This document shows positions 1 to 64,000 of a stretch of 64,000 nt of DNA, in pieces (within the stretch, counting starts at the first letter, position 1; each line of letters begins with the position of its first letter). Source of the stretch: an uncultured Candidatus Binatia bacterium (GTDB lineage: Bacteria > Desulfobacterota > Binatia > Bin18); the NCBI GenBank assembly GCA_965200965.1, contig OZ241744.1:800001-864000 (forward strand), given 5' to 3'. Position numbers and translations under genes: made by a program. A model generated the notes under the pieces. The model was not told the origin of the DNA. It searched no databases and worked only from the letters and a program-made list of their open reading frames with translations.

Positions 1-1
1 C

Positions 2-2074
2 TATGCGCCCGGTGTGCAGTCGATGATGGCTGGGGATGAATCCCTGACCCAGGTGGTCGGGGTTGTTGCCCAGATGCTTGATGTGCCGCATAGCTATGAG
101 CGGGCGGTGGCCGCGGTGCTGCGGGAGAAACTCGAGTATATGGTGGTTGCCGAGGTTGACGACGGGCTGACAGCGGTTGAGTACTTGCGTCAGGCCGAGG
201 CGGGCCACGGCAGCTTTATTCCGCTCCAGCCACGTTGTGGCTCACCGCCCCAGGATGCGTCCCGGCATAACGGCCACGGCCTGACCGTCGGCCAGGGCTT
301 ATCTGTGGCTATGGCCGCGCCGGCCGAGGTGACTCCCCTGCTCAGCCTGTTGTCGGTTGAGCCGCAGTGCCGCGAGGTGGTTGAAGCACTGCTGGTCGAT
401 ACTTTCCTGGTGCCTGACCTCCAGACCGGCCTGCAGTGCTGGCGGCACGACCGCCAGCCTCGAACCTTTGTGACGCCGAGCGGCGAGGTTCTCACCGCCC
501 AGGGCGTGGTCAGCGGCGGGAGCCAGACCTTTGCTCAGGAGGACTTGTTAGAGCGACGCCGGGAAATTCGTGATCTGCACGACCAAGTCAAGCGGCACGA
601 CGGCGCTGTCAGCGCCCTGGTCCGGCGGCGTCAAGAGGCTAGGCAGCGCCGTCAAGAGTTGGAGGGTGAGTTGGCCCGCTTAGAGGCCCAAGCCCGCGTC
701 CTGGGCGAAGAGAGACAAACGCTACAGCGCCAGGTCGCTCAGCTCGAAGGCGAACAGCGCCGCCTGCTGGATAAGGAAGAGAACATTGGCTACGAACGCC
801 AGACCCTGGAGGAGGAGAAGATCGGGTTGAGCAAGGAGATTACCGGCCTCGTCGCCCGAGAGTCTGAAGTGGACGGCCGGCGTCAAGAACGAGAAGCCAG
901 GCTGGCCGAACGCCAAGAGCAGCTTGCCCAGGCAAAGGTTTCGCTTGAACACCAGCGAGAGGTGTGTGACGAGTTGCGGGTGCGGGTGGCTGAGCGCCGT
1001 GAACGCCAGGAAGGTCTGCGCACCCAGCGCTCGCGTCTTGAGGACCAGCAGACCGAACTGGCCGAACGCGCAGCAGCCTGCCAGGCCGAGCACCGCACCG
1101 CCCGGGCAGAGGCCGAAAAGATGCGGACTGATCTGGCTCGGCAGGTCGTCCGCGTCGTCCAACACCAGGCCGAGTTGACCGCGGTGAAACAGGAACAGGA
1201 GCGCCAGCAAGAGGCGTGTGCCCAGCTGCGGGCGAGCTGTCGCGGGTATGAGGAAGATCTCGAGCGGTACCGGGCCGACCAGAGCCAGTTCCAGGAAGAG
1301 AAAACCCGGCTTGAGGTCAAGAGCGCCGAAAAACGGCTCAGCTGCGATCATATCAGTACGGCCGGCTACGAACGCTACGAGCTCGCTATTCCTGGGGTGC
1401 TGGCCCTGTATGTCCCCAAGCAGCTTGAGATTGAGGCGGGTGAAGAGCGTCGCCACGAGTTGCGCAATAAAATCGGCCGACTCGGCGAGGTCAATACCGG
1501 CGCGGCGGCTGAGCTGGCCGCTGTCGAGGAGCGTCATGCGTCTCTCAAGGCCCAGGAGGCCGACCTTCAGGACTCGATTGCTGATTTGCAGAGTACGATC
1601 GCGAAGCTCAACCGCGAGTCACGCGACCGGTTCAAAGAGACGTTTGGCATGGTCAACGCAAAATTTCGTCAGGTCTATGAGCGCCTGGTCAAAGGCGGAA
1701 CCGCCCGGATTGGGCTGACGGATGACAATGATCTGACCCACAGCGGGGTAGACATATCGGTCCAGCCGCCGGGCAAACGCTTGCGCTCCCTGCAGCTGCT
1801 GTCCGGTGGTGAAAAGGCGCTGGCCGCGCTGAGTTTTACCTTTGCCCTGTTTCTGATTCGTCCCAGCCCGTTTTGTGTGCTGGATGAGGTTGATGCCCCG
1901 CTCGACGATGCCAATGTTGACCGCTTTAACCATCTGGTCAGAGAACTCAGCCAAACAACCCAGATGGTCTTAATCACCCATAATAAACGGACAATGGAAG
2001 CCGCCTCGACCCTGTACGGCGTGACCATGCAGGAGCCGGGCGTATCAACCGTGGTCTCAGTGAGTCTGTCCTGA
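2..2074 (+). CDS. smc: Chromosome segregation protein SMC, C-terminal part (5' end outside window)
   Basis: Hinge region, long coiled coil, ABC signature LSGGEK, Walker B/D-loop CVLDEVDAPLD, switch ITH; frame open from window start. Confidence 0.97.
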   Translation, partial: YAPGVQSMMAGDESLTQVVGVVAQMLDVPHSYERAVAAVLREKLEYMVVAEVDDGLTAVEYLRQAEAGHGSFIPLQPRCGSPPQDASRHNGHGLTVGQGLSVAMAAPAEVTPLLSLLSVEPQCREVVEALLVDTFLVPDLQTGLQCWRHDRQPRTFVTPSGEVLTAQGVVSGGSQTFAQEDLLERRREIRDLHDQVKRHDGAVSALVRRRQEARQRRQELEGELARLEAQARVLGEERQTLQRQVAQLEGEQRRLLDKEENIGYERQTLEEEKIGLSKEITGLVARESEVDGRRQEREARLAERQEQLAQAKVSLEHQREVCDELRVRVAERRERQEGLRTQRSRLEDQQTELAERAAACQAEHRTARAEAEKMRTDLARQVVRVVQHQAELTAVKQEQERQQEACAQLRASCRGYEEDLERYRADQSQFQEEKTRLEVKSAEKRLSCDHISTAGYERYELAIPGVLALYVPKQLEIEAGEERRHELRNKIGRLGEVNTGAAAELAAVEERHASLKAQEADLQDSIADLQSTIAKLNRESRDRFKETFGMVNAKFRQVYERLVKGGTARIGLTDDNDLTHSGVDISVQPPGKRLRSLQLLSGGEKALAALSFTFALFLIRPSPFCVLDEVDAPLDDANVDRFNHLVRELSQTTQMVLITHNKRTMEAASTLYGVTMQEPGVSTVVSVSLS

Positions 2075-3024
2075 TGGCCCTGGCGTGGCGAAAAAAAGAG
2101 ACCCCGGAGAAAGAACAGTCGATCTGGCGGCGCGGTTTGTCCCGCTTACGTCAGGTCTTCCGCGCACCGCTGGACCGGGTCTTCCGCGGCCGGCCGATCG
2201 ATGACACCCTGTTCAGCGACCTCGAAGAGGTCCTGATCGGTGCGGATGTGGGGGTGCAGGAAACCGTGCTCCTCATTGACCGGCTGCGCGCATGTTGCCA
2301 GCGCGAGCGCCCGGCCGACGGGGAGGAGTTGAAAGCCTGTCTGAAAGAGGAGATGATCAGGCTCTTGCCGACCGCCAGCCCACCGCTGGTCGGTCAAGCG
2401 CGGCCCTGGGTAATCCTGCTGGTCGGTATCAATGGAGTGGGCAAGACAACGACCCTGGCCAAGCTGGCGGCTCGCTTTCGCCGGGAACACCAAACGGTTG
2501 TACTGGTTGCCGGAGATACCTTCCGAGCCGCAGCCATTGAGCAGCTCGAGGTCTGGGCCGATAGGCTCGGCGTGGAGGTAATTCGCCACCAGAGCGGGGC
2601 GTCTCCCGCGGCAGTGGCGTTTGACGGAGTTCGAGCCGGGATTGCTCGCAGCGTTGATGTGGTCCTGATCGATACCGCCGGACGGCTGCATACCAGAACG
2701 CCACTCATGGAAGAACTCAAAAAAGTACACCGTGTGGTTGCCAAAGAGCTGGAAGATGCCCCCCACGAGGTGCTGTTAGTGCTCGATGCCACAACCGGCC
2801 AAAACGCCCTGAGCCAGGCGCGGACCTTTCAGGCCGCATTCCCGTTGACTGGCGTGATCGTGACAAAAATGGACGGCTCTGGAAAAGGCGGGATGGTCCT
2901 GTCCATTGCCGAACGGCTCGGCGTCCCGATTCGGGCGGTTGGCCTGGGCGAGGGGGTTGAAGACCTGCACGACTTTGAGGCGACCGCGTTTGTCGAGGCG
3001 CTTTTTTCTTCCGAGGACTCCTAA
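2074..3024 (+). CDS. ftsY: Signal recognition particle receptor FtsY
   Basis: GINGVGKTTT, DTFRAAA, DTAGR, TKMDG SRP-GTPase motifs; overlaps smc stop (TGATG). Confidence 0.97.
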   Translation: MALAWRKKETPEKEQSIWRRGLSRLRQVFRAPLDRVFRGRPIDDTLFSDLEEVLIGADVGVQETVLLIDRLRACCQRERPADGEELKACLKEEMIRLLPTASPPLVGQARPWVILLVGINGVGKTTTLAKLAARFRREHQTVVLVAGDTFRAAAIEQLEVWADRLGVEVIRHQSGASPAAVAFDGVRAGIARSVDVVLIDTAGRLHTRTPLMEELKKVHRVVAKELEDAPHEVLLVLDATTGQNALSQARTFQAAFPLTGVIVTKMDGSGKGGMVLSIAERLGVPIRAVGLGEGVEDLHDFEATAFVEALFSSEDS

Positions 3025-3031
3025 GCTTGTC

Positions 3032-3060
3032 TTGACTCACAGGGCTGAGGGCAATACACT
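3032..3060 (+). promoter_or_regulatory. sigma70-type promoter for zapB-zapA
   Basis: TTGACT-17 nt-TACACT directly after the ftsY stop. Confidence 0.65.
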
Positions 3061-3093
3061 CAGGTTGAACTTTTCCTTCTGCTTTTGGGCGAT

Positions 3094-3357
3094 ATGGCTA
3101 TACCAAGCCTCAAACTTCTCGGGGAAAAGCTCGGTGGGATGCTGGAACGTCACGAGCGGATTTGCCAAGAGAAGGCGGTGTTGACACAACGCCTGAGTGA
3201 GCAACAGCACACAAACGGCCGTCTGCGTGAACAACTCCAGCAGTACGAACAGGAACGAGAGGAAATTCGAACGAAGCTGGAACGGATTCTGAGTCAGTTT
3301 GACGGGCTCGGAATAGAGTTGGACGACGAGGGGCGAGGCGATGAAATCCCTGGTTAA
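3094..3357 (+). CDS. zapB: ZapB-like short coiled-coil cell division protein
   Basis: 87-aa coiled coil (EREEIRTKLERIL) immediately upstream of and overlapping zapA. Confidence 0.7.
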   Translation: MAIPSLKLLGEKLGGMLERHERICQEKAVLTQRLSEQQHTNGRLREQLQQYEQEREEIRTKLERILSQFDGLGIELDDEGRGDEIPG

Positions 3358-3652
3358 GGTCGCAATCTTTGGCCAGACCTTCACGGTCAACAGCGAAGAG
3401 CAAGCCCATGTGGAAGAGTTGGCCGGCTATATTGACCAACATATGCGCCAGATCGCGAGCAGCACCAAAACCGTCGTCCCCCTGCGGGTCGCCATTATGG
3501 CAGCTCTGGACATTGCAGACGAGTGGTACAAAGCCAGTCAGCGAGAACAAGAGATCCAAGAAGAAACAGAACATCTTTGTGCGGTCCTGCTTGAACGGAT
3601 CGGGCAGAGTGAAAAGAACGAAGACGTGAGCAACGGCCGTATCGTCTCGTAA
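3341..3652 (+). CDS. zapA: Cell division protein ZapA
   Basis: VKVAIFGQTFTV...LAGYIDQHM...RVAIMAALDIADE pattern typical of ZapA. Confidence 0.9.
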   Translation: MKSLVKVAIFGQTFTVNSEEQAHVEELAGYIDQHMRQIASSTKTVVPLRVAIMAALDIADEWYKASQREQEIQEETEHLCAVLLERIGQSEKNEDVSNGRIVS

Positions 3653-3675
3653 TACGCTGTGTCTTCCTCATCGCC

Positions 3676-3901
3676 CGTCTCAGCGCCTTCTCAGCGGGAT
3701 GTGCTAGCCGCCCCAGGCTGAGACGCTCCTGCCAGTCCTGTCGTCCGACTTCCTCCGTTCCATAACTGAGGGCCTTGTGGGGGGATTCCCGCTAGGCAAT
3801 CCGAGGGATGGAGGACAATCTCCTGATGCAACCGAAACGTCACTGGGAGGTGGTTTTACACAGGGAAAGGCCCTCCGACCCTGGGGATGGAAGGAGGTCG
3901 G
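3676..3901 (+). ncRNA. Candidate structured RNA / rny leader (position where 6S RNA often lies)
   Basis: Complementary arms 3676-3684/3717-3725, 3745-3753/3893-3901, 3758-3763/3887-3892, 3768-3776/3867-3875; family not identified. Confidence 0.45.
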
Positions 3902-3907
3902 TGAGAG

Positions 3908-5470
3908 ATGAGGTCATTACTCTACTGTTTAATTGGAGTGGTGCTCGGCGGTGTGGGCGTTTGGGCGCTTGTGCTGCTGCGCCAACGCTGGCAGCACAAA
4001 ACGATTGGCAACGCCGAGGAAACAGCACAGCTCATTCTGAAAGAGGTCCGCAAAGAATCATCCGTCATCAAGAAAGAAGCCGAGGTCCAGGCCAAAGATA
4101 TCCTCTTACAGTCCAAGACGGAGCTTGAGAAAGAACACCGCGAACGGAGGAAGGAGATTCAACAGGGCGAGCGACGTCTACAGAGCCGTGAAGAAACCCT
4201 TGAGAAGCGGGCAGTGACCCTGGACAACCGGGAAACCGAGCTGTCGCGCCGGGAGCAGGGTTTCAAGACCAGAGAGGAAGCGGTTGACAAGAAAGCCCAA
4301 GAGTATCAGGGCTTGATAGAAGAGACCCGCCAGCAGCTCGAGCAGATCGCCGACATGAACCGTGAGGAAGCCAAAAATGTTCTGCTGGAACAGATGCTGA
4401 GTGACGCGCGCAGCCAGGCAGCGCGTCAGATCATGGCCGTCGAAGAAGAAGCGCGTGATGAGGCCGATCGTCGGGCCAGGAAGATCATCACCGTGGCGGT
4501 CGAGCGTCTGGCCGGCGAGTTTGTGTCGGAACGCACCACCGCGGTGATTTCCCTGCCCAGCGACGACATGAAGGGGCGTATTATTGGCCGCGAGGGACGC
4601 AACATCCGCGCGATCGAAGCGGCTACCGGTGTTGACCTGATCGTTGATGATACACCGGAGGCGGTGCTGATCTCCAGCCACAGCCCTATCCGCCGAGAGA
4701 TCGCCCGGGTCGGGCTTGGCCGGCTGATCTCCGACGGCCGGATTCACCCCGGCCGGATTGAAGAAGTCATCAAAAAGGCTGAACAAGAGGTTGAGGAAGC
4801 CGTCCGCGAGGCCGGGCAGCGGGCTGTCCTGGAGCTGGGCATTCACGGTGTCCACCCGGAGATCATCACGCTCATCGGCATGCTGAAATATCGCTACTCC
4901 TACGGCCAGAACGTGCTGATGCACTCCATCGAAACCGCCTATGTGTGTGGGATCATGGCCGCGGAGCTGGGCCTCAATGAAAAACAGGCCCGGCGGGCCG
5001 CCCTGCTGCACGACATCGGCAAAGCGGTGTCCCACGAAATTGAGGGCTCGCACGCCATTATTGGCGGCGATGTGGCCCGCAAATACGGCGAGTCGGCCAA
5101 GATCGCCAACGCCATTGCCGCCCATCACGAAGAGGTCAAAGCCGAGACCGTGCTGGCCCCTCTGGTGGACGCCGCAGACGCGCTGTCCGGGGCCCGACCC
5201 GGAGCCCGACGGGAAGTGCTCGAAAGCTATGTTCGCCGTCTCGAAGACCTGGAACGCATCGGCAGATCTTTCAGCGGGGTCGAAAAGTCCTTTGCCGTGC
5301 AGGCCGGCCGTGAGGTCCGGGTCATGGTCAGTCCCGGCTCGGTGACGGACGGCGAGGCCGCCATCCTGGCCCGTGAAGTAGCCAGGAAAATTGAAGACGA
5401 GATGACCTATCCGGGCCAGATCAAGATCACCGTCATTCGGGAGATGCGGGCGACCGAGTTTGCCCGCTGA
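3908..5470 (+). CDS. rny: Ribonuclease Y
   Basis: N-terminal TM helix, coiled coil, KH domain ([13 protein letters not shown]), HD domain (LLHDIGK), SGARPGAR. Confidence 0.98.
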
Positions 5471-5498
5471 ATGGCACGGCAAAGAAAGCGAAGACGCC

Positions 5499-6698
5499 AT
5501 GACGCCTGTTGCAGACCAAGTTCGCGCAATTCAGCGCGGGACGGTTGATATCATCCCGCTCGAAGAACTGAAACGAAAGCTGGAAACGGGCCGTCGGCTG
5601 CGCATCAAGCTCGGGGTTGACCCGACTTCTCCCGACCTGCACCTCGGGCACACCGTCGTGGTCAACAAGCTGCGCCAGTTTCAGGAGTTGGGCCATGCGG
5701 TGATTTTCCTGGTGGGGGACTTCACCGGCATGATCGGCGACCCGACCGGCCGCTCAGAGACCCGCACGGCCCTGACCCGCGATCAGGTCCTGGACAACGC
5801 CGAAACCTATACCAGGCAGGTGTTCAAGATTCTGGACCGGGACAAGACCGAGGTCCGTTTCAACTCCGAGTGGATGGACGCCTTCACCCCGCCCGACTTT
5901 ATCCGCCTGTGCGGTCAGTACACCGTTGCCCGTCTCTTGGAACGGGACGACTTCTCCAAACGCTCTAAGGACGGCATTCCCATCCACGTCCACGAACTCC
6001 TCTATCCGCTCGTCCAGGGCTACGACTCGGTTGCGCTTGAGGCCGATGTCGAGGTTGGGGGAACAGATCAGCGCTTCAACTTGCTGGTTGGGCGCGAACT
6101 CCAGCGCAGCCACGGCCAGGAACCCCAGGTCATCCTCACCCTGCCCCTGCTCGAAGGCACCGACGGGGTGCAGAAGATGAGCAAATCGCTCGGCAACGCC
6201 ATTGGCATCACCGATCCGCCACACGAGATGTACGGCAAAATCATGTCGCTCTCAGACGCCATGATGCACAAATACTACGAGCTGCTGAGCACGGTCGGTA
6301 GCGACCAACTCGAAACCATTCAGCGCGGCGAGGTCCACCCAATGGAGGCCAAAAAACAGCTGGCGGCCGAGCTGATTACCCGCTTTCATACCAGCACCGC
6401 GGCAGAGAGGGCCGCGGCCGACTTTGCCCAGCGCTTTCAGCGCCGCGAGCTGCCCAGCGAGCTGAGAGAGTTCATCTGTCACACGGATATGCCCCAGGTC
6501 TGGGTCTGTCATCTGCTGCGCGATGCCGGCCTCACACCATCGACCAGCGAAGCCCGGCGGATGATCCAGCAGGGAGCGGTGCGCATTGACCAACAGCGGA
6601 TAGACAACCCGGCTCTCAGGGTCCCGGCCCAGGGCGAGAAAGTTGTCCAGGTTGGGCGACGGCGGATTGTCAGAGTGGTGTTTAACCCCCCGTTCTAG
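5499..6698 (+). CDS. tyrS: Tyrosyl-tRNA synthetase
   Basis: [11 protein letters not shown] (HIGH), GGTDQ, KMSKS, C-terminal S4 domain. Confidence 0.97.
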
Positions 6699-6717
6699 CC
6701 CCGAGCTGGAGAGTCTG

Positions 6718-7602
6718 ATGAGCAGCACGGCGGCCCCCGCGTACCGGTGTGGTTTTATTGCCCTGATCGGTCGGCCCAACGTTGGCAAGTCAACCCTGCT
6801 GAACACCCTGGTTGGCGAAAAGCTCGCCATTGTCACCCCCAAGCCGCAAACAACCCGGACTAGGCTGACAGGGGTCAAAACCCTGCCCGATGCGCAACTG
6901 CTATTCGTTGACACCCCGGGCATCCACAGCCGCACCGGCTCTCTCCTCAACCGGCATATGGTCAAGCAGGCCCTCACCGCCGTACAAGAGACTGACATGG
7001 TGCTGTTCCTAGTCGATGCCCGGCGTGGCATCCTGGCCGGCGACGAACAGATCGCCGCCCGTCTCGCCGCCCTGTCTACCCCGGTCATCGGGGTGCTGAA
7101 TAAAATAGACCTGCTGCCCCGCTCTGCCCTGCTGCCGGTACTGGAGCGGCTGGCCGGCCTCCTGCCCGGACGCGAGCTCGTGCCGGTCAGTGCCCTGCGC
7201 AGCACCAATACCACTGAACTGCTGTCCACCCTGATCCAGCCCCTGCCGGTCGGCCCGGCCCTGTATCCGAGCGACGAGCTGACCGACCAGAGCGAGCGGC
7301 TGTTCGCCCAGGAAATGATCCGCGAGCAGATCTTTTTTCATGCTCAGCAGGAAGTCCCCTACGCCACCGCGGCAGTTGTCGAAGAGTTTACCGAGAAAGC
7401 CGACTTGTTGGTCATCCGGGCTGCCATCCATGTTGAACGCACCTCGCAAAAGGCGATTGTGATCGGCAAGGGCGGCACCCGGCTCAAGACAATCGGCCAG
7501 GCCGCCCGCCGGCGGATGGAAGCCTTCTTTGGGCGTAAGGTCTTCCTCGAGCTGTTTGTCAAAGTCTCCACAGGCTGGACCAACCGCCCGGCCATGTGGT
7601 GA
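6718..7602 (+). CDS. era: GTPase Era
   Basis: GRPNVGKSTL, KPQTTR, DTPG, NKID, KH domain VIGKGG; stop falls 6 codons before the expected ELG end. Confidence 0.95.
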   Translation: MSSTAAPAYRCGFIALIGRPNVGKSTLLNTLVGEKLAIVTPKPQTTRTRLTGVKTLPDAQLLFVDTPGIHSRTGSLLNRHMVKQALTAVQETDMVLFLVDARRGILAGDEQIAARLAALSTPVIGVLNKIDLLPRSALLPVLERLAGLLPGRELVPVSALRSTNTTELLSTLIQPLPVGPALYPSDELTDQSERLFAQEMIREQIFFHAQQEVPYATAAVVEEFTEKADLLVIRAAIHVERTSQKAIVIGKGGTRLKTIGQAARRRMEAFFGRKVFLELFVKVSTGWTNRPAMW

Positions 7603-7759
7603 GAGTTGGGCTTGTCCTAAGCGACTGAGGGAGAAAGCGTATGGTTTGGAAGGCGAGCACCGTAATTGGGCTTGTGGGCAGTTTCCTGTGGCTGTCAAGC
7701 ACTTTGGCTGAGCCACCACAATGAGCCATTGATACTCCATCCCAAGGGCAACCCACCTC

Positions 7760-8629
7760 GGGGCTGTGGAGTATCCTGGGCTGGGCTGTTGGTATTACCG
7801 CGCCGATTGACTTTGTTGAGGTGTCGTTTGACGGCGGAAATCCTATCCCTGTTGGCTATGGCGGAGCACGCGGCGATGTTGGAGACGCGTTCTTGCCTAT
7901 GGGAGCGCGATATTCTTCACCAGCAGAGCACAATGGCACCGAGATACCCCATGTCTCTTCTTCTTTTTGACAGCCACGCTGTACATAGTTCTTCTGTTCA
8001 AATCGCGTCGTTTTGTCGAATATTATCCGCCGGTTGCCGTGCTGCTGTGCGCGATCATTCTGCGGGCCTGGTTGAAAAGACTGGATGTCCGGTCTCTTGC
8101 CTGGACGGAACTGAAAATTGGTGGTCTGGTGGTGGCAAGCGTTGTGTTCGTCGCCGCCGTGTGGGGGACTGTTCAAGCCGCTCGGCGTGATGTGTCCGCA
8201 CTCCCGTCGTCTGATGCGTATAAGGGCGGGGCGGAGTGGTTAGCGCGCAATACGTCACAAGGGGCGCGCGTTTTTCATACCGATTGGGACGATTTTCTGG
8301 GCCTGTTTTTCTTCAATACGCATAATACCTGCATCGTTGGTCTTGATCCCGATTTTCTGCGTCGCAAAACCCCCCATCGTCATCAACGCTGGAAGGCTAT
8401 TACCAGAGGAAGGGTGCGGCTGCCGGCAAAGGTGATTTTTCAGAAATTTGGCTGTGAGTACGCATTCACCGACAACGCCCATCGGACATTCATTGCCCTT
8501 GCCGACCGGGATCCGTTTATGAAAAAAATCTACGCAGACCGCCAGACAACGGTATACCGGGTGCTTGATGACCTTATGGGCAACCCTCGCCCCAAGAATA
8601 CAAGAGAGCGGAGCCGTCGGGCTGAATAG
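7760..8629 (+). pseudogene. Truncated/degenerate membrane protein (C-terminal 220 aa open at 7967-8629)
   Basis: Two TM segments plus RRFVEYY and TDWDDF..LFFFN...VGLDP motifs resembling the C-terminus of GT-C-like membrane proteins; no proper start or SD; left boundary approximate. Confidence 0.5.
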
Positions 8630-8693
8630 TTCGTCACTCCAGGCATGAGAGGGCTGCGACACACCCTCCACGGACAAAAGAAGAGGGGGAGAC

Positions 8694-10064
8694 ATGGCCG
8701 TGCTGGCCCGGACTGGATTGGCCTTGACCCGCTGGACAGAACGCTGGATTCCTGACTCGTGGGTCATTGCGGTGATGCTGAGCCTGTTCGTCGCCGGCTT
8801 GGCGATGACGGTCGGCGGTGCCTCTCCGGCGGCTACCCTCCAGGCCTGGGGTCAGGGCTTGTGGGCCTTGCTCAGCCTAGCCATGCAGTTCACCCTGATG
8901 ATGGTCCTGGCCTATGCCTGTGCCGTGTCTCCGCCGCTCAGGCGGGCCTTTGTGTGGATGGCCGCCCGGCCCAATCCGGCCCGCCCCCGTCAGGCGATTG
9001 TCCTGATGGCTCTGTTCTCAACCCTGACCGCCTGGCTCAACTGGGCCTTCAGTCTGGTCGTGACGGCCGCCTTTCTGCCGTTTGTGGTCAGGGCCAACCC
9101 GCGGGCCGATTTCCGTTTGCTCGTCACCTGCGCCTACCTGGGGGTCGGCACGGTCTGGCATACCGGCCTGTCCGGCTCGGCTCCGCTCATTCTTGCCACG
9201 CCGGACAATTTTCTGATCCAGGCCGGCGTGCTGACCGACACTGTGCCGACCACCCAGACGCTGTTTGCGCCGTTTAATCTTGGCTATGCGGTGCTGGCCG
9301 GGCTAGCCGGGACGCTGGTTGCCGCGGCCCTGGCTCCCTCAGCGGCCGAGGCCGTCACCGTGTCCGAGGCTCAGGCCCGGCGTCTCGCCTCGGGCTATGT
9401 GGCCCAAACCCGTCCGTCACGCCCGATGCCGGCCGAACGTCTGGAGTGGTGGCCGGGCTGGTCGCTGCTCGCCAGCGGGGCGATGTTGCTGTATCTGGTC
9501 GCGCAGTTCAGCCGCCTGGGGTTCGGCCGGGCCTGGACGATTGATACCTACAACCTGTTGTTCATGGCCCTCGGCCTGTTGCTGCACTGGCATCCCAAGT
9601 CGTTTTTAGCCGCCTGCGAGCAGGGGATCAGGAATACCTGGGGGATTGTGATCCAGTATCCCTTGTACGCCGGCATTTTTGGTCTGATGGCCTATACCGG
9701 GCTGGGCCAAGTCCTGACCCGGCTGTTTATCAGCGCCAGCTCGCCGCGTTCCTTCCCGCTGATCGTTTATCTGTACTCGGCAGCACTGAACTACTTTGTG
9801 CCCTCCGGCGGCTCAAAGTGGATTGTTGAGGCGTCCTACCTGTTGCCGGCCGGACACGCCTTGGGCTTGTCAATTCCGACGGTGACGCTGAGCTATGCGT
9901 ACGGCGATATGACGACCAACCTCATTCAGCCGTTTTGGGCGATTCCCATCCTGACCGTCGCCGGCCTGCGCTTTGGCGACATCATGGGCTACTGCTTCAT
10001 CATTGCCGGCCTGATGCTGGTGTTTAATGTGCTGGCCCTGCTGCTGATTCCGCTCCAACTGTAG
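8694..10064 (+). CDS. Short-chain fatty acid transporter (AtoE family)
   Basis: ERWIPDS, WHTGLSGSAPL, FVPSGGSKW, YGD.TTNLIQPFWAIP motifs; multi-TM; good SD. Confidence 0.9.
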   Translation: MAVLARTGLALTRWTERWIPDSWVIAVMLSLFVAGLAMTVGGASPAATLQAWGQGLWALLSLAMQFTLMMVLAYACAVSPPLRRAFVWMAARPNPARPRQAIVLMALFSTLTAWLNWAFSLVVTAAFLPFVVRANPRADFRLLVTCAYLGVGTVWHTGLSGSAPLILATPDNFLIQAGVLTDTVPTTQTLFAPFNLGYAVLAGLAGTLVAAALAPSAAEAVTVSEAQARRLASGYVAQTRPSRPMPAERLEWWPGWSLLASGAMLLYLVAQFSRLGFGRAWTIDTYNLLFMALGLLLHWHPKSFLAACEQGIRNTWGIVIQYPLYAGIFGLMAYTGLGQVLTRLFISASSPRSFPLIVYLYSAALNYFVPSGGSKWIVEASYLLPAGHALGLSIPTVTLSYAYGDMTTNLIQPFWAIPILTVAGLRFGDIMGYCFIIAGLMLVFNVLALLLIPLQL

Positions 10065-10158
10065 TGTCTCATCTCTGAAACACCCGGGCGGTCGATCGTG
10101 AGGGTGGCGACGAAATCGCTGAACTCGGCCTTGATGATTGTCATATGTGGTGAGCCTG

Positions 10159-11322
10159 TCATCTGAACAGGGACCGGGCAATTACCATCCGGTGTACCTC
10201 TGAGGGGCCTTCGCCAATCCGTCGCACGCGGGCTTCCCGGTACCAGCGCTCCAGGGGAAACTCTTTGGTCACGCCGTAGCCGCCGTGGATCTGGACGGCG
10301 TTGTCAATGACCCGGCCCAAGACCTCGCTCGAATACAGCTTGGCGATTGAGGCTTCGAGGCGGGCGTCCTCCCCCCGGTCGGCCTTCCAGGCCCCGTCCC
10401 AGATCAGCCAGCGGGTGGCGCGCAGTTCGACCTCGGCGTCGGCCAGCATCCACTGGACGGCTTGGCGCTGACTTAGCGCCTGACCGAAGGTCTGGCGTTG
10501 TTTGGCGTGCTCGATAGCCATGCGCTGGGCGGCGACGGCTACGCCGAGATTGGCGGCCGAGTAGGGGAAGCGGGCCTTGGTCAGCAGGTCAAAACAGAGA
10601 AACAGCCCTTGGCCCTCTTCGCCAATCATCTTGTCGGCCGGCACCCGGCAATCCTCAAACGAGACCTCAGTGGGAACCGAGACCGTGCGGATAGTCTTGA
10701 ACGGCCGGGGGGTGAAGCCCGGGGTGTCTTTGTCAATAATAAAACAACTGATGCCTTTGCGGCCTTTGGCCGGGTCGGTGCGCACAAAGACCACCCCCCA
10801 GTCGGCCAGATGGGCGTTGGAGATGAAAATCTTTGTGCCGTTAATCACCCACGAGTCGCCGTCTCTGACACCGCGACACTGGATGGCCCCGGCAGGGTCG
10901 GAGCCGCCGCCGGGTTCGGTAATGGCAAAAAAGGTTTTGAGCCCGTCGCACAGGGTCGGGACGGCGTAGCGCTGAATCTGCTCCGCGGTGCCAGCGTAGA
11001 TCGGGGCCGGCGGATAGCGGCCAAAGGTGCCGCAGCCCGGGTTGTACAGGCCCATCCGGTGCTGGGCCATTTCTTCGAGCACAACCGACATGCCAAAGGT
11101 GTTGACCCCGCCGCCCCCGAACTGTTCAGGAGCGGCTAGGCACCACAGGCCGGCCGCCTTGTTTTTGGCCATCAGGCGTCGGTAGTCGGCCTCCGGCAGG
11201 TCCGGGGCGTCGGGGTCAAGCTGCTGTTCGAGCGGCATGATCTCCTCACGGATAAAGCGCCGGACTTGGTCGCGGAGCAGGATGAGCTCCGAAGGAAAGC
11301 GAAAGCCCTGGAATGCTTCCAT
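10159..11322 (-). CDS. Acyl-CoA dehydrogenase
   Basis: FAITEPGGGSD, INGTKIFISNA, QIHGGYG, RIGEGPSEV. Confidence 0.95.
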   Translation of the reverse strand: MEAFQGFRFPSELILLRDQVRRFIREEIMPLEQQLDPDAPDLPEADYRRLMAKNKAAGLWCLAAPEQFGGGGVNTFGMSVVLEEMAQHRMGLYNPGCGTFGRYPPAPIYAGTAEQIQRYAVPTLCDGLKTFFAITEPGGGSDPAGAIQCRGVRDGDSWVINGTKIFISNAHLADWGVVFVRTDPAKGRKGISCFIIDKDTPGFTPRPFKTIRTVSVPTEVSFEDCRVPADKMIGEEGQGLFLCFDLLTKARFPYSAANLGVAVAAQRMAIEHAKQRQTFGQALSQRQAVQWMLADAEVELRATRWLIWDGAWKADRGEDARLEASIAKLYSSEVLGRVIDNAVQIHGGYGVTKEFPLERWYREARVRRIGEGPSEVHRMVIARSLFR

Positions 11323-11344
11323 GTCGCTCCCTCTAATCGGTGCG

Positions 11345-11770
11345 CTAATCGGCGCGCCTGAACTTGGGCATGGTCACTTCTGGAGTCACATCGTCAAAAA
11401 CAACCTCGACCGGCAGATCGAGCCTGAGTTCGTCGGGCGAGACATCTGTCAGCCAGCTGACCAGCCGCACGCCTTCTTCCATCTCGATCACCACCGGGCT
11501 GTAGGGCACGAGGTCGGCAAACTGGGCCAGCATGGGTTGGACCGCGGTCGTCCATGAGAAGACCTTGCCCCTGCCGCTCGACTGGGCCCACTCCCAGCTG
11601 AAAGACCCGCATGTGGCGCACATGTCGCGGGGCAGGTGTCGCCAGGTAGCGCAGTCGGCGCAGCGCTGAAACCGGAGTTGGTGCTGTTTGCAGTGGTCGT
11701 AAAACTCGACCGCCATGCTGTTGCGCAGCTTGGGCAGGGGACGGGTGTAGACGCGCGTTTCTTGTGCCAT
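11345..11770 (-). CDS. DUF35 Zn-ribbon/OB-fold protein (ChsH2 C-terminal-like)
   Basis: CADC...CATC Zn ribbon followed by OB fold (GRGKVFSWT, EEGVRLVS); adjacent to thiolase-like gene. Confidence 0.9.
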   Translation of the reverse strand: MAQETRVYTRPLPKLRNSMAVEFYDHCKQHQLRFQRCADCATWRHLPRDMCATCGSFSWEWAQSSGRGKVFSWTTAVQPMLAQFADLVPYSPVVIEMEEGVRLVSWLTDVSPDELRLDLPVEVVFDDVTPEVTMPKFRRAD

Positions 11771-11772
11771 GT

Positions 11773-12945
11773 CTATCTCCGCAAAATGGCCAGACTGCCG
11801 TCTCCAAAGTCGCCCCAGCCGGTGACGAGGCCGAGTTCAGCGTCTGTGACTTGGCGGTCGCCGGCTTCGTGGCGTAACTGGCGGGTGGCCTCGGTAATGT
11901 GATTCATGCCCCACACATGGGCTTCTGAGTGCAGGCCGCCGTGGGTGTTGATGGGCAGTTGGCCGCCGAGTTCCAGCCGGCCGCCCTGGACAAAGCCGCC
12001 GACCTCGCCGCGCTGGCAGAAGCCGAGGGCTTCGAGTTGGAGGAGGACGACATAGGAGAAACAGTCGTAGACCTCAATGAAGTCAATATCCTTGTGTTCG
12101 ACCCCGGCCATCTGAAAGGCGTTTGGGGCGGCAAAGCTCAGGCCGATGGTGAACGGGTCGGGCCGTGAGGGAATATCGTCAGCCGGGTAGGGGTGGCCCT
12201 CGGCCACGCCCGAGATGTACACCGGGTCGTGCCTGAGGTCTCTGGCCCGCTCCGGCGAGGTGATCACCACCGCGCAGGCCCCGTCGGTTTCCAGGCAGCA
12301 GTCAAACAGCCGAAACGGTTTGGCCACCCAGCGGGCGTTCAGATAGTCTTCCATGCTGAGCGGCCGGCCGCACATATAGGCTTTGTCGTTCAGTTGGGCG
12401 TGCTTGCGTGAAGCCACGGCCACCGCGCCCATTGCCTCGTCCGGGGTGCTGTACAACTCTTTGTGCCGGGTGGCCAGCCAGGCGTACCACTGGACGGGCA
12501 CGGATGCGCCGTAGGGCAGGTAGTATTCGCCGATGGTGGTGGCCATGACCCCTGGCGCGCCGCTGCCCCCTTCGGACCGGCCCAGATTGCGCACCCGCAT
12601 GGCCGAATAGCCGTTCCAGCCAAGCGGAATCAGAACATTTTTTGCTACCCCGCAGGCCACCGCCATCGCCGCGCTTTGCAGCGAGGTCACCGGGCTGGCC
12701 CCGCCCATATGGACCGTGACCGAGTAGCGCAGGTCCTCAATGCCGAGGTTGGCGGCAAAATGTTCGGCAGTGGAGGGCAGGGGGGGCGGGATGATGCCGT
12801 CGATGTCATGGGGGGTAAGGCCGGCGTCGTGGAGCGCCTTCATGGAGGCTTCGAGCATCAGCGACAGGTCGCTGCGGCCTGAGCCGCGGGTAAAGTCGGT
12901 TTCGCCAATGCCGACAAGACAGGCTTGATCGGTGAGTGGATGCAT
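11773..12945 (-). CDS. Thiolase-fold protein, Ltp2/SCP2-type (probable aldolase-like)
   Basis: [32 protein letters not shown]; Gly (MGGASP) at the thiolase nucleophile Cys position; SD AGGAGGAG. Confidence 0.88.
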
Positions 12946-13092
12946 AGCTCCTCCTTTGCGGGCCGCATCGTACACCCGACCGGGCCGGATTGTAAAGCCA
13001 AAGCGGTGAGCTGGTGACTTCCTCAACGCTGCGCATCTCCTCTGCCACAAGTCCAGGAGATAACAAAGAACAAGACTGAACGCCTCGTAGGC

Positions 13093-13658
13093 ATGGCCAT
13101 CAGCGTTGTTGCGCTCGTGGTCTCGCTGGCTCAGGCCGCGGTTCTGGAGAGTCCGCCAATGGGGCGAATCTGTCCGGGATTGGGTTCATCTCCGGCTGGA
13201 AGTATGACGCCGGAGACATTACCGTTCCGCTCGATGGTGGGAGGCATATCCCGCTGGCAGAGGAGCAGCCTCGTGCGGAGGTGCGCCATGTCTGCGGCAC
13301 GGTCAATCATGGATTTATTATTCAAATCAATTGGGCTTTGCTCGGGGATGGGGAGCATACCGCGGTGGCCTGTGATGACGGGATAGAGTTCGCCTGGAGT
13401 ACGTTTATGGTAGTGATAACCGGAGAGGAGTTTTTGCGAGGGGTAACGGCCACGGTGCAGGTTCCTGACTTCCCGGCCCCTGGCGAAACGGCAACCCTGG
13501 TGTGGAACGAGAGCACGCAACACCTTGAGTTGACCGCTGTTGTTAGTCCAGAGCCGGAACCAGAGCAAGTCAGCATTGACGGCTGGACCTTCGTCGCGCA
13601 GGCTGGGAGGACGATGTCGCCCGAGCCCGTGCCTTGCTCGCCGCTGGGGCAGACGTGA
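13093..13658 (+). pseudogene. Frameshifted secreted protein with LESP...SGIGFISGW...CG..N.GF...NW.LLGDG domain
   Basis: Signal-peptide frame (MAISVVAL...AVLESP) continues in another frame after ~13153 as [17 protein letters not shown]... into ORF 13281-13658. Confidence 0.6.
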
Positions 13659-13851
13659 ACGCGCGGACGAACAGAGGCAGGACGCCCTTGTATTATGCGT
13701 TCACCGACGAAACGGCTCAGCTCCTACTCAGCCACGGCGCGACAAAATAGTCGCTTCCCTCCGCCCTTTAGCCCTGCAAGCCGGCCGAACCGGGCGGACG
13801 GCGTGCTCACACGCTTTCAGGCTCGGGCGCTTTGGGCTATGCTAGGGTGGC

Positions 13852-14754
13852 ATGAAGATCCGACGCCTGTTTGAGACCCGGACCCAGACGTTTTCCTTTG
13901 AGTTTTTTCCGCCTCAGTCCCCGGCCGAGGTTGAGCAACTGTTTGCCCGGGCACGGGAACTGAGGCCGCTCGGCCCGAGTTTTATTTCGGTAACATATGG
14001 GGCCGGCGGCTCAGCCAGGAAAAATACGATTGATCTGGTGAGCCGCTTTCAGGATGAGCTGGGGCTCATCGGCATGGCCCATCTGACATGTGTGGGGCAT
14101 ACTCAGGCCGAGTTGCGCGACATTCTCCGGGAGTTTCGGGCGCGGGGCATCGAGAATGTAATGTGTCTGCGGGGCGACCCACCGCGCGGTCAGGCCAGCT
14201 TCGAGCCGGTGCAGGGCGGCTTCGCCCACGCCAATGAACTGGTCTCTCTGGCCCGGGCCAGCGGCGAATTCTGTATTGGTGTGGCCGGCTACCCGGAGCC
14301 GCATCCCGAGAGTGAGAGCAGGGAGCTTGACCTGCTGCGGCTCCAGTACAAAGTTGACTGTGGGGCGGATTTTGTTATCACCCAACTGTTCTACGACAAC
14401 CGGGACTATTTCGACTTTGTGGACCGGGCCGGCCGGCTCGGCGTCCTGTGTCGGATCATCCCCGGTGTCATGCCGATTGTAAACTACCGCCAGATTGTCC
14501 GCATCACCCGGCTGTGCGGGGCAAGGATTCCGGCTGAGTTGGTTGCCCGCCTGGAGCCGGTTGCCGATGACCTTCAAGCATCGCTTGAAGTCGGGATTGA
14601 ATGGGCGTGGCAGCAGTGTGAAGACTTGCTCAAACAGGGCGCTCCCGGCATCCACTTCTACACGCTGAACCGCTCTGAGGCAACCAAGCGCATCTTTGCG
14701 CGTCTGCGCCACGGTCCGGTCAAAACACTGCTGCCGCCGCTGGTATCTGCCTAG
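13852..14754 (+). CDS. metF: 5,10-methylenetetrahydrofolate reductase
   Basis: SFEFFPP, SVTYGAGG, AHLTC, LRGDPP, VAGYPE, ITQLFYD, HFYTLN. Confidence 0.97.
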   Translation: MKIRRLFETRTQTFSFEFFPPQSPAEVEQLFARARELRPLGPSFISVTYGAGGSARKNTIDLVSRFQDELGLIGMAHLTCVGHTQAELRDILREFRARGIENVMCLRGDPPRGQASFEPVQGGFAHANELVSLARASGEFCIGVAGYPEPHPESESRELDLLRLQYKVDCGADFVITQLFYDNRDYFDFVDRAGRLGVLCRIIPGVMPIVNYRQIVRITRLCGARIPAELVARLEPVADDLQASLEVGIEWAWQQCEDLLKQGAPGIHFYTLNRSEATKRIFARLRHGPVKTLLPPLVSA

Positions 14755-14784
14755 GGCAGGGGCCGGCGCGGGGTTGTCCTGACA

Positions 14785-14814
14785 TTGACCGGGCTGCCCC
14801 CGACGGGCTATTGT
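14785..14814 (+). promoter_or_regulatory. Putative sigma70 promoter for the cupin-methionine synthase pair
   Basis: TTGACC-18 nt-TATTGT, 22 nt upstream of ATG 14837. Confidence 0.45.
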
Positions 14815-14836
14815 CCGTCTGACAGGAGCCTCGTGT

Positions 14837-15898
14837 ATGGCACATCGCGCACCCTCAGCGACCGTCGGCCCAGACCGGGCGACCGCCTTTCTTGACGGCT
14901 TGTCGCGGTTCAAGGTCGGCCCGTTGTGGAAGGTGCTGGGACAGATATTGACGCCTGAGCCGCAGACCAGGGCTGTTCCCCACCTGTGGTCGTGGCAGGA
15001 ACTCCGCCCGCAGTTCTTACGCTCGGGCGAGGTAGTGACCGCGGCCGAGGCTGAACGGCGGGTGTTGATGCTCCTCAACCCAGGCTTGAAGGGCCGCGTA
15101 GCCACGACGACGACCTTATACGGCGGCTTGCAACTCATCCTGCCCGGAGAAATCGCCCGGACGCACCGCCATACGCCTGATGCGCTATATTTTATCATGG
15201 AAGGCGAGGGCGCGTATACGGTCGTTGACGGCGATAAGATGACAATGGCCCCCGGTGACTTTGTGCTGACTCCCAACTGGACTTGGCACGACCACGGCAG
15301 CGAGGGCGACCACCCCGTGGTGTGGCTGGACGGCTTGGATATTCCGCTGGTCTCGCTGCTGGAAAATATCTTCACCCAAGCCTTTCCCCAGGAGGCCCAG
15401 CCCGTCACCAAGCCGCTCAATACGTCTGTGGCTATCTACGGCAGAGGGGGGCTGCTGCCCAGTTGGCAGCGAGCGGTCAACAAGGGCCGGTCTGGGCTGC
15501 TGAAATACGCCTGGACGGACGCTTATGACACGCTGATGAGTCTGGGCAAAGATGAGGAAAGTCCGTTTGACGGTAGCCTGCTCGAATATGTGAATCCGCT
15601 CAATGGTGGACCGTCGCTGTCGACTATGGCCAGCTTCCTCCAGCACTTACGGCCCAGCCAGAACACCCGGACTCACCGCCACAGCACCAGCACGGTGTAT
15701 CTGGCTGTGCAGGGCCACGGCCGGACGCTCATAGACGGCCGGGCCTGTGACTGGGCTCCGGGGGATGTGTTTGCCCTGCCCCTGTGGGCGGCGCATAGCC
15801 ACCAGAATCGGTCGGCCAGCCACGACGCCTTGTTGTTTTCGTTCAGCGACGCGCCGGTGATGTGTGCGCTGGGCTGGTATCGGGAGCAGGAACTATAG
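14837..15898 (+). CDS. Bicupin dioxygenase, gentisate 1,2-dioxygenase family
   Basis: AERRVLML.NPGL, HRHT, TPNWTWHDH, WLDGLDIPL, second cupin HRHS. Confidence 0.9.
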   Translation: MAHRAPSATVGPDRATAFLDGLSRFKVGPLWKVLGQILTPEPQTRAVPHLWSWQELRPQFLRSGEVVTAAEAERRVLMLLNPGLKGRVATTTTLYGGLQLILPGEIARTHRHTPDALYFIMEGEGAYTVVDGDKMTMAPGDFVLTPNWTWHDHGSEGDHPVVWLDGLDIPLVSLLENIFTQAFPQEAQPVTKPLNTSVAIYGRGGLLPSWQRAVNKGRSGLLKYAWTDAYDTLMSLGKDEESPFDGSLLEYVNPLNGGPSLSTMASFLQHLRPSQNTRTHRHSTSTVYLAVQGHGRTLIDGRACDWAPGDVFALPLWAAHSHQNRSASHDALLFSFSDAPVMCALGWYREQEL

Positions 15899-15910
15899 AG
15901 GAGCTGTCGT

Positions 15911-16936
15911 ATGCTGCAAACCATGATTGTCGGCAGCTTGCCACGTCCGACTTGGCTTGTCCCGCCCCACCGCATGTATGTGTCCTGGCAGCTTGATGAG
16001 GCTGGGCGGGCCGAGGGCTGCGACGATGCGGTCGTGCTGGCGGTGGCCGACCAGGAACGCGCAGGACTGCATATCCTGACCGATGGCGAACAACGCCGCC
16101 GGCACTATATCTGGGGCTTTTGTGAGGGGCTGAGCGGCCTTGATTTCAGTCGCCTGGTCAAGATCGAGACCCGTGGCAACCGCTACGGTGTCCAGCTTGA
16201 TGCGGCCCGGGTAATCGGGTCTATTCGGCGGCCCACAGCCATTCTTGTGGACGCCTTGCGCTTTCTGAAACAGCAGACCAGCAAGCCGGTCAAAGTGACC
16301 CTGCCCGGCCCGATGACCACGGCCGACACCCTGGCCGACGAGCACTATGGGGACCGCCAGACCCTGGCCGCTGAAATCGCCAAAGTGCTTAACGAAGAGG
16401 CGCTGGAGTTGGCCGAAAACGGCTGCGATATCGTCCAGTTTGACGAGCCGTGTTTTAATATCTATCTGGACGCGGTTGAGGACTGGGGCATCCGCGCCCT
16501 GGAGGCCGCGGCCAAGGGAGTCAGGGCCAAAATCGCGGTCCATATCTGCTATGGCTATGGCATTCCTGTGGTGCTGGAGTGGAAGAGCCGCAATACGGAC
16601 TGGAGTCATTACGGGCGAACGCTGCCCCTGCTGCGGACCAGCGCCATTGACATGATCTCGGTCGAGTGTGCCGCTTCGGGGGTTGATCCTTCGGTCCTGG
16701 CCTTGGCCCGGGGTAAAGACCTGATGGTCGGGGTGGTTGATGTTGGCACTGAAGAGGTCGAGACCCCACAGACCGTCGCGGCACGCATTCGCGCCGCTCT
16801 CCAATATGTTGAGCCACAGCACCTCTACCCGTGTACCGACTGTGGGATGATTCCGCGCTCGCGGACCGCAGCCCGGGGAAAGATGAAGGCTCTGGCAGAC
16901 GGGGCATGGCTGGTCCGCTCGGAGCTCAGCGGCTAG
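15911..16936 (+). CDS. Core (single-barrel) cobalamin-independent methionine synthase, MesD-like
   Basis: VGSLPRP, TDGEQ, LPGPMT, QFDEP, Zn ligands HIC(YGYG), E and PCTDCGM; 341 aa without the N-terminal folate barrel of MetE. Confidence 0.85.
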   Translation: MLQTMIVGSLPRPTWLVPPHRMYVSWQLDEAGRAEGCDDAVVLAVADQERAGLHILTDGEQRRRHYIWGFCEGLSGLDFSRLVKIETRGNRYGVQLDAARVIGSIRRPTAILVDALRFLKQQTSKPVKVTLPGPMTTADTLADEHYGDRQTLAAEIAKVLNEEALELAENGCDIVQFDEPCFNIYLDAVEDWGIRALEAAAKGVRAKIAVHICYGYGIPVVLEWKSRNTDWSHYGRTLPLLRTSAIDMISVECAASGVDPSVLALARGKDLMVGVVDVGTEEVETPQTVAARIRAALQYVEPQHLYPCTDCGMIPRSRTAARGKMKALADGAWLVRSELSG

Positions 16937-16956
16937 GCCGGCGGTCGAGGAAAGAG

Positions 16957-17067
16957 ATGGGCTATTTACGCGAACTGTTTGGTGGCAACCCTTTGCTGAT
17001 GGGGGCGTTTCTCGGGATCGTGATTGCTGCCACGGTTATCTTTTTTGCTGGGCGCGGACGCTCTTAG
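16957..17067 (+). CDS. Small single-TM protein (36 aa)
   Basis: GAGGA SD; MGYLRELFGGNPLLMGAFLGIVIAATVIFFAGRGRS has one hydrophobic helix and a basic tail. Confidence 0.55.
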   Translation: MGYLRELFGGNPLLMGAFLGIVIAATVIFFAGRGRS

Positions 17068-17090
17068 GCAGCCCGCCCAAGGGCCGGGGC

Positions 17091-17639
17091 TTAGTCTTCG
17101 ATACCGAGTCGCTGCTTGCCCTCGGCTGAGATCATCTCTGGTCCCCAGGGCGGGTCCCACACAACCTGTACATCGGCCTCTTCGACTCCCGTCAGGCTCT
17201 CAATCCGGTGCTGGGCATCCATCGCAATGGCCGGACCCATGCCACAGCCCGGCGCGGTGAGGGTCATCTTGACCTCGACTTTGCTCTCGCCGCTGGGTAG
17301 CGACTGGAGTTGCATGTCATACACCAGCCCTAAGTCCACGATATTCACCGGGATTTCCGGATCATAGACATTTCTGAGGGCTGCCCAGACCTGCTCTTCG
17401 CTGAGCGTGCCATCTCCCGCTTGTGGGGCGGTTGCTGCTGTGGGCTGTTTGCCAATCGCGTCGGCATCGGCGTCAGACACCCGATACAAGCCGCCCAAGG
17501 TTGGCAACTGGAGGGTATAGGTATCGCCGAGGGCCTGGGTGATCACGCCTGGTGTGCCTTTGGGAATGATCACGGTCGTGCCCTGAGGGATCTGCACGAC
17601 TTCACAGTCTCTCTGAAACTCGACTTCTTCGTAGCTCAT
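17091..17639 (-). CDS. sufT: Fe-S cluster assembly protein SufT (DUF59)
   Basis: RDCEVVQIPQG..ITQALG N-domain; YDPEIPVNIVDLGLVY, MTLTAPGCGMG, VWDPPW. Confidence 0.9.
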   Translation of the reverse strand: MSYEEVEFQRDCEVVQIPQGTTVIIPKGTPGVITQALGDTYTLQLPTLGGLYRVSDADADAIGKQPTAATAPQAGDGTLSEEQVWAALRNVYDPEIPVNIVDLGLVYDMQLQSLPSGESKVEVKMTLTAPGCGMGPAIAMDAQHRIESLTGVEEADVQVVWDPPWGPEMISAEGKQRLGIED

Positions 17640-17721
17640 CGGGCAACTCCTTTCGTCTGTCGGGTGGTTCAATTCAGACAGATAAGGTCTATGATGTCAA
17701 TTCAAGCCGAAAAGCGTGGCT

Positions 17722-18645
17722 TCAGCCCCTATCCCGGAATTCTTTGAAGGCTGCCCGGACCAGGTCGGGGCGGTCTTCTTGCACATAGTGGCCGCTGCGC
17801 AAAATGACCGAGATGTCTGAGTTGGGGATCTCTTCATCCAGCTGGCGGCCGACCTCCAGCGGGACAAGGGTATCGTGCGGCCCCCAGACCAGCAGGGTCG
17901 GGACGTGTATGTAGGATAGGTTGGGCTTGATTTCCTGTTCGAGTACCGGCTCGGCATCAAACTCTCGGATAAACTTCCGCAGGCTCGTCCGCGCTCCAGG
18001 ATCGTCCCAATAGGGCCTCAGGTAGGGCTTGAGGGCGATATCGCTCATTTTGTCCTGGACTTCCACCCCGGCCCGGAAGACGCGTTTGAGAAACCAGTCG
18101 CCGGTCAACAGGTGGCCGAGCCCGGGCAGGCCCAACAAACGGACGTTAAGCGTGGGGCTGTTGTCATACAGCGGAGCGCTGACCAGAATCAGCTTGCGGA
18201 TGGCTCCGGGGTTGCGGACCGCGTGCAGGGCGATGATCAGGGCTCCGACCCCGTGACCGCCGAGGATTGGATTTTCCAGGTTGAGCGCTTGCAAAAAGGT
18301 GTTGAGCTGGGAGGCGTAGGTTTCAATATCGTAGCGCCGGTCCTGGGGTTTTTCCGAATAACCAAAGCCCATCAGATCCAGGGTATAGACGGTCGTGCCG
18401 TAGGTCAGACCCGGGATGATGTTGCGCCAGATGTAGGACGAGGTGCCAAGCCCGTGTAACAAGACCATCGGGCGGCCCAAGCCCTGCTGGTCATAGTGCA
18501 GGGCTACCCCGTCAATGGTGATGTACTTTTTATCTGGGTATTTCTCCTGTAAGGCCGTGCCGGACAGGCTGGGTTGCGAGCCGCAGGCGGCCATCAGCAG
18601 GGCCACGGCGAGCATTCCTGCTCCCAGCCACATTCGATCGTTCAT
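17722..18645 (-). CDS. Lipoprotein with alpha/beta-hydrolase fold
   Basis: Lipobox LMAAC; LLHG, DLMGFGYS, WGPHD, SGHYVQED; nucleophile elbow reads GHGVG. Confidence 0.85.
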   Translation of the reverse strand: MNDRMWLGAGMLAVALLMAACGSQPSLSGTALQEKYPDKKYITIDGVALHYDQQGLGRPMVLLHGLGTSSYIWRNIIPGLTYGTTVYTLDLMGFGYSEKPQDRRYDIETYASQLNTFLQALNLENPILGGHGVGALIIALHAVRNPGAIRKLILVSAPLYDNSPTLNVRLLGLPGLGHLLTGDWFLKRVFRAGVEVQDKMSDIALKPYLRPYWDDPGARTSLRKFIREFDAEPVLEQEIKPNLSYIHVPTLLVWGPHDTLVPLEVGRQLDEEIPNSDISVILRSGHYVQEDRPDLVRAAFKEFRDRG

Positions 18646-18687
18646 GTGCTCTCTCACTTCCCTGGTCGTGTCCTGAAATCATGAAGT

Positions 18688-18716
18688 TTGACACGCCTCA
18701 GCCGGGCACGCACAAT
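18688..18716 (+). promoter_or_regulatory. sigma70-type promoter upstream of the nitroreductase gene
   Basis: TTGACA-17 nt-CACAAT. Confidence 0.55.
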
Positions 18717-18805
18717 GGCGGAGGCTCTGATGTAAGGCTCCCGGTACTGTAGCGTTACGCTGGGCTTCCGGCAAGGGGATGCCCGGACGAGGTAAGGAGG
18801 AGACA

Positions 18806-19459
18806 ATGGCCCAACACGAGTTGTTTGAGATCATAGCTTCAACCCGGAGTATGCGCCGTCTGAAACCCGATCCGGTTCCAGATGCGCTTATTTATCAGGT
18901 TCTTGACGCCGGGATTCGTGCGCCGAGTGGCACCAATACCCAAAACTGGCGTTTTGTGGTGGTCAAAGACCCGGACATCAAAAAACAGGTGGCCGCGGTC
19001 TACCAAAAGGGCTGGGCTCAGGTTGAACAACTCTACGGGAGCCGACCCGGGCCTGAACACATGGAGGAGGCAAAGTTTCTCCGGCTGATCGACGCGGCTT
19101 CGTATCTGGCCCACAATATGGCCGAGGTTCCGGTCCTGCTGTTCGCCTGTCTCAAAGAACGGGCCATGCCGCCCGAGCTGGCGGCCAGACTGGCGCGTTT
19201 GTCCGGCTCAAGTATTTATCCTGCGGTCCAGAACATGCTGCTGGCGTGTCGCGCCCTGGGGCTCGGCGCGACCCTGACAACGGTTGCCTCGCTCCACGAA
19301 GAAGAAATCAGGGCTGTTTTGAAGCTGCCTGAGGATGTTTCGACCTATGCCTTGCTGCCAATCGGCTATCCCCTAGGCAGGTTTGGACCGGTGACGCGCG
19401 TGCCGGTTGAAGAGGTGAGTTGTGTTGACCAGTGGGGAGAGCCGTTCAAAAAGGGCTGA
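18806..19459 (+). CDS. Nitroreductase family protein
   Basis: TRSMRRLKPDPVP, RAPSGTNTQNWRFVVV, AVQNMLLACRALGLG, PIGYP; SD AAGGAGG. Confidence 0.92.
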   Translation: MAQHELFEIIASTRSMRRLKPDPVPDALIYQVLDAGIRAPSGTNTQNWRFVVVKDPDIKKQVAAVYQKGWAQVEQLYGSRPGPEHMEEAKFLRLIDAASYLAHNMAEVPVLLFACLKERAMPPELAARLARLSGSSIYPAVQNMLLACRALGLGATLTTVASLHEEEIRAVLKLPEDVSTYALLPIGYPLGRFGPVTRVPVEEVSCVDQWGEPFKKG

Positions 19460-19486
19460 TAAAAGGCTGGGCAGGCCGGGACAGGC

Positions 19487-19987
19487 TCATCCCTCCTGGT
19501 TGTTCTCGCTCAACAGGGTGGTAATCGCCCACTCATAGCCGTCAACCAGCGCCATCCAAGCCGAGGCCAGCAGGTCGCGCGATTTCCGTATAGTGCTCCA
19601 CTGCTGCTGACCGTCGCTGAATTTCATAATCGACACCACCTCGGCGGCGGTTCCGCGTCCGCCCCGATGAGTGTACAGCTCGACGAGTTGTATGTCTCTG
19701 ATACGCGGAAAATGGTGGAGCAAGACCCGGCGTAAAGCCGAATCCAGGGCCTGGACGCCGCCCACGCCCTGGGCGGCCTCAATGTCTTCCTGGCCATGCA
19801 CCTTAACCACCACTACGGCGTCTACAGCCCGGCGTTCTTTCCACTCTTCATCAACTACCCGCCAGCGGACGATCTCGAACGGTGGGCAGTAGCTCGGGTC
19901 TTGCCGCCAGCGGGCCACATCTTGCGACGCCTGGGGGGCCGTGACGGCGTTGAAGAACTCCTCGGACGGTTCCTGCTGGTGTGTCAT
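19487..19987 (-). CDS. Stand-alone LeuA/CimA allosteric (regulatory) domain protein
   Basis: AAQGVGGVQALDSALRR, GTAAEV, DGQQQWST, ASAWMALVDGYEWAI align by eye with the citramalate synthase C-terminal domain. Confidence 0.65.
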   Translation of the reverse strand: MTHQQEPSEEFFNAVTAPQASQDVARWRQDPSYCPPFEIVRWRVVDEEWKERRAVDAVVVVKVHGQEDIEAAQGVGGVQALDSALRRVLLHHFPRIRDIQLVELYTHRGGRGTAAEVVSIMKFSDGQQQWSTIRKSRDLLASAWMALVDGYEWAITTLLSENNQEG

Positions 19988-20033
19988 GGAGGCTTCCTGG
20001 GTGCGGCGTGAGACGCTTGATACACTGAGTGTT

Positions 20034-20273
20034 CTAATCATCGCTCAAGGTGTCCCAGTGAATGTCCCAGAATTGGGGCAGGGGCGGGGCAAACTCGAAA
20101 TGCCCGCCAAAGCACGCAAAGCTCGGTTGATGGGATAAACGCTCACGCAACAGATGGAGATAGGTCTCAAGTTCGTTCTCACTTGGGCCACCTGATGCGC
20201 TGCTAGCGGTTGGCCCCCCTATATCCATGCGCCGGCGGTAGCCACATTTTCGACAACTGATATCGACGTGCAT
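20034..20273 (-). CDS. Small hypothetical protein, possibly metal-binding
   Basis: 79 aa; CRKC plus distal CFGGH; upstream of and co-oriented with the regulatory-domain gene. Confidence 0.6.
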   Translation of the reverse strand: MHVDISCRKCGYRRRMDIGGPTASSASGGPSENELETYLHLLRERLSHQPSFACFGGHFEFAPPLPQFWDIHWDTLSDD

Positions 20274-20348
20274 AGGCTGCCCTGGACCTGTTGGTCTGAA
20301 CCAGCTAGATAATACTGTCTACATGACTCCAAAGGAGGCTGCAAGCGC

Positions 20349-20702
20349 ATGTCGTTAGTCACATTTGTGAAGCAGGAACTGAGTGTTGAGGTGCCCCAAG
20401 GGGCGAACCTGCGAGAAGTGGCGTTGGCGCATAACATTAACCTGTATACATTTCCAGATAGCCTGCTCAACTGTCGTGGTCGCGGCCTGTGCGGCACCTG
20501 TCGGGTGCAGGTAGACGATCATCGGGCGCTGTCCGAACGCACTATAGCGGATGAAAAAAAGAACGGCTGGGAGGGCAGAACCTACCGCTTGGCCTGCCAG
20601 TCGCAGGTGCTCGACGATGTGTCGGTCGTCACCAGCCCGCGCCGGGTCCTGGGCTGGATGGACCATCCAACCTACGCCGGTATGAAGAAAAAAGGCGCTT
20701 GA
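20349..20702 (+). CDS. 2Fe-2S ferredoxin
   Basis: CRGRGLCGTC...RLACQ; SD AAGGAGG. Confidence 0.92.
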   Translation: MSLVTFVKQELSVEVPQGANLREVALAHNINLYTFPDSLLNCRGRGLCGTCRVQVDDHRALSERTIADEKKNGWEGRTYRLACQSQVLDDVSVVTSPRRVLGWMDHPTYAGMKKKGA

Positions 20703-20813
20703 TTGTCTGATCTCTAAACCCCTAGAGCTTGTAGGGCGATGTGTACTCTTGTCAAAGGGATAGCGCTTTGATATGAGAAGCCATGTTCGTAATGGCAAGC
20801 ACAGTCAGCACTG

Positions 20814-22340
<1,527 letters not shown>

Positions 22341-22369
22341 CGGACCATTTTTCGTTCCAGCGCAGTCCC

Positions 22370-23896
22370 ATGATTCTTATCCTTGATTTTGGCAGCCAGT
22401 ACACCCAGCTCATCGCCAGACGCGTGCGGGAGGCCCGGGTGTATTGCGAAATTCATCCTTACTCCGTGGCAGCCGAGGCCGTCCGCGATCTGCAACCGGA
22501 GGGCATTATTCTGTCGGGTGGTCCGGCCAGTGTGTACGAGGCTGATGCGCCTATGCTGGAAGCGGTGGTGATCGAGACACCAGTGCCTTTTCTGGGCATC
22601 TGCTACGGTATGGGAGTCTTGCACCAGTTGGTCGGGGCCGAGATCGCCAGGGCTGAGCGACGGGAGTTTGGGGCGGCCCGGCTGTTTGTTGATGATACGC
22701 GCGATCTGTTTGCCGGATTCTCGCGCGCCGACTCCAGCCAGGTGTGGATGAGTCACGGCGATAAATCAGAGAGCCTGCCGGCTGGCTGGGCAGTGCTGGC
22801 CCATTCGCCAAGCTCTCCTATCGCCGCCTGCCGCGACGTCTCGGGACGCCTGTTTGGCGTGCAGTTTCATCCCGAGGTAGTGCATACCGAGCGCGGCAGC
22901 GAGGTGTTGCGCAATTTCCTGTTTCGGGTCTGTGGCTGCCAGCCCAACTGGACGATGGAAGGTTTTGTGGAGCGTGAGGTCGTCCGCATCCGTGAACAGG
23001 TGGGCGACGGTCGGGTGGTGTGCGGGCTGAGCGGCGGGATTGATTCCGCGGTGGTGGCCGTTCTGCTCAGCCGGGCGATTGGGGAGCGCCTGACGTGTAT
23101 CTTTGTGGATAACGGTCTGCTGCGGCAGGGCGAAGCCGAGCAGGTTGAGCAGACCTTCTCCGGCCTAGGGATTCGGCTGCGGTGTGTGAATACGGCCGAG
23201 CGCTTTCTCCAAAATCTGATCGGCGTTGAAGACCCGGAACACAAGCGTCGCATTATCGGTCATACCTTTATTGACGTTTTTGAAGAAATTGCCCGGCCGC
23301 TGGAGGCCGACTTTCTGGCTCAGGGCACCCTGTATCCGGACGTGATTGAGTCGGTGTCATTCAAGGGCCCGTCGGCTACGATCAAGAGTCACCACAATGT
23401 CGGGGGCTTGCCTGAGCGTATGCAACTGGCCCTGATTGAACCCTTGCGCGAGCTGTTTAAGGATGAGGTCCGGGTACTGGGGCGGGTCTTGGGGCTGTCC
23501 GAGGAGATCGTTGCTCGCCAGCCTTTTCCCGGCCCGGGGCTGGCCATTCGTCTGCTGGGCGCGGTAGAGGAGACGCGGCTAGCCCTCCTGCGTCAGGCCG
23601 ACGCCGTCGTTGATGAGGAGATCCGGGCGGCGGGTTTCTACTATAAAATGTGGCAAACCTTTGCCGTTTTGCTCCCGGTCAAAAGTGTCGGAGTGATGGG
23701 CGACGCCCGGACCTACGAGAATGTGGTTGCCATCCGGGCGGTCGAGAGCGTGGACGGCATGACCGCCGACTGGGCTCGACTGCCGCACGATTTGCTGAGC
23801 ACTATATCGAACCGCATCATCAATGAAGTCCGAGGCATTAACCGGGTCGTGCTGGACATTTCCTCCAAGCCACCAGCAACGATTGAGTGGGAATGA
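22370..23896 (+). CDS. guaA: GMP synthase (glutamine-hydrolysing)
   Basis: [45 protein letters not shown]. Confidence 0.98.
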
Positions 23897-23927
23897 GGAG
23901 TTGTGCAGTCACGGAGGGGGAGTCGGA

Positions 23928-26900
23928 ATGGGATTCGTTCATCTGCATCTACATACCCAATACAGCCTGCTGGACGGTGCGAACAAGGTCTCCAATCTGA
24001 TGCCTCAGGTGGCGGCCTATAACATGCCGGCGGTGGCCATGACCGATCATGGCAATATGTTTGGGGCGGTCGATTTTTATCGGACCGCAGAACAACACGG
24101 GGTCAAGCCGATTATTGGCTGTGAGGTCTATGTCGCCCCCCGGAGTCGGTTTGACAAAAACCTCTCGGGAGCCGACAACCACGAGCATGGCGGAAATTTT
24201 CACTTGGTCCTGCTGGCCATGAATCTGGACGGCTACCGCAACCTGTGCCGTCTGGTCACAGCCGGCTATACTGAGGGCTTTTATCGCAAACCCCGGGTCG
24301 ATAAGGCCCTGCTGCGAGAACTCAACCGCGGTCTGATCGCCCTGTCTGGGTGTCTGAGCGGTGAACTGGCATGGACCATGCTGGGCGATCGGGAAAAATC
24401 GGCTCGGGAGGTGGCCGAAGACTACGCGGCTATTTTTGACGAGCGGTTTTATATCGAGATTCAGGCGAACCACCTGCCCCAGCAGGAGCGGCTCAATCCG
24501 GCCCTCGTTGAACTGGCCCGTGAGTTGTCGCTGCCGCTGGTGGCCACCAACGACTGCCACTACCTGCACGCCGAGGATGCCGAGGCCCACGAGGTGCTGC
24601 TGTGCGTACAGAGCGGCAAGGTCATGTCCGACGAAAAACGCTGGCGTTTGGGCACCGACCAACTGTACGTCAAGTCGCCCGAAGCGATGAGATCAGAGTT
24701 TACCGACCATCCCCAGGCCGTTGACGCAACGCTCGACATTGCGGACCGGTGTAATCTGGATCTGTCGTTTGGTGACTTCAAGTTCCCGGTTTTTGCCATT
24801 CCCGAACAGGAATCCCTGGAGCAGTGCCTAGAGCGTGCCGCCCACAAGGGGTTGGAGGAGCGTTTGAATCAGATCGGAGCCGCCAACCCTGAGTTCAGCC
24901 CCGGCACCGAGCGAGAGTACCGCGAGCGGCTGGCGTTTGAGCTCAAGGTGATTGAGGATATGGGCTTCGCCGGCTACTTCCTGATTGTGTCCGACTTCAT
25001 CCTCTACGCCAAGTCCCAGAATATCCCGGTCGGCCCCGGCCGGGGCTCTGCGGCCGGCAGCCTGGTCGCCTACTGTCTCCAGATCACCGATGTTGATCCG
25101 ATCCGCTACCAGCTGCTGTTTGAGCGCTTTCTCAACCCCGGTCGCAAGAGCATGCCCGACATTGACGTCGACTTTTGCTTTGAACGCCGGGACGAGGTGA
25201 TCCAGTACATTAAAGACAAATACGGAGCCGACAAGGTGGCCCAGATCATCACCTTTGGAACCCTCAAGGGCAAACAGGCCATCAAAGATGTGGGCCGCGC
25301 CCTGGAGTTCTCGTATGGCGAAACCGACCGTATGGCTAAGCTCTATCCGGCACCGAAACAGGGCAAAGATTTTCCGCTTGAGGCGGCCCTGGACATGGAG
25401 CCCCGGTTGCGCGAGATTCGCGCCGCGGGTCAGCGCGAACAGAACCTGTTTGCCTACTCGCTGAAGCTCGAAGGGCTGCTCCGCCACGCCTCCAAACACG
25501 CCGCCGGGATTGTCATCTCGCCGACCTCCCTCGTTGATCATCTGCCCCTGTTTGTGGATAAAGAGGGCAGTGTTCTGACCCAGTTCGCCGGGCCCGATGT
25601 TGACGCCATCGGACTGATCAAGTTTGACTTTTTGGGCTTGAAAACCTTGACTCTGCTAGCCAATACGGTCAGCCGGATTACAAAGACCCGCAGCCTGGAC
25701 GTGAACCTGAGCACCCTGCCGCTGGACGATACCGCCACCTATCACAACCTCACGCGCGGGGACACAGTCGGGGTCTTCCAGATGGAGAGCAGCGGCATCC
25801 GCAAGCTGATTACCCAGCTGAAACCCAGCTGTTTTGAAGACATTATTGCTGTCATCGCTCTGTTTCGACCGGGGCCTTTGGACAGTGGGGCGGCCGAACA
25901 GTTTATCCGTCGCAAACACGGCAAGGAGGCGATTGTCTACCCCCATAAGCTGCTCGAACCGGTGCTGAAAGAAACATACGGGGTCACCATCTACCAAGAG
26001 CAGGTGATGCAGATCGCTCAGATCCTGGCCGGCTACTCCCTGGCCGACGCCGACTCTCTGCGCCGGGCGATGGGCAAAAAGAAAAAAGAGGTCATGCAGG
26101 AGGAGCGCAGCAAGTTTCTCAGCGGGGCCAAGCGCCACCACATCCCGGAAAAAACAGCCAGCGAGATTTTTGACGCCATGGAAACCTTTGCGGCCTACGG
26201 CTTCAACAAGTCCCACGCCGCCGCCTATGCTTTTCTGTCGTATCAAACCGCCTATCTGAAAACCCATTTTCCCCACGAGTTCATGGCCGCGCTGATGAGT
26301 ATCGAGATGGGTGATACCGGTAAGACGTATAAAAATATCGCCGACTGCCGCCTGCAAAACATTCCGGTCTTACCGCCCGACGTGAATGAAAGCGACGAGA
26401 GCTTTACGGTTGGGGCGGACAGCATTCGTTTTGGGCTGGGGGCGGTCAAGGGCGTGGGCTCAAAAGCGATTGAGGTCATCTGCGAAGCCCGCCAAAACGG
26501 ACCGTTTGAGGACTGGTACGACTTCAGCCTGCGCGTCCAGGGCCAGCAGGTCAATAAGCGGGTGATGGAAAGCCTGATCAAATGCGGCGCGCTCGACTCT
26601 TTTGGGATTCCGCGGGCCCGGCTGTTGGCGGGCTGTGAGGCGGCCATGAAGTGGGCCGAGTACGAAGCGCGGGGGGCGAACAGTGCTCAGATGGGGTTGT
26701 TTGCCGCCACCGGCGGCACAGATCCCACTCGGCCCGAGTTGCCGCAGGTAGCCGAATGGTCGGAAGGCGAGAAGCTGAACAATGAGCGCGAAATCCTGGG
26801 CTTTTTTATTACCGGCCATCCTCTGGACCGCTACGAGAGCCGCCTGCACGGGGTGGTGTCGCTGACTACCGCGATGATAAAAGGCCGGACCCACCAGGAG

Positions 26901-27395
26901 AAAGTGCGCTTAGCCGGCGTGGTCCAGGCGCTCAAACTGAAGAACAACAAAAAGGGCGACCGCTACGCGACGTTTACGCTGGAAGACAAAGACGGGGTGG
27001 TGGAGGTGATTGTCTGGCCCGAAGCCTACCGCCGCTACGAGCAAAGCCTGTCAGCGGACGATCCGATCTGCCTCAGCGGTGCGCTCGATATGGACGAAGA
27101 TCGCTGTCAGATTATTGCCGATGAGATTGTGCCGCTGGAATCGGTCGCCAAACAGGAGGTCAGCCAAGTCCATATTCAGGTGCCGTCCGATGTCACGACC
27201 AAAGAAGATCTGCTGGCCCTGCGGTCGGTATTGAGCCAGCACCAGGGCGATTGTCGGGCCTTTTTGCACCTCCTGCGGCCCGACCACCGCGAGACGGTTA
27301 TCGCTTTGCCCCAGGACCTCGGTGTTGCCCCGACCCGGGCCATGCTGTCCGCAGTGGAGGACGTATTTGGCAGTGGGGTAGCGTCTTTTCGCTGA
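23928..27395 (+). CDS. dnaE: DNA polymerase III alpha subunit
   Basis: PHP HLHTQYSLLDG, GPGRGSAAGS, MPDIDVDF, KFDFLGL, YGFNKSH, OB fold; no intein seen. Confidence 0.98.
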   Translation: MGFVHLHLHTQYSLLDGANKVSNLMPQVAAYNMPAVAMTDHGNMFGAVDFYRTAEQHGVKPIIGCEVYVAPRSRFDKNLSGADNHEHGGNFHLVLLAMNLDGYRNLCRLVTAGYTEGFYRKPRVDKALLRELNRGLIALSGCLSGELAWTMLGDREKSAREVAEDYAAIFDERFYIEIQANHLPQQERLNPALVELARELSLPLVATNDCHYLHAEDAEAHEVLLCVQSGKVMSDEKRWRLGTDQLYVKSPEAMRSEFTDHPQAVDATLDIADRCNLDLSFGDFKFPVFAIPEQESLEQCLERAAHKGLEERLNQIGAANPEFSPGTEREYRERLAFELKVIEDMGFAGYFLIVSDFILYAKSQNIPVGPGRGSAAGSLVAYCLQITDVDPIRYQLLFERFLNPGRKSMPDIDVDFCFERRDEVIQYIKDKYGADKVAQIITFGTLKGKQAIKDVGRALEFSYGETDRMAKLYPAPKQGKDFPLEAALDMEPRLREIRAAGQREQNLFAYSLKLEGLLRHASKHAAGIVISPTSLVDHLPLFVDKEGSVLTQFAGPDVDAIGLIKFDFLGLKTLTLLANTVSRITKTRSLDVNLSTLPLDDTATYHNLTRGDTVGVFQMESSGIRKLITQLKPSCFEDIIAVIALFRPGPLDSGAAEQFIRRKHGKEAIVYPHKLLEPVLKETYGVTIYQEQVMQIAQILAGYSLADADSLRRAMGKKKKEVMQEERSKFLSGAKRHHIPEKTASEIFDAMETFAAYGFNKSHAAAYAFLSYQTAYLKTHFPHEFMAALMSIEMGDTGKTYKNIADCRLQNIPVLPPDVNESDESFTVGADSIRFGLGAVKGVGSKAIEVICEARQNGPFEDWYDFSLRVQGQQVNKRVMESLIKCGALDSFGIPRARLLAGCEAAMKWAEYEARGANSAQMGLFAATGGTDPTRPELPQVAEWSEGEKLNNEREILGFFITGHPLDRYESRLHGVVSLTTAMIKGRTHQEKVRLAGVVQALKLKNNKKGDRYATFTLEDKDGVVEVIVWPEAYRRYEQSLSADDPICLSGALDMDEDRCQIIADEIVPLESVAKQEVSQVHIQVPSDVTTKEDLLALRSVLSQHQGDCRAFLHLLRPDHRETVIALPQDLGVAPTRAMLSAVEDVFGSGVASFR

Positions 27396-27400
27396 GCCAG

Positions 27401-27409
27401 TGATACAAT
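27401..27409 (+). promoter_or_regulatory. Extended -10 element giving a probable leaderless hflX transcript
   Basis: TGA-TACAAT 7 nt before ATG 27417; no SD. Confidence 0.5.
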
Positions 27410-27416
27410 CCGGGCT

Positions 27417-28808
27417 ATGGCGCGTATACGCAACGCTGGCCGTCAGCAATATGTGGCCGCGAGCAGCCCCGAACGAGCCGTGATTGTCGCTGTTGAAGCC
27501 GGCGCAAACAGGTCTCGGGGCGAGCAGTTTCATGGCGGTGATTTTCAGCTTGAAGCGTCCTTGGACGAACTGGCCCGGCTGAGTGAAACTGCCGGCCTGG
27601 AGGTCGCCGGCCAAGTGCGCCAGAGCCGACACAACGGCGTACAACCGGCCTCTTACATGGGGACTGGCAAGCTGGCTGAAGTCCAGGCGCTGAGCGCGAC
27701 AACCGATGCCAATGTGGTGATTTTTGATGACGATTTGTCCCCGGCCCAGCAGCGCAATCTGGAAAACAGCTTGTGCCTCAAGGTCATTGATCGCAGTCAG
27801 TTGATTCTTGATATCTTTGCCCAGCGCGCCCGCAGCCAAGCCGGCAAACTCCAGGTCGAACTCGCCCAGCTCGAGTATCTGCGGCCACGACTCACCCGCC
27901 AGTGGACGCACCTGTCTCGCCTCGGCGGCGGGGTAGGCACCCGGGGGCCGGGAGAAGCCCAACTCGAACACGATCGGCGGCGTATTCGAGAACGTATTGC
28001 CACCGTCCGACGCCGTTTGTGGCAGGTCGAACGGACGCGCGGCCTCCACCGTCAAGAGCGCGCCCGTATCCCCTTCCCGTGCATTGCGCTCGTCGGCTAT
28101 ACCAACGCCGGAAAATCGACCCTGATGAACGCCCTGACCCGCGCTCAGGTGTTGGTCGAAGACAAACTCTTCGCTACCCTTGACCCGACCAGCCGTCGCC
28201 TCGATCTGCCCGGCGGACAGACTGTGCTGTTGACCGATACCGTCGGGTTTATCAACAAACTGCCCCACCAACTGATTGACGCCTTTGCCGGAACTCTCGA
28301 AGAAGTGCGGACGGCCGAAATCCTCCTGCATGTGATTGACGCCAGCCATCCGCGTTGGAGGGAACAACAAGCGGTTGTTCAGCAGGTGTTGCAGGATATC
28401 GGCGTGGCGCATCTCCCGACATTTACCGTCTATAACAAGCTCGACCAACCCCCGGCTGGACCAAGTGAACAGGCGTGGCGGCCGAGGCTCGGAGCGGATC
28501 AAACCGCGGCCAACGGCCCCGCCGGCGGCGAGCCTCACTTTGGTATCTCGGCCCTGAGGGGAGTTGGCATTACCGCTCTGCTCAACGCTCTCGAACGCCA
28601 TCTGGAGCGAGAGCGGGAAGTGCTGCGGCTGGAGTTGCCCCTCGGTGCTGGACAGCTCCTGGATTTTCTGCACAGAAGTGGGCGGGTGATGGAACAAACA
28701 TATACCGAGACAAATGTCCGGGTCACCGCCCGGGTGTCGGCCAAGATAGCCGGACAACTCCGCAAGAGGCTGACCGCAGCTGGTCTGGCCAGACCCATGG
28801 GCGCATGA
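27417..28808 (+). CDS. hflX: GTPase HflX
   Basis: [49 protein letters not shown]. Confidence 0.97.
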
Positions 28809-29395
28809 ACAGCTCATCCTGCTCCCTGGAGCTTCGACATCCTCGGCTCTTGCCCAATCTTATCACCGCCGTGCGTGTCCTGGCCATTCCCGTTCTGCTG
28901 TTTTTTCTAGTCCGGGAGCGCTATGCGGCGGCGTTGAGCACCTTTGTCTTTGCCGGCATGACTGATTGGCTGGACGGGCGGGTCGCGCGCTATATAGGCA
29001 GTGACTCTGAAGAATTTGGCAAGCGGTTTGATGCCCTGGCCGATAAAGCCCTGCTCTGTAGTGTCCTAGTGACGCTCACGATCATGGGTGCTGTGCCGGT
29101 GTGGTTGACTGGCTTGGTTGTGGGCCGGGACGTGGTACTGGTGGGCGGCTTTGTCCTCCTCTTCCTGTGGACAGGTCGGACGATTCGCACCAAGCCAAGC
29201 CAATTTGGCAAGTGGGGGACTTTTTTGCTGCTGGTCACGGTGAGCGCGGCTCTGCTTGAGTTGCTTTCACCGAACTGGTTGCCGGTCTTGCTGGCTCAGA
29301 CGATATGGGTTCTGGCTGGGGGAGCGATTGCCGTCTCTGGTGTCCAATATATGTGGCGGGCAGTTGCCTGGCTGCAGGGCCGGGAGGAAGACTGA
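28805..29395 (+). CDS. CDP-alcohol phosphatidyltransferase
   Basis: PNLIT..R and D..DG..AR...G...D..AD.K signature ([10 protein letters not shown]...[11 protein letters not shown]); ATGA overlap with hflX. Confidence 0.92.
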
Positions 29396-29434
29396 GGCGG
29401 AGCGTCCCGGACGATGGGGAAAGACGGCAGCGGC

Positions 29435-29463
29435 TTGTACGTCAGCCTCATGATTGCTATATG
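29435..29463 (+). promoter_or_regulatory. Putative promoter for the diiron/HMGR-like/kinase operon
   Basis: TTGTAC-17 nt-TATATG with TG at the extended -10 position. Confidence 0.35.
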
Positions 29464-29528
29464 GGGGCTGCCCTGCGATCTATGGTGAGTCATGATTGAC
29501 CGGACTGGATGAGGGATAGGGGGAGAGC

Positions 29529-30278
29529 GTGATTCGGGTCTTTCCGTGTGTTGACAATACCAAACTCCTGGAACTGTTCCGCAAGGGGGTGGAGGGCCAG
29601 TGGTCAGCAGCGGTGATCGACTGGGACCAACCCTTGGGGCTGAGCCAGGCCGAGCAACAGGCTTTCGCCCATGTGCTGACCCCGATCTACCTGGGCGAAC
29701 AGACTGCTATGGTCGGGGCCAGTTCGGTCATCCCGCAATTTTTCGCCATCCACCAGACCGAGGCCCAGCTCTACCTTTCGACCTTCCTGCTTGACGAAGC
29801 GCGTCACTTTGAAACCCTGACCCGGTTCTACAACAAGATAGGCCTGCGTCCCCTGGAGATCCGCGACCTGAAGGTCATGTTTCGTTATCAGGCCCGGCTG
29901 TTCAAGTCGCGCGACAAGATCGAGTGGCTGTGGGGCATCCTGTTGAGCGACATCCTGGCCCGTCATTTTTACGGCCTGCTGATCAAAGCCCACCCGGACT
30001 CACTGTTTGCCCAGTTTGCGCGCCGGATCATTACCGATGAGGCCCGCCATCTCGCCTTTGCCGAGCTATACCTCGGCGAGGAACTCAAGGTCAGGCCCGA
30101 GGTCAAACCGGAATTTCTCACCATGATGGATGAGCTGATCGGGTTGATGCGGGCGATCCACGCCGGCCTCAAAGATCAGGCCGATTTTGTTGGCCTTGAC
30201 GGCACACTGCTGTTTGACACAGTCGTCCATGATGTGGAAAAGAAGGTCCAGCGGATGCAGCTCCGCGAGCCGCTCTGA
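29529..30278 (+). CDS. Ferritin-like diiron carboxylate protein (AurF/R2-like superfamily)
   Basis: QW...IDW, GEQ, two DEARH motifs, LSDIL at the third ligand position. Confidence 0.85.
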   Translation: MIRVFPCVDNTKLLELFRKGVEGQWSAAVIDWDQPLGLSQAEQQAFAHVLTPIYLGEQTAMVGASSVIPQFFAIHQTEAQLYLSTFLLDEARHFETLTRFYNKIGLRPLEIRDLKVMFRYQARLFKSRDKIEWLWGILLSDILARHFYGLLIKAHPDSLFAQFARRIITDEARHLAFAELYLGEELKVRPEVKPEFLTMMDELIGLMRAIHAGLKDQADFVGLDGTLLFDTVVHDVEKKVQRMQLREPL

Positions 30279-30290
30279 GGACAAACCGAT

Positions 30291-31601
30291 GTGAAACTGC
30301 GTCGCTCATCCCGTCGGCCGACCGGTCGCCTGTTGCGCTGGCCGCGGGTCAACCGCCCCGACACGATTCAGTATCGCCAGGACCACCTTCAGACCCTGGC
30401 CCACTGGGACCCGAGTCACCGGCACGTCCTGGACTGGCCCGCCCCGGCCTCGGTTCTGGCCCGTTTTCAAGAGTGCCTGACCGGGCATATGGTGCTGCCC
30501 GTCGGAGTCATCGGTCCGCTGGCCGTCAATCTGGGTCACTACGCACTTGATGACACGGGCCGTGTCCGGGAAACAGGGCGGGGCAGCGAGCAGGTGTTTG
30601 TTCCGCTGGCCCATACCGAAGGCGGCCTGTCTGCCTCGGTCCAACGTGGCGTGAGCGCGGTAGCGCTGGCCGGCGGCATTCACACCCATGTCCTGGCCGA
30701 CAGCATGACCCGAGATTCGTGTTTTATCTTCCGTTCGACCCACGACGCGCTGCGCCTCGCCGCTTGGTTGGCCGACCAACCCGCGGCTATGGCCGCTTGG
30801 CTGCGCCAAGCTCAGCAGGCTCCGCCGGCCAAGGGCCGGCCCACCCTCCCGCCGATCAGCCTGCATGCCGTTTTGCGCGGGCTTGAGACGCATGTGGTCG
30901 GCCCGATGTGCCATGTGCTGTATCGGTTTACCACAGGCGACGCCTGCGGCCCGAATATGATGACACGCAACGCCTACGCCCTGAACCATGGGTTTATACG
31001 AGAGCGCTTTGCGCGCGAGACCGGACTTGAGCCGCTCCATATCTTTGTCGAAACAAACATGGGTGGCGATAAGAAGCCCAGCCACGCCTTTTTTCAATTT
31101 CCCGGCCACGGCAAAGTCGTTGTGGCCGAGGCGACCCTGCCCGAGGCCGTTTTGCGGCGCGTCTTACGCGTGCGGGCCGATGACGTGTCGGCCCTGGAGC
31201 ACGCCGGGCTGCACGGCTCACACGCCAGCGGCATGCAGTCCTTCGCCTTTACCCCGGCCTCAGCCGTTGCGGCGGTCTTTGCCGCTACCGGCCAGGACTT
31301 GGGCATGGTTGGCACGAGCAGTATGGCCCACGATTCAGTCTCACGAACCGAGGACGGCATCCACATCACAATCCGCCTGTCCGGCCTGGAGGTCGGGACT
31401 GTTGGTGGCGGGACGGGTTTGCCCCACGCCCAGGCCTATCTCCAGTTGATGGAGTGCCTCGGTCCGGGCAAAGTCTACCGTTTTGCCCAGCTAATTACCG
31501 CCACCGCCCTGTGCCTGGAGATATCGGCCACCGCCAGCATGGCTTCGGCCGGCAGTCAGAACTTTGTCCAGGCCCACGCTGAGCGAGGCGGAGAAAGATG
31601 A
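30291..31601 (+). CDS. Divergent class I HMG-CoA reductase-like oxidoreductase
   Basis: PVGVIGPL, PLAHTEG, MTR, TGDACGPNM, DKK, ATGQD, VGTVGGGT, EIS, C-terminal His. Confidence 0.88.
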   Translation: MKLRRSSRRPTGRLLRWPRVNRPDTIQYRQDHLQTLAHWDPSHRHVLDWPAPASVLARFQECLTGHMVLPVGVIGPLAVNLGHYALDDTGRVRETGRGSEQVFVPLAHTEGGLSASVQRGVSAVALAGGIHTHVLADSMTRDSCFIFRSTHDALRLAAWLADQPAAMAAWLRQAQQAPPAKGRPTLPPISLHAVLRGLETHVVGPMCHVLYRFTTGDACGPNMMTRNAYALNHGFIRERFARETGLEPLHIFVETNMGGDKKPSHAFFQFPGHGKVVVAEATLPEAVLRRVLRVRADDVSALEHAGLHGSHASGMQSFAFTPASAVAAVFAATGQDLGMVGTSSMAHDSVSRTEDGIHITIRLSGLEVGTVGGGTGLPHAQAYLQLMECLGPGKVYRFAQLITATALCLEISATASMASAGSQNFVQAHAERGGER

Positions 31602-32533
31602 GCCCGGAGCCTGTGGCAGCAGGCGAAGAACACGGGGCGACATCACCTGCTCGGCTCATTGTCAATCCCAGCTCTGGCCGGGGGCGGGGGGCGGCGGTGG
31701 CAGGGCAGGCCAGCCGCTTGCTGACTGACCACGGTGTGGCCCACGATCTGTGTTACAGCGCTTCGCCCGGCGACCCGGTCCGGTTGGCCCATGAGGCGGT
31801 CGCCGATGGAACAGCCGCGGTTGTCGGTATTGGCGGTGACGGGCTAGTGAGTCAGGTCGCCGGCGAGTTGGTTGGGACCGATACGCCACTGGGCGTCATC
31901 CCGGCCGGTCGGGGCAACGATTTTGCCCGGGGAGTGGGCATCCCACTCGATACTGGCGCGGCCTGTGCCACTATTGCCGCTGGCCGGTCGCGGCGGTGTG
32001 ATGTCGGACAGGCCAACGGGCGCTACTTCTTCTCGGTGGCGGTCATGGGTTTGGCCGCCGAGATCAACCGCCGAGCCAACGCTCTGACCAGGCTGCGGGT
32101 GAATGCGGTGTATTCTCTGCTCACCGTTGCCACGATTTTTCGCACCCATCCCCGTCTCTTTACCCTGGAGTACGAAGGCCGCCGCCGCCGCTGCTACAGT
32201 TGGCTGATCGCGGTCGGCAATACCTTGAGCAGCGGCCGGGGCATGGCCCTCGTGCCAACCGCCCGGCCGGACGACGGACAGTTGGACGTGTGTGTGGTCG
32301 GCGGCATGGGCCGGGTTGAGTTGGTGCTGTCCGTGTTTCCCCGTGTGTTCAGCGGTCGGCATATGTACCACACCGGGGTAGAGACCCTGCGCGGGAGTGC
32401 CATAACGATTCACGCCGACCAGCCCGACGACATCTACGCCGACGGAGAACGGATAGGTCCCCTGCCGGTAAGGCTGACGGCCATTCCTCGGGCGCTGCGT
32501 GTGTTGGTGCCGCCCGCCCCTCAGCGCGGATGA
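31598..32533 (+). CDS. Diacylglycerol/sphingosine kinase-family lipid kinase (YegS/BmrU-like)
   Basis: IVNPSSG, GGDG, IPAGRGNDFA, DDGQLD, ADGE; ATGA overlap with upstream gene. Confidence 0.92.
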   Translation: MSPEPVAAGEEHGATSPARLIVNPSSGRGRGAAVAGQASRLLTDHGVAHDLCYSASPGDPVRLAHEAVADGTAAVVGIGGDGLVSQVAGELVGTDTPLGVIPAGRGNDFARGVGIPLDTGAACATIAAGRSRRCDVGQANGRYFFSVAVMGLAAEINRRANALTRLRVNAVYSLLTVATIFRTHPRLFTLEYEGRRRRCYSWLIAVGNTLSSGRGMALVPTARPDDGQLDVCVVGGMGRVELVLSVFPRVFSGRHMYHTGVETLRGSAITIHADQPDDIYADGERIGPLPVRLTAIPRALRVLVPPAPQRG

Positions 32534-32626
32534 TGATGTCTGCTTGCTCAGGAGCGCATTATGGTCCCCCTCGGTCCCCCTTGCAGTCCGGCGGCGATGT
32601 GGTACACGGAGGCGAAGAGGTGAAAC

Positions 32627-32725
32627 ATGTTCTGTCAGGAAGAACAAATCACAGCGCGGGGAACAGCCGTTCAACTGCTCAAAGGCGGCCGTAGAGACCC
32701 CCTCCTGTATCTACACACTGCTCTT
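32627..32725 (+). pseudogene. 5' remnant of an alpha/beta hydrolase gene
   Basis: SD GAGGTG and MFCQEEQITARGTAVQLLKGGRRDPLLYLHTA, after which similarity is lost. Confidence 0.45.
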
Positions 32726-33046
32726 TGCCGCCCCGACTCCAGCTTGGCCAAGACCTTTATTCCAGACAATCCCAGCCCCGCGGCCCCGTCACATGCCCTG
32801 AAAGGAAAGCCCGGGCCGCCAGGGCCCGGGTCGGCTGGAATTCCTCTCTGTGCAATCCAAAGCTCCGGGAACGTCATATCGGCTCAGCCCCGCGGCGCAC
32901 GGCAAAGCCTATCAGGCCGGTATTGCCGGCTCGCAGCTCGTGTCTCTTCCGGGCTATGGTCATGTCCCGCCGTTTGAGAAGCCGCAGGAGACCGCCGCGG
33001 CTGCGCTAGTGCGGTTTTTTGCGCAATGAAGCAGGGAGGGCCATCT

Positions 33047-33688
33047 ATGGACTACCCCGAACCGTTCACGGCCGAGATGTTTGACCGGGTTGACGCGACC
33101 GAAGATGAGCGCTTCTACGAGCTTGCCCGCAAGCTCGTCCATATTGACGAGCCGGCGATTGCCGCGGTGGGAGATTTTATCCAAACGGCCTTTGTGCCAA
33201 ACGGGGTGTTGCTTGACCTGATGAGCAGTTGGCGCTCTCATCTGCCCCGGGGCTTTGTCAAACATCGCCTGATAGGCCTGGGCCTGAATATGGAGGAGAT
33301 GGCCGATAACCCGGACCTGGACGCCTATGTAGTCCACAATCTGAATACCAATCCCGCCCTCCCGTTTGACGACGGAATGTTTCATGGCGTGCTGGTCACG
33401 GTGTCCATCCAATACCTGATTCAACCGCTCGAAGTGTTTGCCGAGGTCTGCCGGGTGCTGAGGCCGGGCGGGCTGTTTGCCGTCTTCTTTTCGAACCGCA
33501 TGTTTCCGACCAAGGCGATCCGGGTCTGGCAGACGCTCCGCGATACCGGGAGGCGCGATCTGGTCGAGAAATATTTTCAGCTGACCGACGGCTTTGAGGC
33601 ACCGCTGTTTTACGATCTGAGTCCCAACCCCGGCCACTCTGACCCGCTGTATGTGGTGTGCGCCCGCAAGAAGCCGGCCGCGGGGTGA
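33047..33688 (+). CDS. Class I SAM-dependent methyltransferase-like protein
   Basis: D..FY...KLVHID, LDLMSSWRSHLP, GLGLN.EEM..N, VSIQYL..P, FSNRMFPTKA. Confidence 0.85.
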   Translation: MDYPEPFTAEMFDRVDATEDERFYELARKLVHIDEPAIAAVGDFIQTAFVPNGVLLDLMSSWRSHLPRGFVKHRLIGLGLNMEEMADNPDLDAYVVHNLNTNPALPFDDGMFHGVLVTVSIQYLIQPLEVFAEVCRVLRPGGLFAVFFSNRMFPTKAIRVWQTLRDTGRRDLVEKYFQLTDGFEAPLFYDLSPNPGHSDPLYVVCARKKPAAG

Positions 33689-34353
33689 GGCACGCGCCCT
33701 GTCAAGCCGTGGGCCGGCCTGAGCGCCCTGCGCGGCCCAACCTCAGCCAGGAACGCAGGCTGTGGCAACACGGTCTGGGCGCAGTTGCCGGAGTTGACGA
33801 GGTCGGTATCGGGCCTTTGGCTGGCCCTGTGGTCGCCGCGGCAGTGATGTTTCCGGCCCAGCAGCTTGCCTCAGACCACGACATCCCGGCCGCTTGGCCC
33901 CAAGGCGTGCGAGACTCAAAGACCCTCACCCATACAGCCCGGCAGCGCCTCGATCTTGCCATTCGCCAGCTCGCCCAGGCTATCGGGATCGGGCTAGTTG
34001 AGGTTGAAGAGATTGACCGGATCAATATCTATCAGGCCGGACTCAAGGCCATGCGTTTGGCGGTGGAGCGGCTGAGCGTTCCACCTCAGCAGGTGTTGGT
34101 TGACGGTCGCCATATCCCTGAGTTGGCCTGTCTCCAGACCGCTTTTCCCAAAGGCGACCGTAACATTTTCAGCATTGCCGCGGCCTCGATTATCGCCAAA
34201 GTCTACCGCGACCGTCTGATGATCGCGCTCGATCGCCGCTATCCGCACTACGGCTTTGCCGGCCACAAGGGCTATGGCACGGCGTCCCACCGGGCGGCTC
34301 TGCGGGAGTTTGGCCCGTGTCCGGCCCATCGCCGCTCATTTCGCCTAGGGTAA
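33685..34353 (+). CDS. rnhB: Ribonuclease HII
   Basis: GVDEVGIGPLAGPV, DSK, KGD, SIAAASIIAKV.RD, KGYGT, HRRSF; start approximate. Confidence 0.95.
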   Translation: MRHAPCQAVGRPERPARPNLSQERRLWQHGLGAVAGVDEVGIGPLAGPVVAAAVMFPAQQLASDHDIPAAWPQGVRDSKTLTHTARQRLDLAIRQLAQAIGIGLVEVEEIDRINIYQAGLKAMRLAVERLSVPPQQVLVDGRHIPELACLQTAFPKGDRNIFSIAAASIIAKVYRDRLMIALDRRYPHYGFAGHKGYGTASHRAALREFGPCPAHRRSFRLG

Positions 34354-34475
34354 GCAACCCTTCCCCCAGTGTCTGAAGAGCGATATACTAGGCCCAGTTG
34401 ATATCGAGTCGGAAATGACGAACCCTGATGACAGATCGAAAGGTGGGGAACAGGGTTCGTCATGAGGAGGAGCGC

Positions 34476-35756
34476 ATGGCCATTGATGTGTGTATGCCCC
34501 GTCTCAGTGACACTATGGAAGAGGGCAAGGTTCTCAAGTGGCTCAAGCAGGTTGGGGACCAGGTTGAGATCGGTGACATCATCACCGAGGTTGAAACCGA
34601 CAAGGCCGATATGGAAATGGAGGCCCTTGACGAGGGAATGCTGATCGAAATCCTCGTCCCGGAGGGCGGCACGGTCGTGGTCGGCGGCGTGATGGCCCGC
34701 TTAGGCACGGCCGATGAAATCGTCTCCGCCGGCAGCCCCGCGCGTGAGCCGGCCACGGGCGACGGGGCGGCCGAAACACCGCTGCCTGAGCCGGCTGTCA
34801 GCCCTCCAGCCCCGACTCCAGTGCCCAAGGTTCGTGAGCTGCGCGATATCCGCACCCAGCGCGAAGATCCCGGGCGGCCCCTTGCCTCGCCGCTCGTCAG
34901 GCGTATGGCCGAAGAGTTGAGCCTTGACCTCAGCCAAGTGCCGGGCAGCGGGCTAGGCGGCCGGATTGTCAAACGCGACCTTGATGCCTACACCGCGGCC
35001 CAGGCACCGCTCAGCGTCGCCCCCGAGACACGCACTGAGCCTGGACCCGAGGCCAACCCTTCCGGCCCAATCCCGGGCGGCCGAGAGCCGTTTTCGCGTA
35101 TGCGGGCGACCATCGCCAAACGGATGGCGGAGAGTATGCGGGAAGTGCCCCATTTTTATCTCACCGCCGAGATCAATATGTCCGAGGCGGTCCGCTTGCG
35201 AACCGCGCTCAAGGCCAGCAACCGGGTGAGCGAGGATGTAACCTATACCCATCTGCTGATGAAGGCGGTTGCCGTTGCCTTGAGCCGGCATCCGCGCCTC
35301 AATGCCAGGTTTGGCGGCGACGGCCGGGAGTATCAGGAGCAGGTCAATATCGGTTTGGCGGTCTCGCTCGACGACGGCTTGATTGTGCCGGTCTTGCACC
35401 ACTGCGATAGCCTCTCTCTGCTCGATATTGCCGGCCAAGCCGCTGCGCTTGTAGAGCGTGCCCGAACCGGCAAGCCCCGGCCCGAAGACCTGAGCGGGGG
35501 GACTTTTACCATCTCCAATCTGGGGATGCTGCCGATTGATCATTTTACGGCTATTATCAACCAGCCCCAGGGGGCCATTCTGGCCCTTGGGACGATCAAG
35601 GAGCGGCCGGTGGTTCGAGACGGCCAAGTCACGATTGCGTCAACCATGCTGCTGACCCTGTCGTGCGACCACCGGATTATTGACGGCATGACCGGCGGGC
35701 AGTTTTTGCAGGAGCTGAAAAGCCTGTTGGAAAATCCGGTGGGCCTGATGGTGTAG
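34476..35756 (+). CDS. Dihydrolipoamide acyltransferase (E2) of a 2-oxoacid dehydrogenase, probably pyruvate dehydrogenase
   Basis: Lipoyl domain ETDKA, E3-binding ASPLVRR..GSG.GGRI, catalytic TFTISNLG and DHRIIDG. Confidence 0.93.
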   Translation: MAIDVCMPRLSDTMEEGKVLKWLKQVGDQVEIGDIITEVETDKADMEMEALDEGMLIEILVPEGGTVVVGGVMARLGTADEIVSAGSPAREPATGDGAAETPLPEPAVSPPAPTPVPKVRELRDIRTQREDPGRPLASPLVRRMAEELSLDLSQVPGSGLGGRIVKRDLDAYTAAQAPLSVAPETRTEPGPEANPSGPIPGGREPFSRMRATIAKRMAESMREVPHFYLTAEINMSEAVRLRTALKASNRVSEDVTYTHLLMKAVAVALSRHPRLNARFGGDGREYQEQVNIGLAVSLDDGLIVPVLHHCDSLSLLDIAGQAAALVERARTGKPRPEDLSGGTFTISNLGMLPIDHFTAIINQPQGAILALGTIKERPVVRDGQVTIASTMLLTLSCDHRIIDGMTGGQFLQELKSLLENPVGLMV

Positions 35757-35771
35757 CGAAAGAGAGACCTC

Positions 35772-37172
35772 GTGGAACATTATGATCTTGTTGTCATCGG
35801 AGCCGGTCCGGGCGGCTATGTGGCGGCCATTCGGGCCGCCCAACTCGGGCTTACGGTCGCGGTGGTGGAAAAAGAACAGGCCGGTGGGGTGTGTTTGAAC
35901 TGGGGCTGTATCCCGTCCAAGGCGATCTTGACTTCGGCCGAGATGTATGAGGAGTTGAAGGAGAGCGAGCACTTTGGCATCAAAGTCCAGGGCTTGTCGT
36001 GTGACTACGGCCAAGTCATCAAACGCTCACGGGCCATTGCCAGTCGCCTGGCCAAAGGGGTCGAGTTTTTACTGAAAAAGAATAAGATTTCGCTGCTGAA
36101 AGGCACCGGGCGTCTTGACGGCCCGCACCGGGTCCTGGTTCGCGCCACGGATCAGACGGAACAGCAGCTCGAGGCCGACCGCATTCTGATTGCGACCGGC
36201 TCACAGGAGCGCAGCCTGTCCGGCCTGGAGATCGACGCCAGGCAGATCGTCACCAGCTATGAGGCCCTGACCGACGGCGAGATTCCGGACTCCATGCTGA
36301 TTGTCGGGGGTGGGGCGATTGGCTGCGAGTTTGCCTATATCTACAGTGTCTTTGGCAGCCGGGTGACGGTTGTGGAGATGGAGTCACAGCTATTGCCCGG
36401 AGTGGATGCCGAAATCGCCCAGGAATTAGAGAAAAGCTTTAAGAAAAAGGGTATTGAGGTACTCACCAGCACCACATTTGACAGCCTTGAAAAATTTCCG
36501 GCGCGTCTCGATATCCGGCTTGACCATCAGGGCGAGCGCAAAGAACGCACCGCCAACAAGGTGTTGGTCGCGGTCGGACGCGTGCCACTGAGCACCGACC
36601 TTGGCCTCGAAGCCCTGGGCGTAGAGTTCGAGCGGGGCTATATCAAGGTGAACGAACAGTTCCAAACGGGCTGTGAGTCGGTCTATGCCATAGGGGATGT
36701 CATCGGCCAGCCTCTGCTGGCCCACGCCGCCTCAGAGGAAGGAGTGGCCGCGGTTGAGTGCCTGTTTGGCGAGCGAGACAAGGGCGTAGACCATTCTCGG
36801 ATTCCGGCCTGCATCTACTGTCAGCCCCAGATCGCGGTGATTGGGTTGAGCGAACAGGAGGCCATTGATAGGGGCTACGAAGTCACGGTCGGCAAATTTC
36901 CCTTTCTGGCCTCCGGCAAAGCCTTGGCGGCCGGGCATGACGAGGGCTTGGTGAAACTCGTAGTTGATGTGCAGTACGGCGAGATTCTGGGCTGCCATAT
37001 GATCGGACGGGGGGCCACCGAGTTGATTGCCGAGGTGGGCTTGGCCCGCACCCTTGAGGCGACGACCGCAGAGCTGACCGGCACGGTCCACCCCCATCCG
37101 ACCCTGTCCGAAGCGATTATGGAAGCCGCGTTGAGCGCCGAGGGGCGGTCGATCAATTTTTGGGAGCACTGA
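35772..37172 (+). CDS. lpdA: Dihydrolipoamide dehydrogenase (E3)
   Basis: GAGPGGY, GGVCLNWGCIPSK, GGGAIG, HPHPTLSE. Confidence 0.97.
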   Translation: MEHYDLVVIGAGPGGYVAAIRAAQLGLTVAVVEKEQAGGVCLNWGCIPSKAILTSAEMYEELKESEHFGIKVQGLSCDYGQVIKRSRAIASRLAKGVEFLLKKNKISLLKGTGRLDGPHRVLVRATDQTEQQLEADRILIATGSQERSLSGLEIDARQIVTSYEALTDGEIPDSMLIVGGGAIGCEFAYIYSVFGSRVTVVEMESQLLPGVDAEIAQELEKSFKKKGIEVLTSTTFDSLEKFPARLDIRLDHQGERKERTANKVLVAVGRVPLSTDLGLEALGVEFERGYIKVNEQFQTGCESVYAIGDVIGQPLLAHAASEEGVAAVECLFGERDKGVDHSRIPACIYCQPQIAVIGLSEQEAIDRGYEVTVGKFPFLASGKALAAGHDEGLVKLVVDVQYGEILGCHMIGRGATELIAEVGLARTLEATTAELTGTVHPHPTLSEAIMEAALSAEGRSINFWEH

Positions 37173-38021
37173 GTGCAGCTGCGGTGTCTCGATCTGGGGC
37201 TGGTCGAATACCGGCGTGCGCTGGCGCTGCAAGAGGCATGTGTTGCGCAGCGCCGCGGGGGAGTCGGTCAGGACAGGCTTCTGCTGCTCGAACACCCGCC
37301 CGTCTTTACCCTGGGACGCGGAGCGGACGAGGGCTTTGTGCTCAATGCCGGCCGCGTTCCAGTCCATCGGGTCAGCCGGGGAGGGCAGGTGACGTTTCAC
37401 GGGCCGGGCCAACTCATCGGCTACCCCATCCTGGTCCTGCCTCGCCACCGGCGAGATGTCCACGTCTATATCCGCGGCCTGGAAAACGTGCTGATCGAGA
37501 CCCTGGCGAGTTACGGCCTCGAAGCCCGGCAGCGCGAAGGCTTGACCGGCGTGTGGTGTGGCACTGACAAGATCGCCTCCATTGGCATTGGCATCCGCCG
37601 CTGGGTCACCTTTCACGGCTTTGCCCTCAACGTCGATCCCGATCTGTCGTATTTTGACGCCGTTATTCCGTGCGGCCTAGCCGGGGTGCGGATGACCTCA
37701 ATGGCGCGTATGCTAGGCCATCCGGTTGTCCTCCAGGCAGTCAAGCTCCGGCTGGCAGAAATCTTTGCCGCTACTTTTGGCTATCAAGGTGGTGCGCTCT
37801 TGGAGGAAACGCTATGGAACACGCACGGCCTGACAGGCCCGACCAGCCCCGGCCCAGAAAACGCCGCCCCGACTGGCTCAAAGTCCGCATGCCCGGTGGA
37901 CCGGGCTACACCAGGACCAAAGGGATTGTCTCAGCCTTCAAGCTCAACACCGTATGCGAGGAAGCCCACTGCCCGAACATCGGCGAGTGCTGGGGCCACG
38001 GCACGGCCACCTTCATGCTGA
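37173..38021 (+). CDS. lipB: Octanoyltransferase LipB (homology ends ~37790, frame runs on over lipA)
   Basis: LEHPPVFTLG, RGGQVTFHGPGQL, KIASIG, HGFALNV, IPCG. Confidence 0.93.
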   Translation: MQLRCLDLGLVEYRRALALQEACVAQRRGGVGQDRLLLLEHPPVFTLGRGADEGFVLNAGRVPVHRVSRGGQVTFHGPGQLIGYPILVLPRHRRDVHVYIRGLENVLIETLASYGLEARQREGLTGVWCGTDKIASIGIGIRRWVTFHGFALNVDPDLSYFDAVIPCGLAGVRMTSMARMLGHPVVLQAVKLRLAEIFAATFGYQGGALLEETLWNTHGLTGPTSPGPENAAPTGSKSACPVDRATPGPKGLSQPSSSTPYARKPTARTSASAGATARPPSC

Positions 38022-38701
38022 TGGGCGAGGGGTGCAGCCGTAACTGTCGCTTCTGCGCGGTCAAGCACGGGCACTTGGCCGGCCTTGACCCGGACGAGCC
38101 GCGGCGCGTGGCCAAGGCCGCCCTCACAATGGGTCTCACCCATCTTGTCGTCACCTCGGTGAACCGCGATGACCTGCCCGACGGCGGAGCCGAACACTTT
38201 GCAGAGACGGTCCGCCGTGTGAAGCGGGCTAAGCCGGACTGCACGATCGAAGTCCTGACCCCCGACTTCCAGGGCAATCAAGCCGCGGTCACCACTGTCG
38301 CCCGGTCTCCCTTGGATATTTACAATCACAATACCGAAACCGTCCCCCGGCTGTACAGGAAAGTCCGGCCCGGGGCCAAGTACGAACGCTCGCTGCGCGT
38401 CTTGGAGATTGTCAAGGCAGGCCGCCCGGCACGGCACACCAAGACCGGCCTGATGCTCGGCCTTGGCGAGACCTACGAAGAACTCCTGGCCGTGTTTGGC
38501 GATCTGCGCGCGGTCGGCTGTGACATCCTGACCCTTGGCCAGTACCTGCGGCCGTCTACAGATCAACTCCCGGTTGAACGCTATGTCCATCCCGACGAGT
38601 TTACGGCCCTCGGCCAACAAGCCCGGGGGCTGGGCTTTCGCCACGTTGAGGCCGGCCCCCTGGTGCGCAGCTCCTACCACGCCTGGAGGCATGTCGCCTG
38701 A
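37814..38701 (+). CDS. lipA: Lipoyl synthase
   Basis: CEEAHCPNIGEC, CSRNCRFC, VRSSYHA; SD GGAGGA. Confidence 0.97.
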   Translation: MEHARPDRPDQPRPRKRRPDWLKVRMPGGPGYTRTKGIVSAFKLNTVCEEAHCPNIGECWGHGTATFMLMGEGCSRNCRFCAVKHGHLAGLDPDEPRRVAKAALTMGLTHLVVTSVNRDDLPDGGAEHFAETVRRVKRAKPDCTIEVLTPDFQGNQAAVTTVARSPLDIYNHNTETVPRLYRKVRPGAKYERSLRVLEIVKAGRPARHTKTGLMLGLGETYEELLAVFGDLRAVGCDILTLGQYLRPSTDQLPVERYVHPDEFTALGQQARGLGFRHVEAGPLVRSSYHAWRHVA

Positions 38702-39000
38702 TCTGGCCCGCTTGGCCTTCCGCCGGCGCTTATGACGCATTCGGTCTTCCAGGCATAGGGCTGGCCGATTGCTACTTGACCAGATGGGCGGCGGCCTGCC
38801 GGAGACGGTCAAGACCGAAGAGGGGCCGATGGGCGTTTGTCATCAACCGCACATCTGGGAAACGTCAGGGCGTCGGCTGGCGGGCACAGGTCGGTATCAA
38901 AATTTTCCAGGCGCAACACCTCGGGGTCTTTGGGGCTGTCGGTCAGGTCGTCCATCTGTTCAACAGGCGTGGCGTCCTCACTGTGAGCCGGGACACTGGG

Positions 39001-40134
39001 CTACATGCCGTAGACCCCGGCGGCACTGTCGCCGAGCAGGTTCCGGCGGGCGGTCTCGGACAGGGGCGCGACGAGCTCCTGCAACTCTTCCATATAGTTG
39101 CGGGGGTGGTCAAAGTGGGGATAGTCGGTAGCCCAGAAAAACCGATCGTCGCCCACATAGTCAATGATGTGGGCCAGTGCCCGTTCGTCGGGGTCGCCCG
39201 AGATCCAGCACTGGCGCTTGAAATAGAAGCTGGGTTTTTCTTTGAGCGGGACATTGTCGCCTAGACTGGTCTCATAGGTCGTGTCCATGCGGTCCAGTGC
39301 CGCCCCGATCCAGCCGGCCCCGGACTCCAGCACAACCGCCTTGATCTTGGGGAAGCGGTCAAACAAGCCCCACTGGAACAGGCCGTAGAAGGCCTGCTGG
39401 GGACCCTGCATCCCAAGCGCGTTCTGCATCCAGCGCGCTTTGCCCATGCCGTCAAAGCGCTGGTAGGTCCGAATCTTGGGATGTTCGGCCATTGGATGGA
39501 TGGCGACCGGCACGTTGAGGTCTTGGGCGGCGGCCCAGAACGCGTCGTGGTCGGGGTGGGCGTGGGGGATGCGGGTCAGGGTGTAGGGGGCCAGAAAAGC
39601 GCCTCTGGCCCCGGCACGCACGACGCGTTCCAGTTCGGCCGCGGCTTTGACCGGGTCGGCCAGCGAGATGTGGGCAATGGCGATCAGGCGACCGTCGGAG
39701 TCGGCGCAGAAGTCGCACAGCCAGCGGTTATAGGCCTGGGCGTAGGCCAGGGACAGCCCGGCGTCTTGCACTTCGCACTCCCAGGTCAGGCCCAGACTCG
39801 GATACAGGATGGCTTTGGCTATGCCCTCCTGGTCCAGCAGGGCGACCCGCTCCTTGGGGTCCATAGAGCCGAAGGGCGCAGTGCCCGGGTAGGACTGCTC
39901 CATCATGTCAGCCATTTCCTGGCTGTTTTTGCCCATCGCGCCGAGTCCGGCCAGGGTCCGAATATCGAAGAACCGCGACGGCTTGCCGTCCAACTCCAGC
40001 ACCTCCCGGCCGTTGTGCTGACGGACGCGCAGCGCCCGGTCACGGTAGGCCGGCTCAATGTATTTCTCCCAGGTATCAACGGGTTCAAGAATATGTCCGT
40101 CGGCGTCAATGATATTGTGGTAGGTCAGTGCCAT
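39001..40134 (-). CDS. Amidohydrolase-2 family metalloenzyme
   Basis: IDADGHILEP, YNRW..DFC, LESGAGW, ATDYPHFD. Confidence 0.9.
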   Translation of the reverse strand: MALTYHNIIDADGHILEPVDTWEKYIEPAYRDRALRVRQHNGREVLELDGKPSRFFDIRTLAGLGAMGKNSQEMADMMEQSYPGTAPFGSMDPKERVALLDQEGIAKAILYPSLGLTWECEVQDAGLSLAYAQAYNRWLCDFCADSDGRLIAIAHISLADPVKAAAELERVVRAGARGAFLAPYTLTRIPHAHPDHDAFWAAAQDLNVPVAIHPMAEHPKIRTYQRFDGMGKARWMQNALGMQGPQQAFYGLFQWGLFDRFPKIKAVVLESGAGWIGAALDRMDTTYETSLGDNVPLKEKPSFYFKRQCWISGDPDERALAHIIDYVGDDRFFWATDYPHFDHPRNYMEELQELVAPLSETARRNLLGDSAAGVYGM

Positions 40135-40209
40135 TGCCTTCTCGTCCTTTCTGTCTGAGCAGTGGGTACTGCACAATTCTAGCCGATTCTTGGACCGCTG
40201 GCCACCGGT

Positions 40210-40890
40210 TTACACGCCGCGTGTGTTTCCCCACAGGGCGACATGCAGGCGATAGCCGAGCCGGTAGCCATGCCGCAGACAGGCTTTGACCAAGTGGTGG
40301 GCCTGCTCGTTTAGCCGCTCGGCTTGGGCCGCTTCGGGCATCAGCATGACACGCTCGGCTGGCAGACCGAAGCGTGCCGCCAAGTCTGCAACCTCGGCAA
40401 TGTCCGCGCCCGTGGCAATCACAAATTTGAAGGTGGCGTTAGGCAGGGCCACAAAGGCCCGCAAAGCGCCCGGGTGCAGCCGTTTGTCGGTCGGGTTGCC
40501 CGAGTTCGCCAGCTTTGGCGAGACATTCCAGCGGGTGACGGCCGCGATCAGCCGCGTGGTGGGCACGAGGCTGCCGGCGGTCTCAACTTCGCTGCTCCAG
40601 TCCCGGCCGAGCAGCCCCAGCAACTTGGCTAGCGCCGGCTGTTGTAACAGCGGCTCGCCGCCGGTCACGACTAGGTTTCTGGGCCGCAGCCGCTGAAGCG
40701 CGCTGACCACTTGGTCCAAGCTGAATGCGTGGACTTCCGTGCGAATGTCGTAGGTCTTCCAGTCCCAGGTGTACCTGGTATCGCACCAGCCACAGCGCAG
40801 GTTGCAGTGGGCCAGCCGTAAAAACACGGACGGCACTCCCAGGGAAACGCCCTCGCCCTGGAGGCTTTCAAATATCTCGGACACCAGCAT
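40210..40890 (-). CDS. queE: 7-carboxy-7-deazaguanine synthase QueE-like radical SAM enzyme
   Basis: EIFESLQGEG, F.RL..CNLRCGWCDT, TGGEP, VSPK, RLHV.LWG. Confidence 0.85.
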   Translation of the reverse strand: MLVSEIFESLQGEGVSLGVPSVFLRLAHCNLRCGWCDTRYTWDWKTYDIRTEVHAFSLDQVVSALQRLRPRNLVVTGGEPLLQQPALAKLLGLLGRDWSSEVETAGSLVPTTRLIAAVTRWNVSPKLANSGNPTDKRLHPGALRAFVALPNATFKFVIATGADIAEVADLAARFGLPAERVMLMPEAAQAERLNEQAHHLVKACLRHGYRLGYRLHVALWGNTRGV

Positions 40891-41129
40891 GGGGTCACGG
40901 CTATTCCAGATCATGCCTGATCCGTGTCATCATGAACTCAGGCGTGTCGTATGACGCGCTCCCACTGTTGTCAATGTGGACCGGCCGCTCAGGTTTTCTT
41001 TTTTTCCCGTGTGGTGTAGAAATTGGGGCCCAGGAAGTCGAGTGCCGCGCACTCTGGCGCGCGGAAGAAGGGAAACCTCAATGGCACAATCAGCATCGTC
41101 CCCAGGGGCTACACCGGCAAAACGGTGTC

Positions 41130-41872
41130 CGCTCGACGGTGCCGCGTCATCGATCTGACAAAAATTATCGCTGGTCCGAACGCCACCCGTATGTTGGCCA
41201 CGATGGGCGCTGAGGTGATCCGGGTTGAGTGGCATGACCAGCGGGCGCTTGACCTGTTGCGCGGCGTCCAGCCCAAGGTGCCCGGTGGAGCGGCCGATAG
41301 TCCCAACCGCAGCGGCCTGTTTAACAACATCAATCCCAGCAAATACGGTATCACCTTATGAGTCTGCCCCAGGGCCGCGACTTGTTCAAACGCCTGATCG
41401 CCCGCTCCTCGGTCCTGTGCGAGAACTACAGCCCCGGTCAGATGGACCGCTGGGAGCTTGGCTATGAGGTATTGCGGGAGGTCAGCCCCGGGCTGACCTA
41501 TCTCCAGATCAGCGGCATGGGAAAGTCGGGCACCTATGATGACTATCTGAGCGTCGGCCCCACCGCCCAAGCCCTGTCGGGTTTGACCCATCTGTCGGGC
41601 TTACCCGAGCCAATGCTACCGGCCGGCTGGGGCTATTCGTATCTCAACCATTCAACTGACCCCCAGCTAAAGGCGCGCGGCGCGTTTGTGCCCTTACCGC
41701 ACTCCGAGATCGGCACTTGGCCGATTGAAGATTTTCCGGCCGCGGTCACAACATGCCGCTCAGCGTTGGCGGCGCGCCGTGCATGGGTGAGGACAACGAC
41801 ACGGTGTATCGTGACGTGCTCGGGCTGTCCGTTGAGGAAATTACCCAGCTCAGAGAGGACTGGATCATTTGA
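41130..41872 (+). pseudogene. Family III CoA-transferase (CaiB/BaiF) pseudogene
   Basis: RVIDLT..IAGP..GAEVIRVE; frameshift near 41358; large internal deletion near 41657 (SYLNHS joins DPQL); second frameshift near 41740; no clear start. Confidence 0.8.
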
Positions 41873-43130
41873 ACAGCCAAGCAGCTTTGAGCCAAGCTCT
41901 TGGGGGCAGTGTGGTTGTTGAGTGTGGCGATGAACGCGGAGAGTTCGCCGGCCTGCTGCTGGCCTCGTTTGGTGCCGAGGTGATCAAACTGGAGGAGCGT
42001 CAGGGTGCCAACTCGCGCCGCCTGGGGCCTTTTGCCTCGTTACCGCCCGGCCTGGAACACAGCCTGCACTTCCGGCGCTACAACCTGGGCAAGAAGAGCG
42101 TCGCCTGCGATCTTGAGCGGCCGGCCGTGGCGTGCTGGAACGCCTGGTCCGACGGGCCGACATCGTCATTGATTGTGGCCGGGCTGCCGATGTTGAGCCG
42201 CGGCTTGCCCTGTACCGTGACATCCAGGCGACGCGCCCCGGCCTCATCATCTGCACAATCACCCCGTTTGGGCTGGACGGTCCGTACTGCGACCTTACCA
42301 TGATCGACTTGACCCAGCTGGCAATGGGCGGGGTGATGGCCTCGTGCGGCTACGATCCGGGACCGGATGGGGTCTACGATACCCCACCCATCGCCCCCGA
42401 CATGTGGCAGGCCTCCCACATCGCCTGCGAACACGCGGTGCTGACGCTGGCCGCGGCCCTCAACTTTCGTGAGTTGACGGGTGAGGGCGATTGTATTGAT
42501 GTCTCGATCCACGAAGCGGTGAGCACCTGCACCGAAGTTGCGCTGCCCTGCTATATCTACAATCGAGACCTGCTACAGCGTCAGACCGGACGGCACGCCG
42601 CCACGGCCACGACGCCGGCATGGCTGCGTCGGACCAAAGACAGCCGGTATGTGAAGGCCTTCCTGTTTTGGGGCAGCCGTGACGCGCGGGTCATTGCCGA
42701 GATGCTTAGCGAGGCGGGGATTGAGCACAATCTTGACACTGCGGCCTACCGCCAGTTGAGCGAGCGCTCCCCGGGCGAGGCTAACAAGCAGCTGAGCACC
42801 CAGGTCGATCGGCTCGTCGCCTCAATGACCGCGGAGGAGGTCTATCATAAGGCCCAGGCCAAAGGCTTGTTGTGGGCCAGCGTGCGCTCCCCGGAAGAAA
42901 ATCTGGACGACCTGCACTTCCAGGCGCGGGGGACGTTTCAGGCCATCCATCAGCCACAAATCGGCCGCGAACTATACTTCCCGGTGTCAGCCGCCACCGA
43001 CGGCCATGACCGGATGACTGACTTCAAGCGCGGCGCGCCGTTCTTGGGCCAGCACACGCGGGAAGTGCTGTCAGGGCTTGGATTTGACGAGGCTGGACTA
43101 GACCGCCTGGCCGCCCAAGGCGTCATCTAG
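41869..43130 (+). pseudogene. Second family III CoA-transferase, frameshifted
   Basis: LASFGAEVIKLE...NLGKKS in ORF 41869; continues in ORF 42132-43130 (ITPFGLDGPY, APFLGQHT) after a frameshift near 42125. Confidence 0.8.
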
Positions 43131-43152
43131 GCGCGGGGGAGGGGGAGGCCGG

Positions 43153-43461
43153 GTGGGAGAACTCATGCGCTGCCAGAAAGCCCGGATCGTTGAGCCGGAA
43201 AGCTGGGACTTGATTCATCCAGACTCGCACGCCTGGGTGCGGCGCAATCTCGGTGCCGAGTTGTGGGTGGAGGCGGTCCCGCCACACAAGAGTATCCCCT
43301 CACTGCACGGCGGCGAGGTCAACAATTCGGTCAAGACGCCCTATCTGTGGCTGGGACGGGTGCGCTATTGGATGTCGATGGATGTTCTGGAACTCCTGGC
43401 CGAGAGCGCCGAGGTCGCCGACCAGCCCCTTCTGAACTGGATGGATGCCCGACGCTTCTGA
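43153..43461 (+). CDS. Hypothetical protein (102 aa)
   Basis: Strong SD GGAGG, GC3-biased codons, fills the gap between genes; no family recognised. Confidence 0.6.
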   Translation: MGELMRCQKARIVEPESWDLIHPDSHAWVRRNLGAELWVEAVPPHKSIPSLHGGEVNNSVKTPYLWLGRVRYWMSMDVLELLAESAEVADQPLLNWMDARRF

Positions 43462-43496
43462 TCGGCCCGGAGTTGGTAGGCCGGCCGCTAGGCAAT

Positions 43497-43961
43497 TCAG
43501 TCTGGGCAGTGCTGTATCAGTTCCAGGGTCGTGCCATCGGGGTCACGGAAATAGACTGCTTTGACCTTGCCGTAGCCCTCGCCCCCAAGGTCAAACAACT
43601 GCGGGGCCGAATAGAACTTGACCCCCTTGGCCCGCAAGTTTTCGTAGGTCCGGTCAATATCCTTGACCCAAAACGCGACTTCGGTGATCCCGGGGTTGGT
43701 CAGCCCGGGATACGGCCTGCCGTCGTTTGCGGCCGGCTCAATGAAATGCAGGAGTTCAATCGGCGGGCTGCCTGGGTCGTCTTTGTAGCGCAGATACACG
43801 GCACGCAGCGTGGTGTTTGGGACTTGGGTGACGGTGCTGGCCTCCTGGCCGTCGATAGTAACATCCCCAATCACCTTGAGGCCCAGCGTATCACGATAAA
43901 ACTCAAGCGCTCTGTCCAGATCTCTGACCGTAATCCCGATGTGGGCAACAGTTCCTAACAT
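43497..43961 (-). CDS. VOC/glyoxalase family protein
   Basis: HIGITVRDLDRALEFY, IELL, YFRDPDGTTLEL. Confidence 0.92.
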   Translation of the reverse strand: MLGTVAHIGITVRDLDRALEFYRDTLGLKVIGDVTIDGQEASTVTQVPNTTLRAVYLRYKDDPGSPPIELLHFIEPAANDGRPYPGLTNPGITEVAFWVKDIDRTYENLRAKGVKFYSAPQLFDLGGEGYGKVKAVYFRDPDGTTLELIQHCPD

Positions 43962-44294
43962 GGCTCTCCCTCCTTGTGGCGTGTCGTAGTTGGCAGACTA
44001 GCGCCAACTTCAAGCCGGGTCTATGGCCGGGGAACAATTTCCAGGCGTACAGGGGGAGCGTTGGCAAGTACCCCCGGGAGCTTTCGCCAGCATAAAAGAT
44101 ATCGTCAGGCAGCACCTAAAGCCTTAACCCGGTCTGGTTCGTCCGTTGGTTTCCCTCAAAAACCGTGCTTCAGTGACACGCTTACAGGCCTTGCCGCGGC
44201 TTTGGTGTTCAGCCACCCCGCCCTTGCCCTATGACAGGACCACGGCAGAAGGCTATGGGGAATCTCTTATTAGGCTTGCTGCTACGTCAGTCCT

Positions 44295-44530
44295 TTGGGC
44301 AACTCACCCTCTGCCTGCCCTGACCAATATATCCGAATTGCTGGCGGGCTCCATATTCCGCCCGTGGCTCGGAATATCGGTCGAGTGGCCTGGAATATCA
44401 GCCGGGGTGATACCGAAGCCGTTTGCGGAGACCAAGACAACGGGTTCATCACTCAATGGAACTGGACCTTGATGGGGGAAGGGACCTATACCGCGGCGCT
44501 TGTGGTAGACGGAAAGACCGTTCAGATAAT
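44295..44530 (+). pseudogene. Fragment of the same secreted domain family as 13093-13658
   Basis: RGDTEAVCGDQDNGFITQWNWTLMGEGTYTAALVVDG matches RAEVRHVCGTVNHGFIIQINWALLGDGEHTAVACDDG; cut off near the convergent FG-GAP gene. Confidence 0.55.
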
Positions 44531-44549
44531 GATAATCAGCGGATGCGGG

Positions 44550-45959
44550 CTATTGCGACTGAAAGACGAAGATCCGTCCGGTTGCGACGTTATTGCCAAT
44601 CGTCTGGCCGGCCGCACCAATGGCGAACTCCGGGATGCCGTCGCCGTGCAAATCACCCGGCGAGGCCAGGGTGTAGCCAAACTTTGAGCCCTGGTGCGGG
44701 TTGGGGTTGTCAAAGGTGATCAGGTGGCGGCCGTCCCAGCCGTTAAACACAAACACCGCGCCCTGAATCTGAAACTCGTCCACCGTCTGGTGCGGCGCGC
44801 TGACCAATATCTCCGAAGCGCCATCCTCATTGATATCAGATGTCCAGGCTACCCGATAGCCAAAGCCAGCGTAGGCGTTGTTCAGGCCCGGGTTATGCAG
44901 GGACAGCAGCCGGCTGCCATCCGTCCCGCTGAACACATAGGCCTCGCCCTGGGCGCGGTTTGACTGCACATCTTTGTACGGCGCGCCCACCAGGGTGTCG
45001 GCGGTGCCGTCTTTATTGATGTCGCCGCCCGAGGCGATGTGCCAGCCAAAGACCGACCCGGCCCGGGGCTCGGGCGCGTCGATGGCGTACAGCAGGCTCA
45101 GGTCTCGGCCACTCATGGCGTACACCCGTCCCAGTATCCGGTGTTGGTCTACGCTGGTATACGGCGCACCGATCACTACATCCGGCGTCCCGTCCTTGTT
45201 GAGGTCGCCGGCACCGGCAACAGACCAGCCAAAGGTATCCTGGCCGGGCGGGGCCGGCGGTGCCAGGGTATGCAGCGGGCTGCCGTCCTGGCCGTTGAAG
45301 ATGTACGCCCGTCCTGACCCGTTTTGGGCCGGCGCGCCGATCAGGATTTCAGCAATGCCGTCACCGCTGAGGTCGCCGAGCGCTGCGACCGAAAAACCAA
45401 AAGCGGCCCCGGCATCCTGCTCGGGGGCTTGGACCGTATACAGCAGTTGACCGTTCTTGGCGCTGAACACAAAGGCTTGGCCACTGCCGACTTTTTTGAG
45501 TTCCGGGCTTTCGGTTCCACCGTCCCGCTGGGCGTCAATGGTGAGCGACAGGGCGCTGCCGGCCTTTCCCTGGCCGATGGCACCGACCACTAAATCGGCG
45601 ACCGCGTCGGCGTCAATGTCGTCAACGCGGGCCAGGGCAAACCCAAAGGCCGAGTCTGGCTGGGGCATGGGATTATCAATCGTGTACAGCAGCATCCCGC
45701 TGCGCCCGCTATACACAAAGACCCGTCCCTGCCGGTCATTGTTGTCTACCCGGTGTTGATAGGCACCGATCACATAGTCCGGCGTTCCGTCGGCATCGAC
45801 ATCGCCGACGATAGCAAACGCAGAAGCAAAACCGGTCAAGGGTAGCTTGGCGGGATGGTCAATGTTCATCACGCGCGGCTCTGCTCCGGCGGGTGTGTGG
45901 CAGACAAACAGGACGGCCAGGAATAGGGTTGGCGGACAGACACGCGGGAAGAATGGCAC
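44550..45959 (-). CDS. Secreted FG-GAP repeat (integrin-alpha-like) seven-bladed beta-propeller
   Basis: Signal peptide then seven FG...DxxxDG...GAP repeats; start approximate (GTG 45959). Confidence 0.9.
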   Translation of the reverse strand: MPFFPRVCPPTLFLAVLFVCHTPAGAEPRVMNIDHPAKLPLTGFASAFAIVGDVDADGTPDYVIGAYQHRVDNNDRQGRVFVYSGRSGMLLYTIDNPMPQPDSAFGFALARVDDIDADAVADLVVGAIGQGKAGSALSLTIDAQRDGGTESPELKKVGSGQAFVFSAKNGQLLYTVQAPEQDAGAAFGFSVAALGDLSGDGIAEILIGAPAQNGSGRAYIFNGQDGSPLHTLAPPAPPGQDTFGWSVAGAGDLNKDGTPDVVIGAPYTSVDQHRILGRVYAMSGRDLSLLYAIDAPEPRAGSVFGWHIASGGDINKDGTADTLVGAPYKDVQSNRAQGEAYVFSGTDGSRLLSLHNPGLNNAYAGFGYRVAWTSDINEDGASEILVSAPHQTVDEFQIQGAVFVFNGWDGRHLITFDNPNPHQGSKFGYTLASPGDLHGDGIPEFAIGAAGQTIGNNVATGRIFVFQSQ

Positions 45960-46115
45960 GGCAGTCGCTCCTTTGGCTGAATAGAGGTGCAAGAGACAAA
46001 GGGTATCAGGCGAGCCGCCCGACGGCAAGGGGAAAGGCTGTGGCCCGGGCGGCGGCACGTTGCGGTGGGGGGCAATACCTGTAAGACTGCCTCCGAGTTG
46101 AGAAAGGAGCCCACT

Positions 46116-46973
46116 ATGAGTTACGAACAGATTCTGTATAAGGTCCAGGACGGGGTGGCGACCGTGACGCTCAACCGACCCGACCGCCTCAACGCCTGGA
46201 CCCCGGTCATGGAGCGGGAGGTACGGGAGGCCATGACCGCGGCAACGGCTGACGAGGCGGTACGGGTGATCATCCTGACTGGAGCCGGCCGCGGCTTCTG
46301 CTCGGGTGCCGACATGTCAGGGCTGAGTGAGGCCAGCCAGAGCACCGCGCCGGACGCTGCTCCACGCGACCGCCACGCCGTCATGCGGGCTGATGGATAT
46401 GCCGCCGGTCCAATCGCCGGCGGGCTTGACCTGCCGCAGGCTTTCTCGTATCGCCACGCCTATTTCCCGAGTGTGCCCAAGCCGATTATTGCCGCCCTCA
46501 ACGGCCCGACCGCCGGCATCGGGCTGATTGTCGCCCTGTACGCTGATATCCGCTTTGCCTCCGAGGCCGCGGTCTTTACCACTGCCTTTGCCCGTCGGGG
46601 GCTGGTGGCCGAGCACGGCATTGACTGGATTCTGCCGCGTATCGTTGGCCTGCCGAACGCGCTGGACCTGCTCCTGTCGGCCCGAAAAATTAGCGCCGAA
46701 GAAGCCCTGCACATGGGCTTGGTGAACAAGGTTTTTGCCCGCGAGTCGCTCATGGAAGAGGTGCGCGCCTATGCGCTGGAGTTGGTCCTGATGGTCTCTC
46801 CACGCTCCATGCGGACCATGAAACAGCAGCTCTTCCGGGCCCAGAACCTGGACTTTGGGCAAGCCCTGTACACCTCTCTTCCAGATGTGGTGGACAGCCT
46901 GCACAGCGAGGACTTTCGAGAGGGGGTAGCGCATTTCGTTGAAAAACGCGTGCCGCGCTTCTCTGGTCGTTAG
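46116..46973 (+). CDS. Enoyl-CoA hydratase/isomerase family protein
   Basis: TLNRPDRLNA, GRGFCSGAD, KPIIAALNG, DFREGV..F.EKR; SD AAGGAG. Confidence 0.93.
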   Translation: MSYEQILYKVQDGVATVTLNRPDRLNAWTPVMEREVREAMTAATADEAVRVIILTGAGRGFCSGADMSGLSEASQSTAPDAAPRDRHAVMRADGYAAGPIAGGLDLPQAFSYRHAYFPSVPKPIIAALNGPTAGIGLIVALYADIRFASEAAVFTTAFARRGLVAEHGIDWILPRIVGLPNALDLLLSARKISAEEALHMGLVNKVFARESLMEEVRAYALELVLMVSPRSMRTMKQQLFRAQNLDFGQALYTSLPDVVDSLHSEDFREGVAHFVEKRVPRFSGR

Positions 46974-46976
46974 CGG

Positions 46977-47192
46977 CTACCAGTCGTCGTCGGCGTCGCC
47001 GGCCGGACTGTGGAGGCGGACGACGAGCGGCTCAGGCGTCTCGTCAAGTGGGCTGACGGTGAGTTGCTCAAGCGGCAGTTCACTGCCGGCCGCGGGACAC
47101 GACAGATAGACACGCAGTTCGCCGTGCTGGTCGTAGATCTCGTGCAGGTTCTGCAACAACTGCGACAGGGTGATGGATGGTTGCGCGTTCAT
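46977..47192 (-). CDS. Small hypothetical protein (71 aa), probably leaderless
   Basis: TGC-TAGCAT 6 nt before the ATG; fills the intergenic gap. Confidence 0.5.
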   Translation of the reverse strand: MNAQPSITLSQLLQNLHEIYDQHGELRVYLSCPAAGSELPLEQLTVSPLDETPEPLVVRLHSPAGDADDDW

Positions 47193-47247
47193 GGCCCAAT
47201 GCTAGCACACCGCGCCGTGGGGGAAAGGCCGACAGAGAGGTCGGAGT

Positions 47248-49299
47248 ATGCGAGTTGGTTTTGATATTGGCGGGACATTCACTGATGTGATCGTCCTCGG
47301 GGATGACGGGAGGCTGAGCACCACCAAGGTGTTGTCGCTGCTCGACCGGGTGGGCGAGGATATTGTGGAGTTGATCCAGCACCCGGCCGACGCTCAGCTT
47401 GAGGGTTTTGTCCACGGCACGACGATTGCGTCTAACGCGGTGATTGAAAACAAGACGGCAAGGACCGGGCTGATTACCACTACGGGCTTCCGGGATGAGC
47501 TGGAGATGCGCGGCCAGCGCCGGCCCAATATCTACGACGCCTCGTGGGACCGCCTGCCGCCGCTGATTCCGCGCTCGCTGCGCCTGGAGGTCAATGAGCG
47601 CATCCTGGGCAGCGGGGAGGTTGAGCAGCCGCTTCAGCTTGACGATGCCCGCCAGCGTATTCAGCAGCTCTTGAACGAGCGGGTTGAGGCCATCGCAGTG
47701 TGTTTGCTTAACGCCTATCTGAACCCCGCGCATGAGCGCCAGATCGGTCAGCTTATTGCCGACATGGCTCCCGATACGGTGGTGTGCCTGTCGTCTGAGG
47801 TACACCCCGAGATCCGTGAGTATGAACGGACAAGCACCACGGTTATTAACGCCTCGCTCATTCCTGTGGTTGACCGCTATCTTGACCGGCTGGAGCGGCA
47901 TCTTTCGGCCTACAGCGATCGGCTGCTCATCATGCAGTCCAACGGCGGCATTATGAGCTCACGAACCGCCCGGCGGCACCCGGCGTATATGATCGAGTCC
48001 GGCCCCGCGGCCGGGGTGCTGGCCGCGGCCCGGCTGGTGTCGGAGACCGGCCAGGATGCAGTGCTGTCTTTTGATATGGGCGGGACAACAGCCAAGGCGT
48101 GTCTGATTGAAAAGGGTATGCCGCTGGAAAAGGCTGGGGGTGAGGTTGGGGGCGGGGCAACCATGACAACGCGCCTGTTTGGCGGGGCCGGGCACGCCTT
48201 GCGCGCGCCGTCGCTCGATATTGTGGAGGTCGGGGCCGGCGGCGGCAGCGTGGCCTGGATTGAGGCTGGCGGGGCGCTGCGGGTCGGGCCGCACAGCGCC
48301 GGGGCCGAACCGGGCCCGGTGTGTTATGGCCGGGACGGCCGGGAGCCGACGGTGACCGACGCCAATGTTGCGCTGGGCTATATGAATCCCGAGGCCATAG
48401 CCGGTGCCACCCTCAGGATCAACCGACCGGCCGCCCTGGCCGCGATCCAGGCCCAGATTGCCGAGCCGCTGCGGCTCGAGGTGTTGCCCGCGGCCTACGG
48501 CATCGTCCAGGTGGCGAACTCAACCATGATGCGGGCCCTGCGGGCGGTTTCGACCGAGCGGGGCCGTGACCCGCGCGAGTTTACGCTGATCGCGTTTGGC
48601 GGTGCCGGGCCGATCCACGCAGTGGCTCTGGCCGAGAGCCTGGGCATGACCAGCGTCCTGGTTCCGCCGTACCCCGGCCTGTTCAGCGCCCTCGGCCTGC
48701 TGCTGGCCGATTATCGGCACGACTATGTGCGCAGCGTGGCCCTGGCCCTGGAGCGGCTTGAGCCGCAATCCATTCTTGAGCAGTTTGCTGAGATGGAAGC
48801 AGCAGCCCGGGCGGAACTGCTGGCCGAGGGCATTGGCGGCGAGGCCATTCGCTTTGAGCGTCAGGTTGACCTGCGCCACAGCTATCAGGTCTCGGAGCTG
48901 ACCCAGCCCTTCCCGTCGCTTGCGCCGGGCGAGCTGGCGGGTGAGCTGGCCCGGCTGTTCACCCAGGCTCATCTCCAAGCCTTTGGTTATGAGCGGGACG
49001 ACACCATTGAGTTGGTCAGCCTGCGTCTGCGGGCGCTGGCCTCGGCCAGCACAGTCCGTTTCTCTGACCTGCTAGGCCGGATACCCCCGGCTGACCCTAC
49101 CCAAGCCACCGCCCGCCAAGCGTATTTCGGCCCCAGGCACGGCGTGCGGGAAACGGCGATTCGCCGACGGGCGGATATCAGCGCCACTCAGCCCGGGCCG
49201 CTGATCGTTGAAGAGCCGGACACCACCGTGGTCGTGCCGCCAGGGTGGTCGGCAAGCCGGGACAGGCTGGACAATCTGATTCTGGAGTGGCAGGGCTGA
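47248..49299 (+). CDS. Hydantoinase/oxoprolinase A subunit (ATP-binding)
   Basis: DIGGTFTD, HGTTIASNA, SGPAAG, DMGGTT, GAGGGS, PTVTDAN, FGGAGP. Confidence 0.95.
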   Translation: MRVGFDIGGTFTDVIVLGDDGRLSTTKVLSLLDRVGEDIVELIQHPADAQLEGFVHGTTIASNAVIENKTARTGLITTTGFRDELEMRGQRRPNIYDASWDRLPPLIPRSLRLEVNERILGSGEVEQPLQLDDARQRIQQLLNERVEAIAVCLLNAYLNPAHERQIGQLIADMAPDTVVCLSSEVHPEIREYERTSTTVINASLIPVVDRYLDRLERHLSAYSDRLLIMQSNGGIMSSRTARRHPAYMIESGPAAGVLAAARLVSETGQDAVLSFDMGGTTAKACLIEKGMPLEKAGGEVGGGATMTTRLFGGAGHALRAPSLDIVEVGAGGGSVAWIEAGGALRVGPHSAGAEPGPVCYGRDGREPTVTDANVALGYMNPEAIAGATLRINRPAALAAIQAQIAEPLRLEVLPAAYGIVQVANSTMMRALRAVSTERGRDPREFTLIAFGGAGPIHAVALAESLGMTSVLVPPYPGLFSALGLLLADYRHDYVRSVALALERLEPQSILEQFAEMEAAARAELLAEGIGGEAIRFERQVDLRHSYQVSELTQPFPSLAPGELAGELARLFTQAHLQAFGYERDDTIELVSLRLRALASASTVRFSDLLGRIPPADPTQATARQAYFGPRHGVRETAIRRRADISATQPGPLIVEEPDTTVVVPPGWSASRDRLDNLILEWQG

Positions 49300-49437
49300 G
49301 CCGCGGTCAGGGGAGGGCAGCGGCAAGGTCAATGGCTACAGGCCGGCCATTTTTCCCTTGTCCTGCCTGCCCTTGTCGTTGTAGCCTGAAAATGATACAG
49401 AGTTTGAATCTGTAGTTATCCCACATACAAGGAGGAG

Positions 49438-49821
49438 TTGGCCATGATCAAACTCAAATCCGTCCGTCACGCCGGTGTGCCGATCACCGACCTCAGAAAA
49501 GCCAAATCGTTCTATAAGATGCTCGGTTTTGAAGAAATCGAACGGCCGAAAATCAAAGGCGTTCCTGGTGCCTGGTACGAATGTGACGGAACCCAGGTCC
49601 ACCTTATCGGTCAGCGCAACGAGATGGCGGCCAAAAACCTGCCCGGCGTGGGCGCGCATTTGGCCTTGCAGGTCGAAGATCTCGCAGAAGCCAAGAAAGT
49701 CCTGAAGCGCAGAAAAATCGAATTTGCCGAGTTTACCCCACCGCCCAGCTTTGGCGGTGGTCCGGTCCTGTTCCTCAGAGACCCGGACGGCAACGCGGTT
49801 GAGTTGCGGACCGACCCGTAA
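49438..49821 (+). CDS. VOC/glyoxalase family protein
   Basis: HAG..ITDL.KAKSFY, QVHLI, HLAL.V.D, LRDPDGNAVEL; SD AAGGAGG. Confidence 0.9.
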   Translation: MAMIKLKSVRHAGVPITDLRKAKSFYKMLGFEEIERPKIKGVPGAWYECDGTQVHLIGQRNEMAAKNLPGVGAHLALQVEDLAEAKKVLKRRKIEFAEFTPPPSFGGGPVLFLRDPDGNAVELRTDP

Positions 49822-49910
49822 GCCTCGGCCGTCTCAGAGGGAACTGTGCCGCGCGTGGAGAGTTCCCTCATCGGTCTTCCCCGTGCTCTCTGCGCCTAAG
49901 GAGACTGGTC

Positions 49911-50384
49911 ATGCGGATCGAAATTCATCCCAAGCCGGATGGCATGCAACACATCAATCTCATGTTCTGTGAAGACAGCCCGGACCCGGAAGACATCTGG
50001 ATCGCTGACCGTATCCAGGCGTTTCCGGTTCCGCCCAAACGAACCCTGGAGTGGGAACGCGAAGGCCGCCAGTATACGGTCTTGCAGTTTGGACAGTGTG
50101 TCATCGGCCATGTGATGTTTGACATTGAAAAACATAAGGGCATTGTCGATCAGCTCAGCCAAGTGTGCCGCGCGGAGATTGAACGGCTGACCGCCGAGGG
50201 AATGGATAAGACGGTCGTCCTGCGGCTCATTTCTGAGACTGCCTTAGCCTTTCACTGCCAAGCCAGGTTTGGCATCAGCAGCGACGGGGAGGTCGGCATC
50301 ACCCTTGACGCCGAGCAGGCTCGGGAGCGGCTGCGGCAAGCGATACACGAAGAGTGTGGCGAGCCAGCCGAATTGCCTGGGTAA
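49911..50384 (+). CDS. Hypothetical protein (157 aa)
   Basis: SD AAGGAG, co-oriented and tightly spaced with flanking genes; no family recognised. Confidence 0.7.
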   Translation: MRIEIHPKPDGMQHINLMFCEDSPDPEDIWIADRIQAFPVPPKRTLEWEREGRQYTVLQFGQCVIGHVMFDIEKHKGIVDQLSQVCRAEIERLTAEGMDKTVVLRLISETALAFHCQARFGISSDGEVGITLDAEQARERLRQAIHEECGEPAELPG

Positions 50385-50398
50385 AGGAGACAGTGTTG

Positions 50399-51559
50399 AT
50401 GTTTACCGCCCCGTCCAGATATTTTAACCAGGAACATGAACTCTTCCGCGAACAGGTGCGGAACTTCGTGAATAAAGAGATTGAACCATATCTTGACCAG
50501 TGGGAAGAAGATCGCCTTTTTCCCAAATCGGTCTATCGCCGCATGGGTGACCTCGGTTTTCTCGGCATCCGGCTGCCCGAAGAGTACGGCGGCAGCGACG
50601 GCGACATCTGGATGGCGCTCGTCTTCTGCGAAGAGCTGTGCCGCTGTCATGCCCTCGGCCTGCCAATGAGCGTGCTGGTGCATACCGACATGTCCAGCAC
50701 CCATATTGCCCGCTACGGTACGCCACAGCAGAAGGACAGGTATCTGCGGCCCCTCATCAGTGGCGAGCAGGTGTGCGCGATCGCGGTATCCGAGCCCTCG
50801 GGCGGCTCGAATGTCGCCGGGATTCAGACCACCGCGGTTAAGGACGGGGATGGGTATGTCATCAATGGAACAAAAATTTTCATCACCAATTCGGTCCATG
50901 CCGATACCTTCTGTGTGGCGGCCAAAACCGACAAAGCCGCCGGCCACAAGGGCGTGTCCATGTTCATTGTCGAGCGGGACAGCCCCGGCTTTCAGTTAGC
51001 CAAAAAGCTCAGAAAGATGGGCAATCACTCTTCGGACACCGGCGAGCTGGTGTTTGAGGATGTGCGGGTCCCGCGCGAAAATCTGCTGGGCGAAGAGGGC
51101 CAGGGCTTTTACTACATCATGAAGAACTTCCAGGATGAGCGGCTGATCGCGGCCAGCATGGCGGTCAGCGCCTCGCAGCGCGCCCTGGAAGATACCATTT
51201 GCTATACCCGCCAACGAGAGACCTTTGGCAAACGGGTCTTTGACCACCAGGCTATCGGCCATCGCCTAGCCGACCTTGCCACCAAGCTCGAGGCTGCCCG
51301 CCAGTTGACCTATTACGCCGCGGATGTCCTGAACAGCGGATGTGACGCCAGCACAGAAGTGTCAATGGCCAAACTGTACGCAACCGAGTTAGCCAATGAG
51401 TTGGCCTACGAATGTTTGCAATTTCACGGCGGCTATGGCTACATGGAAGAGTTCCACATTGAGCGTTTTTATCGAGACATGCGGATGACCAACATCGGAG
51501 GGGGAACCTCGGAGGTTATGCGCGAGATTATTGCCTATCGGGGATTGGACCGGGACTAA
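50399..51559 (+). CDS. Acyl-CoA dehydrogenase (long-chain/AtuD-like)
   Basis: AVSEPSGGS, INGTKIFITN, FQDERL, QFHGGYGY, IGGGTSEV. Confidence 0.95.
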   Translation: MFTAPSRYFNQEHELFREQVRNFVNKEIEPYLDQWEEDRLFPKSVYRRMGDLGFLGIRLPEEYGGSDGDIWMALVFCEELCRCHALGLPMSVLVHTDMSSTHIARYGTPQQKDRYLRPLISGEQVCAIAVSEPSGGSNVAGIQTTAVKDGDGYVINGTKIFITNSVHADTFCVAAKTDKAAGHKGVSMFIVERDSPGFQLAKKLRKMGNHSSDTGELVFEDVRVPRENLLGEEGQGFYYIMKNFQDERLIAASMAVSASQRALEDTICYTRQRETFGKRVFDHQAIGHRLADLATKLEAARQLTYYAADVLNSGCDASTEVSMAKLYATELANELAYECLQFHGGYGYMEEFHIERFYRDMRMTNIGGGTSEVMREIIAYRGLDRD

Positions 51560-52249
51560 CACGCGCCGGCGAGTGGTCTCCGGCTTCGGTGGTGCTTATG
51601 TGGTGACGGGTTTCCCTCGGCTCGGTGGAGCGGAGGGTAGGGGTATGGGGGAAGAGATTATGGGGGCAGTGTTGGATGTGGATATCCCACAGAAGATGTC
51701 CGTGTGCCGAATTCAGCCGTTGGTATCGCTCTAGCCCAGGTGTCGTGGCAGGTCAAAATGTTCACCCACGACGGGGTCGTGCTGGCTGCGGTCTATCCTT
51801 TGAGGAACCGAACCTGATTATTGGCCTGTCGTTCTGGCAGGATGAGGCAACCGCCCGGCGTCTGTTCAAGGGAGCACTTGAGATTGGTCCAGGTGCGGAT
51901 ACCGACCCGTCCAGCCGCGCCCGTTTGACGGTTGAGCCTGATACCAAAATGGTTGATGAGTTGTTTCCAGCCGCCAAGTTGCTGAACCCGCGCCCGACCC
52001 GGACCAGCCAGCCGGGCCAAGTGCCACTTTTCACCCTTTTTATCTGAGGCTTTTCCAGACACGCCCCAGCTCTGGGCTCGTTCTCACAGTTGGCGCATTG
52101 CCTGCCGGATACGACGAGCGGCCCAGCCCATACGGGTTGGATGACAGCCGGCGGGTTTGCCCTCCCGGTCCGGTTTGAGTATAGTAGCCCGGCCACAGGA
52201 ATGTGCTGCACATTCCAACTGAGCCCCATTTTGGCAAGGAGGGAAACGT

Positions 52250-52729
52250 ATGGCCGATGAGGAGTTGAAAGAGAAAGTCAAAGAAGTCCTGGCCGAGCTT
52301 GGCGTTTTTTCTGGCCAACGCAACATTACGATGGAAGAGATCGCTATCCTGCAAGGCCAGCAAACGGGTCTGGCCCGGATCATGCCCGAGATTGGCCAGC
52401 GGACCTGGAAGCTGTTTTACGCGGCAAAAGAGGGTCACTGGGACTTGGCCAACTTCCAGTACTCAGAGATTACCGAACTGATGGAGCTCGGGGCCTACGC
52501 CCGGCCAAAGCACGAAGATGCGCTCAACCAGTTCATGGCCGAGGACTGGCCGCCGCTTGGTGAGGCGATCAAAAATAAGGACTTTGCCGCGTTCGAGCCG
52601 GCTTTTCATAAGGCCATTGAGCAGGCCAACGCCTATCATGAACTCAAGGACAGACCCTATATTCGTTGGCAGTTGCCCCCCGTCCCGCCGGACGACCTCG
52701 AACTCAAGCCGCGCGGAGGGAGCAAATAA
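52250..52729 (+). CDS. Four-helix-bundle protein resembling cytochrome b562/c' family
   Basis: GLARIM.EIG.R.WKL.YA...W.LA...; ANAYH near the C-terminus where CxxCH would sit; no signal peptide. Confidence 0.6.
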   Translation: MADEELKEKVKEVLAELGVFSGQRNITMEEIAILQGQQTGLARIMPEIGQRTWKLFYAAKEGHWDLANFQYSEITELMELGAYARPKHEDALNQFMAEDWPPLGEAIKNKDFAAFEPAFHKAIEQANAYHELKDRPYIRWQLPPVPPDDLELKPRGGSK

Positions 52730-52842
52730 TCGGGCCTCAAGGCACCTGAACCTGCTCGGCTCCGTTCAGGTACCAAAGAATGTCAGGGTGGAACAGAGGG
52801 CAGCCGGCTATGGCTGCCCTTCGCTGTATAAGGAGAGCGATT

Positions 52843-54909
52843 ATGTCTGGCACGCTTTTTCTCCTCGTCGTCTTCGCCGCCCTGGGGTTCTTTGCCTCCA
52901 CCTTGTACGGCCGTGTTCGGCTCTTGCTGGCGATGAGGCCGGTAGGCCGCTTTGACCGGATTGGCCGGCGGCTCAAGGCGGTGCTGGTCTACGCGTTTGG
53001 CCAAAAGAAATTCATAGTCGGCGAGCAGCCGGCCGGCTGGATGCACATCCTCATCTTCTGGGGCTTCATCATTCTCGCCCTCCAGGTCGTGACCATGTTT
53101 GGCCGCGCCTTTTCAGACCATTTCTTCGTGCCTGGCTTTGCGCCCGATCAGCTTGGCGGGCCGTTCTTTGTGCTCCGCGACCTCATGGAAGTCCTGGTCA
53201 TGGCCGCGGTGGCGGTGGCGGTCTACCGCTGGCTGGTCTCGCACCCGCCCCGGCTGTCTGGCTATATACCGGCCGAAGACCGCTTGGCCGGTCAGTCCCA
53301 CTGGGAAGCCGTGCTCATCCTGTGTTGCATCTTTGCCATTATGCTCTCCGGTCTGCTGTACGACGGCGGTCGGCTGGTCTTTCTGGCCGGCGACCCTGTG
53401 GTTGAAGCTGAGCGTCCCTGGCAGCCGATGGGTACCCTCGTCGCCCTGGCCCTGTCAGCCTGTGGCCCAGGCATTGCCGAGTGTGTCAGCAATGCCTCGT
53501 GGTGGGTCCACAATGTGGTTATCCTGGCCTTTCTCAATCTGTTGCCGCGCTCCAAGCATTTCCACATCATTACCTCAATTCCGAACGTGTTCTTCCGCAA
53601 ACTTGAGCCGGCCGGCGCACTTGACAAGATGGACCTGGAGAATACCGAAACCTTTGGCACCTCGTTCATCAACCAGTTCACCTGGAAGCAGGCCCTCGAC
53701 ATGTACAGCTGCACCGAGTGCGGGCGCTGCTCTTCGCACTGCCCGGCCACGGCCAGCGGCAAAGAACTCGCCCCGCGCCAACTGCTCCTCAACCTGCGCG
53801 ACTACCTATACGACCATCAGGCCGAGATGATCGCCGGGGGCAAGGGCGGTACCGCTCCGATAGGCGAGAATGTGGTCGGTGAGAACCTGATTCACGACAA
53901 TGTGTTGTGGTCATGTACCACCTGCCGGGCGTGCGAAGAAGCCTGCCCGGTGCTGATCGAATATGTCGATAAAATCGTGGACATGCGCCGCCACCTCGTT
54001 CAGGAAGAAACCCGCTTCCCCACCGAGTTGACCCGTACCTTCAAAGGCATGGAAACCCAGGGCAACCCCTGGGGCATGAGCACTGACAAGCGCATGGACT
54101 GGGCAGTGGGCCTGTCTGTGCCCCTGCTGGCCGACAACCCGCAAGCCGAATACCTGTACTTTGTGGGCTGCGCCGGCGCTTTTGACGACCGCAACAAAAA
54201 GACAGTTGCCGCCTTTGTCAACATTCTCAACAAGGCCGGGGTGAGTTTTGCCGTGCTCGGTCCCGAAGAACCATGTAACGGCGAGACCGCCCGCCGGCTG
54301 GGCAACGAATACCTGTTTCAGACCATGGCCGAGACCGCGGTTGCGCGCATCAACGGCTATGGAGTCCGCAAGGTTATTGCCAACTGCCCGCACTGCTTCA
54401 ACACGCTCAAAAACGAATATCCCCAGTTTGGCGGCAACTACCAAGTCATCTCGTCCGCCGAACTCGTCGACCATCTGTTCAAACAGGGCAAGCTGAGCGT
54501 CCGGGAAGACCCCGATCTCACTGTCACCTATCATGACTCGTGCTATTACGGCCGCCACAACAACATCTACGAGTCGCCGCGCGAAATCATTGCCAGAATC
54601 ATGGGCAAATCCCCCCGGGAGATGGAACGCAGCCGTCAGACCAGCATGTGCTGTGGCGGTGGTGGCGGCTGGATGTGGATGGACGAAGCCCCAGGTCAGC
54701 GGGTGAACATCCTGCGCGCCGAGCAAGCCCTGGAGACCAGCCCCGATGTCGTCGCCGTATCCTGCCCCTTCTGTATGACCATGCTGAGCGACGGCATCAA
54801 AACCACAGAGGCCGAGGACCAGGTTGAGGTCCTTGACGTGATGGAACTCGTGGACCGGGCCAGCGACCCAGATTTTCCCCCAAGAGAGGCGGACGCCCCC
54901 CATGCCTGA
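52843..54909 (+). CDS. Membrane-anchored Fe-S oxidoreductase, FadF/HdrD-like (ETF:quinone oxidoreductase EMO type)
   Basis: N-terminal TM cytochrome-b-like domain with His residues (MHILIFWG, VHN, SKHFH), CTECGRCSSHCP, CTTCRACEEACP, two CCG-type domains. Confidence 0.9.
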   Translation: MSGTLFLLVVFAALGFFASTLYGRVRLLLAMRPVGRFDRIGRRLKAVLVYAFGQKKFIVGEQPAGWMHILIFWGFIILALQVVTMFGRAFSDHFFVPGFAPDQLGGPFFVLRDLMEVLVMAAVAVAVYRWLVSHPPRLSGYIPAEDRLAGQSHWEAVLILCCIFAIMLSGLLYDGGRLVFLAGDPVVEAERPWQPMGTLVALALSACGPGIAECVSNASWWVHNVVILAFLNLLPRSKHFHIITSIPNVFFRKLEPAGALDKMDLENTETFGTSFINQFTWKQALDMYSCTECGRCSSHCPATASGKELAPRQLLLNLRDYLYDHQAEMIAGGKGGTAPIGENVVGENLIHDNVLWSCTTCRACEEACPVLIEYVDKIVDMRRHLVQEETRFPTELTRTFKGMETQGNPWGMSTDKRMDWAVGLSVPLLADNPQAEYLYFVGCAGAFDDRNKKTVAAFVNILNKAGVSFAVLGPEEPCNGETARRLGNEYLFQTMAETAVARINGYGVRKVIANCPHCFNTLKNEYPQFGGNYQVISSAELVDHLFKQGKLSVREDPDLTVTYHDSCYYGRHNNIYESPREIIARIMGKSPREMERSRQTSMCCGGGGGWMWMDEAPGQRVNILRAEQALETSPDVVAVSCPFCMTMLSDGIKTTEAEDQVEVLDVMELVDRASDPDFPPREADAPHA

Positions 54910-55954
54910 GCAGCTTGAAAATACCCACCTAGTTGACCTGCAACCCCTGATAGCCCCGCGCGCGGTCAAGGCCGAGCTGCCGCTGACCGAGCCGGCCGCG
55001 GCCCTCGTCCTCCAGACGCGCCAAGCGATCCGCGCCATCCTGTACGGCCAGGACCGCCGGCGTCTCCTGGTCGTGACCGGGCCGTGCTCCATCCACGACG
55101 CCGCGGCGGCCTCCGAATACGCCGGCCGCCTCAAACCTGTCATTGACGCCACCCGCGACCGGCTGGTGATTGTCATGCGGACCTACTTTGAAAAGCCGCG
55201 CACAACAGTCGGCTGGAAGGGCCTGATTAACGACCCCCACCTCGACGGCTCGTGCGATATCCCCACCGGCCTGCAAATGGCCCGCCAGATTCTCCTGCAC
55301 ATCAACCAGGCCGGCGTGCCCTGTGCAGTAGAGGTCCTTGACCCTGTCACCCCCCAGTATGTGGCCGATCTGATCAGCTGGGCGGCCATTGGCGCACGCA
55401 CCACCGAGAGCCAGACCCACCGCGAGTTGGCCAGCGGGCTGTCCATGCCAGTCGGCTTCAAGAACGGTACCGACGGCAAAATCCAGAGCGCCATCAACGC
55501 CATGATCTCAGCCCGTCACCCGCACAGTTTTCTGGGCATCAACGTCGACGGCCTGACCTGCATGATTAAGACCGGCGGCAACCCTGACCGGCATATTGTG
55601 CTGCGCGGCGGGGGCGGCAAGCCGAACTGCGGCCCTGAAGACATTGCCCGGGCGGTCGAGTTGGTGGCCGGCGAAGAGATTCCCCGGGCGGTTATGGTTG
55701 ATTGCTCACACGACAACTCGGGCAAAGACCACACCCGGCAGGGCCAAGTGTGTCGGGATGCCCTGGCGGTCTTCCGCGGGGGTCAGCGGGCGCTGATGGG
55801 CGTGTTGATCGAGAGCAATCTTAAACCGGGCAAACAGACCTGGAAAGAGGGGGTGCAGCTTGACTATGGCGTGTCCATTACCGACGCCTGCATCGGCTGG
55901 GAAGAGACCGAGCGGCTGCTGTATGAGATCGCCGAGGCTGTCCCGGCGCAGTGA
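54902..55954 (+). CDS. DAHP synthase, class I alpha (AroF/G/H family)
   Basis: GPCSIHD, YFEKPRTTVGWKG, IGARTTESQ.HR, VGFKNGT, DCSH.NS, SITDAC. Confidence 0.96.
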   Translation: MPEQLENTHLVDLQPLIAPRAVKAELPLTEPAAALVLQTRQAIRAILYGQDRRRLLVVTGPCSIHDAAAASEYAGRLKPVIDATRDRLVIVMRTYFEKPRTTVGWKGLINDPHLDGSCDIPTGLQMARQILLHINQAGVPCAVEVLDPVTPQYVADLISWAAIGARTTESQTHRELASGLSMPVGFKNGTDGKIQSAINAMISARHPHSFLGINVDGLTCMIKTGGNPDRHIVLRGGGGKPNCGPEDIARAVELVAGEEIPRAVMVDCSHDNSGKDHTRQGQVCRDALAVFRGGQRALMGVLIESNLKPGKQTWKEGVQLDYGVSITDACIGWEETERLLYEIAEAVPAQ

Positions 55955-56040
55955 GAAGACAGACTGGGCTGATTTCCGTCCTCATGTAGACAAAATCGGC
56001 CCAATAGGGGAGAAAATTATGATTCTCCTGAGCTATCTGT

Positions 56041-56304
56041 CTACTCCCAGCGAGAAATTTGCTTATACAACTCCCCCTTTATGAATATCTTCCTGGTTAA
56101 CGTTTGACTTCCACCAACCGTTATATTCGCTGCGAGGTAAGCATCTTCTACCTCAAATCCCTCTGCGTCTACACCTTGTAGCCACATACGGACATCTTCA
56201 CTGTCTGACCCGTTCTCAACGGTTGCTTTGATTGCCAGTTGTACATCCCCGTCTTCGTCGGTAGCGATGACTTTAGTAGCAATGTCGCTGACTTTGTAAT
56301 CCAT
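56041..56304 (-). CDS. Hypothetical beta-rich protein (87 aa), lower GC than flanks
   Basis: SD GGGAGG 5 nt before ATG; visibly AT-richer codons. Confidence 0.6.
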   Translation of the reverse strand: MDYKVSDIATKVIATDEDGDVQLAIKATVENGSDSEDVRMWLQGVDAEGFEVEDAYLAANITVGGSQTLTRKIFIKGELYKQISRWE

Positions 56305-56576
56305 GAGAGCCTCCCGCTTGATTACCCCTCGCCTCGTCGGCGAAACCTCTTAGCGCTTTTCGAGCCAGAGAAGAGAGTAGGGCACCTCCCCTGTAGCAGC
56401 CTTGTGTTACGGCGTCAATAGTCATCGTTGAACACCCCTGCCCGGGGAAACGCGCAGGTGGTGGAGTGAAGCCGATGCACCGGCAGATCGTGGCGGCAGT
56501 TTGGGTGCTTGCAGGCCGGATGGCTGCAGACCGAGGGGCCAAAGCCGGCTTCTCTGATGGCCTGTCGGCTTGGGTT

Positions 56577-58973
56577 TCAATTTTCCAGTCTGGGCTCCCA
56601 GTTCCGCAGCCTCAGCGAGTTTGCCACCACGCTGAGGCTGGAGAAGGCCATTGCCGCCGCGGCCAGCGGCGGGCTGAGATAGCCCAGGGCGGCCAGCGGC
56701 AGGACGATGACATTGTAGAGAAAGGCCCAGAACAGGTTCTGCTTGATCTTGCGGAAGGTCCGACGACTCACTTCAATTGCGCTGGCCACCAGCCGGGGGT
56801 CGGGCCGCATGAGGGTGATGGCCGCGGTCTCCATCGCCACATCGGTTCCTGAACCCATTGCTATGCCCACCGTGGCCTGAGCGAGGGCCGGTGCATCGTT
56901 GATGCCGTCGCCCACCATGCCGACATGGCAACCTCGGTCGGTGATTTCTTTGACGATTCTAGCCTTGTCTTCGGGCAGGGCCCCGCCGTGGACATTGGCA
57001 ATGCCGAGCCGCTCGGCAAGGCGTTCGGCCACCGGGACAGCGTCGCCGGACACCAGCATCGGCACAACGCCGAGCTGCTTGAGCCGCCGGACTGCGGCCG
57101 CGGACTGCGGCCGCAGCGCATCGACGATTTCAAACCGGGCCAGCAGGGTTTCTCGGCCCGGCAGGCTGATGCCGAGCCAGACTTGGGCACCGCCGTGGTG
57201 CAGGTCACGGGGAGGGGGATCAAGCCCGCGGTGGGTGAACATGCCCTCGTTGCCGAGCAGATAATGCACCTCGTTGATATCGCCCTCAACACCCTGGGCT
57301 ACCGAACTCTTGAACCGTTCGACCGGCAGCAGCGTCAGCTTCCGCTCCTCGGCCGCGGCGCGAATGGCGGCGGCGATCGGGTGCTCGCTGCCCTGTTGCA
57401 GGGAGGCGGCGAGTTGCAGGGCCTCGTCCTCTCCGAGTCCGGCCAGGAGCTTGATCTTGCCCAGAGTGGGCTTGCCTTCGGTCAGGGTGCCGGTCTTGTC
57501 AAGGATGACATGGGACAGGCTGTGGGCCTGCTCCAGCGAGACAATGTCTTTGATCAGGATGCCAGAGCGCGCCGCGGCCCCGGAGCCGGTTAGAATGGCG
57601 GTTGGCGTGGCCAGCCCAAGGGCGCAGGGACAGGCGATGACCAGCACCGCAACAGCGCTGATAATCGCCTGCTCAAAGCCTGCGCCGACCGTCAGCCACA
57701 CGAGGCAGGTGCCCACGGCAATGGCGACCACGAACGGCACGAAGACTCCGCTCACGCGGTCTACCAGGCGTTGGACCGCGGGCTTGCCGGCCTGGGCATT
57801 CTCAACCAGCTGAATCATTTTGGCCAGGGTTGAATCGGCCCCGCTGGCCTGCGTCTCAATGTCAATGACCCCGTTGATGCTGATTGAGCCGGTCCTTACT
57901 GTGTCGCCCGGCTTCTTGAGGACCGCGGCACTCTCGCCGGTGAGGAGTGCTTCGTCAATTTCGGCTTCGCCGCTGACCACGATGCCGTCCGCGGCAACTT
58001 GCTGGCCTGGGCGGCAGACCACGATGTCGCCGATCTTCACCTCCTGGGCTGGTCGCTCAATCAGGCTGCCGTCGGGGAGACGGAGCAGGGCAGTGCTGGG
58101 CCGCAGGGCCAGCAGCTCCCGGATGGCCTGGGCCGCACCGCGCTTGGCGCGGGTTTCCAGGTACTTGCCGAGCAGCACCAGGGTGATGATGAATGCCGAT
58201 GCCTCAAAGAACATCTGGCCCCGGGCGTCCATGCCGAGCGTGATGAGCAGATACCAACTATAGGAGTAGGCAGCGCTTGTGCCCAGGGCGACCAGCACAT
58301 CCATGTTGGCCCCGCCGCCGCGCAGGGCGTTACAGGCCCCGCGGTAGAAACGCGCGCCAAGCATGAATTGCAGCGGGGTGGTGAGCGCTGCCTCGAGCAG
58401 CGGGTGCATGTGCCAAGCGGATCCACCGCTCAGCATGACCAGCATCTGAACGAGAAACGGGGCGGTCAGAATCGCTCCACCGACGATAAGCCTGCGGTCG
58501 TGGGCGGCTTTCCGCTGCTCGCGCTCCAGCGAGACCTTGGGGTCGTGAACGGCGACCAAACGGTAGCCGACGGCTTCTACTGTCGCGCTCAGGTCTTCAT
58601 CTGTGACGGCCAGAGACATCAGCCTGAGCTGTGCCTGTTCGGTGGCCGGATTGACATTGGCATCAACTACCCCGGGAAGTGCCCGGAGCGCTTTCTCGAC
58701 CTGGAGCGCGCCGGCAGCATCGTTCAGACCCTCAACACTGAACTGGCGAGTCTCTACCCCGACATCGAAGCCAGTCTGTCGCACAACGCTGACTACCGAC
58801 TCAAGACTCAGCGTCGCGTCACCGTCAACCATCGCCCGCTCCAGCGGCAGATTGACCGCAGCCTCCACGATCCCGTCGGCCTTGGACAAGGAGTGCTCAA
58901 GTCGTGCCGCGCAGGCGTTGCAGGTCATGCCCTCAATGATGAGCTTGTAGCGCCTGAGTTGCTGCGTTGTCAT
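56577..58973 (-). CDS. copA: Copper-translocating P1B-1 ATPase
   Basis: GMTCNAC metal-binding domain, TGES, CPCALGLA, DKTGT, HP, GDGINDAP, YN and MAFSS Cu(I) ligands. Confidence 0.93.
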   Translation of the reverse strand: MTTQQLRRYKLIIEGMTCNACAARLEHSLSKADGIVEAAVNLPLERAMVDGDATLSLESVVSVVRQTGFDVGVETRQFSVEGLNDAAGALQVEKALRALPGVVDANVNPATEQAQLRLMSLAVTDEDLSATVEAVGYRLVAVHDPKVSLEREQRKAAHDRRLIVGGAILTAPFLVQMLVMLSGGSAWHMHPLLEAALTTPLQFMLGARFYRGACNALRGGGANMDVLVALGTSAAYSYSWYLLITLGMDARGQMFFEASAFIITLVLLGKYLETRAKRGAAQAIRELLALRPSTALLRLPDGSLIERPAQEVKIGDIVVCRPGQQVAADGIVVSGEAEIDEALLTGESAAVLKKPGDTVRTGSISINGVIDIETQASGADSTLAKMIQLVENAQAGKPAVQRLVDRVSGVFVPFVVAIAVGTCLVWLTVGAGFEQAIISAVAVLVIACPCALGLATPTAILTGSGAAARSGILIKDIVSLEQAHSLSHVILDKTGTLTEGKPTLGKIKLLAGLGEDEALQLAASLQQGSEHPIAAAIRAAAEERKLTLLPVERFKSSVAQGVEGDINEVHYLLGNEGMFTHRGLDPPPRDLHHGGAQVWLGISLPGRETLLARFEIVDALRPQSAAAVRRLKQLGVVPMLVSGDAVPVAERLAERLGIANVHGGALPEDKARIVKEITDRGCHVGMVGDGINDAPALAQATVGIAMGSGTDVAMETAAITLMRPDPRLVASAIEVSRRTFRKIKQNLFWAFLYNVIVLPLAALGYLSPPLAAAAMAFSSLSVVANSLRLRNWEPRLEN

Positions 58974-59059
58974 GCTCCCCGGTCCTGTGGCATCACCTTT
59001 TCGGCGCGGTCTTTTTGATACATTGCCGGGTGTTGATGTGTGTGGCCACCGTTGGTTCC

Positions 59060-60250
59060 TTACTTTGCCGCCGGACCGGCGACCGACACCCGGTAGCCGG
59101 TCTTCTTCTCGTACTGGTCGATTTCTTGGGCCACGGCGCTCATCGCTCCGCCGATCAGGCTGTCGTGGTCGCTGCGGCACCATTCCCTGGAGCGGACCGG
59201 CCAGTCGCCCGATCCCTGAAAGCGGGGGAAGACTTCTTTGGCCAGCAGTTCGTAGGAGGCCAGCGAGGCGGTGCGTTCCACCCAGTCGTTGGCCATAATC
59301 AGATAGCAACCAAAGCCGCCCGACTGCTTTTTCAGCCGTTTGATCTGGGCCGCGGCATCGTCCGGGGTGCCAATTACGGCCGTCCCGGAGTCAACCAGGG
59401 CCTGGACCCACTTGCCCGGGTCGGGCTCTGCCGGGGCCAGCGGCAGAGCCACGACATGCTTGAAATAGTCGATCCATTCATGAATGCCGTACTCGACCTC
59501 TTCAAGCGCCTGTTGGCGGCTCGGCGCGACATGCATTGGCCCGACCAGCCGCCAACAGGCGCGGTCTACGGTATGGCCGTGCTGGACGGCGGTATCATTC
59601 CAGATCTTCCAGTGGTCGGCCAGCACGCCAAAACCGCCTTGGCTGGTTGCCCCTACCGACAGCAGGCCGACGCCGTAATGGCCGGCGGTGCGCGGACCGG
59701 CTGGGGAGACGGTGGCCGCTACCGCGATTTCAAAATGCGGATAGGTGTAGGGACGGAGTTGGAGGCGGGCCTCGTGGAGGGTGAACCAGTCGGTTTTCAG
59801 GCTGAGCGGCTCTTCTGAAGTAAGCAACAGCATGATTGCTCCCAGCGCCTCTTCCATCCGGCTCCGCTGGCTGGCCGGGTCAATGCCCATCATCCGCGCG
59901 TCGGAGGGCAGAGCGCCGGGACCGACGCCGAACATCACCCGTCCGCGCGTCATATGGTCAAGTTGGACAATGCGGTCGGCCAGCATCAGGGGATGGTGGT
60001 AGGGCAGGGAGCTGACCCCGGTTCCGAGCCGGATATGCCCGGTGCGCTGGGCGGCAGAGGCGATCATTACTTCGGGCGAGGCGATGATTTCCAGCCCTGC
60101 CGAGTGATGTTCTCCGATCCAGACTTCATTGTAGCCGAGTTGGTCAAGACGTTCGATCAGTTCCAGGTCGCACTCCAGGGCCAGGGTCGGGTTCTGCCCG
60201 GCAGGGTGAAAAGGGGCCATGAAAATACCAAAGCGTAAGGGTCGTTCCAT
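59060..60250 (-). CDS. Luciferase-like flavin monooxygenase (limonene monooxygenase-like)
   Basis: FGIFMAPFH, WIGEHHS, LGTGVSSLPYHHP, LDHMTRGR, GALPSDA. Confidence 0.9.
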   Translation of the reverse strand: MERPLRFGIFMAPFHPAGQNPTLALECDLELIERLDQLGYNEVWIGEHHSAGLEIIASPEVMIASAAQRTGHIRLGTGVSSLPYHHPLMLADRIVQLDHMTRGRVMFGVGPGALPSDARMMGIDPASQRSRMEEALGAIMLLLTSEEPLSLKTDWFTLHEARLQLRPYTYPHFEIAVAATVSPAGPRTAGHYGVGLLSVGATSQGGFGVLADHWKIWNDTAVQHGHTVDRACWRLVGPMHVAPSRQQALEEVEYGIHEWIDYFKHVVALPLAPAEPDPGKWVQALVDSGTAVIGTPDDAAAQIKRLKKQSGGFGCYLIMANDWVERTASLASYELLAKEVFPRFQGSGDWPVRSREWCRSDHDSLIGGAMSAVAQEIDQYEKKTGYRVSVAGPAAK

Positions 60251-60274
60251 ACCTTCCTCCATGTTAGCCGCAGG

Positions 60275-61459
60275 CTAGCGCCCCTTGGGCATCTCCAACA
60301 CCCGTTCGGCAATGATATTGCGGAGAATCTCGGATGTGCCGCCCTCGATGGTGTTGGCCTTTGAACGGATGAAGCCGTACTGCCAGTATGCCCTGTTGCC
60401 CTCATTGGATATCTGGGCGTAGGGGCCCTGGATATCCACCGCTAGCTCTTGCAAACGCTGGTTGGACTCGGCCCAGTGCAGCTTGGCAATTGATCCTTCG
60501 GCCCCAGGTGGGGCACCGCGCAGCAGTGTGGTCAGGGCACGATAATTGTTGAGCTTCAGCACCTCGCTATCAATATACGCCTGGGCCATCCGTTGCCGAA
60601 CGGTGGGCGAGTCCCTCAGCGGTTCGCCGTAGCGGGCCTCGCCTTGGACTGTGTGCTGGAGGTCACGGCAGGCCCGTTGCATGGCAAAGGTGAAGTAAAA
60701 TCCCAAGCCCTGGCGTTCAAACATCAGCGAGGTGATAATCACCTGCCAGCCATGGTCTTTTTCACCCAGAAGTTGAGCCTTGGGCACTCTGACATCCTCA
60801 AGAAAGAGCTCGTTGAACTCGCTCTCGCCGGTCATGGTCCGCAGTGGTCGAATACTGATCCCAGGACTTTTCATATCGACCAGAAGTGCTGATAGACCCT
60901 GATGTTTTGGCGCGTTGGGATTGGTCCGTACCAGGAGCAGACACCAGTCCGCATAATTGGCCAAGCTGGTCCAGACCTTTTGTCCGTTGACAACAAAGGC
61001 GTCGCCTTCCTCCTCGGCCTGGGTCTGTAGAGATCCCAGGTCTGAGCCGGAACTAGGCTCTGAGTATCCCTGGCTCCAGACCTCTTCTCCACTGAGGATA
61101 TTCGCCAGGTATCGTTGCTTTTGGGCTTGGCTGCCATGGGTGATGATCGTGGGGCCGACAATCTCCAGACCCAGCACATTCATCAGGCCGGGCGCTTTGT
61201 GGGCGGCCATCTCTTCGTCAAAAATCATTCGTTCAACCAGCGAAGCACCTCTGCCGCCATACTCCTTGGGCCAGGAGATGCCGGCCCAGCCGCCTTTGTA
61301 GACGGTCTTCTGCCAGTCTTTCAGAAACCTGAGATCGGCCGGCGAAGCTTGGGGTTGAAGATGGCGGAGACGCTCGCTGTCGGGAGGGACATGGCTTGCC
61401 AGCCAGGAGCGAAGTTCGTGGCGAAACGTTTCTTGTTCGGGGGTAAAGGTGAAGTCCAT
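60275..61459 (-). CDS. Acyl-CoA dehydrogenase (FadE-type subfamily)
   Basis: WSQGYSEPSSGSDL, VNGQKVWTS, FNELFL, TIEGGTSEI.RNIIAERVL. Confidence 0.93.
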   Translation of the reverse strand: MDFTFTPEQETFRHELRSWLASHVPPDSERLRHLQPQASPADLRFLKDWQKTVYKGGWAGISWPKEYGGRGASLVERMIFDEEMAAHKAPGLMNVLGLEIVGPTIITHGSQAQKQRYLANILSGEEVWSQGYSEPSSGSDLGSLQTQAEEEGDAFVVNGQKVWTSLANYADWCLLLVRTNPNAPKHQGLSALLVDMKSPGISIRPLRTMTGESEFNELFLEDVRVPKAQLLGEKDHGWQVIITSLMFERQGLGFYFTFAMQRACRDLQHTVQGEARYGEPLRDSPTVRQRMAQAYIDSEVLKLNNYRALTTLLRGAPPGAEGSIAKLHWAESNQRLQELAVDIQGPYAQISNEGNRAYWQYGFIRSKANTIEGGTSEILRNIIAERVLEMPKGR

Positions 61460-61481
61460 TCTCCCTCCTCCTGCTGATGGG

Positions 61482-62924
61482 TCACTTGAGTTTTTTCTTC
61501 AAGATCTGGTTCAGGAGTTGCGGGTTGGCTTTGCCCTGCATGGCCCGCATGACCTGACCGACAAAAAAGCCGAGCAGCTTGTCTTTGCCGCCCTGGTAGG
61601 CCATGACTTTGTCGGGATGGGCAGCCATGACCCGGTCGATCTGGGCTTCGAGGGCTGCACTATCGCTGATCTGAAGCAGTCCTTTGGCCTTGATGATCGC
61701 CTCCGGCGGCTGGCCGCTTGCGGTCATGTCGGCAAAGACGGTTTTGGCAATTGTGCCGCTGATCTTGCCGTCGTGAATACAGATGACGAGCTGTGCCAGG
61801 TGTTCCGGCGGGCACGGCCAGCGGGGGATATGCAGCCGGTTGTCAAGTTTGTCGTCTTTGAGCGTGCGCAGCACGCTGTCCATGACCCAGTTGCTCAGCG
61901 CTTTTGGATCAACCGGCTGGGCGCGCAGTGCCTTTTCATAATAGTCGGCAACCTCCTTGTGGGCGGTTAAGACCGCAGCGTCATAGGCCGGCAAGCCGTA
62001 CTCCTGGATAAAGCGCGTCTGCCGCTCGGTCGGTAGCTCGGGCAGGCCGGCTCTGATATCTGCCACCCAGCCATCGTCAACCACCAGGGGCAGGAGGTCC
62101 GGGTCGGGAAAATAGCGATAATCGTGGACGAACTCCTTGCTGCGCATGGAGCGGGTGATTTCACGCTCGGCGTCCCACAGCCGTGTTTCCTGTACAATTT
62201 TTTCGCCCGACTCGGTGGCCTGTGTCTGGCGTTGAATCTCGTACTGGATGGCCTTTTCGACCGCTCGAAATGAGTTAACATTTTTAATTTCGGTTCGTGT
62301 GCCAAACTCGGTGCTGCCACGCGGTCGGATCGACACATTGGCGTCACAGCGCAGGCTGCCTTCTTCCATGTTGCCGTCGCATACTTCGAGGTAGCGCAGC
62401 AGGCTGCGCAGGGTACGCATATACGCCCCGGCTTCTTCGGGGTTGCGGATATCCGGCTCGCTGACAATCTCTAAGAGGGGGACGCCGGTCCGGTTCAGGT
62501 CTACTAAACTGGCGTCGCTCTGGGCGTCGTGAATATTCTTGCCGGCGTCCTCCTCCATATGAATCCGGGTCAGGCCTACCCGTTTGGTCTGCTCGCCAAG
62601 TGGCACGTCAAGATAGCCGTGCTCGGCGATTGGCAGATCGTACATGCTGATCTGATAGCCCTTGGGCAGGTCCGGGTAAAAATAGTTCTTGCGCGCCCAA
62701 CGGCTGTGGGGCGCAATCCGACAGTGGGTGGCCAGGGCGGTCTTGAGGGCATAGTCGACGACCCGTTTGTTGAGGACCGGCAGCACCCCGGGCAGCCCCA
62801 TACAGACCGGGCAGGTGTTATGGTTGGGCTTGGCTCCAAACCGGGTTGAGCAAGCACAAAATATCTTGGACTCGGTCAACAGTTGGGCGTGGACTTCAAG
62901 GCCAATGACGGGTTCGTGTTCCAT
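61482..62924 (-). CDS. gatB: Asp/Glu-tRNA amidotransferase subunit B
   Basis: [40 protein letters not shown]. Confidence 0.98.
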
Positions 62925-62960
62925 ACGCTGTTCTCTCCCTGGCGAACTGGTCATCATCGT

Positions 62961-64000
62961 TCATGTGATGGGCGGTTTTGTCGTGTACCAAGCGGTAGCC
63001 TGCTCATAGGCATAGCCCGCCCGTAGCAGTGTCTCTTCGCCAAACGCTTGTCCAATCAGTTGCAGGCTGATCGGCAGACCCTTTGCGTCAAATCCACACA
63101 GGACCGACAGCCCCGGCAGCCCGGCCAAGTTGACTGCAATCGTAAAAGCATCCGATAAATACATGGTCAAGGGATCGGTCACTTTCTCCCCGATCTGAAA
63201 CGCTGTTGTCGGCGCGGTCGGCGTGGCAATAATATCGCAACGCTCAAACGCGTCCAGAAAATCCTGCCGAATCAATTGGCGCACTTTTTGTGCCTTCAAG
63301 TAGTATGCATCATAATAGCCGGCTGACAAGGCGTAGGTGCCGAGCATAATCCGCCGCTTGACCTCCGGGCCAAATCCCTGGGCTCTGGTCCGGTGGTACA
63401 TCTCGGTCAGGTCCGTAGCCTGCTCTGCCCGATAGCCGTACTTCACCCCGTCGTAGCGGGCCAGATTCGAGCTGGCCTCGGCCGTGGCAATAATGTAGTA
63501 GGCGGCGACAGCGTAGTCGGTATGCGGCAGTGATATCGAAACTGGCTCGGCTCCAAGCGCCTCCAATTCCTCAATCGCGTGGCGTACCGCGCGTTCGACC
63601 TCGGGCTGGACACCTTCCACAAAATACTCTTTGGGAATACCGACTCTGAGGCCCTGTACGCCGCGCTCCAGCGCAGCCTGATAATCCGGCACCGGCAGGT
63701 CAACCGAGGTTGACTCTCGGGGGTCATGGCCGGCAATGACTTGGAGCAGCGTGGCGCAATCCCGCATATCCTTTGTCAGCGGTCCAACCTGATCGAGCGA
63801 TGACGCATAGGCAACGACCCCAAAGCGACTTACCCGGCCATAGCTTGGCTTTAAGCCGACCACGCCGCAAAACGAGGCCGGCAGACGGATTGAGCCACCG
63901 GTGTCGGTGCCCAGTGCTGCCAAGGCCTGGTCGGCCGCAACACAGGCCGCGGACCCGCCCGACGAACCGCCCGGTACTCTGGAGACATCCCACGGATTCC
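62961..64000 (-). CDS. gatA: Asp/Glu-tRNA amidotransferase subunit A (5' end outside window)
   Basis: Amidase signature [35 protein letters not shown]; upstream of gatB. Confidence 0.97.

Follow-up and report, generated by a model that had tools for sequence, protein, structure and literature searches.

HMG-CoA reductase (HMGR), the target of statins, is known for essentially one reaction. Class I HMGRs, such as those of Methanothermococcus thermolithotrophicus (6HR7) and human (1DQ8), the di-metal protein R2lox (4HR0), the cyanobacterial AAR/ADO pathway and the YegS/DgkB/BmrU soluble lipid kinases are the closest described relatives of the locus presented here, in which a ferritin-like protein (FER1), an HMGR-like reductase and a lipid-kinase-like protein are encoded side by side. 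In the AAR/ADO pathway the reductase is AAR, an acyl-ACP reductase, whereas the reductase adjacent to the ferritin-like protein in our locus has the HMGR fold (PF00368), and a kinase is moreover linked to the module in two lineages. Each of the proteins is of known fold; the novelty is the gene module. The initial annotation knew of no operon with such a composition, and our literature search, which lay outside most subscription journals, likewise found no description of a FER-HMGR pairing; in the accessible part of PMC13488460 the word 'ferritin' is absent. What emerges is a real, conserved and apparently undescribed module built on a repurposed HMGR.

The window, the whole stretch of 64,000 nucleotides that was analysed, belongs to a genome (G000) consisting of one 3.62-Mb contig that is 99.3% complete, and the nearest relatives of the locus are Candidatus Binatia. 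Contigs of two public runs, possibly the source of the assembly, span 29300-33800 with zero differing letters. The features of the locus are as follows:

28805..29395, + strand: CDP-alcohol phosphatidyltransferase, PgsA/ClsA-like (PF01066); context, outside the module
29435..29463, + strand: promoter-like site with TTG, a 17-nt spacer and a TGn-extended -10
29529..30278, + strand: FER1, ferritin-like di-metal carboxylate protein, 249 aa, R2lox/R2/ADO fold
30291..31601, + strand: divergent class I HMG-CoA-reductase-fold oxidoreductase, 436 aa, with a remodelled acyl pocket
31598..32533, + strand: YegS/DgkB/BmrU-family kinase, 311 aa, overlapping the reductase stop codon
32627..32996, + strand: broken remnant of an alpha/beta-hydrolase gene (four tblastn fragments, 60-81% identity)

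Elsewhere in the window, at 19487-20041, a LeuA allosteric (dimerisation) domain of 184 aa is encoded on its own.

The open reading frames confirmed that the three genes are co-oriented on the + strand, with a gap of 12 nt between FER1 and the reductase and an ATGA overlap between the reductase and the kinase, and that they lie directly 3' of the CDP-alcohol phosphatidyltransferase gene. Relatives of the locus were present in 210 genome loci, and the best 80 of 210 were used, comprising 44 Binatia and 36 Actinomycetota loci. The Binatia loci were assigned by gene order and tree, and several carry other taxon labels. Assemblies labelled Enterobacteriaceae or Klebsiella (L005-L007, L032-L034, L037) share the gene order of the Binatia loci, and their reductases group within the Binatia clade; these labels are probably wrong. 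The trio was intact in 40 of the 44 Binatia loci (best 80 of 210); three of the misses were contig ends, and one locus (L050) held the reductase and kinase with no adjacent FER1. Within f1, the family to which the window belongs, all 18 further genomes carry the reductase, and one distant match was found in 132 other Binatia.

The transferase next to the trio proved to be just context, although the adjacency itself holds here: among the Binatia loci (best 80 of 210) it adjoins the trio in 20 of 44 and is absent in 20 with more than 1.5 kb of flank, and a conserved promoter-like motif stands between the two. This motif, at 29435-29463, had been proposed as a possible promoter. A strict sigma-70 consensus scan upstream of the trio found no promoter, but the site is conserved across Binatia: of 13 aligned upstream regions, 12 have TGCTA and 11 have the TTG preceding it, so that the trio is probably transcribed from a promoter of its own there. 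Downstream, the decayed alpha/beta-hydrolase gene sits between the kinase and a methyltransferase gene; it was matched in 27 of the 44 Binatia loci (best 80 of 210) and is deleted in L001. The hydrolase is dispensable for the module.

The reductase has the HMGR fold, matched PF00368 at 257 bits and scored 182 bits against the TIGR00533 equivalog, below the cut-off of 441.8. Its fold and catalytic residues are common to the class I enzymes: E110 (136/137 rows), K261 (137/137), D336 (136/137) and H429 (132/137) are kept, the remainder being gaps, and R141, D260 and K262 together with the CoA-side residues S116 and R119 are likewise kept in 132-137 of 137 rows. We take the first four to be the catalytic Glu559, Lys691, Asp767 and His866 of HMGR. 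The acyl side is different. The HMG-binding S684 site is Glu in all 137 rows, the K735 site is Ala in 108, Thr in 11, Val in 7 and Ile in 6, the H752 site is Thr in 135, and the N755 site is Ser in 132 and Thr in 4. In addition, DAMGMNM of class I HMGR has become DACGPNM, and the clade has extra conserved residues (His108, His273, His308 and Cys144); unlike class I HMGR, it occurs in carriers without HMG-CoA synthase and with a di-metal protein as partner. K735 and S684 are also lost in other orphan bacterial HMGRs without a ferritin-like gene beside them, and the structural model is weak at the pocket loops (pLDDT <50 at 255-272 and 304-319). Judged from the aligned sequences, the reductase is a distinct class I HMGR clade with its catalytic residues kept and its acyl pocket rebuilt. 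The retained catalytic residues speak for thioester-alcohol chemistry, and the altered acyl pocket disfavours HMG as the substrate.

A separate orphan HMGR clade was found in lipid-type clusters. L236:4799-12729 holds an orphan HMGR with DAG-kinase family, UbiA-like, PEP-utilising and phosphatidylserine decarboxylase genes, and L082:5000-12335 an HMGR-phosphotransferase fusion with DUF3419, GNAT and MMPL genes.

Public sources label the reductase as HMG-CoA reductase, and, together with the HMGR-like fold and catalytic residues, this would fit an ordinary diverged HMGR acting on HMG-CoA from leucine breakdown, with neighbours assembled by chance. However, HMG-CoA synthase (PF01154) was found in none of 36 carriers (G000, 18 f1 and 17 Gaiellales-type genomes) compared with six of eight controls, and the single GHMP domain counted in G000 is at the usual ispE position. 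A mevalonate operon is ruled out, as no HMG-CoA synthase was found in the 36 carriers. The initial annotation saw no HMG-CoA synthase gene in the window, and the 99.3% complete genome likewise has no HMG-CoA synthase match and one GHMP domain; no mevalonate route was found in it. With the HMG-binding residues altered and the ferritin-like partner strictly co-occurring, we regard an ordinary HMGR as very improbable.

The partner, FER1, matched AurF and R2lox profiles, all below cut-off, and is ferritin-like, with an R2-type helical fold and predicted ligand positions E57, E90, H93, D141, E171 and H174. It is 19% identical to R2lox and about 60 residues shorter, and reached 39.7 against a cut-off of 194 for the R2lox family NF006200. 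R2lox, which has a Mn/Fe cofactor and a bound fatty acid, has four Glu and two His ligands; FER1 fills all six sites, its third carboxylate being Asp141. In contrast to R2lox, which has a Tyr-Val ether cross-link, FER1 has Ala60 at what we take to be the Val position. In one FER1 subgroup (P0220-P0240; L118, L120, L121, L132) the protein ends in a C-terminal tail in which three cysteines are conserved and may form an additional metal site, and several loci of this subgroup have the order reductase, then FER. In single contigs, FER1 adjoins a fatty-acid desaturase gene (L156:134-1027) or a DUF2600 gene (L162:180-1292), the latter presumably a YtpB-like terpene cyclase.

The similarity in fold to ADO bears on the suggestion of the initial annotation that the locus could be a functional analogue of AAR/ADO, in which reduction would end with the aldehyde, and deformylation by the di-metal protein would yield formate and an alkane or alkene. 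The fold of FER1 fits this idea, but the window protein has no match to the ADO family PF11266, and its homologues score 14.7-18.9 bits, below the cut-off of 28. Nor is folD, to which the site of the ferritin-like genes is linked in other lineages, present in the Binatia loci. Furthermore, an alkane product would leave the kinase idle, yet the kinase is tightly linked in two lineages and argues for an alcohol end product. We therefore consider alkane formation quite unlikely.

The kinase scored above the TIGR00147 (YegS/BmrU) cut-off (147.9 vs 118.65), matched DgkB 2QV7 at E 8e-23, and has intact GGDG and GxGNDFAR motifs. It differs from the named YegS, DgkB and BmrU types in falling below every equivalog cut-off and in being coupled to the stop codon of the reductase. 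It is the sole family member found in G000, and within Binatia the kinase was present in 8/8 f1 genomes compared with 3/27 others, the latter at about 30% identity. Outside Binatia the picture changed: the kinase lay beside the reductase in none of the 36 Actinomycetota loci (best 80 of 210), and similar kinases occurred in all 33 genomes of the Gaiellales group, module carriers or not. The kinase adjoins the pair in two lineages only, Binatia and one other, and the two kinase groups are possibly separate clades.

The ferritin-like partner and the reductase hold together more widely. The 36 Actinomycetota loci (best 80 of 210), mostly Gaiellales, have FER2 in 34 and FER1 in one, and the last is truncated where its contig begins. 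FER2 is a second ferritin-like protein, 15-18% identical to FER1, with the ligands D, E, H, E, D, H, and both occur at the same folD-linked site. We then considered the Gaiellales group, 33 genomes defined by shared gene order, of which 28 were picked as dxs-less, one was G537 and four came via carrier loci. All 17 reductase carriers in this group have FER1 or FER2 (E <1e-79), compared with 0/16 non-carriers; in five genomes of the group the reductase and FER genes are far apart, yet they co-occur. In metagenomes, 152 loci had a distant FER1 alignment, and the best 80 of 152 were used, 36 of them distant. Among the distant FER1 contigs (best 80 of 152), 23 of the 25 with enough flank contain the reductase, which lies downstream in 15, upstream in 7 and convergent in 1, and five also hold a kinase. 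Two loci, L088 and L089, have no reductase within 4-7 kb of FER1. Going by source names, Armatimonadota and Chloroflexota have homologues of the reductase, and Bacillota and Tectomicrobia have homologues of FER1; the FER1 cluster includes WP_241712051.1 of Sulfoacidibacillus ferrooxidans. The changed gene order, the exchanged partner and the unlinked co-occurrence make passive linkage hard to credit, with the reservation that kin are not independent. Taken together, the expectation that the trio would be co-conserved elsewhere was borne out within Binatia (40/44 loci), but the fixed unit is the FER-reductase pair, and the kinase joins it in two lineages. The conserved core of the module is thus a pair, an R2lox/ADO-fold di-metal protein and an HMGR-like reductase.

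The reading that we prefer, at somewhat less than an even chance, places the pair outside the mevalonate pathway: acting on a non-HMG acyl-CoA, the pair would perform an oxidation and then a reduction to a primary alcohol, and the kinase would phosphorylate that alcohol. In a first step, the di-metal site of FER1 would carry out an O2-dependent hydroxylation or desaturation of an acyl(-CoA); in a second, the reductase would reduce the thioester to a primary alcohol with four electrons from NAD(P)H; and in a third, the kinase would phosphorylate the alcohol at the expense of ATP. The proposed order is thus to oxidise, reduce and phosphorylate, with a substrate that may be a lipid or branched and isoprenoid-like, and in Gaiellales-type carriers an unlinked kinase of the same family would take the last step. 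That a kinase consistently follows the reductase in two lineages speaks for an alcohol as the product. The putative product would likely be a hitherto undescribed alcohol phosphate that serves the synthesis of lipids or isoprenoids. The neighbouring genes are housekeeping genes that differ by lineage and name no substrate. Some of the remaining probability may lie with uses outside the readings given here, such as a radical role for FER1.

The module could also run in the opposite, catabolic or salvage direction. The HMGR of Pseudomonas mevalonii runs oxidatively on mevalonate. In the accessible part of one study the HMGR reaction is described as reversible (10.1101/2020.06.03.132290). The residue pattern of our reductase leaves the direction unfixed. 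Accordingly, the di-metal protein might hydroxylate the terminal methyl of an alkyl or prenyl chain, with the HMGR-fold enzyme oxidising the alcohol to a CoA thioester and the kinase salvaging the alcohol. Other orphan HMGRs lie among genes that we take to be acyl-CoA ligase-like and dehydrogenase-like, which is in keeping with such a role. The module, however, is single-copy, lies among core genes and occurs in every f1 genome searched, and no conserved transporter, regulator or beta-oxidation gene was found beside it. A catabolic role seems doubtful to us.

A rival to the preferred route from acyl-CoA to a phosphorylated alcohol arises from the isoprenoid genes of the carriers. G000 encodes dxr, ispF, ispG and ispH, with ispE inferred from position, as well as thiG and pdxJ, whose products ThiG and PdxJ use DXP. 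In contrast, no dxs was found in G000 by PF13292, TIGR00204 or tblastn with three DXS proteins (the best being 26-31% partial matches), and no RuBisCO-like protein was found in this genome. None of the 36 carriers tested, from two lineages, has dxs (0/19 f1, 0/13 in a Thermoleophilia-level sample and 0/4 further), whereas 133 of the 148 non-carriers in that Thermoleophilia-level set have it. Gaiellales-type genomes retain dxr in 19/20 loci and ispG in 33/33. Their DXR (L180-L199) has a short N-terminal domain and about 350 aa, and is missed by PF02670 at 1e-15 and accepted by TIGR00243; 28 genomes of the Gaiellales group lack dxs. FER1 adjoins ispH in five contigs and DUF2600 in one, and in one more it lies near ispG.

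These observations raise the possibility of a DXS bypass, in which a di-metal hydroxylase, a rebuilt reductase and a kinase would make a branched five-carbon polyol phosphate feeding the MEP pathway; for example, a branched hydroxy-acyl-CoA would be hydroxylated, reduced by a reductase rebuilt for a neutral branched polyol-acyl-CoA, and phosphorylated, giving MEP, DXP or a near precursor. In the accessible part of PMC10663253, 181 species lack Dxs alone, 172 of them unexplained, and the rows of Dxs-less species show no mevalonate gene; by that description G000 resembles the Dxs-less MEP genomes, with MEP genes present, no dxs and fewer than two mevalonate genes. Hosts of the known bypasses covered there (the MTA-isoprenoid shunt and the AceE, RibB and YajO suppressors) likewise have MEP genes and no dxs, but these bypasses, as given in that part, have no enzyme family in common with the module, G000 is without a RuBisCO-like protein, and the link is a correlation covering two lineages.

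Against a bypass, dxs was above cut-off in just 31 of 151 Binatia and missing in 120, and 15 Gaiellales-group genomes are without both dxs and the module. Many dxs-less non-carriers, several dxs-less Binatia families among them, retain dxr and ispG; the non-carrier G257 also has thiG and pdxJ, and three Binatia tested keep thiG and pdxJ with no RuBisCO-like protein. As dxr, thiG and pdxJ are kept in dxs-less non-carriers, another source of DXP exists, whatever the module does. Moreover, the products of these three genes need DXP itself, no obvious product of thioester reduction, and the loci with ispH or ispG near FER1 are ordinary housekeeping operons. The module sits inside dxs-less lineages, yet the dxs-less non-carriers make it unnecessary for the dxs-less state, and we give a bypass only a small chance. 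The Binatia families f4, f97 and f94 (L168-L179) are without dxr and ispG and have another HMGR type, with HMG-CoA synthase present as well in f4 and f97; mevalonate and MEP strategies both occur within the class Binatia.

In summary, a vertically kept HMGR clade that has a rebuilt pocket and strictly co-occurs with a di-metal protein suggests a new reaction and an undescribed core metabolite. The clade is carried by abundant uncultured bacteria, in which it is always annotated as ordinary HMGR, a label that would wrongly suggest a mevalonate pathway. The module may bear on how the MEP pathway is entered in bacteria without Dxs, and, if the bypass were true, an enzyme of the mevalonate pathway would supply the non-mevalonate one in Binatia, Gaiellales and further lineages of uncultured bacteria.
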